IMG/VR virus record: IMGVR_UViG_3300025000_000056
Reading direction: 5' to 3' (one strand)
Length of the DNA: 64,000 nt
Source of the DNA: a virus
Taxonomy: Duplodnaviria; Heunggongvirae; Uroviricota; Caudoviricetes
The translations under genes and the position numbers were made by a program. This document shows positions 1 to 64,000 of the stretch, one piece after another. Below the pieces are notes generated by a model. That model was not told the origin of the DNA. It saw only the letters and a list, made by a program, of their open reading frames with translations, and did no database searches. Positions within the stretch are counted from its first letter, which is position 1, and every line of letters begins with the position of its first letter.

Positions 1-1
1 C

Positions 2-163
2 TTTTATTCCGGTAAGACTCGAAACGCCGTTAAGGCTGAGATCGTGAGACTTGGTGGTGCTTTATTTAAGACCTTTGTTATCTATGATGGTTCAGTAACT
101 CAGGATCCAGACGTTGAAAGCTTATATCGATATCATAAGGAGGAGTCAATATTAAAACCTTAG
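2..163 (+). CDS. 3' end of an upstream gene (partial, hypothetical)
   Basis: Open frame from window start to TAG at 161-163; no start inside the window. Confidence 0.3.
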   Translation, partial: FYSGKTRNAVKAEIVRLGGALFKTFVIYDGSVTQDPDVESLYRYHKEESILKP

Positions 164-264
164 AGCAAATCAAAAGTGATTCACTCATTCAGGTCGTAAC
201 CGCATCACAATTAGGAGAGGGAGGAATTGCTAATATAATTCTCCCAGAATCTAAAGAAGAGGCT

Positions 265-504
265 TTGGTAGTATTTAGCTGGGGCATGGGCTGGGATCAT
301 GTTTCTGTTAGTTTATCTAATCGTTGCTTAACTTGGGAAGAGATGTGTTATATCAAAGGCCTATTCTTCTTAGAAGATGAGTGCGTTGTTCAGTATCATC
401 CGGCTAAATCCGATTATGTTAATATGCATCCTTATTGTCTTCACTTGTGGAAAGTTCAAGATCAAGAAATGCCTAAACCGCCTAAGATTATGATTGGCTG
501 GTGA
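265..504 (+). CDS. hypothetical protein, start uncertain (TTG 265, ATG 286, or in-frame ATT 226 after a strong RBS)
   Basis: ORF track. Strong RBS GGAGAGGGAGGA at 214-225 lies directly before in-frame ATT 226. Confidence 0.3.
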   Translation: MVVFSWGMGWDHVSVSLSNRCLTWEEMCYIKGLFFLEDECVVQYHPAKSDYVNMHPYCLHLWKVQDQEMPKPPKIMIGW

Positions 505-965
505 TAATCATGGATGAAGTAAGGCTAATATGTCCTGGTTGTAAGTCTAAGTTTTATGAAGTTAATCTAGAAAGTATGCCGCCTAAACGTGAAGCTCATT
601 GTCCTAATCGTTGTGTTGAGCTTGATTGGTTTAAGAGGACAGATCCTACGATTCATGTGACTCAGCAAGAAATTAATAACCTGTTTTATAATCGATCGGG
701 TTCTATTGCAACGTCGCCAGTTGTTTTAAGTACTGGTAATATTGTTCGTGCTGTTCCACAAGTTGATGAGATCTGGGTTGATCATGATGGTAAAGACTGG
801 CAGATTAGAGCCATTGCTGATTGCAATAATGAAAACTTAGTTGTTATCATACCAGTGAATCAAGAGTGGCGTTGTAAAGCCATACCAGCACCTGAATTCA
901 TGGGTACGATCTGGGTTCCACATTTACGAGGTTATGTCTTTAGATTCATGCATAATGTTATTTAA
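501..965 (+). CDS. hypothetical protein with N-terminal CxxC...CxxxC zinc-ribbon
   Basis: ORF track; ATG overlaps the upstream stop (ATGA). Confidence 0.5.
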   Translation: MIIMDEVRLICPGCKSKFYEVNLESMPPKREAHCPNRCVELDWFKRTDPTIHVTQQEINNLFYNRSGSIATSPVVLSTGNIVRAVPQVDEIWVDHDGKDWQIRAIADCNNENLVVIIPVNQEWRCKAIPAPEFMGTIWVPHLRGYVFRFMHNVI

Positions 966-977
966 GGAGGACTAATC

Positions 978-1196
978 TTGGATGATATTTTAAAACAAGT
1001 TGCTGATATTTCTACTAAGATGGACGAAATTCAAGTTCAACGCGATCTGCTTGAAAAAGAGCTCAAGCAGATCGTTAAGGATCATGCTGATGATGATCTA
1101 TCAGTTTTAGAAGAAATATTCAATAGCATGACAGACTGTTATGTGAAATATTCTTTATTCAATATTATGCTCAAGAAGAGGGAGGATAAGTTATGA
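978..1196 (+). CDS. small acidic helical protein
   Basis: TTG start 9 nt after AAGGAGG; lies in the operon with the Cys-rich peptide and radical SAM gene. Confidence 0.45.
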   Translation: MDDILKQVADISTKMDEIQVQRDLLEKELKQIVKDHADDDLSVLEEIFNSMTDCYVKYSLFNIMLKKREDKL

Positions 1197-1414
1197 ATCA
1201 AAATCAAGTAAACTATCATCAGTGTGCTGATGACGATGGTGATTGCGCTTCGAATAAATGCATGTGTCAGGCCATTTGTTCAATGGATGCCGTTAGAGCA
1301 TGCGGTGGCTGCTGGATGTATTGTAGTAAGAACCCTGAAGTCTCTGACGAGAAGCGTGAAGACTATGATTTACTTAAAGAACCAGACGATCGTGAAGCCA
1401 AGACATTTGAGTAA
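1193..1414 (+). CDS. Cys-rich 73-aa peptide (8 Cys within 34 residues, acidic C-terminal half); candidate radical-SAM substrate or metal-binding peptide
   Basis: Sequence CADDDGDCASNKCMCQAICSMDAVRACGGCWMYC; ATGA overlap with the upstream gene; sits immediately 5' of the radical SAM gene. Confidence 0.5.
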   Translation: MNQNQVNYHQCADDDGDCASNKCMCQAICSMDAVRACGGCWMYCSKNPEVSDEKREDYDLLKEPDDREAKTFE

Positions 1415-1426
1415 GGAGTTGATGCT

Positions 1427-2158
1427 GTGTTAGTAAGAATCACAAATCAATGTCATATGGGATGTTCGCATTGTTTTATTAATGCTGGGCCAGAAGAAGA
1501 CCATATGACGGCTGATACACTTAAAGAGCTTGTTAAGTTCTTGAGTATTAGTACTCCGCTCGTCTTACTGGTTTCAGGCGGAGAACCAACCGAACACCCG
1601 GACTTTATTGACATCATGGAAACATTCCAGGAGATGATTCCATCAACCAGATTACTTATCTTAAGTAATGGTATGTTTCTACGTGATCCAGAGTTAACTG
1701 CTAAGGTTCTTAATCTAGGCATTGACCTACAAATAACCAATGATCCGCAATACTATCCACTAAAGATTCCGATTATAAAGCACAAGCTTCTGACTTATGA
1801 ACACAAGATCCGTAGTATTTATCCATTAGGTCGTGCCGTTGTTAATAACATTCCTACGGGTAATCAATTGGGACCTAAGTGCTTTAATCTTAGGTCTTTA
1901 GTTCGAAGTAATGCGGTATCAACCATGCCTGAGCTTATAGCTTATCTTGAGAGAAAGCTGTTAAAGTTCTGTAATCCTTCGATTGACTACAATGGTTATA
2001 TCCATGCCGGTGAAGCCGATCAGTGCTTTATTATAGGCCACATCACAGACGATCCCGTAACGATTATTAATCATATTCGTGATATGAAGTATGGTGATTG
2101 TAATCGCTGTGGTCTTGAATCCAAATTACGAGACAAATACCGTAAGGTATTATTATAA
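1427..2158 (+). CDS. radical SAM enzyme (compact, AnSME/PqqE-like N-terminus; C-terminal Cys cluster)
   Basis: GTG start 8 nt after AAGGAG; NQCHMGCSHC is a CxxxCxxC motif; VSGGEP SAM-binding motif; C-terminal cysteines C(FNL), C(NPS), C(FIIG), CNRC. Confidence 0.75.
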   Translation: MLVRITNQCHMGCSHCFINAGPEEDHMTADTLKELVKFLSISTPLVLLVSGGEPTEHPDFIDIMETFQEMIPSTRLLILSNGMFLRDPELTAKVLNLGIDLQITNDPQYYPLKIPIIKHKLLTYEHKIRSIYPLGRAVVNNIPTGNQLGPKCFNLRSLVRSNAVSTMPELIAYLERKLLKFCNPSIDYNGYIHAGEADQCFIIGHITDDPVTIINHIRDMKYGDCNRCGLESKLRDKYRKVLL

Positions 2159-2172
2159 GGAGGAAGATTATC

Positions 2173-3909
2173 TTGTTTAAAACAGATTCAGTAGAAGACA
2201 TATTACTCAAAACGACTGATTGTACAGAGCAAATATTAGCTCTATCTCATGATTTATTTTCAATGTCACTTGAGGATAATGAGCTTATGTTTGAGGTCAG
2301 AAACGAAATTTCCAGGCGTTTATATAATGCCGATATCATAACGAGAACAGGGACCGTTAAAATCTCTTCTATGGATATTCTCTTGTCAATTCATACGTCG
2401 GATTCCTTTAGCTGGGTTGAGTACCGCGCTGAAAGATTAAAATCAGCTACAATCGATGACAAATTTGATGAAAGTGACGACGGCAATCAAATGTTAGTCA
2501 TGTGTTATATTTGTTATTGTTACTTTAAGTCAAAGTTTAAAGACATTAACAAATTAGCAGACATCACGCGTCCGGTACCTATTCCGCTCTTTATCAACAT
2601 AGCCAATAAGGACAAAAACCTTGAAATATTATTTAAGGATGAAGAAGGATGTGAGTATTCCGGTACATTAGACGAGATCATGCTTCGTAGAAACATATTC
2701 TCTATGAGATTAATATTGTCAATCAATATTATCTCAAAGGGTAAAGACGGCTACGTTAAGAATCTGGCTGAATTTGATTTACCCTTTAAAGATCATGCCA
2801 GCAAGCTCGAAGATATCGGACTAACACCCATTACTCTAGAAATCAAGGCTAGATTAACAGAACGTGGAAGAACTTATGTTAAGTATACTAAAGAACCGTC
2901 GTATTGTAGCTATAATGACTTTGCATTTAGGCCTGGTTCATGGTTTGGCGACATCCGAACTAAGGTCGATGGTCGAGTCATGGTTGATATTAATGCCATG
3001 AGAGTTCTTAACTCTAGTCTTGATGACGAGTGGTACACTGGAGACCCATTCGATGATGACGATGGTGTAATACAATCTATTCCTGAAACTGATCTATGGA
3101 TGGCATCACCGATTGTCTTCGGATTCTCCTTTACGACCAAAGACTGGTTACGAATGAAAATCGATAGCATCAAGGATATTGTGTTTTCAGATACAGCGTT
3201 CGATGAATTGATTGTTCCAGCCACATACAAGAGTATCTTCTTATCTAGTCTAACAAATAACATGCCTTCTCTTGATAGTATCGAAGGAAAAGGTAACGGT
3301 AAGATCTTCTTGCTTTATGGCCCTCCGGGCTGCGGCAAAACAATGACGGCTGAATCCGTTGCAGAGTTCTTACGGATGCCGATCTATTATGTTTCTGTAG
3401 GAGATCTTGGCGTATCACCAGAATCCATGGAATCGAGTTTGTCTAATATCATGGATATCGCCATTAGCTGGAATGCTATAGTATTACTCGATGAAGTCGA
3501 TGTCTTCGCCGTTAAGCGACTCGGTGCTGACATTCAAAGAAATGCTATGACGGCTATATTACTCCGTCTGCTTGAGAGATTCAATGGGATATTGTTTATG
3601 ACAACAAATCTGATTGACAATCTCGACGAAGCCTTCAAGAGCAGAGCCACGGCTACTATTGAATATGCTGAACTCTCTAGTATAGAGAGAGCGACTATTT
3701 GGAGAAGTCTGCTTTATAAAGCAGACGCTCTTGATATCGTAATTCATGATGAGGTCTTCTCTCGTGTTAGTACGCTTGCTGATTATAAACTCAATGGACG
3801 GGATATTAAGAACTGTATCAGACTTGCTTATTCCGTAGCGATGTCTAAACCTGATAAGATTCTTGATAACGAGATTCTTGATTCTGTCTTAGCATTAAGA
3901 TCAGCGTAG
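2173..3909 (+). CDS. AAA+ ATPase with a roughly 320-aa N-terminal domain of unknown function
   Basis: TTG start after AAGGAGGAAG; Walker A GPPGCGKT; Walker B ILLDEVD. Confidence 0.75.
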   Translation: MFKTDSVEDILLKTTDCTEQILALSHDLFSMSLEDNELMFEVRNEISRRLYNADIITRTGTVKISSMDILLSIHTSDSFSWVEYRAERLKSATIDDKFDESDDGNQMLVMCYICYCYFKSKFKDINKLADITRPVPIPLFINIANKDKNLEILFKDEEGCEYSGTLDEIMLRRNIFSMRLILSINIISKGKDGYVKNLAEFDLPFKDHASKLEDIGLTPITLEIKARLTERGRTYVKYTKEPSYCSYNDFAFRPGSWFGDIRTKVDGRVMVDINAMRVLNSSLDDEWYTGDPFDDDDGVIQSIPETDLWMASPIVFGFSFTTKDWLRMKIDSIKDIVFSDTAFDELIVPATYKSIFLSSLTNNMPSLDSIEGKGNGKIFLLYGPPGCGKTMTAESVAEFLRMPIYYVSVGDLGVSPESMESSLSNIMDIAISWNAIVLLDEVDVFAVKRLGADIQRNAMTAILLRLLERFNGILFMTTNLIDNLDEAFKSRATATIEYAELSSIERATIWRSLLYKADALDIVIHDEVFSRVSTLADYKLNGRDIKNCIRLAYSVAMSKPDKILDNEILDSVLALRSA

Positions 3910-3910
3910 G

Positions 3911-4297
3911 CTATCGTTCTGAATTGAGCTTGTCTATGTAAATTAGTACAAGCTCAATTTGTTCTTCGTTCATCTTAGACATCTTTTGAGATATTATAGC
4001 ACTATATGATCTATTGAAACCACGTTTGTTCTTTCGATCATTATGAATTACAGAATGACATTTATTACAGTAGAAGGTTAAATCCGATAGTTTTTCTTTA
4101 CCTAATCTCTTATAAGTGTTGTGATGTATATGAAAATAGTTCTTAAAGATTCCATTACATCGTTGACAGGTATACTTATCACGTTCAGCTACCTGAATCC
4201 TTAGTGCTTTCCAATGAGCTGTGTTTAAATAGTCTTGATATGTTAGTGCAATTTCACCTGTACTACATTTAATATTATTCATTGGATTGTGACCCAT
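3911..4297 (-). CDS. HNH homing-type endonuclease (only clear minus-strand gene)
   Basis: HNH core CQRCNG...HIHHN...CNKCH..IHN; start taken at the internal ATG 8 nt after AAGGAG. Confidence 0.75.
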   Translation of the reverse strand: MGHNPMNNIKCSTGEIALTYQDYLNTAHWKALRIQVAERDKYTCQRCNGIFKNYFHIHHNTYKRLGKEKLSDLTFYCNKCHSVIHNDRKNKRGFNRSYSAIISQKMSKMNEEQIELVLIYIDKLNSER

Positions 4298-4347
4298 TAT
4301 CAACACTCCTTAACTATTACTTCTTTGGTGAATGGGTATAGTTATCT

Positions 4348-4394
4348 CCTGACGCCCGCATAAATAAGTAATATGCGGGCGTCAGGAGATTGCC
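4348..4394. repeat. perfect 19-bp inverted repeat hairpin (ATCTCCTGACGCCCGCATA / TATGCGGGCGTCAGGAGAT)
   Basis: Read directly from sequence; lies upstream of the minus-strand HNH start. Confidence 0.6.
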
Positions 4395-4761
4395 TTATTA
4401 CTTCTTCGGAGCCTATGTAATATCCTTTACTCAGCTACGGTATTACTACCAAGCACACTACCATCGCCATTTCTGCCCAGCGGGTTTAATGCGTGTACTC
4501 CTCTGATCTTCATCCAGAAACCTCCAGCCCATTTGAGACGGTTATTCGGCCGTCCATCCAGCACGTAGGTCCAGGCGAGAGTAAAGGTACTCGCTATTAC
4601 ATGCTACTGCATCTCGATTCTGAGGGTTGCAATGTTACCCAGGGTTTTTATAGTGTGTTTGATTCCCCTTAAAACCACTAACATTGACGTGGATGTCGCA
4701 CCATAAGGTTCAGTCTTGTCAGGACTGGGACATCTAACTTATTCAATTATTGCATAGTAAA

Positions 4762-4792
4762 AGCCGGTAGCTTATGCAACTACCGGCTTTAA
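4762..4792. terminator. 11-bp stem hairpin AAAGCCGGTAG-CTTATGCAA-CTACCGGCTTT
   Basis: Inverted repeat read from sequence; strand of action unclear. Confidence 0.4.
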
Positions 4793-4844
4793 GATTTGTT
4801 ATATAAATTTACCTAGTATCACAAAGCCTCTTGTAGACTTGTTC

Positions 4845-4875
4845 ACTCTATGGTATAATTTATGTAACAAATCTC
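4845..4875 (+). promoter_or_regulatory. promoter-like element (TGGTATAAT extended -10 plus GTAACAA motif) followed by structured leader hairpins
   Basis: tggtataatttatgtaacaaat, then hairpins aatgcatggcgttgcatt and cccttcgaa...ttcgagggg. Confidence 0.35.
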
Positions 4876-5005
4876 AATGCATGGCGTTGCATTCTGAGAG
4901 AGAGCCCTTCGAATTGCAAGTTCGAGGGGTTCTTGTTGTTTATGTATTGTCAATCCTGATAATGTTTTAAGTATAGCACCTAGAATACTATAATACAAGT
5001 CATGA

Positions 5006-5290
5006 TTGGAGGAGATGTTAATGGCATTATCAGATAAGGATTTAACCGACTATATTAAGAGAATGGTTGAAACTAATTTGGACGATCAGTCTCCAGAACT
5101 TCAAGCTAAGGTTGAGACTTATATCAAAGCATTGGTTGAACTTCACGAACATAACGGCTGGAGTAATTGGGATTTAATTAAGTGTGTTGATCGTATAGCC
5201 ATTGTAGTGGATTCTAAAGTAGCTCAATGGAATGGCTATACATTAACAGTTGCTGATTTACTTCCTAAGATTAATTTTCCTATGTTCTAA
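5006..5290 (+). CDS. hypothetical protein
   Basis: ORF track; GGAGGAG RBS; upstream -10 tactataat. Confidence 0.5.
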   Translation: MEEMLMALSDKDLTDYIKRMVETNLDDQSPELQAKVETYIKALVELHEHNGWSNWDLIKCVDRIAIVVDSKVAQWNGYTLTVADLLPKINFPMF

Positions 5291-5302
5291 GTCATTTCAT
5301 AA

Positions 5303-5332
5303 TCCCTTCCTTGCTTTGCAGGAAGGGATTAT
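5303..5332 (+). terminator. GC-rich hairpin AATCCCTTCC...GGAAGGGATT after stop codon
   Basis: Inverted repeat read from sequence. Confidence 0.45.
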
Positions 5333-5357
5333 TACATTAAATAAGGAGGAATGACTC

Positions 5358-5618
5358 ATGGAACGCGATCGTAATACCGATCAAGACGGTGATAAAGAAC
5401 CACAACCGATACCACAGACGATCACAATGACCCAGGAACAACTTCAAGCCATAATCACATCCGCAGTACAAACGGCATTAGCCACGGCCAATTTGACACA
5501 TACTGATCCTAACAATATTGTGAATCAAGTTGTTAACGTCCCTGTTCAATTACTCAGTTCTGCTGTAAACTTTGTTGGCGATGTTTTAAGCATTCTCACC
5601 CTTAATAAGAAAGCTTAA
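5358..5618 (+). CDS. hypothetical protein
   Basis: ORF track; AAGGAGG RBS. Confidence 0.5.
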   Translation: MERDRNTDQDGDKEPQPIPQTITMTQEQLQAIITSAVQTALATANLTHTDPNNIVNQVVNVPVQLLSSAVNFVGDVLSILTLNKKA

Positions 5619-5622
5619 TGTT

Positions 5623-5660
5623 TATTTCCCTTCTCTCCTCCCTTCGGGAGAAGGGAAATA
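5623..5660 (+). terminator. pyrimidine-arm/purine-arm hairpin (TTTCCCTTCTCTCCTCCC-TTCG-GGAGAAGGGAAA), family member
   Basis: Inverted repeat; belongs to the recurring CCC-TTCG-GGG hairpin family. Confidence 0.5.
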
Positions 5661-5686
5661 AAACACACTTAAAGGAGTTGATCAAC

Positions 5687-5818
5687 ATGACAATCCTTGG
5701 TGTATCAATTCTACTCGGTGTCTTTTGTATGTTAACTAAAACCCTTAGCCGTCCATGGACTGAGCAGGATATTAAATCCGCTATTGAACAGTATCGTTCT
5801 TGGAATAACATGAGATGA
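5687..5818 (+). CDS. small membrane protein (43 aa)
   Basis: ATG after AAAGGAG RBS. The longer tracked ORF (5618..) is only an in-frame translation of the upstream hairpin. Confidence 0.4.
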   Translation: MTILGVSILLGVFCMLTKTLSRPWTEQDIKSAIEQYRSWNNMR

Positions 5819-5825
5819 GGTGTTC

Positions 5826-6044
5826 ATGATTCAACCTATGCCCAAGGAAGTTGAAGAGGCATTGGCGCAACGTGATGTAGCGTTCAATGCCTTTGACAAC
5901 GCTGAGCCTAGTCATATTGACTTAGCCATTGAACAACTGAATATTGCCCTTGCCCGTGTTGATTTCATGTATCGAAAGTATAAACTTAGTTCACCTTTCC
6001 CTTCTTCCCTTCCCGAAAGGGAAGAAGGGAAAGGATTCACTTAA
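5826..6044 (+). CDS. hypothetical protein (start 5820 GTG or 5826 ATG)
   Basis: ORF track; 3' end overlaps the hairpin at 5991-6037. Confidence 0.4.
   Translation: MIQPMPKEVEEALAQRDVAFNAFDNAEPSHIDLAIEQLNIALARVDFMYRKYKLSSPFPSSLPEREEGKGFT
5991..6037 (+). terminator. pyrimidine/purine hairpin CCTTTCCCTTCTTCCCTTCCC-GAAA-GGGAAGAAGGGAAAGG, family member
   Basis: Inverted repeat read from sequence. Confidence 0.5.
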
Positions 6045-6072
6045 CCTAAACTAAATTAAAGGAGGAATCAAC

Positions 6073-6696
6073 ATGTTTCAAGTTAACACACTCGTAGGTA
6101 AAACGACTAACTTGGTTTTGTTTTCAAGTAAAGATCCATCTAAAGGGAATACACTTCGCGGTAGTCTCTATATGCCATATGGCATGCCTCAAGACAAGGT
6201 AGTTAATGGGGAGGCTCGTAAGATTCGCGATAACATGTTTGTTCCGATTGTCGCATTTGGTGCTAATGCTGATAAACTCCATGAAGTCTTTGGCCCAGTC
6301 GATAAAGTAGCATCACCACGTCGCGTTGCCTTAATCGGCGAATGGCAGCCTACTATTCTTCAGCCTAGCCCAACTAAACCTAAGATTATTAAGGCTAAAG
6401 TTAATATCGATGGTAAATCCGTCGATATTAATCTTGACGCTGCAGAACTTGCTAAGACGTTAGCTAAAGACTTTTATTATACTGGCTGGGAGTTCCGAGT
6501 TATTTATTGGCGCTATGCTGACGATATGCCCGAAGGTACTCAAATTAGTTCAGGTAGCGGACTTGTAGCTACAATTTCTACAGGAGGCAGTTCAGTAACT
6601 GAAGGTGGAGTTGAAGTAGACGGAGCCGTCGGAACAACTGAAACACTAGCAGGCGACACCTTCAGCGCCGGAGCCCTGGACGATGTTCCATTTTAA
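6073..6696 (+). CDS. putative ssDNA-binding/annealing protein with SSB-like acidic C-terminal tip (..ALDDVPF)
   Basis: AAAGGAGG RBS; C-terminal DDVPF resembles the SSB tail DDDIPF; Gly/Ser-rich linker precedes the tip. Confidence 0.45.
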   Translation: MFQVNTLVGKTTNLVLFSSKDPSKGNTLRGSLYMPYGMPQDKVVNGEARKIRDNMFVPIVAFGANADKLHEVFGPVDKVASPRRVALIGEWQPTILQPSPTKPKIIKAKVNIDGKSVDINLDAAELAKTLAKDFYYTGWEFRVIYWRYADDMPEGTQISSGSGLVATISTGGSSVTEGGVEVDGAVGTTETLAGDTFSAGALDDVPF

Positions 6697-6699
6697 ACT

Positions 6700-6790
6700 G
6701 TAAACCATTACAATTTGTAATACTAATTGACATAAAGTGCCTCTAATGGTATAATCAAATTAATATTTGTACTGAATTAGGAGGCTTAAA
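6700..6790 (+). promoter_or_regulatory. two tandem promoter-like elements (attacaatttgtaatact ; aatggtataat)
   Basis: Matches the recurring TTGTTACAA...TGnTATAAT motif family. Confidence 0.4.
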
Positions 6791-6793
6791 CTT

Positions 6794-7126
6794 ATGCCAG
6801 AAGTATCAGAAGAAGATGGACTAGCAGTTCAATTATCGAAGGCAGTTGATCAATTTCTTGAGGGTAACGAAAGCGTTACATCACAGGAATTAGTCACTGC
6901 CTTTTCAGAGCTTATCATTGATGTTATTATGCAGTCAACACCTAAAGAGCTTACCGTAGAAGGCGTTATTGACCAGGCAACTAAGCAAGCTGAGTACATT
7001 TTGAAATGCCTTGAACTCTACAATAAGAAAGTCTCTGTATCTATGGGTGTTCAGTCTGTCGCTCTAAACATGGTGAATATGTATCTTATTGATTCGTTGA
7101 GAAAGGAAGAGACACCGATTGAGTAG
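6794..7126 (+). CDS. hypothetical protein
   Basis: ORF track; AGGAGG RBS. Confidence 0.5.
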   Translation: MPEVSEEDGLAVQLSKAVDQFLEGNESVTSQELVTAFSELIIDVIMQSTPKELTVEGVIDQATKQAEYILKCLELYNKKVSVSMGVQSVALNMVNMYLIDSLRKEETPIE

Positions 7127-7526
7127 AGAAGATTATTTACCCGCTGACCATATTGAAAGTCGTGATGTAGTACTAGACACCGTTATGAAAGCAATTTATG
7201 ATCTAGTTACTACTTCGCCTAAGAAATTTGATATCTCAGCCATTATTGCTGGAATGTCCGGTGCTATCTCTCAGAGTATGTATGATATTATGAGAGATGA
7301 ACACGGAGCAGAAGAAGCCACTAAGATCATTGAAAGTTTTAGTGATGCTGGTTTTGATATGCTACTTGCCATTAAAGAGATAGCTAAGAAGAATCAGTTT
7401 CCAGGCGAAGTCATTGTACTTAGTATCGCTACATCGCTTGAAAGTCTTATCAGCGCATCGATCGTAGAATCAATTTCTAACCAAAATAAAGAGGAGAGTG
7501 CTACTAATGCAACAATTACCGAGTGA
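7119..7526 (+). CDS. hypothetical protein
   Basis: ORF track; overlaps the upstream stop. Confidence 0.45.
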   Translation: MSREDYLPADHIESRDVVLDTVMKAIYDLVTTSPKKFDISAIIAGMSGAISQSMYDIMRDEHGAEEATKIIESFSDAGFDMLLAIKEIAKKNQFPGEVIVLSIATSLESLISASIVESISNQNKEESATNATITE

Positions 7527-8172
7527 TTTAAGTGAAAAACTACGCGAGATTATTTCAGGAATCATGAATCAAGCAAAACCGGAATTAACGCCTCACCAGG
7601 CTAATCTTGTAGCAACCGTAAACGGCTTAACAGAATTTACTAATAAGTTCCACGAAGCCAATCCTAATATTGAGGGTTATGAAGTCCTCGAATCACTTCA
7701 GGTTTTCTCCTTACATCAGATAATGGCTTCTTATCCTAATGAAGGAGCATACAATGAAGCTGAAAAAGCAGCAAACGAAATGCGAAATAAGATCCATGCC
7801 TTTATTAAGGAGCTTATGAATGCCGATCTAGCATCGGGTCAGAGTGATCCGCGGATCATGGTTATGGCGATTCTTCAATTGGCTGGTTCTGCTATGCATA
7901 GCTTTGAAGTCGTCAAGAGTGTAGATAATTCTATCAAGGACTTTCTATCGAAACTAACAATGCCCAAGGCAGCGACTGATCCTACTCCGAGTAGCTCATC
8001 GCCCGCTTCGGAAGCGCCACCATGTAGTTGTGGTCATTGTCAATCAAGTCAAACTCCAGCTCAACCTAGTAATCTGCCTCCGAACCTTGCAGAGATGCTT
8101 AAGAATTGCGTTGTCGTTGATATTTCCGAGCTCATGAATGAGAATCGTAAAAATCCATTTAAACTGCATTAA
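7507..8172 (+). CDS. hypothetical protein (CSCGHC motif, Ser/Pro-rich C-terminal region)
   Basis: ATG 10 nt after GAGGAG. Confidence 0.45.
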   Translation: MQQLPSDLSEKLREIISGIMNQAKPELTPHQANLVATVNGLTEFTNKFHEANPNIEGYEVLESLQVFSLHQIMASYPNEGAYNEAEKAANEMRNKIHAFIKELMNADLASGQSDPRIMVMAILQLAGSAMHSFEVVKSVDNSIKDFLSKLTMPKAATDPTPSSSSPASEAPPCSCGHCQSSQTPAQPSNLPPNLAEMLKNCVVVDISELMNENRKNPFKLH

Positions 8173-8395
8173 ATACGAAAGCATGCTTAAGTAACTTAGG
8201 GAAATGCTCATTATAAGTAACCTAGTAGTCGAAACAATTGAAGACTCCCAAGTAAGTCGAATCTGCACGAGCAACGCGGAGGGGATGACATGCGAAGACG
8301 CGAACGGATTATATATAAAAACACCGACGATGAATCGGCTAGACGAGTACCTAGTTATTTTAAGTCTTTGTATTGCAAGTACTATTTAATAATAT

Positions 8396-8464
8396 TAGCC
8401 ATTAGCTCAGTGAATAGAGTCCCGTTAATAACGGTGATGCGTGAGTTTGATCCTCACATGGCTA
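8396..8464 (+). ncRNA. 69-nt tRNA-like element: perfect 7-bp acceptor, D-arm and T-arm, but anticodon arm replaced by a 5-bp stem with 3-nt loop (TLE family)
   Basis: Acceptor tagccat/atggcta; D-arm gctc-agtgaata-gagt; anticodon arm ccgtt-aat-aacgg; T-arm gtgag-tttgatc-ctcac. Lies in the ORF-poor stretch 8173-8567, inside two weak tracked ORFs. Confidence 0.5.
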
Positions 8465-8474
8465 TAATTTACAA

Positions 8475-8503
8475 TGTCCCCTCCCTCCTTTTGGGAGGGG
8501 ACA
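8475..8503 (+). terminator. hairpin ATGTCCCCTCCCTCC-TTTTG-GGAGGGGACAT, family member
   Basis: Inverted repeat read from sequence. Confidence 0.5.
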
Positions 8504-8567
8504 TTAGTATATTTTAATCACAATTGGTAACACTAAATGTAATACGATAGAGGAGTGTGTAATTAAC

Positions 8568-17952: not shown

Positions 17953-17977
17953 CTTAAATAACTTAGGAGGTGGATTT

Positions 17978-18379
17978 GTGTTAATCGAACGTATTGTTGA
18001 TAACAAACGTTTCAAAGTTGAAATTGACTTTAAAGAAATTAAGAGTCATATTGCTGAGGCTGCTGAAGAGTACAGCGATCATCCTGGAGGTGATATAGAA
18101 TTACCATTAGCTAATTATCACCCTCAGTGTGCAGAAGCTCTAGCTATTATCAACGCTATCGAAGAGAATAATGATTTAGCCATCGAGCTGATTATAAACA
18201 CTGCCAAGAAAAAGAACGGCTGGTTCCGTAAGGGCGCTGTCTATTATCATCGAACATATGGTGATTTATCGTATGAATCACAGGATGAATACGGTTCTCG
18301 TACGTATGCCTTTCGTTGTAAGGCTCATGATGATGATCTCATAGAACTTACATTCGAGACTTATGTTGAAAAATGGTAA
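17978..18379 (+). CDS. hypothetical protein (133 aa)
   Basis: GTG start 7 nt after AGGAGG. The tracked ORF from 17909 only translates the preceding hairpin. Confidence 0.5.
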   Translation: MLIERIVDNKRFKVEIDFKEIKSHIAEAAEEYSDHPGGDIELPLANYHPQCAEALAIINAIEENNDLAIELIINTAKKKNGWFRKGAVYYHRTYGDLSYESQDEYGSRTYAFRCKAHDDDLIELTFETYVEKW

Positions 18380-18591
18380 ATGAGAAATGTCCAAATGAAT
18401 GCTCTTCTTTTACCCAAGCGACACTAAATAACATCACGATCCTTATCGATAGTAAAGTATTTCATCCAACGGGATGGAGTTGCTTACGATGTGGTCATTT
18501 TATAGCAACTTCTCCTAGAGAGGTCTATCCAGTGCCAATTATTAAACCTAAGAGGTTATCATGGTTTGCTAGATTGTTTAGACGATCTTAG
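18373..18591 (+). CDS. hypothetical small protein (CPNEC..CLRCGH)
   Basis: ORF track; weak RBS. Confidence 0.3.
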   Translation: MVNEKCPNECSSFTQATLNNITILIDSKVFHPTGWSCLRCGHFIATSPREVYPVPIIKPKRLSWFARLFRRS

Positions 18592-18704
18592 TGATGATAT
18601 CCTCACTAAATAGAATATCAGAGCCATTACCCTTTATGGTTTAAGGAGTCATTACCCCACTCCTTATCTGGTATTCTCCTTAGTGAGGAAACTCACTGAA
18701 TTAT

Positions 18705-19161
18705 GGGCCCGAGTTAGTTTCGACAGGGTGAATAGAGTATGTCCTCTGAGATGACAGTCGGAAAGACGACATTAAAGCAAATGCTACACCTATGAAAAAC
18801 GCTGCCTAATTTTAATTAATTAGGAACTACAGCCCTAAAACGGAGAGTACCCAACGACTCCTGAAGGTCGAAGACTGGGTAGTTAATAGTGGCGAAGTTG
18901 GCATACGCACGCTTGAAATAAAGCGAGGTCAAAGAATTAACTATGGCTGCATGCAAATGTGGAAGACGAAAGTCCCGTGCGGGTTCGAGTCCCGTCTATT
19001 AACGCATGTTTCCTGCATCGTATAATGCAGGTGGTGGAGGCGAGGGTTTAATAAGCGCTGGTTGCAATTCCAGTAGGTTAGACACTCAGATTTCTCAGTA
19101 GTAACAGGGACAAAGGGTAGACATTCTGGACACGGGGGGCGGCTCCCCGTCGGGTCCGCCA
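18705..19161 (+). ncRNA. ssrA: tmRNA-like gene (ssrA-like)
   Basis: 5' end gggcccgagttagtTTCGACAGGG matches the tmRNA tRNA-like domain consensus. Internal tag frame gca aat gct aca cct atg aaa aac GCT GCC TAA (ANATPMKNAA-stop) matches the Bacillus-type GCTGCCTAA tag end. 3' end cgggtcc-g-CCA is complementary to 5' gggcccg over 7 bp. Confidence 0.55.
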
Positions 19162-19170
19162 GCTAATTTT

Positions 19171-19363
19171 GCGGATATAGCTCAATGGTAGAGCGGCTAT
19201 CGAGAGATAGCGGTTAATTACGGAGTTATATAAACCATGTTGATCACATGAATAAAGTAATTCTTTGGAGATTAACTGTATAAGTGAGGAGTATGTGATT
19301 AGTCCGGACGAAAGCATATAAGTAGCTTATATACGGTTGGGGGTTCGAGCCCTTCTATCCGCT
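19171..19363 (+). ncRNA. tRNA-like element (TLE family, GAGA tetraloop arm) interrupted by a 123-nt insertion flanked by a 5-bp direct repeat CGGTT
   Basis: 5' part gcggata-ta-gctc-aatggta-gagc-g-gctatc-gaga-gatagc-ggtt (19171-19215). 3' part ggggg-ttcgagc-ccttc-tatccgc (19339-19362), with a perfect 7-bp acceptor. Joined pieces give 69 nt. CGGTT occurs at 19211-15 and 19334-38. Confidence 0.5.
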
Positions 19364-19379
19364 ACAATATTATTCTCAT

Positions 19380-19460
19380 GCGGGGTATAGTTTAGTGGTT
19401 TAAAACGAGCGAAGGAAGTTTATGATCGCTATCAGGGGTTCGAATCCCTTTGCCCTGCCC
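19380..19460 (+). tRNA. tRNA-like gene with encoded CCA and an expanded 13-nt anticodon loop AGGAAGTTTATGA
   Basis: Acceptor gcggggt/gccctgc (with G-U pairs); D-arm gttt-agtggttt-aaac; stem agcga/tcgct closed by a 13-nt loop; T-arm agggg-ttcgaat-ccctt; CCA at 19458-60. Confidence 0.45.
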
Positions 19461-19667
19461 AATCATCTGGAAGGTCTTGGTGACAGAGAAATATGTTAGA
19501 TGCGTCAGACATCAGTATTAAACTCTTGCAGTTCAATTCTGCACTTCCGCGATCATTTGTTAGTTTTGATTATATAGGTACTCTGTAGCCTGTAGTAATT
19601 GCAGGACAATGAGCTAAGTTGAGCTTAAATAACTCAAGCCTATATGATCTTAATTTGCTTACATAGC

Positions 19668-19695
19668 GTCTCTTCGAGGCGTTTTGTATATAGCC
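19668..19695 (+). terminator. imperfect hairpin GCGTCTC-TTCG-AGGCG followed by TTTTG
   Basis: Shares the TTACATAGCGTCTCT sequence with the hairpin at 20782. Confidence 0.4.
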
Positions 19696-19747
19696 TGATG
19701 GCTTATTAAATATTATCTAGTTGTAAAGAATATGAGGAGGAAAAGAA

Positions 19748-20767
19748 ATGAAAATCGTAACCGAAAACAACACGAAGAAGGAAATCTTATCTGCTTATTC
19801 CGAGGCCTTGGAATTGTTAAAAGCTAGTGAAGGTATCATAGTTGATCCAGCCAAAGAAATGTCCATGAAAAAAGCCGGAGAGACTTTGACTAAAGCCACT
19901 GAAACTGTTGGTCTTAATGTTGAAGACCAAATTGCAAAATTGCAGAAGAGTGTCGCCAGCATACTTGGTAATTTAGCGAATAGTTTTACGGAAGAAATTA
20001 AAACATTCAATGATTTACAAGAAGCAATCGCCCTCAAAGAATCCGAACTGAAAGAGCTGTTTGACATTGAAAAAGAAGCGTTCGCCTTAACTGCGTTGGT
20101 CAATGCAAATAGGGAAACCAAAGATAAGTTTAAGGCTGCTTTCGATGAAGACAAAGCAAGAATGCAGGCTGAACTTGATCAATTAAAAGCTGATTTGAAG
20201 GCTGAAAAAGCTGCTCATTTGAATGAAACCTATCTGCAAGACGAAGAAGTTAAACGGAAACGTGCCAGGGATCAAGAAGAATACACGTACGACTTCGCAA
20301 GGAAGAAGCAACTTGACGATAACGATTGGGAAGATGAGAAAAAGGTACGTGAAAAACAGTTATCGGAACTTGAAAGTGAAGTCAAAACAAGACTTGAACT
20401 GGTAACAACAAGGGAAGAAACGATTGACGACCTTAAGGCTAAAGTGGAAGAAATTCCGCAATTAGTTGACGCTGCCAGAAAAGCTGGAGAAGCTGAAGGC
20501 GAAAAGAAAGCTGGAACAAGTTTCGGATTTGAAAAGAGAGCAATCGAATCCAAGACAACTTCTGAAAAGACGATACTTGAAAATAAGGTTGCCATGCTAG
20601 AGGCTCAGCTCAATAAAGCGAATGACGAATTAACGAGACTAAATGAAGATTTGAAAACTGCATATAGCAAAATTCAGGAAACCGCTACGGCAGCTATCGA
20701 ATCTCAAGCCAATTCGCGAATGGTTAATAGTCTTGAGGCCTTAGTGAAAGATAAAACTCAGAAGTAA
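19748..20767 (+). CDS. coiled-coil protein (339 aa), embedded in the RNA-gene cluster
   Basis: GAGGAGG RBS; Lys/Glu-rich heptad-like composition throughout. Confidence 0.55.
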   Translation: MKIVTENNTKKEILSAYSEALELLKASEGIIVDPAKEMSMKKAGETLTKATETVGLNVEDQIAKLQKSVASILGNLANSFTEEIKTFNDLQEAIALKESELKELFDIEKEAFALTALVNANRETKDKFKAAFDEDKARMQAELDQLKADLKAEKAAHLNETYLQDEEVKRKRARDQEEYTYDFARKKQLDDNDWEDEKKVREKQLSELESEVKTRLELVTTREETIDDLKAKVEEIPQLVDAARKAGEAEGEKKAGTSFGFEKRAIESKTTSEKTILENKVAMLEAQLNKANDELTRLNEDLKTAYSKIQETATAAIESQANSRMVNSLEALVKDKTQK

Positions 20768-20781
20768 AGATTTAATCGTTA

Positions 20782-20815
20782 CATAGCGTCTCTCAAGAGA
20801 GACGCTATGTAAATT
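20782..20815 (+). terminator. perfect hairpin ACATAGCGTCTCT-CAAGA-GAGACGCTATGT
   Basis: 13-bp inverted repeat immediately after the stop codon. Confidence 0.5.
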
Positions 20816-20833
20816 ATTTCAACGTATTACATG

Positions 20834-20907
20834 ATTCTATTGGTGTACGGACGCACGCCCTGCTACCAGGCAGTGAAGGGCGAGTTCGATTCTCGCAACA
20901 GAATCCA
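20834..20907 (+). tRNA. tRNA-like gene with encoded CCA; anticodon arm not canonical by eye
   Basis: Acceptor ttctatt/aacagaa (6 of 7 bp); D-stem gtgt/gcac; T-arm gcgag-ttcgatt-ctcgc; CCA at 20905-07. Confidence 0.4.
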
Positions 20908-20911
20908 TCAT

Positions 20912-20985
20912 GGCCGGATAGTGTAAGGAAGCACGCGCTACTCTTCATAGCGAAGGGAGAGTTCAATTCTCTCAGACGGCTGCCA
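20912..20985 (+). tRNA. tRNA-Lys(CUU)-like with encoded CCA
   Basis: D-arm gtgt-aaggaa-gcac; anticodon arm cgcta-CTCTTCA-tagcg; T-arm gagag-ttcaatt-ctctc; acceptor only partly paired (ggccgga / agacggc). Confidence 0.5.
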
Positions 20986-21113
20986 TTGTTATCTTTAGTT
21001 AAGATTTATCTTAACTATTAATTTTAGATGGAAAGCCCCTAAAATAGACGTAGAGATAAGTGGCGAAGGGGACGGGAGCGATATGATATGGTGAGTCGTT
21101 CCAAGCAATTATC

Positions 21114-21233
21114 ACCGAGGTACCCAAGTGGTTAGGGAGCGTATCCGGCGCGCCTCTCCGCTGTAAAGAGATGTAATCTTCTATGGGGAGCGGTAAACGT
21201 AATAGGCGGGTTCAAATCCCGTCCTCGGTGCCA
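21114..21233 (+). tRNA. 120-nt tRNA-like gene (type-II-like 3-bp D-stem) with about 40-50 extra nucleotides; encoded CCA
   Basis: Acceptor accgagg/cctcggt (perfect 7 bp); D-arm ccc-aagtggtta-ggg; T-arm gcggg-ttcaaat-cccgt; CCA at 21231-33; internal palindrome GGCGCGCC. Confidence 0.45.
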
Positions 21234-21258
21234 TATTAATTAAGAGGAGGAAGGATTT

Positions 21259-21501
21259 ATGAGAAACACGTCGGGTGCTAATTGTATTGAAGAAGCAGAG
21301 GTTCAGTTTGTCGAAGTCAATGTTCCAGTTCTTGCTCAGGTGATCTACTCTGGTAATAGAACCGTCGTCATTTTGCCAGACGGCTCTAAGGGGATTGCCA
21401 AATGTTGTTTTGAAGATGTCTTCAATAAAAAGATAGGTCACGAGTTAGCTCTTGGAAGAGCTATTGCAACTAGGGACGGCAAAAGGTATCATAAAGCTTA
21501 A
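21259..21501 (+). CDS. hypothetical protein (80 aa) between tRNA-like genes
   Basis: ORF track; GAGGAGG RBS. Confidence 0.45.
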   Translation: MRNTSGANCIEEAEVQFVEVNVPVLAQVIYSGNRTVVILPDGSKGIAKCCFEDVFNKKIGHELALGRAIATRDGKRYHKA

Positions 21502-21516
21502 ACTTATTATTCTCAT

Positions 21517-21677
21517 GGCGAGGTGGCCGAGCGGTTGAAGGCGCTAGTCAAGGGATACGATAGTTAAAGGTCTAGACGGAGGAAGTTTATGATCGTCAAA
21601 ACTATTTCCCAGCAACCGGTACTGAGCTCTAAACTATCTACGAGTGATGTTCGAAAGTTCGAATCTTTCCCTTGCCG
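21517..21677 (+). tRNA. 161-nt tRNA-like gene: Ser/Leu/Tyr-type 5' half and canonical T-arm/acceptor separated by about 75 extra nucleotides
   Basis: Acceptor ggcgagg/ccttgcc (7 bp with one G-U); D-arm gcc-gagcggttgaa-ggc; T-arm gaaag-ttcgaat-ctttc; internal hairpin gacgg-AGGAAGTTTATGA-tcgtc. Confidence 0.45.
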
Positions 21678-21701
21678 ACGTAATTAAAGGAGATGATTTT
21701 A

Positions 21702-21866
21702 TTGATCGTTAAATGCGATATCGTTAAGTGTGATTTTAATTACAGTGGCTTCTGTCGTGCTAACGTTCTTGAAATTGTACCTAATCATATACTTATGCCT
21801 GGTGACCCAGGTTATTTTGAGTACATTACGTGTTCAACGTATGTAAAGTTGGAACATCATGATTAA
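21702..21866 (+). CDS. small Cys-containing protein (54 aa)
   Basis: TTG start 10 nt after AAGGAG; below the ORF-track size cutoff. Confidence 0.35.
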   Translation: MIVKCDIVKCDFNYSGFCRANVLEIVPNHILMPGDPGYFEYITCSTYVKLEHHD

Positions 21867-22008
21867 AGACGAGCAAGCTGAAGCCGAAATATTTCCTGAA
21901 TTTGTGAGAGAACTCATAGGCGATTATCCTAGTGTCTATGATATGAAGAAGGGTCGCTTTCTTAGTAAAGAGGAAGTAATCCGAAAAATGAATAGAGAGG
22001 AGGAATAA
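21859..22008 (+). CDS. small hypothetical protein (49 aa)
   Basis: ATG overlaps the upstream stop; below the ORF-track size cutoff. Confidence 0.3.
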   Translation: MIKDEQAEAEIFPEFVRELIGDYPSVYDMKKGRFLSKEEVIRKMNREEE

Positions 22009-22010
22009 AC

Positions 22011-22265
22011 ATGGATCGTAATCTAATGGCTGAACTTGATGATATTATCAATAAGGGAGTAGCAATTGCCGAAGTAAACCGGCAAACTATGAGTACTATT
22101 AAAGAGTTTCAAAATGCGCTCATGGAATTCTCTAAGGAAAACGACATTCCTAAATTAGTTGCTGAAATTATGGAAAAACATCCAGAAAAACGCCCGGAAC
22201 TACAAAAGATTGTTCTGGCGTTTCATTGCGAAGGAAAACGCGTTGAAGATTCACTAATTCGTTAA
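22011..22265 (+). CDS. hypothetical protein
   Basis: ORF track; GAGGAGG RBS. Confidence 0.5.
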   Translation: MDRNLMAELDDIINKGVAIAEVNRQTMSTIKEFQNALMEFSKENDIPKLVAEIMEKHPEKRPELQKIVLAFHCEGKRVEDSLIR

Positions 22266-22273
22266 TTAACATG

Positions 22274-22440
22274 GTGATCGTATTTCAATCGGTAGAAGCT
22301 GTCTTGCAGAAAGCTGATAGTCAGGAGGAACGTGATAGGATCGCTACCTAACATGGCTTGACATGACGGTTGTGAAAGCAATACGTACTTTAAGAAGACC
22401 TGTGGCAGAGTTGCGAGTTCAATTCTCGTCGATCACCCCA
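22274..22440 (+). tRNA. 167-nt tRNA-like gene with encoded CCA and about 90 extra internal nucleotides
   Basis: Acceptor gtgatcg/cgatcac (perfect 7 bp); D-arm tttc-aatcggta-gaag; T-arm gcgag-ttcaatt-ctcgt; CCA at 22438-40; insert contains aggaggaacgtgataggatcgcta, related to the 13-nt loop motif. Confidence 0.45.
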
Positions 22441-22462
22441 ATTAAATCCAAGGAGGTTATCA

Positions 22463-22762
22463 ATGATTACAGCCGGTATAATTATTAACATCATACTACT
22501 GATCATAACTATTGTTGCAGGCATTTGGATGATGGTGGAAGATGCTTTAAATCCTGATAACATTCTTGATTTATTCAAGAATGTTATTAAGGTCAAGCAT
22601 CTTCTATTCTTATTAGTTCCAGGTGTCTTAATCGGTATTTTCTTACTCAAAGCTGGTATTACATTCGTCTTAAGCTTTGAACAAGATGACGATGATGATG
22701 AGCCAGATTCAGTTTGGAATAAACCTATATCACTTCGTAAGAGATACGTAGACGAGGAGTGA
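22463..22762 (+). CDS. membrane protein with acidic tail
   Basis: ORF track; AAGGAGG RBS; hydrophobic N-terminal two-thirds. Confidence 0.5.
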   Translation: MITAGIIINIILLIITIVAGIWMMVEDALNPDNILDLFKNVIKVKHLLFLLVPGVLIGIFLLKAGITFVLSFEQDDDDDEPDSVWNKPISLRKRYVDEE

Positions 22763-22986
22763 TTTGTATGATGCGAAATCTACTTAAGATCTTTGCTAAA
22801 AATACACTTAAGGCAACGATACTTTATTGTCCTTTTTGTGCGAGTCCTAAAACAAAATATCACGGACTAGTACAAAAAGACGGTAAGAATAGTAAAACTG
22901 ATAATTATTCAATTACTTGTCTTGCCTGTGGAGCCTCTGGTAATGTTCAAGAAGTTTGGCTTAAAGCGCCAGAAAAAGCTCTATAA
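22759..22986 (+). CDS. zinc-ribbon protein (CPFC...CLAC)
   Basis: ORF track. Confidence 0.45.
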   Translation: MICMMRNLLKIFAKNTLKATILYCPFCASPKTKYHGLVQKDGKNSKTDNYSITCLACGASGNVQEVWLKAPEKAL

Positions 22987-23127
22987 TAACTACATGAGGG
23001 TTGGCAGGTGCCAGGATACGTTAGGTCTACGCAGTTCAAGTCTGCCGAGAGCGGGGAAGTTTATGCCGTTTGGTTAACCTTGATGGTTCGATACCATCAA
23101 ACCCTCACTATATTCAAGGAGGCTGTT

Positions 23128-23430
23128 ATGGCAAAGATATTAGTCATCGAAGACTCTAAAGCTTATCGACGTCGTTGTTATAAACAGCCAGAGATATCTC
23201 ATGAGCCTAATTTAGATCATCAACATCGTATTGCTGAGATTAATAGGAGCCTTAAGTTTATTCGGTGGACTCGGTGGAGTGTATTATTATTCTTATTTCT
23301 CGGCAGTTTATTAGGTTGTACTATTAACTATGGCGATATTAAGATGATTCCATATATCGCTATGCTCCTTATTGCTGGAATTGCATGTTACTTTTTTAAC
23401 GAAGAGGAGAAAAAGAATGAACCTAATTAA
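23128..23430 (+). CDS. small membrane protein
   Basis: ATG after AAGGAGG; tracked ORF start 23008 is unlikely. Confidence 0.4.
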   Translation: MAKILVIEDSKAYRRRCYKQPEISHEPNLDHQHRIAEINRSLKFIRWTRWSVLLFLFLGSLLGCTINYGDIKMIPYIAMLLIAGIACYFFNEEEKKNEPN

Positions 23431-24178
23431 ATCAGAACAATTTGGTGCTATAAGTTGTGATTTATATCAAGATAGTAAAGGGGAATATTTCATAACTCGT
23501 AAGCAAATCGGTGAAGCCTTAGAGTATGCCAATCCACAAAAGGCTATCGATAAAATTCATAGCCGTAATAAGACTCGACTTGATGCTTTTTCAGCTACCG
23601 TCATATTGACGGCAACTGATGGGAAGACTTATAAGACGAATCTTTATTCGGCAAAAGGTGTTTATGAAATTTGTCGTTTCAGTCATCAGCCAAAAGCTAA
23701 TGAGTTTTATGACTGGGTTTATGACTTGCTAGAAAACTTAAGAACAGGCAAGGCTCAGATTAGCTTCACGATGCCTCAAACGAAGATCGAATTGATCGAA
23801 GCCTGGTTAGCTTCTGAAAAGAAGAACGTCGTACTAGAGCAAGAAAAACTAGCTTTAGAGCAAACTAATTTAGTATTGCTTCCAAAGGCTAAATCGTTTG
23901 ATACCTTTATGAACGCCGAAGGCAATCAATCAATGAAGAAAGTTGCCAAAAGCTTAGGTATTGGTCGTAATAAACTCTTTGAATTCTTACGTGAAGAAAA
24001 GATTCTTATGAGTGATAATACGCCTTATCAGGAGTATATGGATCGAGATTACTTTGTTGTTGAACAGCGACCATGCGGCCCTGAAGACAAACAGTTCTTC
24101 AAAGCCGTAACGTATGTATCCAATAAGGGTATTATTTTTATCGAGAGATTGCTTAAGAAAAAGGGGATGATAGCCTGA
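23417..24178 (+). CDS. phage antirepressor (BRO-N / KilA-C type)
   Basis: ATG after GAGGAG. N-terminal Bro-N-like region (..FITRKQIGEALEY..) and C-terminal antirepressor-like region. Confidence 0.6.
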   Translation: MNLIKSEQFGAISCDLYQDSKGEYFITRKQIGEALEYANPQKAIDKIHSRNKTRLDAFSATVILTATDGKTYKTNLYSAKGVYEICRFSHQPKANEFYDWVYDLLENLRTGKAQISFTMPQTKIELIEAWLASEKKNVVLEQEKLALEQTNLVLLPKAKSFDTFMNAEGNQSMKKVAKSLGIGRNKLFEFLREEKILMSDNTPYQEYMDRDYFVVEQRPCGPEDKQFFKAVTYVSNKGIIFIERLLKKKGMIA

Positions 24179-24525
24179 TGCGATGGAAAGGTTATAATCT
24201 AAATTCTTATGGTGATTTAATGAGCAATGGTATTGACCGGTGTGATACACGAGAAGAAGCCCAAGAGTTTATGAAACTTTATCTTACTATGAATCCTAAT
24301 GCTTATGCTAATATTGGTTATATGTCAGGCTATTATGGCCATGATGACGCGAAGCGTATCCGTGATTGGTTTGGCGTTGTTCATCCTATCTTTGGTGATA
24401 CTAATCCTACACCGGATGAAGCATATAGAGCAGGCTTAGAATGGGGAAAGAATGGATCAATTGACAATGCTCTACAAGAAACAGGGGCCGCTCAAATTCG
24501 TTCTATTGTTATACCGGAGGTATAA
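24178..24525 (+). CDS. hypothetical protein ending in the IVIPE-type tail (..IRSIVIPEV)
   Basis: TGATG overlap with the upstream gene; C-terminal motif family. Confidence 0.45.
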   Translation: MRWKGYNLNSYGDLMSNGIDRCDTREEAQEFMKLYLTMNPNAYANIGYMSGYYGHDDAKRIRDWFGVVHPIFGDTNPTPDEAYRAGLEWGKNGSIDNALQETGAAQIRSIVIPEV

Positions 24526-24527
24526 GT

Positions 24528-24722
24528 ATGTTTATTTGCAATCAGTGTTTAACAAATAATTATACCAATCAATCAAATGGCATTGTAAGCTATGGATCAT
24601 GCGAATTATGTAATAAAACCAAGCATTGTTTTGATATCCCTAGTAGGTATCTAACTTCACGATTGAAATCTCGTGAAGAAATAGGTCGTGATAAAATCCG
24701 TGAAATTATAATACCGGATTAG
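24528..24722 (+). CDS. small zinc-ribbon protein, IVIPD-tail family (..EEIGRDKIREIIIPD)
   Basis: CNQC...CELC plus the conserved C-terminal motif. Confidence 0.5.
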   Translation: MFICNQCLTNNYTNQSNGIVSYGSCELCNKTKHCFDIPSRYLTSRLKSREEIGRDKIREIIIPD

Positions 24723-24734
24723 TATTGACATTTC

Positions 24735-24800
24735 TGACAATATCACGAACTAGCTTAATTTGTTACAATATGTTATACTTAATGTAATAAAATGAATTGG
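24735..24800 (+). promoter_or_regulatory. consensus promoter-leader motif (tttgttacaatatgttatacttaatgtaat)
   Basis: Member of the recurring promoter family. Confidence 0.45.
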
Positions 24801-24810
24801 AGGAATTCAA

Positions 24811-25197
24811 ATGACATCCTTAGAAAAACTTAAACGTAAATTCATAGGTGCTATGGTCTGTGTTTTCGACAATGATAATCAATCACATGAATTTAATGTG
24901 GTTGCCGTAGTTGAGAGCAACGACAATACGTATTTAGGCCTACTTCCTAAAGAAGATTCGGACGAAGGCGCGTTAATTATGCGTTATGTAATTGATGAAG
25001 AAGTTATCAAACAAGGTATTGCTGAACATCCGGAACTTGCTGCTAGTGGCGCTATTCCATTCACTGCTGAAGTTATAACGGACGATGAATTAATTGCTGT
25101 TCAACCGCTCTTTCAAAACTATGATTTTGAAGCGGATCATGAGTTCCTTACAGCACAATTTAAACTCGAACAGGCTCAACTCGATGACGTTGGATAA
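24811..25197 (+). CDS. hypothetical acidic protein
   Basis: ORF track; GGAGG RBS. Confidence 0.5.
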   Translation: MTSLEKLKRKFIGAMVCVFDNDNQSHEFNVVAVVESNDNTYLGLLPKEDSDEGALIMRYVIDEEVIKQGIAEHPELAASGAIPFTAEVITDDELIAVQPLFQNYDFEADHEFLTAQFKLEQAQLDDVG

Positions 25198-25477
25198 AAT
25201 TACATGTCCTTATTGTGGGAGGGAATTTTATGACTTAAATCCTTCCCACTTAAAGACTCACGGAAAGACCATTGCAATGTGTCGTGCAGAATTTCCAGAC
25301 ATTCCAAATAGACAATATTCTAGACCTTTAATTTCTAAAAGTAAACCATATAATCCAAGTGAATCAGATATCTATGCTTATTTTCAGAATAAAGGCACAG
25401 AGCGATTACGAGCATCTGCTAATGGAGCTAAGTGTAGTAGTCAGTCTAAAATTCGTATTCTTGCAAGCCCTAAGTAA
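25184..25477 (+). CDS. zinc-finger protein (CPYC...H...H)
   Basis: Internal ATG overlapping the upstream stop; tracked start 25094 is unlikely. Confidence 0.35.
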   Translation: MTLDKITCPYCGREFYDLNPSHLKTHGKTIAMCRAEFPDIPNRQYSRPLISKSKPYNPSESDIYAYFQNKGTERLRASANGAKCSSQSKIRILASPK

Positions 25478-25488
25478 CTACATATCTA

Positions 25489-25553
25489 CTCCGTAGTCAT
25501 ACGGAGTATATCAAAGGGTTCAGGTTAAATTATCTGAACCCTTTGATATACTT
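25489..25553 (+). terminator. two adjacent hairpins, the second with a 17-bp stem (TATATCAAAGGGTTCAG...CTGAACCCTTTGATATA)
   Basis: Inverted repeats read from sequence. Confidence 0.5.
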
Positions 25554-25572
25554 GAAGCAAGGAGGAATTAAT

Positions 25573-25725
25573 ATGGCAAATCCCATAAGTAAGATACGAC
25601 AGGATCTTTATAAGATGGTTGGCATGTTAGGTGATATTCAAGCTATAATTGAAGGACCCGAAGCCATGTTTAAACGCATGATGCGTAAAGCTAAGTATAA
25701 AGCCATTAGGAAGGTGATCAAATGA
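25573..25725 (+). CDS. small basic protein (50 aa)
   Basis: ATG after AAGGAGG. Confidence 0.4.
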   Translation: MANPISKIRQDLYKMVGMLGDIQAIIEGPEAMFKRMMRKAKYKAIRKVIK

Positions 25726-26168
25726 TTGACTGGGACGGAATTAAAAGCTTTCTTTACTTTCCACTTTCAATACGTCATATTGTAACGCGACAGTTTTGGA
25801 TTGATATGATTACGAGTGAAACAACAACACCATGGGGTAAAACATCCGAGATCACAGGGATTACGATCTTAGCATCACCTATTCGCCTTGCTGGTACGGT
25901 ATTCTTTTGGTTTATAGCAAGTGTTGTTTCGATCGTATTATTACCCTTTGCATTTATTGCTAATATTAAAATCTCTTATGAAAGTGAACCTAGTGAACTA
26001 GGTAATATGTGGGCTAAACACATGGACGATCTAAGAGCTGAAAAACCTGTTGTAAAGTCTAATTTGTTTGATCCTGATGGTAGGAAAACAACGATTTTCG
26101 ATCGTAAACCTGAGGAGTGTGATAATATTGGAGAAACGATGGAGCATAGGCGCTCAATGCCTTTCTAA
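25722..26168 (+). CDS. membrane protein with C-terminal ..RRSMPF tip
   Basis: ORF track; two predicted TM segments; PF C-terminus. Confidence 0.45.
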   Translation: MIDWDGIKSFLYFPLSIRHIVTRQFWIDMITSETTTPWGKTSEITGITILASPIRLAGTVFFWFIASVVSIVLLPFAFIANIKISYESEPSELGNMWAKHMDDLRAEKPVVKSNLFDPDGRKTTIFDRKPEECDNIGETMEHRRSMPF

Positions 26169-27768
26169 TGATAATCTCATCGAGCTTATCTTGGATAAAA
26201 AAGGTGTTACTGATAAAGATAAGTTCTTAAATAGTACACTTCGAGATCTTCATGATCCTAGCTTACTTCCCAATGTGGATAAGGCTGTGGATACTGTGGA
26301 TAAGTATAAAGGCAAGAAGTTAACTGTTTATGGAGATTACGATGTTGACGGTGTCACTAGTACGGCTTTACTTGTCTTAACCTTCCGCGAACTTGGCTAT
26401 GATGTGGATTATTATATTCCCGACCGCTCAGAAGGTTACGGTCTAAATTGTGATGCTATTGCTATACTTCATGCCAATGGAACAAAGTTGATTATTACAT
26501 GTGACTGCGGAATCTCTGGAATTAAGGAGGTCGAGTATGCTAAAACCTTGGGAATCGAAGTCATTATTACGGATCATCATGAGCCTCAGGCAGAATTACC
26601 TAAGGCTGCTGCCATTATTGATCCTAAGTGTAGTAATCACAAATATCCTTTTGATAGTTTGGCTGGTGTTGGGGTGGCCTGGAAGTTCGCTGCTGTATTA
26701 TATCGCCGTTATGGATTTGATCCTCTTGTTGTTAATAAGTATTTGGATCTCGTTACATTAGGGACGATAGCGGATGTTGTTGACTTAGTCGATGAGAACC
26801 GAATTATCGTTAAATACGGCCTTGACGCTATTAAGCATACGAAGCGTATTGGTCTTGAATGGCTATTAGGCGTTAAAGAACTGAAAGATAAAGAAATTAC
26901 ACCTTATAACGTTGGCTTTGTTTTGGCACCTTGTATCAACGCCACTGGTCGCCTAGAGACAGCGCATAAGGCTGTTGAGTTATTAATTACTAAATCACCA
27001 CTTAAGGCCTTACGAATTGCTAAGGAATTAGTTCAGCATAATAAGGATCGTCAGGAATTACAAGCCCAGGTCTATGAACGCTTATTAGAAAAACTTCGAG
27101 ATACTGAGGATCTAATCTGTGTTCACTATGAAGTCGGTCTTCCTGAAGGATTACTCGGTTTGATTGCTGGTAAGATTCGAGAAGAACTTAATCGTCCAGT
27201 GATTTTACTTACGAATGTCGAACACACGGAGTTTATTAAGGGCTCAGGGCGCTCAATTGATGGCTATGACATGTTTGATGCAATAGGTAAACATAAGTCT
27301 ATGCTCACGGCATTCGGCGGTCATAAGGTAGCCTGTGGCCTTACGATACATCAGGATAATCTAGAGCTATTTAAACAAGCCGTACTAGATAACTGTATCT
27401 TAACCGAAGAAAGTTTGATTCGTCGAATCCGTGCTGACTTTGAAGTAGAGCCAAGTCAAATGACAATGGAGTTTACTGAGAGTCTTCAACAACTTGCACC
27501 CTTCGGTAAGGGGAATTCCAGACCTAATTTCATGATGCGTGATCTTAGAATTGAAACGGCAAATTATATGGGTGCTAATAAACAGCACTTGAAATTAATA
27601 TGCCGAAGTGATAAGAAAACCTATGAATTTGTCGGTTGGAATATGGCAGAACAATTTGAAGAAATGGGTACTCCAGTTTTTGTTGATATTGTCTTCTCTC
27701 CGGATATTAACGTTTGGAATAACAAACGAAGTCTTCAACTTAAGATCGAAGACTTTAAGGAGTCTTAA
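26128..27768 (+). CDS. recJ: RecJ-like ssDNA exonuclease (DHH/DHHA1)
   Basis: TTG start 9 nt after GAGGAG. Motifs DYDVDG, CDCG and TDHH; N-terminus matches the RecJ pattern ..W..FL..S...LHDP. Confidence 0.75.
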   Translation: MEKRWSIGAQCLSNDNLIELILDKKGVTDKDKFLNSTLRDLHDPSLLPNVDKAVDTVDKYKGKKLTVYGDYDVDGVTSTALLVLTFRELGYDVDYYIPDRSEGYGLNCDAIAILHANGTKLIITCDCGISGIKEVEYAKTLGIEVIITDHHEPQAELPKAAAIIDPKCSNHKYPFDSLAGVGVAWKFAAVLYRRYGFDPLVVNKYLDLVTLGTIADVVDLVDENRIIVKYGLDAIKHTKRIGLEWLLGVKELKDKEITPYNVGFVLAPCINATGRLETAHKAVELLITKSPLKALRIAKELVQHNKDRQELQAQVYERLLEKLRDTEDLICVHYEVGLPEGLLGLIAGKIREELNRPVILLTNVEHTEFIKGSGRSIDGYDMFDAIGKHKSMLTAFGGHKVACGLTIHQDNLELFKQAVLDNCILTEESLIRRIRADFEVEPSQMTMEFTESLQQLAPFGKGNSRPNFMMRDLRIETANYMGANKQHLKLICRSDKKTYEFVGWNMAEQFEEMGTPVFVDIVFSPDINVWNNKRSLQLKIEDFKES

Positions 27769-27770
27769 TT

Positions 27771-28007
27771 ATGGAAGAAGAATGGAGTAAAGTGACCGGT
27801 GTTAATGGAAATGTTACTCGTCTCGATCGAGGTGGGTTATATGCCTTATTGGCCACAAGTCGTTTTGATGGAGGCTTTCGTATTCGTATCTATAATGGTA
27901 TTGAACGTATAGCTGAGCGAGAATTCGGTATCGATATGTATGATTACCGACATGAAGTTGGCGTTACGATGCTTGATACAGCACTATGTTCTTTGAAGTC
28001 AATATGA
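27771..28007 (+). CDS. hypothetical protein
   Basis: ORF track. Confidence 0.4.
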   Translation: MEEEWSKVTGVNGNVTRLDRGGLYALLATSRFDGGFRIRIYNGIERIAEREFGIDMYDYRHEVGVTMLDTALCSLKSI

Positions 28008-28036
28008 GTTTAATTAAGTAATAAGGAGGAGTTAGT

Positions 28037-28324
28037 ATGCCAGTTACTGCAGATGAATGTATTAAGGCTATTGAATCTGCAATTAAAGAATTCGGATCAT
28101 ATACTTATCACGATAAGGGTCCAAAAGAAGTTATGGATCTTTATTCCTTGGTTACTAGATTTAAAACAATGTCAATGTCAGAACTTGCTGGTCTTCTTAA
28201 TGAAGTGTTAAAGCATGAAGATGGCGAGACTTTTGTTAGTTCAGTTCTATTAGAACTTCAAACTATTCCCGATAAACAATGGGAAGAACTTACTAGTTAT
28301 CATGATCTAATTAAGTATTATTAA
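28037..28324 (+). CDS. hypothetical protein
   Basis: ORF track; AAGGAGG RBS. Confidence 0.5.
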   Translation: MPVTADECIKAIESAIKEFGSYTYHDKGPKEVMDLYSLVTRFKTMSMSELAGLLNEVLKHEDGETFVSSVLLELQTIPDKQWEELTSYHDLIKYY

Positions 28325-28356
28325 TTTCCGCTCCTCCCTTCCAGGGAGCGGAAATT
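28323..28356 (+). terminator. hairpin AATTTCCGCTCCTCCC-TTCCA-GGGAGCGGAAATT, family member
   Basis: Inverted repeat read from sequence. Confidence 0.5.
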
Positions 28357-28381
28357 ATATATTAGAAAGGTGGTGAAATAA

Positions 28382-28759
28382 ATGTTAACCCAGGAAGAAC
28401 GACAAGCTAATGTTAATAAGCTTTCTGAAGCTATGGCAAATACCGGTATTGGATTAGATTATGCAGTACTTGCTTTAGCTTTTGCAGACTTTACATCGGC
28501 TTTGTTTCATGAAATGATCAATACTAAAGAAGATGTAAATCAAACTCTAAAGTATCAAGATTGTATTCAAGAAAAGTATGAGAAAATAGTTGATGTTCTC
28601 AATGCAGAGCCAAGAACAAAGCCAGCCCATGACTTTATTACTATTTCTAGACTGATTCAGTCGATCGCTATGACGATCATGCACATGGACGAAAATGTTA
28701 TTAGCGAAGAGGAACAACGAGGTCGCGACTTGATTGCTGATATTCAAATTCCCGAGTAA
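28382..28759 (+). CDS. hypothetical protein
   Basis: ORF track; AGGTGGTG RBS. Confidence 0.5.
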   Translation: MLTQEERQANVNKLSEAMANTGIGLDYAVLALAFADFTSALFHEMINTKEDVNQTLKYQDCIQEKYEKIVDVLNAEPRTKPAHDFITISRLIQSIAMTIMHMDENVISEEEQRGRDLIADIQIPE

Positions 28760-28779
28760 AGACAAGGAGGCCAAACTAA

Positions 28780-29037
28780 ATGTTACCAGAACTTGATGAT
28801 GACTATAATTGGCCCTATGTCTTTGCTTATGCCGATGGTACAGAATCAAAACCTACAGCATTTATTCCAGGTGTTCTTACGGTTGATTGTTCGCCATTTA
28901 CAATTGAAGATGTTGTAGAAGTTATTGCTAAAGCTGATGGTGAAAACGACGGTGCCAATTGGGTCATCGTCGTTAAACTCAAAGACGGTCGTTATGGTGC
29001 TATTCGAGCTGGATGCGATTATACCGGCTGGGGCTGA
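28780..29037 (+). CDS. hypothetical protein; TGA stop is in frame with a downstream segment ending ..LYERGRYSILDIKIPD
   Basis: ORF track; the open frame continues from 29038 to the TAG at 29206-08. Confidence 0.5.
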   Translation: MLPELDDDYNWPYVFAYADGTESKPTAFIPGVLTVDCSPFTIEDVVEVIAKADGENDGANWVIVVKLKDGRYGAIRAGCDYTGWG

Positions 29038-29208
29038 CAAGAATCTGGTGATTCGCAGGTTGCGAATACGAGAGATGACATTATCCGATTTGGTTTAACA
29101 ATTGACGAACGCGAACGTCTAGGTTTATTGCTTGAAGAAGAAATGCCAATGACAGAACTCTATGAACGCGGTCGATACTCAATCTTAGATATTAAGATCC
29201 CTGATTAG
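29038..29208 (+). other. in-frame open extension after TGA that encodes an IVIPD-family C-terminal tail (readthrough product, or small gene starting TTG 29128 / ATG 29143)
   Basis: No stop between 29038 and 29206; the encoded tail matches the family motif. Confidence 0.3.
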
Positions 29209-29214
29209 AGTATA

Positions 29215-29250
29215 ATTTGTTACAAATTGTGATACAATAGTAATGAGGTG
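29215..29250 (+). promoter_or_regulatory. consensus promoter-leader motif (tttgttacaaattgtgatacaatagtaatgaggtgat)
   Basis: Best example of the recurring family; directly precedes the ligase gene. Confidence 0.5.
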
Positions 29251-29257
29251 ATAAACA

Positions 29258-30754
29258 TTGAGTACTGAAATTCAGGGTTATGGTCGTGGTAGAAATGGCG
29301 TTCAATTTACAGGAGATGAAATTGAACGCACAGATTTATATAATCAGCAAGGCGGATCAGATAAGGTCTATATTGCTATTATGAGCCATGACCCTGCAAC
29401 GAATTATTATTACGCTACGGGTTTTTACGGCAAGCGCGGCGGAACAATGAGTGTCGCCGGTAAATATGCCGGTGTCAGTGAAGTTAAAGCTCGTAATGAA
29501 TACGAAAAGCTGATTAAATCTAAATTAGCTAAATTTTATCAGGAAAATCAAGGAGATGTTTCAGGGCCTCAGCATACATCTCCAGCTCGCTATACGCCAC
29601 CTACTAGTGCTTATAAGACCATCGATACGGATGATTATAAACCACGTATCTTATGGCCTCAGAACGCTCAAACCTTTAATGATAAGTGTGAGCGATTAGA
29701 AGGCGAAGACATTATTGAGTATACGATCCGTAAGCATCGAGCGTTGATTGATGATCCAAACTATGTCTTAGAACAAAAGTATGATGGGATTCGGATTACA
29801 GCTCATGGAACACCAGATAAGACTAGAACTTTTGGGCGTAATGCCAGCGTAACAGATGGTACTAAGCCTATTGAGAAAACGGATAACTTGCCACACATCG
29901 AAACCATTCAATGGCCTAAGGAGTTATGGGGTACAATCTTGGATTGTGAGTTATTACCTCGTAATGGAATTGATGATCCAAGTTTGACGAAAGAAACCCT
30001 AGAAGAAGCCGGTATGATCGATTGCGCTACGGTATCAGGCAACTTAAACTCTAAGGATGGTCGAGACAATACGGATTTAGTTCTTGTAGTCTTTGACATC
30101 TTACAAGAAGGTAAAGTTGATCTGACAAAACTGGAATGGAAATACCGTCGTATGAAACTTACAGCCTTATTCAACGATGTGATTCCTAACTTACCTGGTT
30201 ATGATCCCGAAACATTCCCGCTGATTTTGAGTCGTTATACGATTAAAGACAAAGAACAGTATTTACGTGACATACTCGCCAAGGGATTCGAAGGCGGCAT
30301 GTTTAAACACATTGACGCAAAGTACATGGAAGGTGGCCGCCCTACTAAGAATTGGTATAAGGTTAAGAAAATGTTGACGGCCGATTGTATCGTAACTGGC
30401 TGGGAGGGTGCTAACGAAGGTAAATATGTCGGTATGCTGGGCGCTATTAAATTCGGTCAGTGGATTACTGAGGCTAAAGCTTTTGAACTTAATGTAAAAG
30501 TTAAGGATTTTATTGATCCTGATGTTCTTGGTATTCCTCGTCTTCCACATTATTTATTACTTGATTGTGGTAAGGCCTCAGGGATGACCGATGCTATCCG
30601 TAAAGACATGACCGATCACTTTGATCGTGATTATCTCGGTAAAGTTATTGAACTTGAAGCCATGGAACGATTAGCCTCAGGAAAGTTCAGACACCCGCGT
30701 TTTGTGAGAATTCGCGATGATCGCGATACGAATTCAGCTATTTGGGAGGATTAA
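29258..30754 (+). CDS. ATP-dependent DNA ligase
   Basis: TTG start after GAGGTG; adenylation motif EQKYDGIRI (KxDG). Confidence 0.7.
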   Translation: MSTEIQGYGRGRNGVQFTGDEIERTDLYNQQGGSDKVYIAIMSHDPATNYYYATGFYGKRGGTMSVAGKYAGVSEVKARNEYEKLIKSKLAKFYQENQGDVSGPQHTSPARYTPPTSAYKTIDTDDYKPRILWPQNAQTFNDKCERLEGEDIIEYTIRKHRALIDDPNYVLEQKYDGIRITAHGTPDKTRTFGRNASVTDGTKPIEKTDNLPHIETIQWPKELWGTILDCELLPRNGIDDPSLTKETLEEAGMIDCATVSGNLNSKDGRDNTDLVLVVFDILQEGKVDLTKLEWKYRRMKLTALFNDVIPNLPGYDPETFPLILSRYTIKDKEQYLRDILAKGFEGGMFKHIDAKYMEGGRPTKNWYKVKKMLTADCIVTGWEGANEGKYVGMLGAIKFGQWITEAKAFELNVKVKDFIDPDVLGIPRLPHYLLLDCGKASGMTDAIRKDMTDHFDRDYLGKVIELEAMERLASGKFRHPRFVRIRDDRDTNSAIWED

Positions 30755-31071
30755 TCATGAGTTTAGATATCCGGTTAACTCAAATGGAAGAAGTAACTGT
30801 CGTAGATAAAAACATTACTCATAATCTTGGCAAAATGTGGTCAGCAGCCGGAGTTTATAATGCTTTATATAATTCCGCAGGACAAACGGCAAAATCCGTA
30901 TTACCTGCCTTGTGGGATGGTTTAAGTCTTATGATGTCTGACCCTGAACGGTTTAAAGTCTACGATGCACCTAACGGATGGGGCACGTATGAATTTGCCA
31001 TTCCATGGCTTGGTCAACTTATCGCCGAGTTCGAACAATATCCTGATGGAATAATTGGAGTATCAAAATGA
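30742..31071 (+). CDS. hypothetical protein
   Basis: ORF track. Confidence 0.45.
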   Translation: MGGLIMSLDIRLTQMEEVTVVDKNITHNLGKMWSAAGVYNALYNSAGQTAKSVLPALWDGLSLMMSDPERFKVYDAPNGWGTYEFAIPWLGQLIAEFEQYPDGIIGVSK

Positions 31072-31379
31072 GTCGAACTATTGGTAGCAACTATGCTGCT
31101 GTTAAAAATCTGATTCACAACGAAATGGGTATCTCTAAAGATGATTTGAAAGATCTAATCAGACAAATCTTTTCCGAAGAGATACTTCGTCTTCTCAAAT
31201 CTGACAAAGATGCGATTGATCATACGATTAAACTTCATATCAATAAGCTAGTTGAAAATGCTTTAAGTGATGGTTATCGTAACAACTTTAAAGATAAAGT
31301 TGCTAATCAGCTAACGGCTGAGATAAGCAAGTTTGTTTATACTTTGTTAGAGGTGTCAGTAAGGCTAAAGGAGGATTAA
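31068..31379 (+). CDS. hypothetical protein
   Basis: ORF track. Confidence 0.45.
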   Translation: MSRTIGSNYAAVKNLIHNEMGISKDDLKDLIRQIFSEEILRLLKSDKDAIDHTIKLHINKLVENALSDGYRNNFKDKVANQLTAEISKFVYTLLEVSVRLKED

Positions 31380-31408
31380 CGTGATTCGTTGGAAAGGAGG
31401 TTAGTTAA

Positions 31409-31588
31409 ATGTTTCTACGTGCATTGATGTTTTTAATCATGATCATTGTCCTAATCTGGTTTTTTGCGCGTCCGGCCTTAACTTGGATCGGAGATCGCAT
31501 AACCAAGAATGTAGGACTCGATAAGAGAGAGGAAGAGAAAAGAGATGAGTTACAAAGACTTCGAAAACGAACAGATGAGCCCAAGTGA
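31409..31588 (+). CDS. small membrane protein (NfeD-like partner of the SPFH gene)
   Basis: ATG after GGAAAGGAGG; single TM helix then a charged tail; overlaps the SPFH gene start. Confidence 0.4.
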   Translation: MFLRALMFLIMIIVLIWFFARPALTWIGDRITKNVGLDKREEEKRDELQRLRKRTDEPK

Positions 31589-32489
31589 GCGTCGTCGCAG
31601 AGACATGATTAAAGCACGTAATACAATGATTGGTGGTGCTGCCCTAGTCATTATATTTATGTTTATCGCAGGGTTCCTTTTTGTATCCTTTGATCGGGTT
31701 AAACCTGGTTACGTTGGTATTATTCAAAACAAGATTAACGGTGAAATTACCGTTAAGGATACACTTGGTTACAAGTTTGTCAATCCTTTCACAAGTCAAT
31801 TTGTTGAGTATCCCGTTTCTACAGAGTATTTGATCCTCACAGCCGGAGCAGACGAAGGATCGCCAAGCAATGACTCCCTTGATACGCCGAGCAAAGAAGG
31901 TCCTAATGTCAATGTTGACGTCTCTGTTGCTTATCATGTTGGTGATGTTGAAAAACTCTATAAGAAGTATCGTGGAGCTAGTATCGAAACGATTGCTCAC
32001 AACGTTCTTCGTAACACACTTAATAGTGATTTAATGGCCACGACCGGTACCTATTCTATTTTAGACATGAACGATAAACGCGATGAAATTGCCGGTAAAG
32101 TATTAACCCGTATGAGAACCGAACTTGCTGAAGTTGGCCTTGTTATCGAAGGTTTTAACTTTAGACGGATTACATTGCCGGATTCCGTTAAGGGGAGCTT
32201 TGAAGCCAAGATCGCCGCTGAAAATGCTACAAAGCAAGCGACATCGGCTGCAGCTAAAACTTTAATCGAAGCCCAAATGAATCTTGATAATGCCAAGATT
32301 AATGCTCAAGCTAAACAAGTAGCTGCCGAAGCTGAAGCCAAAGCGAATGAAACCATTAGTGCCAGCTTAACAGATAAGATGCTTCAACTAAAATCTATTG
32401 AGAAATTTAATGATAAAGTTGAAGTAATCTATACACCGGCTGGTGCGAATCTATTACTGGGTGGCGCGTCCGCTACACCGGCGAAGTAA
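31545..32489 (+). CDS. SPFH/band-7 (stomatin/prohibitin-like) membrane protein
   Basis: N-terminal TM segment, SPFH-like core, Ala/Gln/Glu-rich coiled-coil C-terminus. Confidence 0.65.
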   Translation: MSYKDFENEQMSPSERRRRDMIKARNTMIGGAALVIIFMFIAGFLFVSFDRVKPGYVGIIQNKINGEITVKDTLGYKFVNPFTSQFVEYPVSTEYLILTAGADEGSPSNDSLDTPSKEGPNVNVDVSVAYHVGDVEKLYKKYRGASIETIAHNVLRNTLNSDLMATTGTYSILDMNDKRDEIAGKVLTRMRTELAEVGLVIEGFNFRRITLPDSVKGSFEAKIAAENATKQATSAAAKTLIEAQMNLDNAKINAQAKQVAAEAEAKANETISASLTDKMLQLKSIEKFNDKVEVIYTPAGANLLLGGASATPAK

Positions 32490-32493
32490 TTTA

Positions 32494-32513
32494 TAGGGAG
32501 GGAAACCTCCCTA
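32494..32513 (+). terminator. hairpin TAGGGAGG-GAAA-CCTCCCTA
   Basis: Inverted repeat read from sequence. Confidence 0.45.
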
Positions 32514-32538
32514 GACTTAACAACAGGAGGTTTACAAC

Positions 32539-32787
32539 ATGGACATTAACGAACAATTTAGTGTATATGACCAAATTACTATTGCTGATAAGGCCTTTGA
32601 ATACTACTTTGGAAGAGGCACTAGATCTCATGGTGGTGGACAGGCCGAAGGAATATTGGCTTGCAGTCACGGTGGACGTGTTGGTGCTCCGTGTTGTAAG
32701 CCTTGTGCTGTAAAGTTTATTAGACAGACTATAGCACGATTAAATATGACTTACGCAATATTTAAAGAAAAGAGTAAGGAGGATTAA
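32539..32787 (+). CDS. hypothetical protein (Gly/Cys-rich: HGGGQAEGILACSHGGRVGAPCCKPC)
   Basis: ORF track; AGGAGG RBS. Confidence 0.45.
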   Translation: MDINEQFSVYDQITIADKAFEYYFGRGTRSHGGGQAEGILACSHGGRVGAPCCKPCAVKFIRQTIARLNMTYAIFKEKSKED

Positions 32788-32789
32788 TA

Positions 32790-33092
32790 TTGATTTATCG
32801 AAACTTAGAAATATCTATTGCAGATTTTGATGGCAGTGGTGATATCGATATGGTCACTGGCTATAATGCCGAACAAGGGACTGTTGCTATGATATTTAGT
32901 CCTGGAATCCCTGGGCGTGAAATAGGAACTGATGTTTCATCACCATGTAAAGGTACTTGTATTGATTTTTCTAATACTAACTCAATTATCTTGGCATTTT
33001 CTCAAACTAAAACAATTGAGTTAATGATCAATCAACTCAAAGAACTTAAGAAACTTTACGAGGAGGAAATAGAATGTCAACTCAAGCCATAG
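32790..33092 (+). CDS. hypothetical protein
   Basis: TTG start after AAGGAGG. Confidence 0.45.
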   Translation: MIYRNLEISIADFDGSGDIDMVTGYNAEQGTVAMIFSPGIPGREIGTDVSSPCKGTCIDFSNTNSIILAFSQTKTIELMINQLKELKKLYEEEIECQLKP

Positions 33093-33892
33093 CTAACGGA
33101 ATTGATGATGGAAGTATTCCATTTTTAGAGCTTACTGATGAATTTGATTTTAACTGTCATCAATGCGGTACCTGCTGCCATGATATCGATGTATTACTTA
33201 ATCCATGGGACGTTATCAAGCTTCATAGAGAGCTTAAGATTCCAACTCAAGAAATCATGAACTATATTCATATTCAACCGGGCGGCAGAAGTAAGTGGCC
33301 CATGGTACTTTTAAATATGGTTGAACCAAGAATTAAAATTCCAGGACGCACACGATCTGCTTGCAGTTTTCTTAAAGGCGGTAAGTGTTCAGTCTACAAG
33401 GAGCGACCCACCGTTTGTCGTAGTTATCCAATTGGACGCGTTAGTGGTCGTAACCAAGAAACAAACGAAGCCTTACCGGAGCGTTATATTTTAGTACCAG
33501 AACAATGTGCTGCTTATAACGCAGGCGTTAAACATACGGTAAGTGATTGGATTAAAGAAGCCGATCTTGAGGATCGATGGGCTAAGTCTCGTGAGTATGA
33601 TAAGGTTCTTATGGATCTCCTGGGCATAAAGAAAATCGACATGAAGGAACTTCTTGCCGATCAATTAGCCTACAGTATTTTAGTTAATCTTCTCTTTAAT
33701 GTCGATGACCAAGAACGAAGTTATGTCTCAATCATAGGTGAAGAACCGACGGATGAAGAACTTTATTCTTTTATGTTGGCGACGTCGAGTGTATGGGCTT
33801 CAGGCCTTTGGAAGGATACTAGAGACATGGCCGAAGCCGGTGATCCGGATGAAACGTCGAATACCCTTAACAGTCAAGTGGTATCTCAATGA
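33074..33892 (+). CDS. YkgJ/UPF0153-family Fe-S/zinc-chelating protein (CxxCxxCC)
   Basis: Motif CHQCGTCCHD near the N-terminus; further Cys residues follow. Confidence 0.6.
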   Translation: MSTQAIANGIDDGSIPFLELTDEFDFNCHQCGTCCHDIDVLLNPWDVIKLHRELKIPTQEIMNYIHIQPGGRSKWPMVLLNMVEPRIKIPGRTRSACSFLKGGKCSVYKERPTVCRSYPIGRVSGRNQETNEALPERYILVPEQCAAYNAGVKHTVSDWIKEADLEDRWAKSREYDKVLMDLLGIKKIDMKELLADQLAYSILVNLLFNVDDQERSYVSIIGEEPTDEELYSFMLATSSVWASGLWKDTRDMAEAGDPDETSNTLNSQVVSQ

Positions 33893-34151
33893 AGCCGTCT
33901 GGACAACAGAAGATGGTAAAGAACTTTACTCTAAGGATTTTGAAGATGAACATCTAATGAATACAATTTGTTACTTAGCAAATCGTGCTGAAGAATTAAT
34001 AGAGTATGAAGATAATGAAGATTTAATCATTGATGATTATCAGTATTGGCTTGCTCAAAAACCAATCTTTAAAGCTCTTGTTGATGAGGCCTTAGAACGT
34101 GGCCTCATCGAGCTTGAGCTTGCAAGGGCAGCTCACTGGACATTAAAATAA
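33738..34151 (+). CDS. hypothetical protein, start uncertain (33738 overlapping start, or about 33955 ATG)
   Basis: ORF track; overlaps the upstream gene by about 155 nt if the tracked start is used. Confidence 0.3.
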   Translation: MKNRRMKNFILLCWRRRVYGLQAFGRILETWPKPVIRMKRRIPLTVKWYLNEAVWTTEDGKELYSKDFEDEHLMNTICYLANRAEELIEYEDNEDLIIDDYQYWLAQKPIFKALVDEALERGLIELELARAAHWTLK

Positions 34152-34163
34152 GGAGGGATGCTA

Positions 34164-35903
34164 TTGCTACAAGTCGAACTGCAAGATAATGGTTTGATCT
34201 TAGATGTAACTTGTAACTATCATCGAGACTATATTGATCGATTAAAGCAAGTTGCTGGTGCACGGTATCATCCTGAAGACAAAAAGTGGACGACGCCCGT
34301 AGGTAGCTTCGATGATTTTGAGGAACTTTTCAAGGGTGAGATTGTTTATATCACACCACGCCATAAAATCCTAGGTGAAACCCCACCTCCGCCGCCTCAA
34401 TGGTATTATGCTATACCCAAGGACTCAATACCTGATATTAAACTAGTCTTGTACAAATTTCAAGAATTCGGTGCTAACTTTTTAGCATACCGAGTCAAAG
34501 AAAAAGGCTTTGCCTTACTCTGTGATGATGTTGGCTTAGGTAAGACACCGAGTTCACTCGGTGCTGCTCAAAAGATGATCGCTGATGGTAATATTAAGAA
34601 TGTCTTAATTGTCTGTCTAAATTCTCTAAAAGGCCAATGGATTCGAGAAGGCATTAACAAGTTCACTTATGAGTCCTCCGTGATGATTGATGGGACACCT
34701 AAGAAACGAGCTAAGATTATTAAAGACGCTCAAAGTCAGGGTATTAGATATACTGTAATTAACTATGATTTACTTCGCGGTCCAGATCTTGACGCTTTAA
34801 TTGGAAAATATGATTTGATCATTTGTGACGAAATCCATTACGCCAAGAATTATAAAGGCGTTACGAATTTAGCCATGTGTAAACTTAAGCCTAAATACTG
34901 GATGTTTTTAACAGGCACACCAATGATGAACCGGCCGGATGAACTCTTTGGTATCTTTCAAATTGCCGATCCTAAGGTCTTTGGTAAGTTTAGCAAGTTC
35001 AGTAAGCGCTTTATTAAGTATGCTTATACTGGACGCTTTAACGAATTTATCGGCTATAGACACTTAGATGAACTTCACGATGAAGTTGGCGAATATATCC
35101 TCAGGCGTACTGCTGAAGAAGTTGAAGTTGACTTACCAGACGTTATTACGTCAGAGTTTTATGTAGATCCAACACCGGTTCAAATAGCTTTAATTAAAGC
35201 TATTGATGAACAGATGTCTGAGCTTCAGGTTAAAGTTGACGCACTGAGACAACGCGGCAAACTCGATGAAGCGGATGCTATGAGTAAAGGTATGCAGGGG
35301 ATGTTAAATCTCAAGATCGGAGCCTCTAGCAGTCCAGAACTATTCACGATGAGTAAATCAGAATCCGTAACTAAAACATACTCCTCAATTGTGAAACGAG
35401 ATATGTCGAGTCCAAAGCTAGATTTACTTAAAGAATTAGTTAGTGAGATTGTGACACAAGGCGATAAGATCGTAATCTTTACGAAGTTCGAACGTATGAC
35501 TCAGATCTTAAGACGTGAACTTAGTAAAATCACGAAGTGCTTAACTTATACTGGTAAATACGGTATTAAGGAGAAAGATATTATCCAAGAGGCCTTCAGG
35601 AACGATACAACAGTTAAAATTCTAATTGGCACCGAAGCCATGGCAACAGGATTAAACTTAGAAAAAGGTAAGTATGTGATTAATTACGATTTACCTTGGG
35701 GTCCGGCTACGTATACTCAACGCAATGGGAGAATCCGGCGTATTAATTCTAAGTTTAAGAAAGTCTTTGTCTATAACTTGATGACTCGTGAGACATTAGA
35801 TGAAGCCGTCTATGCTGCTATTAAGAAAAAGCAGAATCTGGCTAATGCCTTATATGGAAATTCTGAAAGTCAATCTAAAGCCTTAAAGGAGCTGATGAAT
35901 TAG
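34164..35903 (+). CDS. SNF2-family (DEAD/DEAH-like) helicase
   Basis: TTG start 7 nt after AGGAGG; motif I LGKT, motif II DEIH, helicase C-terminal motifs. Confidence 0.75.
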   Translation: MLQVELQDNGLILDVTCNYHRDYIDRLKQVAGARYHPEDKKWTTPVGSFDDFEELFKGEIVYITPRHKILGETPPPPPQWYYAIPKDSIPDIKLVLYKFQEFGANFLAYRVKEKGFALLCDDVGLGKTPSSLGAAQKMIADGNIKNVLIVCLNSLKGQWIREGINKFTYESSVMIDGTPKKRAKIIKDAQSQGIRYTVINYDLLRGPDLDALIGKYDLIICDEIHYAKNYKGVTNLAMCKLKPKYWMFLTGTPMMNRPDELFGIFQIADPKVFGKFSKFSKRFIKYAYTGRFNEFIGYRHLDELHDEVGEYILRRTAEEVEVDLPDVITSEFYVDPTPVQIALIKAIDEQMSELQVKVDALRQRGKLDEADAMSKGMQGMLNLKIGASSSPELFTMSKSESVTKTYSSIVKRDMSSPKLDLLKELVSEIVTQGDKIVIFTKFERMTQILRRELSKITKCLTYTGKYGIKEKDIIQEAFRNDTTVKILIGTEAMATGLNLEKGKYVINYDLPWGPATYTQRNGRIRRINSKFKKVFVYNLMTRETLDEAVYAAIKKKQNLANALYGNSESQSKALKELMN

Positions 35904-36088
35904 TGTCAGAAGTTAGAGGACAGAGCACAAATATTACTTATTTAGACGATGCTTGGGAGCGAGATAACAGCTATCCTTGTGATCATTGCGGTGCTATGAT
36001 TGGCCCTGAGAATTGTCAGTGTCCTGGATGTAACATTAGTCTTTGTAGCTCTTGTGAACTACGACATGAATGCGATGAAATAAACTAA
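35903..36088 (+). CDS. small zinc-binding protein (CDHCG..CQCPGC..CSSC..HEC)
   Basis: ORF track; start overlaps the helicase stop. Confidence 0.45.
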   Translation: MSEVRGQSTNITYLDDAWERDNSYPCDHCGAMIGPENCQCPGCNISLCSSCELRHECDEIN

Positions 36089-36100
36089 GGAGATGAACCA

Positions 36101-36865
36101 ATGCTTGAAATAAAAGAGTTAGATCCAACAATTCTTACGTTGAGCGACGATCAAAAGATCGTCGCTCTAAAGGGCATTAAAGACATGCATCATGGTCTTA
36201 GCTATGTCCATGAGATGATTGAAAGTGACACACTTTCGATTGGTATGCGTGATAATATGTGCAGTTTACTAGATCATTACCTCAAAGAACTCGCAGAACC
36301 TATTGGCTACGCATCCCAAGCGGCTGCTCGAATTGAAGAACAACACGCTAAAGTTCGTAAGCTTAACGGCCGAATTCATGAATTAGAACGTCAGTTAGGC
36401 GAAGCTATGCCAATCGATATGATTCCTAATACATTGAGAAACCTTAGAGATGGCATTGCATCCTGGTGGGGAAATCAAATGTCTGGTAGTCATATCTTTG
36501 ATTTTGATTATGGGCCTTATGGTACGGTTGATATCAAATTCAGCTTTTCCTTTGATCGAATTTCTTCATGGTCGAAGTCTCCGACAACCGATAAGACTAA
36601 GAAAGTTCAAGCTCGGGAAGACCTAGAGAATCAAGGTTATATCTTCGTTCAAGATGAAAGTGAACACAGGCTACTTGATTGCGATAAGAATCGAGAACTC
36701 TTATTTGCTTTATTAAAAGAAACCTTCCCATCGATTACTATTCGTTATTGGGAAAATCGCAGTGTTCATAGAAAGGATCACTTATTTACACTATGGGGAA
36801 TTCACGCAACGATTCGAGAAATTAGTGACTTGGTGGTGACTAAGGATGTTGCCGCGGCAGATTAA
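36101..36865 (+). CDS. hypothetical protein
   Basis: ORF track; AAGGAG RBS. Confidence 0.5.
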   Translation: MLEIKELDPTILTLSDDQKIVALKGIKDMHHGLSYVHEMIESDTLSIGMRDNMCSLLDHYLKELAEPIGYASQAAARIEEQHAKVRKLNGRIHELERQLGEAMPIDMIPNTLRNLRDGIASWWGNQMSGSHIFDFDYGPYGTVDIKFSFSFDRISSWSKSPTTDKTKKVQAREDLENQGYIFVQDESEHRLLDCDKNRELLFALLKETFPSITIRYWENRSVHRKDHLFTLWGIHATIREISDLVVTKDVAAAD

Positions 36866-37364
36866 GTTCGGAAAGCTTTATGATCCTAAATTATTCAAAC
36901 CCATTGAGAATTACTCATATGTCTGCAAGCCTAATGGTGGTCTTTGGTGTTCGACTTACACTCCAGATCAAAAGTTCTTATCTCAATGGCATGAATGGTG
37001 TACGCATGAACAATTTAGAAATTATACAGAAGCTTCTATCTTAACGATCGATCCACTAGCTCGTGTTTATACGATTGATACTCAAATGGATTTGATCCGG
37101 TTTGTAAATCTCGTTGGAATTCACGAACCGGAAAATACAACCTTTAAGCATCATCATATTCCAGATTTTGAACAAGCTGCTAAGATCTTTGATGTAATTC
37201 ATTTGACAAGTATGGGTCAAATAGCTACTCGTTTTCCTCAACATGCTCGTGATTTTAATCTTTATGGATGGGATGTCGAATGCTGTCTAGTCTTAAGGTC
37301 TGAAACTATTACTAGTTGGGAGGAGTTGAATTTACTTGGTCATGCGGTATGCAAAAACACTTGA
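36846..37364 (+). CDS. hypothetical protein
   Basis: ORF track. Confidence 0.45.
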   Translation: MLPRQIKFGKLYDPKLFKPIENYSYVCKPNGGLWCSTYTPDQKFLSQWHEWCTHEQFRNYTEASILTIDPLARVYTIDTQMDLIRFVNLVGIHEPENTTFKHHHIPDFEQAAKIFDVIHLTSMGQIATRFPQHARDFNLYGWDVECCLVLRSETITSWEELNLLGHAVCKNT

Positions 37365-37542
37365 AGAGATCATGAATGAGTATTATCTAATTCCAAAGGA
37401 TCAAGCTCGTGAACTTTTCAAAGAGGCTGCAGAACAAGTTTCTGAAGAAATGAATATCGGTATCTATGATGAAGAACTCACTGCGGATTCCAATATTCGT
37501 ACCGTCGAGATTATTCAAGAGAAAGTTAGAAAAAGCTTCTAG
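37336..37542 (+). CDS. hypothetical protein
   Basis: ORF track. Confidence 0.4.
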   Translation: MVMRYAKTLEEIMNEYYLIPKDQARELFKEAAEQVSEEMNIGIYDEELTADSNIRTVEIIQEKVRKSF

Positions 37543-37544
37543 TT

Positions 37545-37580
37545 CATCCTCCACCTCTCCCTCTCGGGAGGTGGAGGATT
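37545..37580 (+). terminator. hairpin ATCCTCCACCTCTCCC-TCTC-GGGAGGTGGAGGAT, family member
   Basis: Inverted repeat read from sequence. Confidence 0.5.
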
Positions 37581-37609
37581 TCACTCTTTGTCACATCTCG
37601 TTAGATGTG

Positions 37610-37700
37610 TGGATTGAAACACTTAATTTATGTAACAAAATGTGATATAATAGGAGAAAGGAGAGTATAATTCGCGTTACAATTTGTAATACTAAGAAGA
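37610..37700 (+). promoter_or_regulatory. two tandem consensus promoter motifs (tatgtaacaaaatgtgatataat ; cgttacaatttgtaatact)
   Basis: Members of the recurring promoter family, upstream of the MoxR-VWA pair. Confidence 0.45.
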
Positions 37701-37725
37701 AGAATTTAAGGAGGAATTGTTAATT

Positions 37726-39021
37726 ATGGCAATGGCATTAATGGACAGTGCTGATGAGGATGTATTGGTCGTAAGCGCACCGAAACAAACAGTTGACGTA
37801 AAGATTTTGGCTGCACAGGGTATCGCTAATTTGAAGGCAATTGCTGATGAACTCAACGATCAATTCGTGGAAAGAATTGAAATAGTACAAGATATAATCC
37901 GAGCGGTCGTTACTAAGAATCATCTGTTTATCATGGGGCCTCCGGGAACAGCAAAATCTGAATTAACTCGTGCTTTCACGGGACATATCGATCAAGCAAA
38001 TTACTTTGAATGGTTGTTAAACAAAACGTCAGATCCAGCGGATATACTGGGTCCTTATAGTTTAAAAGGTATGGAGAAGGACAAGTTCGAACGTAAATCT
38101 AAAGGCCGCTTGCCTGAGGCTCATATCGTGTTCTTGGATGAAATCTGGAAATCGAATGAACCAACTCTGAACATCTTACTTCCGATCATCAATGAACGTA
38201 TCTTTTATAATGACGGTGTGCCTAATGATGTTCCGCTATACTCTATGTTTTGTGCCTCGAATGAAACACCAGAAGATGAAAGCTTAGCAGCGCTTTACGA
38301 TAGACTCATGTTTAGGCATAATGCTCAGTACGTTAAAGAACCGGCAAACAAAGTTAAGATGGCTAAACAATCGGTTGAGCGCCGTAATCCCGCCATTAAG
38401 ACTCATTTTAAACACACTTTAGTGACACTCGAAGAACTCGAAGCCATTCACGAAATACTGGAAGAAGTTCTTATTCCGGACGATATCTATAAGACCTTCG
38501 AGAAGCTTGGTCGTGAACTTAACAAAGAAGGCATTTACTTCTCTGATAGACGGTATGTTGCCTGCTTTAAGGTTCTTCAGGGGAACGCCTTAATCAATGG
38601 CCGAACAAGTGTTGATTTTGATGATTTTGTGTCTCTGATTCATGTCTTGTGGGAAAAAGAAGAACACATTAAGATCATTGAAAGCTATGTTATGAAGCTA
38701 ATCAATCCTTATGATGACAAAGTTAAAGAGCTTTATGATACGGCTATAGAAATCAAGAACCGTACGGAACGTATCGATAATAAGACAGAGAAAGCCGGAG
38801 CGGCTGTAGAGGCTCGTGTTAAGTATGAACAAATCGTCAAGAAGATTGAACGAGTCATTAAAGATGCTCAAACTGCCGGACGTGACGTGACGAATCTAGA
38901 GAAGAAACGTGACGATATCATCAAAATGAATGAAGAGATGATTCAGGAAGTTTTACAAATTCCCAAAGCAGCCGCTCGTAAAAGAACCACAACCGATGAC
39001 GAAGAGGCTATGCCGTTCTGA
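37726..39021 (+). CDS. MoxR-like AAA+ ATPase with C-terminal ..EEAMPF tip
   Basis: Walker A GPPGTAKS; Walker B FLDEIWK; AAA_3-like architecture; PF C-terminus. Confidence 0.7.
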   Translation: MAMALMDSADEDVLVVSAPKQTVDVKILAAQGIANLKAIADELNDQFVERIEIVQDIIRAVVTKNHLFIMGPPGTAKSELTRAFTGHIDQANYFEWLLNKTSDPADILGPYSLKGMEKDKFERKSKGRLPEAHIVFLDEIWKSNEPTLNILLPIINERIFYNDGVPNDVPLYSMFCASNETPEDESLAALYDRLMFRHNAQYVKEPANKVKMAKQSVERRNPAIKTHFKHTLVTLEELEAIHEILEEVLIPDDIYKTFEKLGRELNKEGIYFSDRRYVACFKVLQGNALINGRTSVDFDDFVSLIHVLWEKEEHIKIIESYVMKLINPYDDKVKELYDTAIEIKNRTERIDNKTEKAGAAVEARVKYEQIVKKIERVIKDAQTAGRDVTNLEKKRDDIIKMNEEMIQEVLQIPKAAARKRTTTDDEEAMPF

Positions 39022-39067
39022 GATAATGATTGGTTAGAACAATATGAAGACGAGGAGATGATGTAAC

Positions 39068-40870
39068 TTGACTATAAAAATAGCAGAACCGACGGTCGCA
39101 GGGCCGTCAGTTGCTTCTATCTTCGGAGTTAGTGAAACCGCTCAGGAATTCAAACCCATTGTCAAGACAGATCATGCCGTTAATGTAGATTGGGCTGATA
39201 TTGATATATATCAAGATCTTATCAGTCAATCTCCTGCCATGGCAGATAACTTACGAGCTGGTCATGAACACTTAAAAACTTTCGATACACTAAGTCAAGA
39301 CTTATTCGGAGCGTTGTTTAAGTATACGCCTAAAGTCGCCGAACAAGGCGAAATGAAAGCCAGTCATAAGTTAAACCACAAGCTTATAACAGAGCTTATG
39401 GACACGCCTGAGTATGCTAATTTAAGACAAAATACCAGACTTGATATCCTAGGTTCAGCAATCGCCACTGAAGTTATGCAACAAGAAGCTTCTCGCCGTG
39501 TCATCGCTATTAAAGAAGATTATAATCGTAAGCGAGAAGAAAGTGAAGGAGAAGGCGGCGAAGGTGAAGACGGAGAACCTGGCGGTAGCGGAGGAGGTTC
39601 TGGTTCTGGAGGCGGAGGAGGCCAAAGCAAGCCGCCAATGGATCCGGATATTTTAAAGGCCATTAACGGACTTATCGAACAAGAAAAGAAGAAACAAGAT
39701 CTTCAAAAGAAACTTGACGATATGAAAAAGAAGCAATCCGGCAATGGTCAAGGAGATCCCGGTGGTCAAGGTGGTAACCCTGGTGCTGGTGGTGGTAGTA
39801 ACGGTCAAGGCGTTACCGATGAAGAAGCCGAAGCTATGGCTAAATTACAACAACAAATGCAAGAGATTCAAGATGACATCGATGCCAAGGAACAGCAAAT
39901 TGATGAACAACTTGACAATGGTGCCGCAACAGAACTTCAACAAGTCATGGCTAAGGCCGCCGATAAGGCTGATAAAGACATTGATGAGGTTCGCGATTTC
40001 TTAAATGCATGGGGGATGGAAAAGGGTGATATAGCGCAGCGCATACCCATTGAAGAGAAGAAAGCCGCACTCGAACGCATCCGTGGATCGTCAAAACTTA
40101 AAGAGTTCTCGAAACTGATTGGTCGTTTCCGTGAGCTTGCTATGGATGATCAAAAGAAGAAAACCAAGGATGGCGCTACGAATATTAAGTCCGTCACGAC
40201 AGGTAATAAACTTGAATCTATATTACCTAGTGAAAAACTTAGACTTGCAGCGGGTCCAGTTGTTAAACGTGATTTCTATCGCAAATATAATCAAAAGGAA
40301 CTTCTTCAATACGAGCTTGAAAATACTCAGAAAAAGGGCAAGGGTCCGATTATCTGTTGTGTTGATGTCTCAGGCTCAATGAGTGGTCAAGCGGAAAAAT
40401 GGTCTAAAGCGGTAGCATTAGCATTGCTTGAAATCGCACAAAAACAACGACGTGATTACGCTTGTATTCTATTTGAAAGTTATGTAGATCCTAAGTGGGT
40501 CTATATTGTTCCTAAGGACAGCTTAAAACCTAATATTGTCTTAGATATCGCTGAGACATTTCCAGGCGGCGGCACTAGTTTTGAACCACCATTAAAAGAA
40601 GCCTTAAAGATCTTGAAGATGAATAAGTTTAAATTAGCGGACATTGTCTTTATCACAGATGGTGATTCTCACTTAGAAAAAGGTTTTCTTGAAGAGTTTT
40701 TAAAGATCAAAAAAGAGAAAGAGTTCAGAGTGAAATCTGTCTTGATCGGTTCTGGTGGCTATGGAGCAAGTGACCGTACATTAAAACTCTTTAGTGATGA
40801 TATCGTTACGGTTTCTAAATTAGCTGATGTCGAAGACGAAGTAGCGAGTTCAATCTTTAGTCAGGTGTAA
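39068..40870 (+). CDS. VWA-domain protein (MoxR partner) with Gly-rich low-complexity linker
   Basis: TTG start 9 nt after GAGGAG; MIDAS motif DVSGSMSG; GEGGEGEDGEPGGSGGG low-complexity segment. Confidence 0.65.
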   Translation: MTIKIAEPTVAGPSVASIFGVSETAQEFKPIVKTDHAVNVDWADIDIYQDLISQSPAMADNLRAGHEHLKTFDTLSQDLFGALFKYTPKVAEQGEMKASHKLNHKLITELMDTPEYANLRQNTRLDILGSAIATEVMQQEASRRVIAIKEDYNRKREESEGEGGEGEDGEPGGSGGGSGSGGGGGQSKPPMDPDILKAINGLIEQEKKKQDLQKKLDDMKKKQSGNGQGDPGGQGGNPGAGGGSNGQGVTDEEAEAMAKLQQQMQEIQDDIDAKEQQIDEQLDNGAATELQQVMAKAADKADKDIDEVRDFLNAWGMEKGDIAQRIPIEEKKAALERIRGSSKLKEFSKLIGRFRELAMDDQKKKTKDGATNIKSVTTGNKLESILPSEKLRLAAGPVVKRDFYRKYNQKELLQYELENTQKKGKGPIICCVDVSGSMSGQAEKWSKAVALALLEIAQKQRRDYACILFESYVDPKWVYIVPKDSLKPNIVLDIAETFPGGGTSFEPPLKEALKILKMNKFKLADIVFITDGDSHLEKGFLEEFLKIKKEKEFRVKSVLIGSGGYGASDRTLKLFSDDIVTVSKLADVEDEVASSIFSQV

Positions 40871-40871
40871 T

Positions 40872-41264
40872 ATGAATAGAGTTACAATAGGCTTTGAACT
40901 TCAAGACGCCCTGAAAGATAAGTTATTTCGATTTAGAGCGTTTCGTAAACGCTCTAATCGATCTGGAAAGTGGTTGCCAAAAGTAGAATATCCTATCTAT
41001 ATCTTGACGATGCCCGATTACAGGGTTATCGTCAAGTTTTTGTACTCAGACCGAATTGATATAGTTATTACCGAAACTTATTCTAATAGAGTACTTTGTG
41101 CGGATACACTCATGATAACTACACCTAATTTAACACCAGCCAGTACAGTTCTTGATGGTATTCGTAGTATCTATATTGATGTTATCTATCATGGGTTTAG
41201 ACGTCATAAATTCGACGGATTTCAAAAATGTGAAGATACATCTTTAGGACGGGTTATTGCATAA
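40872..41264 (+). CDS. hypothetical protein
   Basis: ORF track. Confidence 0.45.
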   Translation: MNRVTIGFELQDALKDKLFRFRAFRKRSNRSGKWLPKVEYPIYILTMPDYRVIVKFLYSDRIDIVITETYSNRVLCADTLMITTPNLTPASTVLDGIRSIYIDVIYHGFRRHKFDGFQKCEDTSLGRVIA

Positions 41265-41300
41265 TTGTGTTACAAAAGGTTATACTATAAGTAATGGAGG
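41265..41300 (+). promoter_or_regulatory. consensus promoter-leader motif (gtgttacaaaaggttatactataagtaatggagg)
   Basis: Member of the recurring promoter family. Confidence 0.45.
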
Positions 41301-41309
41301 TTAACTAAC

Positions 41310-41747
41310 TTGGAATTCTTAAATAAGGTTGTTGAACCGTGTGCTAACGTCTATTTGATTCATGATCGTAAGGTCTTATTAATCAAACACCCAAAGAGTC
41401 ATAATTATGTAGGCGTTGGCGGCCATAAAGAAGTCTATGAATCCCTTTATGAGTGTGCTGTACGAGAAACTTTCGAAGAATCTAGGATTATGATTAATAC
41501 TGTTGATTGTTCCGAATTTGATATTCAAGAAAATCCAAGACCATTATGTTCTTACTTATTTGAACTCGGAAATCACTTACACGATGTTTCCGTCTTTGTT
41601 TTTAAGACGGATCAATCTGAACTTAAATTCGAAACACCAGATCAAATCGGTGGCTGGTATTCGTTCGAAGAATCAACTTATTTTACAATGAGTGAGTTTA
41701 CATCTCGTATTTTGAAATATCTAAAGGCCAGAAACATTATTGATTAA
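41310..41747 (+). CDS. NUDIX hydrolase
   Basis: TTG start; Nudix box GVGGHKEVYESLYECAVRETFEESRI (Gx5Ex7REUxEExGU). Confidence 0.7.
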   Translation: MEFLNKVVEPCANVYLIHDRKVLLIKHPKSHNYVGVGGHKEVYESLYECAVRETFEESRIMINTVDCSEFDIQENPRPLCSYLFELGNHLHDVSVFVFKTDQSELKFETPDQIGGWYSFEESTYFTMSEFTSRILKYLKARNIID

Positions 41748-41760
41748 GGAGGTCAAATTA

Positions 41761-42021
41761 ATGCTCTGTGCAACTTGTGGTACACGTTATGAATTAAAAG
41801 AAATTGGCGTTGCCTTGGTTCGAGTTCAGCCAGCTATGGGTATTACGTCAGAACGTGTCTTAGGTTTATCTTCCGGAGATCTATGGAAATGTATTAAATG
41901 TGGTCATGGAATTCTTCGAGACATCGGTGAGGAATACGCTCATGGAGAATTGGCTCAGCGTTATGTCAATGATTTAACAGAACGCGGTGTCCCAATGGTT
42001 AAGCAGATGGTTCCCTGGTGA
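41761..42021 (+). CDS. zinc-ribbon protein (CATCG...CIKCGH)
   Basis: ATG 8 nt after AAGGAGG. Confidence 0.45.
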   Translation: MLCATCGTRYELKEIGVALVRVQPAMGITSERVLGLSSGDLWKCIKCGHGILRDIGEEYAHGELAQRYVNDLTERGVPMVKQMVPW

Positions 42022-42626
42022 TGAAGCATTTATTACTTAGTAGTGGATTTACAGAGTCGACTTGTAAGGTTCCAGTGATTATTAATTATAATGGAACAAG
42101 AGCAGTAACTTGGGATGATGCTCCTATTTACTTTAAAGAAACAACTAGACATAAGATCTTATTTAAAGAATATGCTGGTAAAGTTGAAATATTGATCTTA
42201 AAGTTAACGAATACCAGTCAAAAGTTGCTTTATAAGACTGAGTTATCGTTAACTGCTTGGGAGCCCGAAGACATTTTAGATATGGCTCGGGACTATTATA
42301 ATCGAGCAATTCGTAAGGAACTAGTGACTAATACTCAGAAACAACCAAAAGGGAAACTTATGCGTATGCATTATACATCACATTCTGAGGATGGCAAGGG
42401 GATCTTTCAAGCTTATAAACCTGCTTATTATCAGGAGAAATTTAAGGATCAAAAGAAACCTTATTATAATGAGATTATACCCAGGGATCAACTCTTATGG
42501 TCGGCATCAGAACCAGAAGCTCTATATCGACGAGCTGGTTGGCCTGACTCACGTAAAGAATGTGAAATACTTGTAGCTAAAGCTGGTTTTGACCCTGTAG
42601 ATTACGTATGGCTAGGAGGAAATTAA
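42018..42626 (+). CDS. hypothetical protein
   Basis: ORF track. Confidence 0.45.
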   Translation: MMKHLLLSSGFTESTCKVPVIINYNGTRAVTWDDAPIYFKETTRHKILFKEYAGKVEILILKLTNTSQKLLYKTELSLTAWEPEDILDMARDYYNRAIRKELVTNTQKQPKGKLMRMHYTSHSEDGKGIFQAYKPAYYQEKFKDQKKPYYNEIIPRDQLLWSASEPEALYRRAGWPDSRKECEILVAKAGFDPVDYVWLGGN

Positions 42627-43592
42627 ATGACAACGACTGTTGTAAAGACTAATGATCAACTTGATCCGAGTATTTTACTTGGTCACTTGGAATTTCATTA
42701 TATTCCAGATCTCAAAATTCATAAAGATGATCTGACCAAGTTATTTACCAAGAATAATCTGCCGCTAAGTTATATGCCTAATGAGATCAAACCTCATGAT
42801 GCGTATAGACGAGCAACGGCAACGGCTGCCCAAACTTTAGAAATCCAATACGATGGCAACACAAAGACTGCTAAGTTACTTGTTCGTGAAGTAGCTTGTG
42901 ATAACAAGCGAGTCATGCGCCACCTGGTCCGCGAAGTAATTGACCAGGCTCAGGAAAAGCCTATGTACATCACCGTTGGTAAAATGGAATACGATCGCGA
43001 CAATGAGCTCATGCGTGTTAGCTGGGACTCTAGTTTCTTAGTCGAGTATGATTATAAGGGAATTGTCCAATCCATCGAAGCCTTATTTACCGAATGGACT
43101 CAGTATCATACTAAAGATACCGTTCGTACGATTGTAACCCGAATGATTAAAGAAACCAATCCTGTAAGTATCATGAGTCGTGGTAAGGCGGTCTTTATTC
43201 CTAAGTCGTCAACCGATCGACTCAAAGATATTAAAGCTCTAGTCGAAGATTTACATCCTTGGGCTATAGAACCAACGGCAATGGATCTGCTACCTATGAT
43301 CGATACAGTCGATCAACGTAATTTTATCGGTAATCGACTTCAAGGGGATGTTGTTCATGAAGCCAATGAACTAATGGCTGATTTCGCTGAATTACTCAGT
43401 AAACGCGGAGCCCTAAGATTAAAGACGGTTCAGAACTATACTAAACAGATCATGGATCTTCGTAATAAGGTCGATGACTATGAAGTATTACTTGGTGCCA
43501 CAATGACGACACTTAATCAGCAACTACAACTAGCGCTAACAAATATTCAAATTGCGCCACTGGAGAGTGATGGTAATGGCGAGACAGTGTGA
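42627..43592 (+). CDS. hypothetical protein
   Basis: ORF track; GGAGGA RBS. Confidence 0.5.
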   Translation: MTTTVVKTNDQLDPSILLGHLEFHYIPDLKIHKDDLTKLFTKNNLPLSYMPNEIKPHDAYRRATATAAQTLEIQYDGNTKTAKLLVREVACDNKRVMRHLVREVIDQAQEKPMYITVGKMEYDRDNELMRVSWDSSFLVEYDYKGIVQSIEALFTEWTQYHTKDTVRTIVTRMIKETNPVSIMSRGKAVFIPKSSTDRLKDIKALVEDLHPWAIEPTAMDLLPMIDTVDQRNFIGNRLQGDVVHEANELMADFAELLSKRGALRLKTVQNYTKQIMDLRNKVDDYEVLLGATMTTLNQQLQLALTNIQIAPLESDGNGETV

Positions 43593-43833
43593 ACAGTGTA
43601 AGCAACTTGACAAACTAGAAGCTGCTGTTAATAAGTTGTCAGATCAAGAAGTTCATTTACTTCATATTGCAGCTCAAAGTCTTTATTTTGCCGATAGTTC
43701 AGATTATAAGGCCGCATTGCAAAGTATTGTAGCTACGATTCTTGTTGATGGTACAATTGCTTTCTCTGAGATTACCAGCGATATGATGAAAATCATTAAT
43801 CCTAAATGGCCTGCTGATCACGAAGATAGTTAG
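43552..43833 (+). CDS. hypothetical protein (CEQC)
   Basis: ORF track. Confidence 0.4.
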   Translation: MRHWRVMVMARQCEQCKQLDKLEAAVNKLSDQEVHLLHIAAQSLYFADSSDYKAALQSIVATILVDGTIAFSEITSDMMKIINPKWPADHEDS

Positions 43834-43875
43834 GGGAGTAATCCTAATAGGACGTTGCTGTGAGGTGATTTATGA

Positions 43876-44046
43876 GTGCTGACAATCTTAATTACAGCGA
43901 TATCCGGCTTACTTGCAGGAGCGGCCGGATATCGCTACTGGAACAGGCCACGGTACAATGAAGAACCAATTGTAGATCCTTACTGGGATAATGAAGAGTA
44001 TGTTTCAGCATGGAAAAACCGAAAGACAAGCCACGCTATGAGTTAA
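43876..44046 (+). CDS. small membrane protein (about 56 aa)
   Basis: GTG 8 nt after GAGGTG; contains an internal 9-bp-stem hairpin. Confidence 0.3.
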   Translation: MLTILITAISGLLAGAAGYRYWNRPRYNEEPIVDPYWDNEEYVSAWKNRKTSHAMS

Positions 44047-44076
44047 TGCCGTAGAGGAAACGGTAATTTTAGGAGG

Positions 44077-44457
44077 GTGATTAATATGCCAAAATTATGT
44101 CCACATTGTAAAACCAGTACTAGTTTTAAGGGATATATCCAGAAACAAGCCGTTATTTCTATGGCTGATGAAGCTCCAAATATCACTAAGGAAAACAAGG
44201 ATTCATCACTTGTCATTACCCAATGTGCTGATTGCGATGTCGCAGTTAAAGCCTCTGAACTACTTGATGCAAATTATTGTTCGGAATGTAATGAACTTAT
44301 TCCAGTTAGTGATCTGGAGGACAATGCCGAGGGAAAGCCTGTATGCGTTGCCTGTCTAGTAGCCGGGGAACGCTCGGATCTGATGGACTTGAGTCAGGCA
44401 CAACTGATCCGGAAATTATTAGAACTCGAGAAACAAGTCAAGGGAGCAAGCCAGTGA
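44077..44457 (+). CDS. zinc-finger protein (CPHC..CADC..CSEC..CVAC)
   Basis: ORF track; GGAGGG RBS. Confidence 0.5.
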   Translation: MINMPKLCPHCKTSTSFKGYIQKQAVISMADEAPNITKENKDSSLVITQCADCDVAVKASELLDANYCSECNELIPVSDLEDNAEGKPVCVACLVAGERSDLMDLSQAQLIRKLLELEKQVKGASQ

Positions 44458-45170
44458 GTAAATACATCGACAAAGTAAATTCTGAATTAAGTCGAGTCGA
44501 AGCTCGTTTAGTTGATAAGGGATTTAAAGATTCTGATGTTATCCAAGCGATGGGTCAAGTCTTCGATAACTTTGATGATCAGAATAAGCTTAGTCTTGAT
44601 GTTTATCGCTGTAAAATTTGCAGCTTGCGAGTATCAGAGAATCGCGGGCCAGTACCCGGATCAGGCCCAATTAATTCGCCTTTGATGATTATCGGAGAAG
44701 CACCTTCGACCGTGGAAGATCTTATGGGTCTTCCATTGGTTGGAGAGTCTGGTATGTTCTTTACAATTACCTTAATTAAAGCCGGTGTTGACCGTAAACT
44801 TGTTCGACTTACAAATATTATTAAGTGTCGTTTACCCGAGGGCCGATCGCCTATTTCAGATGATCTTGCAGCATGTGGAATCCATTTACTTAATGAAATC
44901 GCTATTATTAAGCCTAAAGTAATCTTAACACTAGGTAATGAATCATTGCGATATCTAAGCGACGATCCGAATTTAAAGATTACTCAAGAACGAGGTAATT
45001 GGCGAGAAATTGATGGAATTCAAGTGATGCCGACCTTTCATCCTCAGTATGTCTTAAGACAGCAAACCAAAGAAGCTAAACTTTTAGCCAAAAAGCAATT
45101 CTGGAATGATCTTACTGCGGCTGTTACTATGGCTAAAACATTAGCACCAAATTACCAGTTTACTAACTAA
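44454..45170 (+). CDS. uracil-DNA glycosylase, family 4 (Fe-S type)
   Basis: GTGA start-stop overlap; motif A GEAPS; Cys cluster CKICSL..C; HPQ motif near the C-terminus. Confidence 0.65.
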   Translation: MSKYIDKVNSELSRVEARLVDKGFKDSDVIQAMGQVFDNFDDQNKLSLDVYRCKICSLRVSENRGPVPGSGPINSPLMIIGEAPSTVEDLMGLPLVGESGMFFTITLIKAGVDRKLVRLTNIIKCRLPEGRSPISDDLAACGIHLLNEIAIIKPKVILTLGNESLRYLSDDPNLKITQERGNWREIDGIQVMPTFHPQYVLRQQTKEAKLLAKKQFWNDLTAAVTMAKTLAPNYQFTN

Positions 45171-45203
45171 TCTCACCGAATCTTGTTGAAAGGAGGTGAG
45201 AAA

Positions 45204-46232
45204 ATGAACTTAAATATGCAGCAACACCAAACGCTTCAAGACAGTGCTGATATCTTTCGGCTTATGCAGATATCAGCACTAGAAGATGCGCGTCTTTCGA
45301 ATCAACGTAGCGTTTACTTTGAGAAAATTGAGAAATTCATGGATATTGAAAATCTACTGAGATCCTTTAAACCTGAAACAATCTGTAATAAACCGTCTAT
45401 TCCAATAGAAGAGTCTATCGAAGAAATCTCTAATATTGGTCGATTTGAACGTAAATTAACGGGCGGCTCACTAGTTATCGATGGTAATTCTATTTTTATC
45501 CCCGAGAGTATTACTACTGCAATTCATGCTGAAAATGGTGATTTAATTAAAGCAGAACGTGCAGGTATGCTTTCTGATGGATTTACAATTCGCTATGTCT
45601 TTACGATCGTAGAGAAAAATGCCCTGCCGTGTACCCGTGTTGAAGCATTAGGTATTATTGAACAAAACAATGTAGGCTATACGGCAATCGTTGATGGAGA
45701 TGAAGTACTTTTAAGTAAACATGACGTAGAGAAATTTAGTGTCAATGTCGGATCTGTTGTCAGTGTGGCTTATTATACTGACAATAAGAATACTCCAGGT
45801 AAGATTATTAAAGTTTATCCAAACGATGGACTATTAAGTAATCAGATCAAAGTAAGCAAAAGGAAAACCTCGCAAACAAAACTACCTCATATTACGACAA
45901 GCCAATTAAAAGGGTACACCGTTGGCATCGTGGGAGGTTACGGAGAAGAAGCCAATTACAGGGATGTCTTAACGGATTTAGGAGCGGAGTTTGAGTATAT
46001 CGACCCTAAAGCTGATAAAGATGAAATCATCAATGTTTTGCGCCGAGTTAACGGATTAGTTCACGTTTGGACATCAATTAGTCATCATACATCTAACTTG
46101 GTTAAGGAGCTTGTTAAGATCCATAAAATTCCTATGGTTTACGCTCCAAATACCGGTATTTCCGGAATTAAGCGAATAGCCATTGATGAGCTACTTCCCA
46201 TGATGATTGAGAAACTAAATAACATTGCATAA
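45204..46232 (+). CDS. hypothetical protein
   Basis: ATG 7 nt after AGGAGG. Confidence 0.5.
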   Translation: MNLNMQQHQTLQDSADIFRLMQISALEDARLSNQRSVYFEKIEKFMDIENLLRSFKPETICNKPSIPIEESIEEISNIGRFERKLTGGSLVIDGNSIFIPESITTAIHAENGDLIKAERAGMLSDGFTIRYVFTIVEKNALPCTRVEALGIIEQNNVGYTAIVDGDEVLLSKHDVEKFSVNVGSVVSVAYYTDNKNTPGKIIKVYPNDGLLSNQIKVSKRKTSQTKLPHITTSQLKGYTVGIVGGYGEEANYRDVLTDLGAEFEYIDPKADKDEIINVLRRVNGLVHVWTSISHHTSNLVKELVKIHKIPMVYAPNTGISGIKRIAIDELLPMMIEKLNNIA

Positions 46233-46246
46233 TGGAGGCATACTTA

Positions 46247-46528
46247 ATGAAATTATTAGGTGCTCGACTTGCTGTTAAGGTCGATTCAGAAGAAACAACA
46301 GAATCTGGGATTATCTTAGTTGGAGTCGACCATAAAGACGATCCACACCGTATAGGCGTTGTAACGGCTATCGGTAATGGTACTCGTACTGAAGAAGGTG
46401 CATTAATTCCAATGGATGTTCAAATTGGAGATCGAGTGGTCTTCGCTAAATTTACGGGCGTTCCTATCGAAGCTTATGAAAAAGACTGTTGGATAATTAA
46501 CGAACGAGATATCCTGGCTATTCTCTAA
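46247..46528 (+). CDS. groES: GroES-like co-chaperonin
   Basis: About 93 aa; mobile-loop and beta-barrel pattern ..ESGIIL..G.V.A.G.G.....G.....V..GD.V.F......Y. Confidence 0.6.
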   Translation: MKLLGARLAVKVDSEETTESGIILVGVDHKDDPHRIGVVTAIGNGTRTEEGALIPMDVQIGDRVVFAKFTGVPIEAYEKDCWIINERDILAIL

Positions 46529-46694
46529 TGTGTTGCGATAAGCCTACTATTAGGCAAAGTGTTGAAATTAAGAAACTAAAATGTACTTCGCGGAATATTG
46601 ATTTTAGCGGTATTGTACGATTTAGCCTATATGAAATAGCTCCAGAGCTTCTTAGTGCTTTATTAAAACAATTACTTAAATCAATATTACCGTA

Positions 46695-46728
46695 ACGGCA
46701 ATACACCGACCTCTTTGTGGGTCGGTGT
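46695..46728 (+). terminator. rho-independent terminator (CACCGACC-TCTTTGTG-GGTCGGTG plus TATTTTTG)
   Basis: Hairpin followed by a U-run; the clearest canonical terminator in the window. Confidence 0.65.
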
Positions 46729-46732
46729 ATTT

Positions 46733-46775
46733 TTGTTACAAATTGTGATATAATATGTAATGAGGAGTGATTTAA
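46733..46775 (+). promoter_or_regulatory. consensus promoter-leader motif (ttgttacaaattgtgatataatatgtaatgagg)
   Basis: Member of the recurring promoter family. Confidence 0.5.
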
Positions 46776-47111
46776 ATGGTCAAAAGTGTCAATGTAGTGA
46801 TCGATGAAGAAGAAAATGACACAGACACAGAATGCATGAATTGTAAGACCGGCTATAATTGGGAAGACATCAAGGTTATTGGAACGTCTTTAGATCCTAT
46901 GGCTCTTCGTGGGTTTTTGCAAAGTAAATTAGGTGATGCTTTTGATGACTGGAATATTAACGAAGTTTACACTATTGATTGTTCTTGTGGTCATCGTTTT
47001 GTTATAGCTGAAGTACCGGAAGCTTGTGAACCCGATGAAAATGGTATTTGTCACCCTGGTTATTTAACCTTAGGAGCCGCTGGTAAAAGAAACGAGGATA
47101 CTGATGTTTAA
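46776..47111 (+). CDS. zinc-finger protein
   Basis: ORF track. Confidence 0.5.
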   Translation: MVKSVNVVIDEEENDTDTECMNCKTGYNWEDIKVIGTSLDPMALRGFLQSKLGDAFDDWNINEVYTIDCSCGHRFVIAEVPEACEPDENGICHPGYLTLGAAGKRNEDTDV

Positions 47112-47351
47112 CTTAGATGGGCCCAGTATTGAAAATGATGGATGGCGATTTCCACTCGTTTGCCTTTGGTGGGCTGGGCTCTTTCTTGTTTGCTGGATAT
47201 GGGTAGTTCCTAGCCGTGCAATTTATGAATGGTGGCATAAGAGGCGATCTAAGTAAATCGCCTTAAAGGGCCTAAAAATCCACATATATATCCAGGCCGA
47301 TTTCAGGATTTTAGCAAATATTAGGATTTTGTGCAAATGGAGGTCTAAAAT

Positions 47352-47567
47352 TTGGCAAACAACTATAAAATTACCTGCCCAAGATGTGGAGACACTCATA
47401 CCTTCACAACTCATGTTTTAGTGTATCATGATCTATCTATAGGATGTACTAACTGTGGTCATTTCTGGACTGAGAAAAATATTGAAGGACTTCCTGATAA
47501 TCAAACAGATAAGGCATTGTATGAGCGAGGTAAAAAGTGTTTCGACGATATTGTTATACCAGACTAG
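47352..47567 (+). CDS. zinc-ribbon protein, IVIPD-tail family (..YERGKKCFDDIVIPD)
   Basis: TTG after GGAGG; CPRC..CTNC. Confidence 0.55.
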   Translation: MANNYKITCPRCGDTHTFTTHVLVYHDLSIGCTNCGHFWTEKNIEGLPDNQTDKALYERGKKCFDDIVIPD

Positions 47568-47579
47568 GAGGTCTGATTA

Positions 47580-47801
47580 GTGTATACATTCAAAACCTTA
47601 TGTCCAGTGTGTAAGGCAGGAGTTAGATTTGAATCAAAACATAATTGGTATCGTGGTGCTACTCTAAAGTGTCCCGCATGCGCTTATACATGGATCGAGA
47701 AAGAATTAATCGGTAAAGCAGAACCTGGTTCTGAAACCGAGAAGCGAGATTTATATGAACGTGGTCGCCGAATGCTTGACGATATTGTAATACCAGACTA
47801 G
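47580..47801 (+). CDS. zinc-ribbon protein, IVIPD-tail family (..YERGRRMLDDIVIPD)
   Basis: GTG after GGAGG; CPVC..CPAC. Confidence 0.55.
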   Translation: MYTFKTLCPVCKAGVRFESKHNWYRGATLKCPACAYTWIEKELIGKAEPGSETEKRDLYERGRRMLDDIVIPD

Positions 47802-47813
47802 GAGGTTTGGTGA

Positions 47814-48053
47814 GTGAACCTATTTAAAATTCGTTGTCCTGAGTGTAATCATCGATGTCATTTTAATGTTGTTCTTGTTGCCTTTACAAATCTTAAATTA
47901 CATTGTTCTTCATGCGATCATTGTTGGACTGAGCGTATTTATTATACAGATCAATCTGAACGATCTCAATACATTCAAGGTCGAAAATATATTCAAGAAA
48001 TTAAAATACCAGTATTTGAAGGAGAAGATGATGTTTACGTCGCATTGTCCTGA
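47814..48053 (+). CDS. zinc-ribbon protein, IVIPD-tail family variant (..QGRKYIQEIKIPV..)
   Basis: GTG after GGAGG; CPEC..CSSC. Confidence 0.5.
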   Translation: MNLFKIRCPECNHRCHFNVVLVAFTNLKLHCSSCDHCWTERIYYTDQSERSQYIQGRKYIQEIKIPVFEGEDDVYVALS

Positions 48054-48213
48054 GTGTAATTTATTACACTATGTATCTATGGGATCATTAAAACGTGGAG
48101 GTAATATCAGGTGCTTCCATTGTAATACTAGATGGCTTGTAAGTAAGGCTTATGAAGATTTCTTACATGACCGTGGTAGAAAATTACTTGAAGATATTAT
48201 TAAGGAGGATTAA
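48028..48213 (+). CDS. zinc-ribbon protein, IVIPD-tail family variant (..DRGRKLLEDIIKED)
   Basis: ATG after AAGGAG; CPEC..CFHC. The tracked start 47866 is unlikely. Confidence 0.5.
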   Translation: MMFTSHCPECNLLHYVSMGSLKRGGNIRCFHCNTRWLVSKAYEDFLHDRGRKLLEDIIKED

Positions 48214-48215
48214 TT

Positions 48216-48794
48216 ATGCATAAGTGTAGCCGCTGTAAATATCGTGGATTTGGAAAGAGTTTTGGTAAAACAGTTTTTGCATGTAAACTAAACAAACAAG
48301 ACCTATCACAGGTTGAAGACGATGAATTCGAAGTCGAATGTGACGGCTTTAAATCACGATATATCGAGTATCCATTAACTATAAGCGCCATTGAACAGCC
48401 TAAAGAAGCTGCTATTGTTCCAGGTCTTTATTCTCGTAAAGTAGGATGCTTAGTCGGTGTACGACCTTGTGGTGAAGAATATGGTGGTAAAACTTACTTG
48501 GGAATCTTACTCGGCGAAGTAGATATAGGGCTTATAATTTCTCATCATCCTGAGACATTAGTCTTAAGTATTAACCGAATGCATAATCCTGCGATGTTTG
48601 TGCCAGAACTCAAAGAAGTTATTTATGGTCAGAGTTCCTGGTGGAGCGTCATTGAATCCGAAGATGAACTCAAAGCTATTACAGACGATGTGATTGCTAA
48701 TCAGTGGTACGTTAAGCTCTTTAAGGATATGACAAAGGAGGAAGATCCAGATGAGCAAGAAGACTCCGCAGGTACCGAGCACATCAGTTCTTGA
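48216..48794 (+). CDS. hypothetical protein (N-terminal CxxC)
   Basis: ORF track; AAGGAGG RBS. Confidence 0.5.
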   Translation: MHKCSRCKYRGFGKSFGKTVFACKLNKQDLSQVEDDEFEVECDGFKSRYIEYPLTISAIEQPKEAAIVPGLYSRKVGCLVGVRPCGEEYGGKTYLGILLGEVDIGLIISHHPETLVLSINRMHNPAMFVPELKEVIYGQSSWWSVIESEDELKAITDDVIANQWYVKLFKDMTKEEDPDEQEDSAGTEHISS

Positions 48795-49422
48795 GATTAT
48801 CGATGCTGCTAATGTTGTTGCTAAGAAACACGGTATGGCTCAAGTAACGCCTGAAGAAGCGCTCGCCAAAGAAAAGGAGATTAGGAAGTCCTTAAAAAAG
48901 GATTTAGTAAGACCAAGACTTCCCACGGACATATCAAGACCAACAAGCATAATAGAACGAAACACAAGTCGAGACATTGATCCGAGCAAATCCCTTAAAG
49001 GATGGGACGGTGTCGGTGGTCAGGAAAGTGTTGTACTTTACAAAGATATTATGTTTGTTAGTTGTCAACGATATGTTGAAGACATCCATGTCATTCCTAT
49101 GGTAGTATTAGTTACTGCTTATCGCGTGTCTCACCATGGTTACGATGTTGTTACTCGCATCACTGAAGAACAATTCTTAGAACTACAACTCAATAAAGAG
49201 TTAGGTCTTCAAGATCGTGACGTTTCATATAGTTTTGTTGACTTATCAAAGCCTCGTAAGGATTCTTATGTTTGGCGTCGTAATGAATTAATTGATACGT
49301 ATCCTACAGCAGAAATGATTGCTAAGTTTGACGCCGAACAAGAAGTAATTGCCATTAAGCTTGCCGGTAAATACTATGACAAGTCAAAGTCTAAAGAAGC
49401 TGAGATTGGTGAAGCGATTTAA
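48751..49422 (+). CDS. hypothetical protein
   Basis: ORF track. Confidence 0.45.
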   Translation: MSKKTPQVPSTSVLEIIDAANVVAKKHGMAQVTPEEALAKEKEIRKSLKKDLVRPRLPTDISRPTSIIERNTSRDIDPSKSLKGWDGVGGQESVVLYKDIMFVSCQRYVEDIHVIPMVVLVTAYRVSHHGYDVVTRITEEQFLELQLNKELGLQDRDVSYSFVDLSKPRKDSYVWRRNELIDTYPTAEMIAKFDAEQEVIAIKLAGKYYDKSKSKEAEIGEAI

Positions 49423-49612
49423 TGTAGAAGTTGAGTGCCCTAATTGTCAATGGAGGTATGTTGTTTATTATCATTATACAATCGATCATTATGGTGATCT
49501 ATGGCTAATTTGCCCAGGATGTAGTTATGAAACTATAAGTTATACTGATCAAGAATTACTTCATGAGAAGGGTAGACAACGTATTCTTAACATCTCTATT
49601 CCGGAGGACTAA
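49409..49612 (+). CDS. zinc-ribbon protein, IVIPD-tail family (..HEKGRQRILNISIPED)
   Basis: In-frame GTG; CPNC..CPGC. Confidence 0.45.
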   Translation: MKRFNVEVECPNCQWRYVVYYHYTIDHYGDLWLICPGCSYETISYTDQELLHEKGRQRILNISIPED

Positions 49613-49614
49613 AC

Positions 49615-50013
49615 ATGAAAGAAGCAGCAATAATTGATGTGTATCATCCCACAGGCAAACTTCTGAAACCCTGTCGGAAGATGATCGCTAATCAATTAGT
49701 TCGCCGTCAAGGTGCTGAGTGGATTAATAGCAATGCTATCAGACTTCTCGTTACTAAAGAAGACAAGAAGCGTATGAGACAAGAGGCATTGATTCGTGAT
49801 AATTATACTTGTTATATTTGTCATGCTCGCTTAGACCCTAATGATCCAGAAGTTACAGTCGATCATATTGTTTGCCGAGCAGACTATTCTGGACGAGGGC
49901 GCGATTCCTTAGATAATTATGCCTGTTGTTGTAAGCGGTGTAATAATGATAAGGGAACTATGGACCTGCGAACCTATCTGGCTAAAAGAAAGGCGGCATG
50001 CAATGGGATATAA
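49615..50013 (+). CDS. HNH endonuclease
   Basis: HNH core DHIVCRADYSGRG...CCCKRCNNDKG. Confidence 0.65.
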   Translation: MKEAAIIDVYHPTGKLLKPCRKMIANQLVRRQGAEWINSNAIRLLVTKEDKKRMRQEALIRDNYTCYICHARLDPNDPEVTVDHIVCRADYSGRGRDSLDNYACCCKRCNNDKGTMDLRTYLAKRKAACNGI

Positions 50014-50263
50014 ATTATCAAACTCTGAAGGTCATGGACCACCACTAAGTGGAAGTTATCCCAATAAGAATGGTAGTATTTATCCTGCATCTACTTTACT
50101 TACGTTTACTGCTGATAAGGGACCTGCCTTAGAGCCAATAGAACTTGGTTCTGATGAAATCCTACAATGGTTTGCTGATCAAACTAAGACTGTTTTACTT
50201 AGTGAAGAACAACTTTACGAAATGGGCAAAAGTAAAATTGCCGAGATCGTAATACCAGATTAA
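50003..50263 (+). CDS. IVIPD-tail family protein without zinc ribbon (..YEMGKSKIAEIVIPD)
   Basis: Internal ATG; conserved C-terminal motif. Confidence 0.45.
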   Translation: MGYKLSNSEGHGPPLSGSYPNKNGSIYPASTLLTFTADKGPALEPIELGSDEILQWFADQTKTVLLSEEQLYEMGKSKIAEIVIPD

Positions 50264-50277
50264 GGAGGTGATTAATT

Positions 50278-53200
50278 ATTAGAGATTTCGTACATCTCCA
50301 TGTTCATACAGAATTTTCCATTTTGGATGGAGCAGCTAAGATTAAAGAACTCATTAAGAGAGCATGTGAGATGGGCCAGAATGCTGTAGCTATCACAGAC
50401 CATCGAAATCTTTGCGGCTATATTGAAATTCATAACGAAGCTAAGAAATGGAAGAAGTGTCCGTTTTGTGGCGTATGGCTTGAGGAACCTAAGGGAGGTA
50501 AGCCTTTAAGCTGTTGCGGTGGAGATTTTAATACTGCTAAAGCCCAAGGTTTCCAGGATTTCAAAGTTATTTATGGTTGTGAATTAGAAGAGACTGAGGA
50601 TCGTCGAATTCATTCTCGTAATGATATGGCAGATCTTGGTTATGATAACTACCACTTAATTGTCTGGATTAAAGACGAGACAGGATTTAAGAACCTAATG
50701 AAGATCATATCCGATGCTAGTACGACAGGTTACTTTGACCGTAAAGAACGTACGGACTTAGATTTTATCGAAGCCCACGGTCTAGGCAAGGGATTAATTT
50801 GTTCAACAGCATGTATTGGTGGTCGGGTACCGCAGCATGTACTTAAAGGTGAAATCAACGAAGCCAATGAATTTATTGAACGACTACAATCGATCTTCGA
50901 TGAAGTTTACATGGAGCTTCAAAGTAATTCAACCATGGAACAAAAGGTTGTTAACACTTGGCTTATTGAGATGCACAAAACGAATGGCGTACCACTCGTA
51001 GCGACCAAGGACGTTCACTATATCTATGATACGGATGCTGATGTTCACGATACATTACTCTGTATTCAGATCAATAAGCTTAAAGACGATCCAACTCGTT
51101 GGCGTTTCCCTGGCGGGCCGGACTATTACCTTTGCGATGGCGATGAGATGGACGCGTGGGCTCAGGACTCTACGTATGAATCGTATTATAGTTATGCTAT
51201 TGACAATACGGTACGTATTACTGCTAAGTGTAATTTTAAACCTAAGTTAGGTCAACGACTTATGCCAGAGTTTCCGGTGCCTGAGGGCTATAGTCCTGAG
51301 ACATGGCTTAAGCGTCAATCATATGAAGGACTCATAGATATCATGGAACGTGAGAAATGCTATGATAGTCCCGAGACTTATATTAAGAGACTTGACATGG
51401 AACTAGGTGTTATTAATCCTAAGGGGTATGCAAGTTACTTTTTAATCTTAGAGGACATGTGTGCCGAAGCAACACGACGTAAGATTCGCTATGGCCCAGG
51501 CCGTGGATCGGCTGCAGGTAGCTTACTATCGAACTGTTTGAAGATCACCAAGATGGATCCCATTAGACATGGTTTTATGTTTGAACGGTTCTTAAATCCA
51601 GAACGTGAATCCATGCCAGACATTGATATGGACTGGGATTATGAGCGCCGCGGTGAAATGATTGACTATCTCATGCAAAAATATGGCAGAGATCATGTTG
51701 CTCAGATTGCAACCTTCGGTAGAATCGGTGTGAAGTCAGCCATTCGTGACGTTATGCGAGTTCGTGATTACGGTTTCGCTGACACGGATGCTTTAGCAAA
51801 GCTTATACCAGATAAGATGCCAGACCAATCAGACGTTACATTAGATAAACTCTTTGGTATTGCAGATGACACAACCGATAAGTCTAAAGAACGTTATGGT
51901 GAGAACTTTGTTAAAGATGTCAAGGCCTTTGTGACTAAGCTTAATAACTATCCCGAAGTTATGCATGATGCGAAACGTTTAGAGGGTGTCATTCGACAGC
52001 GTGGTATTCATGCTGCCGGAGTTGTGATTACGCCAGGCCCTGTGACGGATTACATTCCACTCATGAGCGCATCAGACACTGCAGTTCTTCCGGTTGCTGC
52101 ATGGGATATGTCCGCTCTGGATTATGTTGGCGCACTAAAGCTTGATGTGTTAGGCCTTAAGACACTAACAACAATCGATAAAACATTGATTAGTATTAAA
52201 GCGATTCATGGTGTCGATATTGACATTGATGAAATTGAACTTGATGATCCAGCAACTTATAAGACTCTTCAAGATGGTCATACTCACTCAATCTTTCAGT
52301 TAGAATCCGGCGGTATGACACGGCTTGTTAAGGATGTTAAACCTGATACCTTTGATATTATCATTGACTTATTAGCTCTATATAGGCCAGGGCCTATTGA
52401 TGCTAAGTTAGATAATGGACTAACCATGGTTGAACAATATGTTGAGAATCGACATGGTGCTAAGCTTACCTTTGAACATCCTGACTTAGAACCTATTTTA
52501 ATGCAGGGTAGCGGCGTGTTTATTTATCAAGAGCAAATCATTCAAGCAGTTCGACAATTCGCAGGCTATACATTAGGTGGTGCCGATAGTATTCGTCGAG
52601 TCATGGGTAAGAAAAAGGTCGATGAAGTTGAAGCATTACGACCTGAATTCTTACATGGCAATACCAGTAAGAACCTAGTCGGAGGATTAAGCTTAAACTA
52701 TACTGAAGAGTTCTTGAATCATTTATTCGATCAGATTAAGGTCTTTGCCGGTTATGGTTTTAACAGACCACACGCTGGATGTTATGCAGAAATTACATAC
52801 CAGACGGCATGGTTAAAGACTCATTACGCTACGGAATTTATGACATCTCAGCTTTCTATGGAGGCTGGTAATAAGGATAGTACCGTTGCGAATGTTCAGG
52901 AATGTCGACGTATTGGTATTGATATGCTTCCGCCGGATATTAATCTATCGGACGTAGGGTTTACTATCGAAGGGCCCAACATTCGGTTTGGCTTAGTGAC
53001 AATTGGTGGAGTTGGAGAAGCCATTGTTAATGTCATTAAAGACACGAGACCTTACACGGACTTCACGGACTTCTTTAGTCGCGTTAATAAGAAAACGGTG
53101 AACAAGAAGGTTATGACGAATTTAATTAAGGTTGGAGCCTTTGATTGCTTTGAACCGAATCGTCATATTGTCTGGAATCACTACTGTGATCTCCGTGGTG

Positions 53201-53859
53201 AACTAGATGCTTATGGTAAGCCTAAGATCCGGACAACTAAGGGTGTTAAGAATCCTATGTGTGAATTATTAGAACCAAAGGATTTTACAGAGAAACTTCA
53301 ATTGGCTTACGAGAAAGAGCACATTGGACTTTATGTTTCAGGCCACCCATTAGGTGGTTTACCCTACGTTGCTTGGGCCAGTGTTGGTGATGGTGAGCTT
53401 GTAGAAATAGGCGGCATCGTTAAGGATGTTAAGATAGGTCCTACGAAAAATGGTAATGAATACGCTCGTGTTTGTCTTGAAACTCAGGGTTCTGATGTCT
53501 GGTTCAATGCCTTTGGCAAGGTTCACGTTGATCATAAAGCTAAGTTTGTTAAAGGCAATACCTTAATTGTTACGGGGGAGAAGTCTGCTAAGTGGAATAA
53601 CTTAACGGCTAAGAAAATTATCACCCGCAAGAAGAAAACTGATCCAAATGTTAAACTTAAACCCGTAGATGAATACGCTGAGAGTCCTGTCGTTAAGCCG
53701 AGTCCCTATGGTGATGCTGAGCAAGCGATTGCTACTGTGATGGCTACGAAAGAATTTATCAAGACCATTCTTTCAGAGGAAACCGCTAAGCCTGTTGTTG
53801 ATAAGATCCAGGAGATCTTAGATTCTGATGATCCGTTAATGGCAATCTTTGGTTGTTAG
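50278..53859 (+). CDS. dnaE: DNA polymerase III alpha subunit (DnaE-type), probable non-ATG (ATT) start
   Basis: PHP motif RDFVHLHVHTEFSILDGAAK lies in frame upstream of the first ATG/GTG/TTG (TTG 50323). The frame opens at 50272 after a TGA. RBS AAGGAGGTG sits 7 nt before ATT 50278. Pol III alpha catalytic and OB-fold regions follow. Confidence 0.7.
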   Translation: MRDFVHLHVHTEFSILDGAAKIKELIKRACEMGQNAVAITDHRNLCGYIEIHNEAKKWKKCPFCGVWLEEPKGGKPLSCCGGDFNTAKAQGFQDFKVIYGCELEETEDRRIHSRNDMADLGYDNYHLIVWIKDETGFKNLMKIISDASTTGYFDRKERTDLDFIEAHGLGKGLICSTACIGGRVPQHVLKGEINEANEFIERLQSIFDEVYMELQSNSTMEQKVVNTWLIEMHKTNGVPLVATKDVHYIYDTDADVHDTLLCIQINKLKDDPTRWRFPGGPDYYLCDGDEMDAWAQDSTYESYYSYAIDNTVRITAKCNFKPKLGQRLMPEFPVPEGYSPETWLKRQSYEGLIDIMEREKCYDSPETYIKRLDMELGVINPKGYASYFLILEDMCAEATRRKIRYGPGRGSAAGSLLSNCLKITKMDPIRHGFMFERFLNPERESMPDIDMDWDYERRGEMIDYLMQKYGRDHVAQIATFGRIGVKSAIRDVMRVRDYGFADTDALAKLIPDKMPDQSDVTLDKLFGIADDTTDKSKERYGENFVKDVKAFVTKLNNYPEVMHDAKRLEGVIRQRGIHAAGVVITPGPVTDYIPLMSASDTAVLPVAAWDMSALDYVGALKLDVLGLKTLTTIDKTLISIKAIHGVDIDIDEIELDDPATYKTLQDGHTHSIFQLESGGMTRLVKDVKPDTFDIIIDLLALYRPGPIDAKLDNGLTMVEQYVENRHGAKLTFEHPDLEPILMQGSGVFIYQEQIIQAVRQFAGYTLGGADSIRRVMGKKKVDEVEALRPEFLHGNTSKNLVGGLSLNYTEEFLNHLFDQIKVFAGYGFNRPHAGCYAEITYQTAWLKTHYATEFMTSQLSMEAGNKDSTVANVQECRRIGIDMLPPDINLSDVGFTIEGPNIRFGLVTIGGVGEAIVNVIKDTRPYTDFTDFFSRVNKKTVNKKVMTNLIKVGAFDCFEPNRHIVWNHYCDLRGELDAYGKPKIRTTKGVKNPMCELLEPKDFTEKLQLAYEKEHIGLYVSGHPLGGLPYVAWASVGDGELVEIGGIVKDVKIGPTKNGNEYARVCLETQGSDVWFNAFGKVHVDHKAKFVKGNTLIVTGEKSAKWNNLTAKKIITRKKKTDPNVKLKPVDEYAESPVVKPSPYGDAEQAIATVMATKEFIKTILSEETAKPVVDKIQEILDSDDPLMAIFGC

Positions 53860-53868
53860 GTTTAGTCG

Positions 53869-53906
53869 GGCCTCCTGCTCCTCCCCTTTGGGGAGCAGGA
53901 GGATCC
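53869..53906 (+). terminator. hairpin CCTCCTGCTCCTCCCC-TTTG-GGGAGCAGGAGG, family member
   Basis: Inverted repeat read from sequence. Confidence 0.5.
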
Positions 53907-53909
53907 TCC

Positions 53910-53960
53910 TATAAATTGTAGTGTATAATTTACATTACAAAATGGAATACTATTAGTATT
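53910..53960 (+). promoter_or_regulatory. promoter-like elements (tgtagtgtataat ; acattacaaaatggaatact)
   Basis: Member of the recurring promoter family. Confidence 0.4.
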
Positions 53961-53988
53961 AAATTAAGTTGAGAAGGAGCGATTTGTA

Positions 53989-54465
53989 ATGAATATTTGT
54001 ATCTTTGAGGGACGTATTGGCAAGCTGAAAATGAATGGCAAGGGGGATAAGAAGTATTTAACCTTTACACTCTCCGTTCGTAAAGACTATATCAGTGAGA
54101 AAGATAAGGAAGCTAACAAAATCAACAACTTCTTATTCATGAAAGCCTTCGGCAAGACCGCTGAGTTTATCGAACAATACTTCGAAGACGGCAAACACAT
54201 CGGCGTAACCTGCTCTTATGAGACATGGGAAGGTAAAGATGATGACGGCGATACCACATATAACCATAACTTTAATATTATCAAAGCCAATTTTGTCGGT
54301 GGCAAAGATGATGGCGACGATTCCGGTAGTAAATCCTCTAAGTCCGATGACGATGATGCTAAGGCTAAAGCTAAAGCTAAGAAAGCTAAGGCTGCCGCTA
54401 AAGCTGCCGCCGAAGCAGAAGACGATGGTGAAGATCTAGACGACGACGGAAGTCTGCCATTCTAA
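53989..54465 (+). CDS. ssb: single-stranded DNA-binding protein (SSB) with acidic tail ..DDDGSLPF
   Basis: OB-fold-like N-terminal domain; Asp/Ala/Lys-rich linker; canonical SSB-type C-terminal tip. Confidence 0.65.
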   Translation: MNICIFEGRIGKLKMNGKGDKKYLTFTLSVRKDYISEKDKEANKINNFLFMKAFGKTAEFIEQYFEDGKHIGVTCSYETWEGKDDDGDTTYNHNFNIIKANFVGGKDDGDDSGSKSSKSDDDDAKAKAKAKKAKAAAKAAAEAEDDGEDLDDDGSLPF

Positions 54466-54779
54466 TGGATCAAGCAACTAAAGAGGGCGCTATCGAAGGA
54501 TTGATTAACATGGTGATGTATATCTATCAATCACATCTCGAAGAAGGTCAATCTATTGATAGCGCTAAGGATAATACATTAAAGATCATTAATGATCTTG
54601 GAATGCGGTACGCCAGTGAAGCAGGATTAGAATTTAAAGGTTATGCTAATCCCGCTACGCTTCTCGATGATTCTATCATGATGATTCGAACAGAGCGTAG
54701 GAAAAACCCGGCTCTTTCTTATCCTCTAAGTAATTTAATTACCTTGCGTAGTATGTTAAAGAAGAAAGGAGATAAGTGA
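54465..54779 (+). CDS. hypothetical protein
   Basis: ORF track. Confidence 0.45.
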   Translation: MDQATKEGAIEGLINMVMYIYQSHLEEGQSIDSAKDNTLKIINDLGMRYASEAGLEFKGYANPATLLDDSIMMIRTERRKNPALSYPLSNLITLRSMLKKKGDK

Positions 54780-54780
54780 T

Positions 54781-54963
54781 TTGAAAAACATCAAAGTTGA
54801 AGTTCAAGGTGACAAACTCTTGATCGAAGTAGATCTTGCTCAGTCCTATGGGCTAAGTAGCTCTGGTAAAAGCATAATCATTGCTTCGAGTGAAGGAAAT
54901 ATAGCAATCCCTGGCCGTGAAGAAGTCAAGATGGGATTGAATATCTATAAGTCTGCAAAATAA
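54781..54963 (+). CDS. hypothetical small protein
   Basis: TTG start. Confidence 0.35.
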   Translation: MKNIKVEVQGDKLLIEVDLAQSYGLSSSGKSIIIASSEGNIAIPGREEVKMGLNIYKSAK

Positions 54964-54976
54964 GGAGGTAATTAAG

Positions 54977-55273
54977 TTGAATCGACCAACTCCCGAAGAG
55001 GCTAAGCGCATTCTAGATCAAATTAAGGAATACTCTGATGCACCAAGACTTAAAGTTCAAACTTCTGTTGGCGAATTAACCGCAATGCCTACTACTGATG
55101 GTGGAAATCTTGGTATATGGGTGTCATTGAATGATGATACTGTAGTCCTAGTTGATGTTGATGACGATGGTAAACTTACCGTACGTATTTGGGATTCTGA
55201 ATGCGATAATGATCCTTTAATTATACATTCACCCAAGCTATGTAAGTGTTGTGAACACAAGAAGGAGGATTAA
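54977..55273 (+). CDS. hypothetical protein
   Basis: TTG start after AAGGAGG. Confidence 0.45.
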   Translation: MNRPTPEEAKRILDQIKEYSDAPRLKVQTSVGELTAMPTTDGGNLGIWVSLNDDTVVLVDVDDDGKLTVRIWDSECDNDPLIIHSPKLCKCCEHKKED

Positions 55274-55274
55274 C

Positions 55275-56498
55275 ATGGCAGTAGCCAAAGGAGTTCTTGA
55301 TAAAATCATTGACGGGATCAATAAGAAAGCTGGCAAGGTTGTTGTTGATCGAGCGGTTAACATGATGGAACAGCTAAAGATTGAATTCATTCCTACACCG
55401 AGCTTAGAACTCAATATGGCGATGGGCGGCGGTTGTGCTGTCGGTCGTGTCATTGAGTTTGCAGGAGAACAAAGTTCAGGTAAGACGAGCATGGCTCTAG
55501 AGATTATCTCTGATGATCAGAAAGTACACCCAGAAGGAGTCTGGGGTTGGTTTGAAACAGAGGCCAGTTATGATCCAGACTATGCTAAAGACGTCCATGG
55601 GGTTGATCTTAACCGTATTATCTATTGGGACATGGATGACTTGGGTGCTGAAAACGGATTAGATGTTCTTGAGGCCTTAATTCGATCGAATGATCTTCGA
55701 GGTGTTGTAGTTAACTCAGTAGCAGGCCTATCAACCATCCGAGAGATGAACTCGCAAATGGCCGAGGTAGGTGTGGCCGAGACCGCACGTATGATGAGCA
55801 AGTTAATGCGTAAGATCGTAGCGATCGCCAACAAGACTAAAACAACGTGCATCTTTATCAATCAGTTTCGCGCCACCATGGATAAGTATAAACCCACGGT
55901 AACTACCGGTGGTAAGGCGCTTGGATTCTTTGCTAGTCAGCGAGTTGATTTTAATAAGATCAAACTAGAGGCCAAGGATGGTTATGACGAAGAAGAAGCC
56001 ATGAAAGTTCAATGTCGTGTTCGTAAAAACCGATGTACGTATACTAATCCTTATAAGAAATGCCAGTACATCGTTAAGTATGGCGAAGGTATTGATTTAA
56101 TCGGAGAGATCACAAACGCAGCCTGTGAGCAGGGAATCCTTCGTAAGTCTGGAGCGTGGATCTTTTACGAAAAGGATGATGGAGATTGTGTCGTCCGTGA
56201 TGGTGTTATGGTTGTTCAAAAGGATGAATCCGTCATTCAGCAAGATGGTGTTCTTATGAAATGGAATGGCGCTGCCAAACTATTAGCGTTCTTCCAGAAC
56301 AATCCTGATTTCTATACGGAGATTCGTACATTAATGATGGCTCGGTTACTTGCTGGAGAAGTAAAGACTATGGGCCTAGATGTCGAAGAAGTTGATCAAA
56401 TCGTTGCCGAAGATGCAGAACTTGCTGAAGTCTTTATCGAAGTCATTGCTGATGAAACTACAGTAGGTTCCGATGAAGAGGAAGGTGAACCCGTATGA
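55275..56498 (+). CDS. recA: RecA/UvsX-family recombinase
   Basis: ATG after AAGGAGG; Walker A GEQSSGKTS; RecA-like core; acidic C-terminus. Confidence 0.7.
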   Translation: MAVAKGVLDKIIDGINKKAGKVVVDRAVNMMEQLKIEFIPTPSLELNMAMGGGCAVGRVIEFAGEQSSGKTSMALEIISDDQKVHPEGVWGWFETEASYDPDYAKDVHGVDLNRIIYWDMDDLGAENGLDVLEALIRSNDLRGVVVNSVAGLSTIREMNSQMAEVGVAETARMMSKLMRKIVAIANKTKTTCIFINQFRATMDKYKPTVTTGGKALGFFASQRVDFNKIKLEAKDGYDEEEAMKVQCRVRKNRCTYTNPYKKCQYIVKYGEGIDLIGEITNAACEQGILRKSGAWIFYEKDDGDCVVRDGVMVVQKDESVIQQDGVLMKWNGAAKLLAFFQNNPDFYTEIRTLMMARLLAGEVKTMGLDVEEVDQIVAEDAELAEVFIEVIADETTVGSDEEEGEPV

Positions 56499-56950
56499 TT
56501 GTTTTAAGCGAACAACGCTTGTTAAATACCTTGCGTTTACTAACAAATTCAAGTAAACAGCTAGTCGACTCGGGTATTCACTTGGATAATACTATCTATA
56601 GGGCTAAGTTATTAACTAACTTAGCCACTATTGAAGCATTACTTGATGTTGTTCAAGTGAATGACGAAGAAGTTTCTCCAATAAATAATGATGAATTCCA
56701 AGCTTGGTTAACTAATGAAGAAGAAGTTCTTCGTGGATTTCCGGGAGAAGCTGGAAATGATGAAGAGTATCTTGAACAACAAGACAGTGAAGACTTTATT
56801 AATGACGAGGAACTTATGGCAGCAACATGTCCATCAACAGATGTTATCTTTACAGGAGAATATACTGATCTAGGCGAACCTCTTGTAAGTGTCAAAGGTG
56901 AAGAACCTATTCCAATTAATAAGGTTCCTGGAGAATATCTACCATTTTAA
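56495..56950 (+). CDS. acidic protein with ..EYLPF tip (possible recombination mediator)
   Basis: Follows the RecA gene with overlap; PF C-terminus. Confidence 0.4.
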   Translation: MIVLSEQRLLNTLRLLTNSSKQLVDSGIHLDNTIYRAKLLTNLATIEALLDVVQVNDEEVSPINNDEFQAWLTNEEEVLRGFPGEAGNDEEYLEQQDSEDFINDEELMAATCPSTDVIFTGEYTDLGEPLVSVKGEEPIPINKVPGEYLPF

Positions 56951-56962
56951 GGAGTGAGATTT

Positions 56963-57301
56963 ATGCCATGGACTAAACAAGATATTCATATGGCAACTCA
57001 CTACGGCAAGTCCTTAGCAGAGCATACTTTAAAGATGCTTCAAGACTATAACACTGATCGTGATAGTCATAGACGTCATAAGGTTCAACTCTGCCGGACA
57101 TGTCATTATTTACGTAGTGGTATGATTGCTGGTCAAGCATTCACGGATTATACATGTCGAGTATGTGATAATGTCTTTGGCTATCACAATACAAATACAC
57201 CTAAAATTTGTACGACATGTGCTAATAAGCTAAATCTCTGTGTTAAATGCGGTGGTGATATAAATACCTGGCTCAAGAAGGAGAACAGTGATGTTACTTG
57301 A
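56963..57301 (+). CDS. zinc-finger protein (CRTCH..C..C..CTTC..CVKCGG)
   Basis: ATG 8 nt after AAGGAG. Confidence 0.5.
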   Translation: MPWTKQDIHMATHYGKSLAEHTLKMLQDYNTDRDSHRRHKVQLCRTCHYLRSGMIAGQAFTDYTCRVCDNVFGYHNTNTPKICTTCANKLNLCVKCGGDINTWLKKENSDVT

Positions 57302-59213
57302 TGGACTTAATGATGCTCAACTCGAAGCAATTACCGAGACATTTGATGAGTCCTGTCTTGTTATTGCGGGGCCTGGCGCGGGTAAAACGGCAGTTCTTAC
57401 CCGCCGCATCGCTTATATGATCGAAGAAGGTATTAAGGCTCGTAACATTTTGACTGTAACCTTTACGAACAAAGCAGCTACTGAGATGAAAGAACGTATC
57501 AAGGGATACATTGGTGATGTTTTAGCATCGGATATATGGATGGGAACCTATCATAGTATTTGCGTTAAGATATTACGCAGGTATGCAAATGAAATTGGTC
57601 TTAGTCCTAAGTTTACAATCATTGATGCCGATGAACAAAAGAAGATCATCAAAGAAGTTCTTAAGAAGGTCGCTCCAAACAATAATTATGTTAATGAGGG
57701 CAGGATTCTTAGTCGCATTAGCACTCAGAAGAATAAACTTCTAACACCTAGTGATTATTTGAATACGAGTAAAGATTATGACCGAGCTTTGGTGGGCGAT
57801 TGTTATCTTGACTATCAGAAAAGACTTACTAAGATTAAATGCCTAGATTTCGATGACTTGATCATGAAGACGTGTCAATTACTTAAACAATCTAGTATAG
57901 CTCGTGAATACTACCAAAATAAATTCAAGTATATACTCCTTGATGAAACACAGGACAGTAACTATGCTCAGTATCAACTCGTTAAGTTATTAGCGGGCAA
58001 TACAAATAACATCTTTGCTGTAACTGATGATGCCCAGGCTATTTATTCCTGGAGAGGGGCAGACATTCAAAATCTGCACAACTTTATTGAAGAGTATAAC
58101 CCGAAAATCATTAAGCTTGAACAAAACTATCGATCAACTCAAACCGTAGTTTATGCCGGTAATGCTATTATCAAAAACAATCTTAAGCAATTAGACAAGA
58201 CCATCTTTTCAAAGCGTAAGGTTGGTAATCAGATTAAGCTTTATGAGGCACCTACGGGCGACGACGAAGCACGTTTTGTAGCGGATGAAATTCAAAACTT
58301 AGTACGCCATGGCGGCTATAACTATGATGATATCATGGTCTTGTATCGTACGAACTATCAATCACGAGCCTTCGAAGATAAGTTTATGAACTTTCAAATT
58401 CCTTATGATATGACGGGTGTCTTCAGTTTTTATGGGCGTAAAGAAGTCAAAGATATCTTAGCTTGGCTCAAAATCGTTTCTAACAATGACGATGATCTAG
58501 CTATGGAGCGAATACTCAATACGCTTGACGCCCTAGGATCTACATCAATTAAGAACATCCTATCTCAAGCAGAGAATTTTAATCTTAGCGCTTATGACTC
58601 GGCTAATACCTTTACGTGTAAGCAATCTAAATCTCAAGCCTCGTTAGAGTCAGCAATGAGTACACTCAGTAAATTAAGCAGTGCTTATTCTGTAGGGAGT
58701 AGCTATAGCAACACACCCGTAACAGATATGCTGGATCTCATCTGGAAAAATACGAGTTACTATGATAATTTGGTTAATGAAAATACACCAGAGTCATTAG
58801 ACCGTAAGGCTAATCTAGATGAGTTAATCAGTATTGCTAAGAGCTATGAGTTGTTATCAGATGCTCCCGACCTAACAGAGTTTTTAGAGAATATTGCCCT
58901 AGCTTCTACGAAGGATAGCGAAAACAAACCGAAGTCTATTAAGATGATGAGTGTTCATGCCAGCAAGGGAATGGAAAGCCCTATTGTCTTTCTCGTAGGT
59001 ATGGAAGAGAACCTATTTCCACATGCCAATTCAATCAATACACCGGAAGCCTTGGAGGAAGAACGACGTCTTTGCTATGTCGGGGTGACTCGTGCTAAGG
59101 ATGAACTTTATATCACATATGCTAACGCTCGCCGTGGATTTAAGGGGATTGAAAACAATTCACCAAGCCGATTTATCGGGGAGATACCTAGTAAAGTTCT
59201 ACTAAAGCTCTAG
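57291..59213 (+). CDS. UvrD/PcrA-family superfamily-1 DNA helicase
   Basis: Walker A AGPGAGKT; UvrD-like motifs (TFTNKAA, DExQD-like LDETQD). Confidence 0.75.
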   Translation: MLLDGLNDAQLEAITETFDESCLVIAGPGAGKTAVLTRRIAYMIEEGIKARNILTVTFTNKAATEMKERIKGYIGDVLASDIWMGTYHSICVKILRRYANEIGLSPKFTIIDADEQKKIIKEVLKKVAPNNNYVNEGRILSRISTQKNKLLTPSDYLNTSKDYDRALVGDCYLDYQKRLTKIKCLDFDDLIMKTCQLLKQSSIAREYYQNKFKYILLDETQDSNYAQYQLVKLLAGNTNNIFAVTDDAQAIYSWRGADIQNLHNFIEEYNPKIIKLEQNYRSTQTVVYAGNAIIKNNLKQLDKTIFSKRKVGNQIKLYEAPTGDDEARFVADEIQNLVRHGGYNYDDIMVLYRTNYQSRAFEDKFMNFQIPYDMTGVFSFYGRKEVKDILAWLKIVSNNDDDLAMERILNTLDALGSTSIKNILSQAENFNLSAYDSANTFTCKQSKSQASLESAMSTLSKLSSAYSVGSSYSNTPVTDMLDLIWKNTSYYDNLVNENTPESLDRKANLDELISIAKSYELLSDAPDLTEFLENIALASTKDSENKPKSIKMMSVHASKGMESPIVFLVGMEENLFPHANSINTPEALEEERRLCYVGVTRAKDELYITYANARRGFKGIENNSPSRFIGEIPSKVLLKL

Positions 59214-59224
59214 GTTTAGACAAG

Positions 59225-59265
59225 TGTGTTACATTATGTTATAATATAGGTAATGCAAGGAGGAA
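59225..59265 (+). promoter_or_regulatory. consensus promoter-leader motif (gtgttacattatgttataatataggtaatg)
   Basis: Member of the recurring promoter family. Confidence 0.45.
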
Positions 59266-59270
59266 TTAAT

Positions 59271-59855
59271 ATGAGTGACGTTCAGGCTCCAGCTAAGAAG
59301 CGCGAGTTATCCGATGAATTCAAAGCGGAATTTGTCAAGAACATCCAAGGTAAAGACTATATCATCTATGGAGGACTTATCACATTAGCTCATGCAGAAG
59401 GCTTTAAAGGCTTTAAACAACCTCTAGTCGTAGAGACTCCAGGCAAAGATAACGGCGGGCTAATTATTGTTGTTGCTACAGCCGTTGATAAAAACGGCAA
59501 TGAATGGTCAGCTCTAGGAGATGCTGATAGCGTTAATGTCGGCGCTAAAGTAGCTAAGCATAAGTGTCGAGTAGCAGAGACACGAGCTAAGGGGAGAGCC
59601 TTACGTGACATGTTAGGTATTGATATGCTCCTGATTGACGAGGTCGAAGATCCGTATGCTAAAAATGAAGACTTAATTACGGATGCACAAGTCAATAAGA
59701 TTGCTGTCTTAATGAAGCAAAAGAAAGTATCTAAAGATTGGATGAGAGAACAGATGACTGCGCTAACCGGCAAAGTTAAGAGTGCCGAGTTAACAAAGTC
59801 AGAAGCAAGTCTCATGATCAAGACATTGGATGCTTACACAGAAGATAACGAGTAG
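59271..59855 (+). CDS. hypothetical protein (possibly DNA recombination/annealing-related)
   Basis: ATG after AAGGAGG; no diagnostic motif recognised. Confidence 0.4.
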   Translation: MSDVQAPAKKRELSDEFKAEFVKNIQGKDYIIYGGLITLAHAEGFKGFKQPLVVETPGKDNGGLIIVVATAVDKNGNEWSALGDADSVNVGAKVAKHKCRVAETRAKGRALRDMLGIDMLLIDEVEDPYAKNEDLITDAQVNKIAVLMKQKKVSKDWMREQMTALTGKVKSAELTKSEASLMIKTLDAYTEDNE

Positions 59856-60428
59856 GTGAACATTATTAAACGATCTAGCAGAAAACCAATAGCAGTGGCG
59901 CTGGGAGGATTTATGATCCTAGCGTCCATCGCTATTCCGGCCTATGACTATGTCGGAAATACAAATAAACTTATAAGTGAACAACAAACTACGATCCAAT
60001 CATTAAATAAGAGTCTTAAGGATTCTACGGACACATTAGATTTGGTTACGACTGAAATGACCAAGCAAGAAAAGATTATAGCTGAGCAGCGATCGGACAT
60101 CGCAGAGCTAAAAAAGCATCAAGCGACACCATCTCGCAGTGAACCCAAAGGACGTCAGTATAAGATAACATTAGATACCGTAGCCTATTCTTGGACTGGC
60201 GGTAGAACATGTACCGGAGTGTGGCCTAAGGTTGGAACAATTGCTGTAGATCCTAAGATAATACCTTTAGGATCTAAGATTTATGTTCCAGGCTATGGTT
60301 ATGGAATTGCAGAAGATACCGGAGGTGCAATTCATGGTCACATTATTGATTTGTTTATGGGAAGTTACGATGATAGTGTTCGATGGGGTCGCAAGAAACT
60401 AACTGTAACGGTCTTCGATAAGGAATAA
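59856..60428 (+). CDS. 3D-domain (MltA/YuiC-like) cell-wall hydrolase with N-terminal TM segment and coiled coil
   Basis: GTG start; C-terminal 3D-domain pattern YSWTGG..G..VAVDP..IPLGS.IYVPGYG.G.A.DTGGAI.G..ID.F. Confidence 0.6.
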   Translation: MNIIKRSSRKPIAVALGGFMILASIAIPAYDYVGNTNKLISEQQTTIQSLNKSLKDSTDTLDLVTTEMTKQEKIIAEQRSDIAELKKHQATPSRSEPKGRQYKITLDTVAYSWTGGRTCTGVWPKVGTIAVDPKIIPLGSKIYVPGYGYGIAEDTGGAIHGHIIDLFMGSYDDSVRWGRKKLTVTVFDKE

Positions 60429-60453
60429 GTTATGTCACGTAAGCTTCCCAAGT

Positions 60454-60789
60454 TTGTACTTTAAGGAGGTGTTTAAAATAGTTAAGAACAATGTTAATGT
60501 CGGAGACTTAAGAGAACTTGCTCAGACCATTCTAGAAGGACGTATTAAAACCTTTCATTTAGAATTACGCAAGGGTAATAAGAAAACTAAACTCTATGCC
60601 GAATACACTACGTTTTCTGAAAGTCAATTAACCGAAGACAGTAGAGAAGTTCGCTTAAGTACTTCTGAGACCCTTGAAGAAATTGCTGACGGCATCGAGG
60701 CGGGCGATAAATTTAATACCATTGAGATCACTAAATCATTAACCACTGATTGGAAAATCTTAATTGATAGGGTTGGTTCAAATGCATAA
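60454..60789 (+). CDS. hypothetical protein, start uncertain (TTG 60454 without RBS, or in-frame ATA 60478 about 7 nt after AAGGAGGTG)
   Basis: ORF track; the RBS lies inside the tracked ORF; no in-frame ATG follows it. Confidence 0.4.
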   Translation: MYFKEVFKIVKNNVNVGDLRELAQTILEGRIKTFHLELRKGNKKTKLYAEYTTFSESQLTEDSREVRLSTSETLEEIADGIEAGDKFNTIEITKSLTTDWKILIDRVGSNA

Positions 60790-61216
60790 ACTAACAGTAC
60801 CTATAGTGCTTCCTGATACAACAATCAGTGAGCCACGCTGTAAACATCCTGGACATGATGCCGGTTATGATTTGTGCTCAACTAAGGATATAATCCTATG
60901 GCCCTTTAAGGTTGTAAAGATACCCGTCAACGCTCAGATTAGTATACCTCAAGGATTCTTTGCACGTATTACGGGACGTAGTGGATTAAGTGTTAATGGA
61001 ATCTTAACGATTCCAGGAACCGTAGACTCGGGTTATATTGGAGTGATCCATGCCATTACGATGAACCTTAGTTTCTGGCCTAAGAAAATTCGTCGAGGCG
61101 ATCGTATAGCGCAAATGATTGTCATGCCTTGTGCCTCTTTGGATTTTCGATTGGTTAATCGTCACGAAGAAACTGACCGTGGTTCTCATGGCTTCATGTC
61201 AACAGGACTTACTTAA
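60782..61216 (+). CDS. dut: dUTP pyrophosphatase (dUTPase)
   Basis: Motifs AGYDL, RSGLS, GTVDSGYIG, and a C-terminal motif-5-like FMSTG. Confidence 0.7.
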   Translation: MHKLTVPIVLPDTTISEPRCKHPGHDAGYDLCSTKDIILWPFKVVKIPVNAQISIPQGFFARITGRSGLSVNGILTIPGTVDSGYIGVIHAITMNLSFWPKKIRRGDRIAQMIVMPCASLDFRLVNRHEETDRGSHGFMSTGLT

Positions 61217-61221
61217 TACAG

Positions 61222-61258
61222 ATAACCCGTGCTTAATTAAGCACGGGTTATCTGTATA
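61222..61258. terminator. perfect 16-bp palindrome hairpin CAGATAACCCGTGCTT-AATT-AAGCACGGGTTATCTG
   Basis: Inverted repeat directly after the dUTPase stop. Confidence 0.55.
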
Positions 61259-61300
61259 ATTGCGTTACAATATGGTATACTATAGGTAATGGAGGTGATA
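61258..61300 (+). promoter_or_regulatory. consensus promoter-leader motif (tgtataattgcgttacaatatggtatactataggtaatggagg)
   Basis: Member of the recurring promoter family. Confidence 0.45.
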
Positions 61301-61302
61301 CC

Positions 61303-62043
61303 GTGCGAGTATTAACAGCAAGTGATTTACATGGATACTTTAAACCGCTAGAACGAGCCTTAGCTAAGGCTAATTATGACCCTAAGGTAGATCAACTTAT
61401 CTTACTCGGTGATTACATCGATCGTGGACCCAACTCTGCTAAAACTGTAGATTATGTTATGAAACTTTGTTCCGAAGGAGCAATTGCCCTAATGGGTAAC
61501 CATGAGGCTATGTTAATTGGCTATTTAGCTGGTCAATATGATTATGCTTCTTATTGTTATAACGGCGGTAATACAACGCTAGAATCCTATGCTCGTTGGA
61601 GTGCTGAATTTCCAGAAGAACATCTTGAATTCTTAGGTAGACTTAGTCCTTATGCTCGAACTGATAATCATATCTTTGTTCATGCTGGTGTTATTCCGGA
61701 TGTTTTAATTAACGAGCAAAAGAATGATGATCTCTTATGGACTCGCTATATTAATCCTGCTCAAACGATGGGCTGGTGGGAAGTATCTCATGGTTTTGAT
61801 CAAACGATTATCGTTGGCCATACACCAACAAATTATGTTGGTAAGAAAAAGGGTGAAGTTTATATCGGTGACAAGTTAATCATGATTGATACCGGTTGTT
61901 GTGCTCGCGACGGTTGGCAAACACTTTATGATGTAACAAATAATATTGCCTATCAATCAAATAAAGAAAAACAAGTACGGGTGGTGGATTATTCCTGTGA
62001 AGCAGATGGACGTGTGTTTAGATCGAGTTTTTCTGGAACTTAA
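61303..62043 (+). CDS. PPP-family Ser/Thr phosphatase-like metallophosphoesterase
   Basis: GTG after GGAGGTG; motifs GDYIDRG and GNHE. Confidence 0.65.
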   Translation: MRVLTASDLHGYFKPLERALAKANYDPKVDQLILLGDYIDRGPNSAKTVDYVMKLCSEGAIALMGNHEAMLIGYLAGQYDYASYCYNGGNTTLESYARWSAEFPEEHLEFLGRLSPYARTDNHIFVHAGVIPDVLINEQKNDDLLWTRYINPAQTMGWWEVSHGFDQTIIVGHTPTNYVGKKKGEVYIGDKLIMIDTGCCARDGWQTLYDVTNNIAYQSNKEKQVRVVDYSCEADGRVFRSSFSGT

Positions 62044-62071
62044 ACCACTACCTAATAGCAAGTGGAAAGCT

Positions 62072-62236
62072 ATGATTGTTTTGGATCACTTGCTATTAGT
62101 TTATCATTATACTCATTATGTTTTAGGTTACGATATTAAAACTCACACTGTTTTCCACGAGTGGTGGGAGCGGCCCGCAGATAAACGTGGCCTCGAAGCT
62201 GCTAAAGAGTATTTAAAAGAGAGGTTTAAGACATGA
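62072..62236 (+). CDS. small hypothetical protein
   Basis: Internal ATG of the tracked ORF 61946..62236; weak RBS. Confidence 0.25.
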   Translation: MIVLDHLLLVYHYTHYVLGYDIKTHTVFHEWWERPADKRGLEAAKEYLKERFKT

Positions 62237-62388
62237 AATGGCTTGAATGGTTAATATATGCCATATGGATAGCGATCCTTGGATGTATCATGTGGCATGG
62301 TATTACGATTAAAGTGGGAAATATCATGGAGGTTCATTCTAACCCATTAAGCAGACTCTTTAATAAGAAGAAAGGAGATGAACTATGA
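62233..62388 (+). CDS. small membrane protein (51 aa)
   Basis: ATG after GAGAGG; ATGA overlap with the next gene. Confidence 0.35.
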   Translation: MKWLEWLIYAIWIAILGCIMWHGITIKVGNIMEVHSNPLSRLFNKKKGDEL

Positions 62389-64000
62389 AATTTATCTATG
62401 CAACAGACGCTCAGTTAAAAGCATCAAATCCTGGTTGTCGACTTGATAACTTCCCTACTGCTATGAAAGCAAAGTTCTTTGAACTTGGTGAAGTTGCCCG
62501 TGCTGAAAATGCTGAGGCTATCTTTATTGGTGGAGACTTATTCGATGGACCTAAGACCAGTAATAAATTCTTAGGTGAGATCGGCGAGATCTTTAAGAAA
62601 TATCATTGTCCAGTCTATGTTGTACCGGGTAATCATGATCTCTTTGGATATAGTTTAAGTACCGTTGACCAGACTTCACTGGGCGTGCTGGCTAAACATG
62701 GTGTTATTAAGCTATTAACCAGGGCCAGTGGCCCTGAGTTCTTTATGGATAAGAACGGCTGTGAAGTATCCTTTGAAGGTCAAGAGTTTCATAAAGACAT
62801 TGATCAGGGAAAACCGGAAGATGATTATTACGTTACGTCTAAAGCTCAAGTACGTGTTTTAATACCTCACGGGATGTTAATACCAAAACCGTTCTTTGGA
62901 GCCTTTACATTGATCGGAGACTTACCGCTGCATGGCGGGCCGGATCTTATCTTAGGCGCTCACTATCATCCAGGGTTTGCGACTATACAGCACGGCGATA
63001 CTATGGTTGCGAATCCTAAAGCAATGGCACGAGATGAGGCCAGTGATGGAAACTATCACCTAGATGCTCCTAGATATCTAGTACTAGATGTTGATCCTTC
63101 CCAACATAAGTTCAGCCTTGACATACGTGAATTCGTAACGGCTAAGCCTGGAACCGAGGTTATTAATCGACAGGCATTGCTTGATAAGAAAGCTAAGGAT
63201 GCATCACTCACAAACTTTAAAACTAGCATTGATACGACAACGACTGTAGCTTGTGACATTCAAGGTATTCTACGAAACATTGCAACACAAGCCGGTATTG
63301 ATTCGCTAATTCAACTTAAGGCATTAGATGCTATGGCTCAAGCCGAATCAGCAGAAGTCTCTGTTAGTTCTGTATCGGGATATGTTGAAAAGACTGGGAC
63401 ATTATCGATCACAAGAGTGATCTTAAATAACTTTCAATCTCATGCTCATACTGAGGTTGATCTAGGAAGTGGCCTCAATGCCTTCACTGGATCGAGCGAC
63501 TGTGGAAAGACAGCCATCTTCAGAGCAATTCGATGGGTACTTTATAACGACCCGAAAGGATCCGACTTCATTAGGACAGGAACAAAGAAATGCTCAGTTA
63601 CCCTGGAGTTTTCAGATGGAACTAAGATCACGAGAGAAAGAACTTCATCAGGAGCAGGGAGCTATTCAATTTATGATCCCGTCCAAGGAGCCGTTACAGA
63701 CTACAAAGGATTTGCAAACAACGTACCTGTCGAAGTTTTCAATGCTCATCAAATGCCTAAGACCCGACTTACCAAAGACCTTGAGATCAGTCTCAATCTC
63801 GCAACCCAACTCGAAGGCCCTTTCCTGTTATCAGAAACAGCAGGAGTACGGGCGACAGCCATTGGACGGCTTACAGGTGTTCATATAGTTGATGCAGCGA
63901 TTCGTGACATTGGACGTGAGATTATCAATGGTAACAGTTATGTTAAGAGTCAAGAGAAGCAATTAGAATCTGTTGAGGAAAAGCTCAAGGGATTTGAAGA
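62384..64000 (+). CDS. sbcD: SbcD (Mre11-like nuclease) continuing in frame into an SbcC/Rad50-like ATPase N-terminus; partial, runs off the window
   Basis: ATG 7 nt after AAGGAG; phosphoesterase motifs GGDLFD and GNHD. From about 63400 an SbcC-like N-terminus appears (NNFQSH...GSSDCGKTAIF, Walker A) with no intervening stop. Absent from the ORF track because no stop lies inside the window. Confidence 0.6.

What the first reader, a model, noticed from the sequence alone, without database searches (positions are those of the whole stretch)
21114..22440. tRNA-like genes of 120-167 nt with canonical termini but large internal insertions too short for group I introns
Three loci (21114-21233, 21517-21677, 22274-22440) have perfect or near-perfect 7-bp acceptor stems, textbook D-arms (two of type-II Ser/Leu/Tyr style, gcc-gagcggttgaa-ggc) and T-arms, and two have encoded CCA. 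They are 40-90 nt longer than any tRNA. The extra sequence lies between the D-arm and T-arm and is only 40-90 nt, below the size of self-splicing group I introns. Bacteria and phages have no BHB splicing endonuclease. The inserts share sequence motifs with each other and with the 123-nt insertion at 19216. This suggests a novel class of tRNA intervening sequences, permuted or nested elements, or tRNA-like domains of longer RNAs.
Basis: seen in the sequence. Interest (0 to 1): 0.7.

Follow-up and report, generated by a model that had tools for sequence, protein, structure and literature searches.

The report
Phage tRNA look-alikes without anticodons
Three genes in a 220-kb groundwater phage keep the upper half of a tRNA intact, but 54-110 bases of unique sequence sit where the anticodon loop should be; they are most likely non-decoding tRNA mimics, like the still-unexplained T4 "stable RNAs", rather than tRNAs with a new kind of intron.

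Summary
Loci 21114-21233, 21517-21677 and 22273-22440 each have a 7-bp acceptor stem, a D-arm with GG and a canonical T-arm; two encode CCA. My scan finds 8 such loci on the + strand, 0 on the - strand and 0.8 per shuffled window.

The intron reading is not supported.
- ARAGORN finds "introns" just as readily when the middle of each locus is shuffled.
- There is no BHB motif and no group I/II or ribozyme match.
- No ligase or splicing endonuclease appears among the 50 ORFs scanned.
- The two best "spliced" solutions need the anticodon stem shifted by one base relative to homologous tRNAs. One of them pairs a tRNA-His body (G-1:C73) with a Cys anticodon.

The bodies derive from Leu/Tyr-like, Ser and His tRNAs. 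These belong to at least 12 tRNA-like genes plus a tmRNA-like gene in one RNA island; only one of them has an ordinary 5-bp/7-nt anticodon arm, and that one carries an unusual C37. Some have 3-4-nt loops that no splicing could repair.

Best reading, at about 0.5 confidence: processed, possibly chargeable, non-decoding tRNA mimics akin to T4 rnaC. Their function is unknown. No relatives close enough for covariation analysis were found.

The parts
21114..21233 (+). Locus A: 120-nt tRNA-like gene on a Leu/Tyr-like (class-II-like) body. Acceptor 21114-21120 / 21223-21229. D-arm 21123-21137. A26 at 21138. Closing stem GCGT 21139-21142 / ACGT 21197-21200 in the canonical 27-30/40-43 register. Variable loop AATAG 21201-21205. 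T-arm 21206-21222. G73 plus CCA 21230-21233.
   Evidence: The 3' 29 nt match Salmonella tRNA-Leu at 27/29. A closing stem in this register occurs in 4.4% of shuffles.
21143..21196 (+). Insert of locus A: 54 nt occupying the place of the 7-nt anticodon loop. It contains two Tyr-type loop heptamers, CTGTAAA at 21161 and ATGTAAT at 21171.
   Evidence: folding z-score -0.55, not unusually stable; two such heptamers occur in 0.7% of shuffles; the pattern was chosen post hoc.
21517..21677 (+). Locus B: 161-nt tRNA-like gene on a tRNA-Ser body. Acceptor 21517-21523 / 21670-21676. D-arm GCC-GAGCGGTTGAA-GGC 21526-21542. G26 at 21543. T-arm 21653-21669. G73 at 21677. No encoded CCA.
   Evidence: 5' 26 nt near-identical to phage tRNA-Ser.
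21544..21652 (+). Middle of locus B: 109 nt with no anticodon stem in either register. The only long-range helices are GGGA..GATAGTT 21552-21565 with AACTATT..TCCC 21600-21610. ARAGORN's 'CTA suppressor' solution uses CTCTAAA-CTATC at 21627-21638.
   Evidence: no closing stem. ARAGORN's solution is matched or beaten by 89% of shuffles.
21575..21597 (+). Hairpin GACG-[GA GGAAGTTTATG AT]-CGTC inside B. The same 11-nt loop on different stems occurs at 16546-16574, 19405-19433 and 23047-23073.
   Evidence: 4 exact copies (6 matches counting those with one mismatch, against 1.2 expected; no shuffle reached 6)..
22273..22440 (+). Locus C: 168-nt tRNA-like gene on a tRNA-His body. G-1 at 22273 pairs with C73 at 22437. 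Acceptor 22274-22280 / 22430-22436. D-arm 22283-22298. C26 at 22299. Closing stem TGTC 22300-22303 / GGCA 22404-22407. T31 at 22304 is mismatched with T39 at 22403. Variable loop GAGTT 22408-22412. T-arm 22413-22429. CCA 22438-22440.
   Evidence: The 3' 28 nt are 96% identical to Morganella phage tRNA-His, and many phage tRNA-His genes match. Both halves align. A closing stem in this register occurs in 4.2% of shuffles.
22305..22402 (+). Insert of locus C: 98 nt in place of the anticodon loop. It contains two His-type loop heptamers, TTGTGAA at 22370 and CTGTGGC at 22400. The second lies in a possible hairpin ACTTT-[AAGAAGAC CTGTGGC]-AGAGT at 22387-22411.
   Evidence: z-score -0.71; two or more such heptamers occur in 0.6% of shuffles.
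19171..19362 (+). Same family, locus G: tRNA-Gly-like body (G1C2G3, U73). The anticodon stem is capped by a GAGA tetraloop (GCTATC-GAGA-GATAGC). A 123-nt insertion at 19216-19338 sits in the variable loop, flanked by 5-nt direct repeats CGGTT.
19380..19461 (+). Same family, locus H: the most tRNA-like member, with G-1:C73 and CCA, but a 13-nt loop AGGAAGTTTATGA on a normal 5-bp anticodon stem.
   Evidence: (Rfam tRNA, 40.4 bits).
22998..23110 (+). Same family, locus D: acceptor GAGGGTT/AACCCTC and T-arm GATGG-TTCGATA-CCATC. The GGAAGTTTATG hairpin sits in the anticodon position. An enlarged first arm contains a second T-arm-like hairpin.
16830..16973 (+). Same family, short members F' (16830-16896) and I (16905-16973): full acceptor, D and T arms, but loops of 3-4 nt in the anticodon position (CCCC-GTAA-GGGT; GACGT-TGAC-GCGTT).
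   Evidence: (I: Rfam tRNA, 30.4 bits).
8396..8464 (+). Same family, short member L: the anticodon position is CCGTT-AAT-AACGG.
20835..20985 (+). Same family, paralogues J (20835-20907, 8-nt loop) and K (20912-20985). K has a CTT anticodon in a normal 7-nt loop with C37, and two mismatches in the acceptor stem. Both are followed by CCA.
   Evidence: J versus K alignment, z = 12.

Best explanation
The three loci are tRNA-derived genes for non-decoding, tRNA-shaped RNAs (tRNA mimics). They are not interrupted tRNA genes.

Each keeps the part of a tRNA that the processing and charging machinery reads: the 7-bp acceptor stem, the discriminator base, the D/T elbow and CCA (or a site where CCA can be added). 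The anticodon loop is replaced by 54-110 nt of unique sequence. In A and C this sequence grows out of a retained anticodon stem.

Proposed mechanism:
1. Each locus is transcribed with the + strand RNA island.
2. The 5' end is cut by RNase P. U lies at -1 in B, and at -2 before the retained G-1 in C.
3. The 3' end is trimmed to the encoded CCA (A, C), or CCA is added (B).
4. The RNA folds into an L-shaped upper half carrying a foreign lower limb.
5. The bodies are of the Ser, His and class II Leu/Tyr-like kinds, whose synthetases rely little or not at all on the anticodon, so the RNAs may be aminoacylated.
6. With no 7-nt anticodon loop at the right distance, they cannot decode.
7. They then act as stable tRNA-shaped carriers or decoys. 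Possible targets are factors that read the acceptor end, the elbow or an anticodon-loop motif: host tRNA-targeting defence nucleases or transferases, modification enzymes, synthetases or EF-Tu.

Shown here: the anatomy, the tRNA parentage, the absence of a recoverable anticodon arm, and membership in a family of at least 12. Inferred: processing, charging and any decoy or carrier role.
For: 1. The upper half is intact in all loci, and the loci occur on one strand only, clustered at 8-23 kb: 8 on +, 0 on -, 0.8 per shuffle.
2. Parentage is clear: C is tRNA-His-like, with G-1:C73. B is tRNA-Ser-like. A is tRNA-Leu-like at its 3' half, with a class-II-like D-arm. G is tRNA-Gly-like.
3. A and C retain a 4-bp stem exactly at positions 27-30/40-43 with a 5-nt variable loop. 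Each has p of about 0.044. So the insert replaces the loop.
4. Intron reconstructions are not better than chance. With only the middle shuffled, ARAGORN -i still calls an intron-containing tRNA in 55% (A), 88% (B) and 22% (C) of cases. A score level at or above the native one is reached by 55%, 89% and 23% of shuffles.
5. The C and G reconstructions give Cys and Tyr anticodons on His-type and Gly-type bodies.
6. Short family members with 3-4-nt or GNRA-capped loops (I, L, F', and G after its insertion is removed) cannot be rescued by any splicing. Loss of the anticodon is therefore a general feature of the island.
7. In two relatives, an orthologous class II tRNA conserves its body but not the length or sequence of its anticodon loop.
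8. Precedent: T4 rnaC (139 nt) and rnaD (119 nt) lie in the T4 tRNA cluster. rnaC folds into a tRNA-like four-way junction with T-arm CCGGG-UUCGAAU-CCCGG. Their function is still unknown (PMC9697503).
Against: - No transcript data exist, so processing, charging and stability are all inferred.
- The inserts are not more stably folded than shuffled sequence (z-scores -0.15 to -1.1). This weakens the idea of a structured payload.
- C carries two His-type anticodon-loop heptamers (p of about 0.006) and A carries two Tyr-type ones (p of about 0.007, chosen post hoc). These could be relics, decoy sites, or a hint of unconventional processing that restores an anticodon.
- B's reconstruction (Ser body plus loop CTCTAAA, as I recall the loop of the E. 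coli supD suppressor) is internally consistent. By my rough estimate it has a chance probability of about 0.02.
- Lak megaphages have 93-nt unexplained introns in otherwise canonical tRNAs (PMC6784885, Table S6). Short phage tRNA introns therefore do exist.
- A has G73, which is not the A73 that, from memory, LeuRS and TyrRS require.
- The phage is a single clonal population with no close relatives, so there is no covariation test.
Confidence: 0.5

Rival explanations
1. The loci are genuine decoding tRNAs interrupted by a new type of short intervening sequence. The insert would be removed by an unknown phage or host activity (an endonuclease plus an RNA ligase such as RtcB or Rnl), as may happen for the 'enigmatic introns' of Lak megaphage tRNAs.
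For: - ARAGORN -i returns Arg(CCG), a CTA suppressor and Cys(GCA) after removing 26, 79 and 93 nt.
- B's solution has loop CTCTAAA on a Ser body, an identity that does not depend on the anticodon.
- Lak tRNA-Tyr has a 93-nt intron at position 37/38 (PMC6784885).
- Cognate-type anticodon heptamers occur twice in C and twice in A.
- For C, excising two segments would leave TTGTGAA between the retained stem strands. This follows from reading the coordinates.
Against: - The solutions are no better than those from shuffled middles.
- For B and C the anticodon stem must start at position 26, one base earlier than in homologous tRNAs. B's stem also has a C-U mismatch.
- C would be a His-charged tRNA reading Cys codons.
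- No BHB motif lies at any compatible splice pair.
- There is no group I/II or ribozyme hit at E up to 10.
- No RNA ligase, splicing endonuclease or RNA end-healing kinase (PNK) appears in the 50 window ORFs scanned.
- TAG is used as an ordinary stop, and reading through TAG gives no gain in ORF length within the window.
- The short anticodon-less members of the family are left unexplained.
Confidence: 0.2
2. The loci are decaying or rearranged tRNA pseudogenes. Ordinary phage tRNA genes were disrupted in the anticodon arm by insertions or duplications and now have no function.
For: - The inserts are unique, not unusually structured and not repeated elsewhere in the window.
- G's insertion is flanked by a 5-nt direct repeat, like a simple insertion event.
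- The duplicated anticodon-loop heptamers in A and C look like duplication scars.
- B lacks any anticodon stem.
Against: - Damage is confined to the anticodon limb in all members, about 12 in number. Nine loci, including A, B and C, keep 7/7 acceptor pairs, and J and K have one or two mismatches. T-arms with canonical loops, U8, A14, G18G19 and, in five loci, the encoded CCA also stay intact. Random decay would not spare these.
- The identity marker G-1:C73 is retained.
- The loci sit in tight intergenic slots, about 20-25 nt upstream of ribosome-binding sites, in a compact operon.
Confidence: 0.13
3. The loci are cis-acting processing signals ('tRNA punctuation'). The tRNA-shaped upper halves recruit RNase P and RNase Z to cut the polycistronic transcript into separate small mRNAs, and the RNA itself has no further role.
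For: - A, B, C and D each lie directly upstream of a small ORF with a Shine-Dalgarno site: ends at 21233, 21677, 22440 and 23110 against ORF starts at 21259, about 21703, 22463 and 23129.
- Only the RNase P/Z recognition elements are conserved.
- The anticodon limb is free to vary.
Against: - The encoded CCA, G-1:C73 and the synthetase-type D-arms are not needed for cleavage.
- Several family members lie in a 3.8-kb ORF-free stretch with no mRNA to punctuate.
- Cleavage signals would not need 54-110-nt inserts.
Confidence: 0.1

Closest known systems
Phage T4 stable RNAs rnaC (species 1, 139 nt) and rnaD (species 2, 119 nt)
   Same: They are encoded inside the phage tRNA cluster on the tRNA strand and are 119-139 nt long. 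rnaC has a canonical T-arm and paired termini, and folds as a tRNA-like four-way junction with enlarged arms and no anticodon arm. Function is still listed as unknown (PMC9697503).
   Different: No sequence similarity was seen: the 4.4-kb query containing the loci found no T4 match. rnaC's terminal helix is imperfect. A, B and C have full tRNA D-arms, perfect 7-bp acceptor stems and recognisable Ser/His/Leu-like parentage. rnaD shows no T-arm.
'Enigmatic introns' in Lak megaphage tRNA genes (Devoto et al. 2019, PMC6784885)
   Same: These are short insertions (for example 93 nt) in the anticodon region of tRNA genes of a huge phage. They are not group I and not BHB, and the mechanism is unknown. 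One intron is itself tRNA-like, echoing the nested tRNA-like elements seen here.
   Different: Lak genes regain a canonical, cognate anticodon stem-loop in the normal register when the intron is removed at 37/38, and intron-less alleles exist. Here no canonical arm is recoverable above chance, the identities conflict, and no intron-less allele was found.
Bacterial Y RNA-like YrlA (Rfam RF02553)
   Same: It is a non-decoding RNA that mimics the tRNA acceptor/T/D upper half and is carried by phages. Two relatives of this phage have YrlA-like elements next to the homologue of the 339-aa gene at window 19748-20767 (31-36 bits, below the gathering score of 69).
   Different: YrlA is circularly permuted: the acceptor stem is closed by a loop and the termini lie in the Ro-binding stem. 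A, B and C have free acceptor ends with CCA. No YrlA hit occurs in the window region scanned.
tmRNA
   Same: It is a tRNA-like, chargeable, non-decoding RNA with a large internal insertion. A tmRNA-like gene lies 2 kb upstream at 18706-19163.
   Different: A, B and C have complete D-arms, no G3-U70 pair and no tag-like reading frame.
Engineered 'tRNA scaffold' RNAs (Ponchon and Dardel 2007; from memory)
   Same: A foreign RNA replaces the anticodon loop on a retained anticodon stem, as in A and C. The tRNA body provides processing and stability.
   Different: That is an artificial design. No natural phage equivalent has been described, as far as my literature searches show.

Membership tests
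Canonical tRNA (Rfam RF00005) | 7-bp acceptor stem, discriminator base, D-arm with G18G19, T-arm with a T54-T55-C56-R57-A58 loop | tested here: met
   The signal is significant against shuffled windows.
Canonical tRNA (Rfam RF00005) | 5-bp anticodon stem with a 7-nt loop (U33, purine 37) in the canonical register; total length about 70-95 nt | tested here: not met
   ARAGORN with default settings gives no call. RF00005 gives no hit for A, B or C even at E up to 10. Lengths are 120-168 nt. The loop is replaced by 54-109 nt.
tRNA gene with group I (or group II) intron | Intron of about 200 nt or more with the conserved catalytic core | tested here: not met
   The inserts are 54-109 nt. There is no Intron_gpI, group II or small-ribozyme match at E up to 10 in 15000-26000.
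Archaeal/eukaryal-type tRNA intron | Bulge-helix-bulge motif at the splice sites and a splicing endonuclease | tested here: not met
   An exhaustive BHB search found no motif at splice pairs that give a tRNA-sized product. No endonuclease or ligase domain was found in 50 ORFs. The phage also has bacterial hallmarks: a tmRNA-like gene, Pol III alpha and RecA.
Lak-type 'enigmatic' phage tRNA introns | Excision restores a canonical anticodon arm with an anticodon that matches the tRNA body | tested here: not met
   The reconstructions are no better than those from shuffles. They need a register shift relative to homologues. C gives a His body with a Cys anticodon. B's solution is self-consistent but weak.
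Lak-type 'enigmatic' phage tRNA introns | Intron-plus and intron-minus alleles exist in related genomes | tested here: inconclusive
   The phage occurs as one clonal population. The nearest relatives share only 54% amino-acid identity in the 339-aa protein encoded at window 19748-20767 and lack these loci. The flanking ORFs have no homologues.
T4 rnaC/rnaD-like stable RNAs of phage tRNA clusters | 100-170-nt RNA gene inside a tRNA cluster, on the tRNA strand, with tRNA-like termini/T-arm but no anticodon arm | tested here: met
   A, B and C. T4 rnaC. This is a resemblance of kind only. Common ancestry was not shown.
T4 rnaC/rnaD-like stable RNAs of phage tRNA clusters | Accumulates as a stable, RNase P-processed, CCA-ended RNA during infection | not testable with these tools
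   This needs RNA from infected cells. The phage is uncultured (groundwater metagenome).
tmRNA | tRNA-Ala-like domain with G3-U70, no D-stem, and an internal tag reading frame ending in a stop codon | tested here: not met
   A, B and C have full D-arms and no G3-U70 pair. No conserved ORF was seen on reading the sequence. Rfam tmRNA hits lie only at 18667-19200.
YrlA (Y RNA-like) | Permuted tRNA-like domain with a loop-closed acceptor stem and a Ro-binding terminal stem | tested here: not met
   The topology is opposite (free acceptor ends). There is no RF02553 hit in 15000-26000.

The most novel reading that the evidence does not exclude
The phage encodes a battery of tRNA bodies that lack an anticodon but may still be chargeable (Ser, His, Leu/Tyr-like and Gly types, plus a tmRNA). 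Each carries a payload of 54-123 nt. In A and C the payload displays two copies of an anticodon-loop heptamer of the type expected for the body (firmly assigned for C, post hoc for A). This would be a new class of phage RNA. It could act as a decoy for host defences or enzymes that attack tRNA acceptor ends or anticodon loops, or as a non-ribosomal aminoacyl donor. Alternatively, the same loci could reveal a bacterial or phage tRNA splicing or re-ligation pathway of the still-unexplained Lak type.
Probability: 0.3. Interest if true: 0.8.

Novelty: new variant of a known kind. Interest (0 to 1): 0.55.

Why it matters
Phage tRNA clusters are usually read as codon-usage helpers or as spare parts against anticodon nucleases. 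Here a whole island of at least 12 tRNA-shaped genes has kept everything except the anticodon.

If these RNAs are stable and charged, phages make tRNA mimics for purposes other than decoding. That would give a comparative handle on the T4 rnaC/rnaD RNAs, whose function is still unknown decades after their discovery. It would also offer natural "tRNA scaffolds" for study.

If they turn out to be spliced, they would extend the Lak-phage puzzle of short, non-group-I tRNA introns to a second, unrelated phage lineage of Gram-positive type.

There is a practical point as well. Intron-mode tRNA finders assign anticodons to such loci, including an amber suppressor, that do not beat a shuffled control. 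Automatic annotation could therefore wrongly infer stop-codon recoding.

Tried and rejected
**Intron and ribozyme models**
- ARAGORN intron mode gave tidy solutions. They were rejected after the shuffled-middle controls, the register comparison with real tRNA-His and tRNA-Ser and the identity conflicts.
- BHB splicing: no motif was found.
- Group I/II introns or small ribozymes: no Rfam hits at E up to 10.
- Structured-payload idea: the inserts fold no better than shuffles.

**Splicing enzymes and recoding**
- Phage-encoded splicing or repair enzymes: Pfam scans of 50 window ORFs found none. Only HNH endonucleases and a calcineurin-like phosphoesterase turned up.
- TAG recoding, which would give B's 'suppressor' a role: no signal in the window.

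**Searches for relatives, for covariation or intron-less alleles**
- INPHARED blastn gave one short hit (72% over 108 nt, under a hypothetical-protein gene) in Bacillus phage YungSlug and nothing else.
- IMG/VR searches with three proteins found no close relative: one distant partial match (32% identity over about 120 residues, on a contig end with no tRNA called) and nothing from the other two.
- A motif scan of IMG/VR gave only chance hits.
- The protein database returned relatives at 54% identity or less for one gene. The 1179-aa protein (window 11107-14646) and the 80-aa ORF (window 21259-21501) matched only themselves.
- The JGI metagenome scan gave 7 distant loci without such elements.
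- A second exact-protein look-up showed a single clonal population.

**Other ideas**
- Inserts as repeated mobile elements: there are no other copies in the window.
- A target complementary to the GGAAGTTTATG loop: none in the window.
- A 22-nt match of B in a 642-kb phage was a chance hit in coding DNA.
- Short ORFs starting at the ATG of the GGAAGTTTATG hairpins: lengths and sequences are not conserved (4, 5, 25 and 32 codons, read).
Full report
**Context.** The window is part of a 220,824-bp contig from a groundwater metagenome (ERZ909597 / SRR1658469). The same sequence was recovered in more than 20 samples as one clonal population. Gene content points to a large tailed phage of a Gram-positive-type host. 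It has Pol III alpha, RecA, UvrD, SSB, a RecJ-like protein, ThyX and DNA ligase. Distant relatives are SPbeta-like. INPHARED gave only one short, low-identity match, and IMG/VR only one distant partial match.

**Checking the observation.** The three loci are as described.
- A (21114-21233): acceptor ACCGAGG/CCUCGGU, D-arm CCC-AAGUGGUUA-GGG, T-arm GCGGG-UUCAAAU-CCCGU, then G73 and CCA.
- B (21517-21677): acceptor GGCGAGG/CCUUGCC, D-arm GCC-GAGCGGUUGAA-GGC, T-arm GAAAG-UUCGAAU-CUUUC, G73, no CCA.
- C (22274-22440): acceptor GUGAUCG/CGAUCAC, D-arm UUUC-AAUCGGUA-GAAG, T-arm GCGAG-UUCAAUU-CUCGU, C73 and CCA. There is also a G at 22273 opposite C73.

A scanner that demands a 7/7-paired acceptor stem, a D-arm and a 5-bp T-stem with a TTCRA-type loop within 350 nt finds 8 loci on the + strand and none on the - strand. 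Shuffled windows give a mean of 0.8, both strands counted. Default ARAGORN and Rfam do not call A, B or C.

The claim that the inserts share motifs is not borne out. Only B shares a 19-nt hairpin with other loci.

**The loci belong to a larger family.** On the same strand between 8.4 and 23.1 kb there are at least 12 tRNA-shaped genes plus a tmRNA-like gene at 18706-19163. Only K has an ordinary 5-bp/7-nt anticodon arm, and K has C at position 37.
- Some members are of normal size but have loops of 3-4 nt: 8396-8464, 16830-16896 and 16905-16973.
- H (19380-19461; Rfam tRNA, 40 bits) has a 13-nt loop.
- G (19171-19362) has a GAGA-capped stem in the anticodon position. It also has a 123-nt insertion in the variable loop, flanked by CGGTT direct repeats.
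- A, B and C are the members with the largest replacements.

**Parentage.**
- C's 3' 28 nt are 96% identical to a phage tRNA-His, and dozens of phage tRNA-His genes match it. Both halves align with that tRNA. G-1:C73 is the histidine hallmark (established knowledge of HisRS identity).
- B's first 26 nt are nearly identical to phage and enterobacterial tRNA-Ser, and B has G73.
- A's 3' 29 nt match tRNA-Leu at 27/29. Its 3-bp D-stem is of the class II type.
- G has the acceptor stem and T-arm of phage tRNA-Gly.

Ser, Leu and, for the tmRNA, Ala synthetases ignore the anticodon, and HisRS relies mainly on G-1:C73 (established knowledge). This bias fits RNAs that must still be recognised at the acceptor end.

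**Where the insert sits.** Using the homologous tRNAs to fix the numbering gives the following.
- C has C26, then UGUC (27-30) pairing with GGCA (40-43), a U31-U39 mismatch and the 5-nt variable loop GAGUU.
- A has A26, GCGU pairing with ACGU, an A31-A39 mismatch and the variable loop AAUAG.

Such a stem in this exact register occurs in about 4% of shuffles for each locus. So in A and C the anticodon stem is retained, and the 7-nt loop is replaced by 54 and 98 nt respectively. B has no stem in either register.

**Testing the intron reading.** ARAGORN in intron mode returns Arg(CCG), a CTA suppressor and Cys(GCA) for A, B and C. Six findings count against these solutions.
1. When only the segment between the D-arm and T-arm is shuffled, ARAGORN still reports an intron-containing tRNA in 55%, 88% and 22% of cases. 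The native score level is equalled or exceeded by 55%, 89% and 23% of shuffles.
2. The B and C solutions start the anticodon stem at position 26, one base earlier than in their homologues. B's stem also contains a C-U mismatch.
3. C would carry a Cys anticodon on a His-identity body. G would carry a Tyr anticodon on a Gly-type body.
4. No bulge-helix-bulge motif exists at any splice pair that gives a tRNA-sized product.
5. There are no group I, group II or small-ribozyme matches at E up to 10. No ligase or splicing endonuclease appears among 50 ORFs.
6. TAG behaves as a normal stop codon in the window.

**What remains unexplained.**
- C contains two heptamers of the His anticodon-loop type, UUGUGAA and CUGUGGC. 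Two or more occur in 0.6% of shuffles.
- A contains two of the Tyr type, CUGUAAA and AUGUAAU, at 0.7%. That pattern was chosen after seeing the data.
- The hairpin with loop GGAAGUUUAUG occurs four times on different stems. Twice it sits exactly in the anticodon-arm position, and once it lies inside B.
- The inserts are not thermodynamically unusual.

These points keep open three options: decoy sites, duplication scars or unconventional processing.

**Relatives.** The only relatives found share 54% amino-acid identity or less in one protein. They have ordinary tRNAs and a class II tRNA whose anticodon loop differs in length and sequence between two orthologues. They also have YrlA-like Y RNAs: 31-36 bits, below threshold, but full-length and with covarying acceptor stems. 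tRNA mimicry thus seems to run in this phage lineage. No orthologues of A, B or C were found, so no covariation test is possible.

**Comparison with known systems.** The closest in kind are the T4 stable RNAs rnaC (139 nt) and rnaD (119 nt), which lie in the T4 tRNA cluster. rnaC folds, with z = -4.6, into a four-way junction with a canonical T-arm and paired ends. Their function is still unknown (PMC9697503).

Lak megaphage tRNAs carry unexplained introns of about 93 nt (PMC6784885; Table S6). Those regain canonical, cognate anticodon arms on excision, which A, B and C do not.

**Verdict.** The 'new intron class' interpretation is not supported.

The best reading is that A, B and C are tRNA-derived, non-decoding tRNA mimics, probably processed and possibly charged. 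This carries a confidence of about 0.5 for that nature; the specific role is unknown. Spliced tRNAs (0.2), pseudogenes (0.13) and pure processing signals (0.1) remain possible.

Noticed in passing
window 18706-19163 (+): A probable one-piece phage tmRNA that ARAGORN misses. The 5' end reads GGGCCCG..UUCGACAGGG. A tag frame encodes ..ANATPMKNAA, with its stop ending at 18811. The 3' end is CGGGUCC-G-CCA, giving a G3-U70 pair, but the T-loop is odd (GGCGGCU). A complete tRNA-like cloverleaf (18883-19002, with a canonical T-arm) is nested in its pseudoknot region.
   Followed up: partly
window 16546-16574, 19405-19433, 21575-21597, 23047-23073 (+): Four hairpins have the identical 11-nt loop GGAAGTTTATG on unrelated stems: 4 exact copies; counting 1-mismatch matches, 6 against 1.2 expected. 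The loop looks like a Shine-Dalgarno site plus AUG, but the downstream ORFs are not conserved. No complementary target occurs in the window.
   Followed up: partly
window 15900-16500 (+): A 600-nt ORF-free stretch with extreme GC skew (+0.52 to +0.55; G about three times C). It is made of loose GGTAAAGTAG-like repeats, and it opens a 3.8-kb region that is almost entirely non-coding.
   Followed up: partly
window 17480-17860 (+): Four hairpins with different, complementary stems and a conserved loop of the form ..AGT(A/G)GTTGAAA.. (for example GGCGTT-GAGAGTAGTTGAA-AACGCC). This looks like an unrecognised repeated RNA motif. Rfam gave only a weak CRISPR-DR chance hit.
   Followed up: no
window 8396-8464, 16830-16896, 16905-16973 (+): Normal-sized tRNA-like genes with intact acceptor, D and T arms, but only 3-4-nt loops (AAT, GTAA, TGAC) where the anticodon loop should be.
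   Followed up: partly
window 19171-19362 (+): A tRNA-Gly-like gene whose anticodon stem is capped by a GAGA tetraloop. A 123-nt insertion (19216-19338) lies in its variable loop, bounded by 5-nt direct repeats CGGTT. Removing one repeat and the insert leaves a neat 69-nt (192 - 123) anticodon-less cloverleaf.
   Followed up: yes
window: 5' flanks of 19381, 20835, 20912, 21517, 22273, 22998: Six tRNA-like genes are preceded by CAT, followed directly by G+1 or G-1. H and B share the 12-nt leader ATTATTCTCATG. TATTAT or TATAAT -10-like hexamers lie 6-8 nt upstream. This may mark individual promoters or a shared RNase P leader.
   Followed up: no
L002:3469-3581 and L126:294-418: The two nearest relatives carry a circularly permuted tRNA-like element upstream of the homologue of the window gene at 19748-20767. 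The order is T-arm, acceptor 3' strand, loop, acceptor 5' strand, D-arm, and the acceptor and T stems covary. It matches Rfam YrlA (Y RNA-like) over the full model at 31-36 bits, below the gathering score.
   Followed up: partly
L002:4736-5240 and L126:1581-2090: An orthologous class II tRNA with encoded ACCA has different, non-canonical anticodon loops in the two relatives (CATCAAA versus a 6-nt CTTGCA). It is followed by a conserved non-coding region of about 400 nt, of unknown nature.
   Followed up: no
L141:4355-5176, L142:4355-5176: SPbeta-like distant relatives encode a Thg1-family protein (tRNA-His guanylyltransferase / 3'-5' polymerase). This is of interest given the His-type G-1:C73 tRNA-likes in the window. 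None was seen in the window itself.
   Followed up: no
window 19470-19550 (+): The 5' region of the gene at 19748-20767 holds a further degenerate tRNA-like fold: GGAAG...CTTCC ends with a T-arm-like GCAG-TTCAATT-CTGC. This hairpin is nearly identical to one inside locus D (23031-23045).
   Followed up: no
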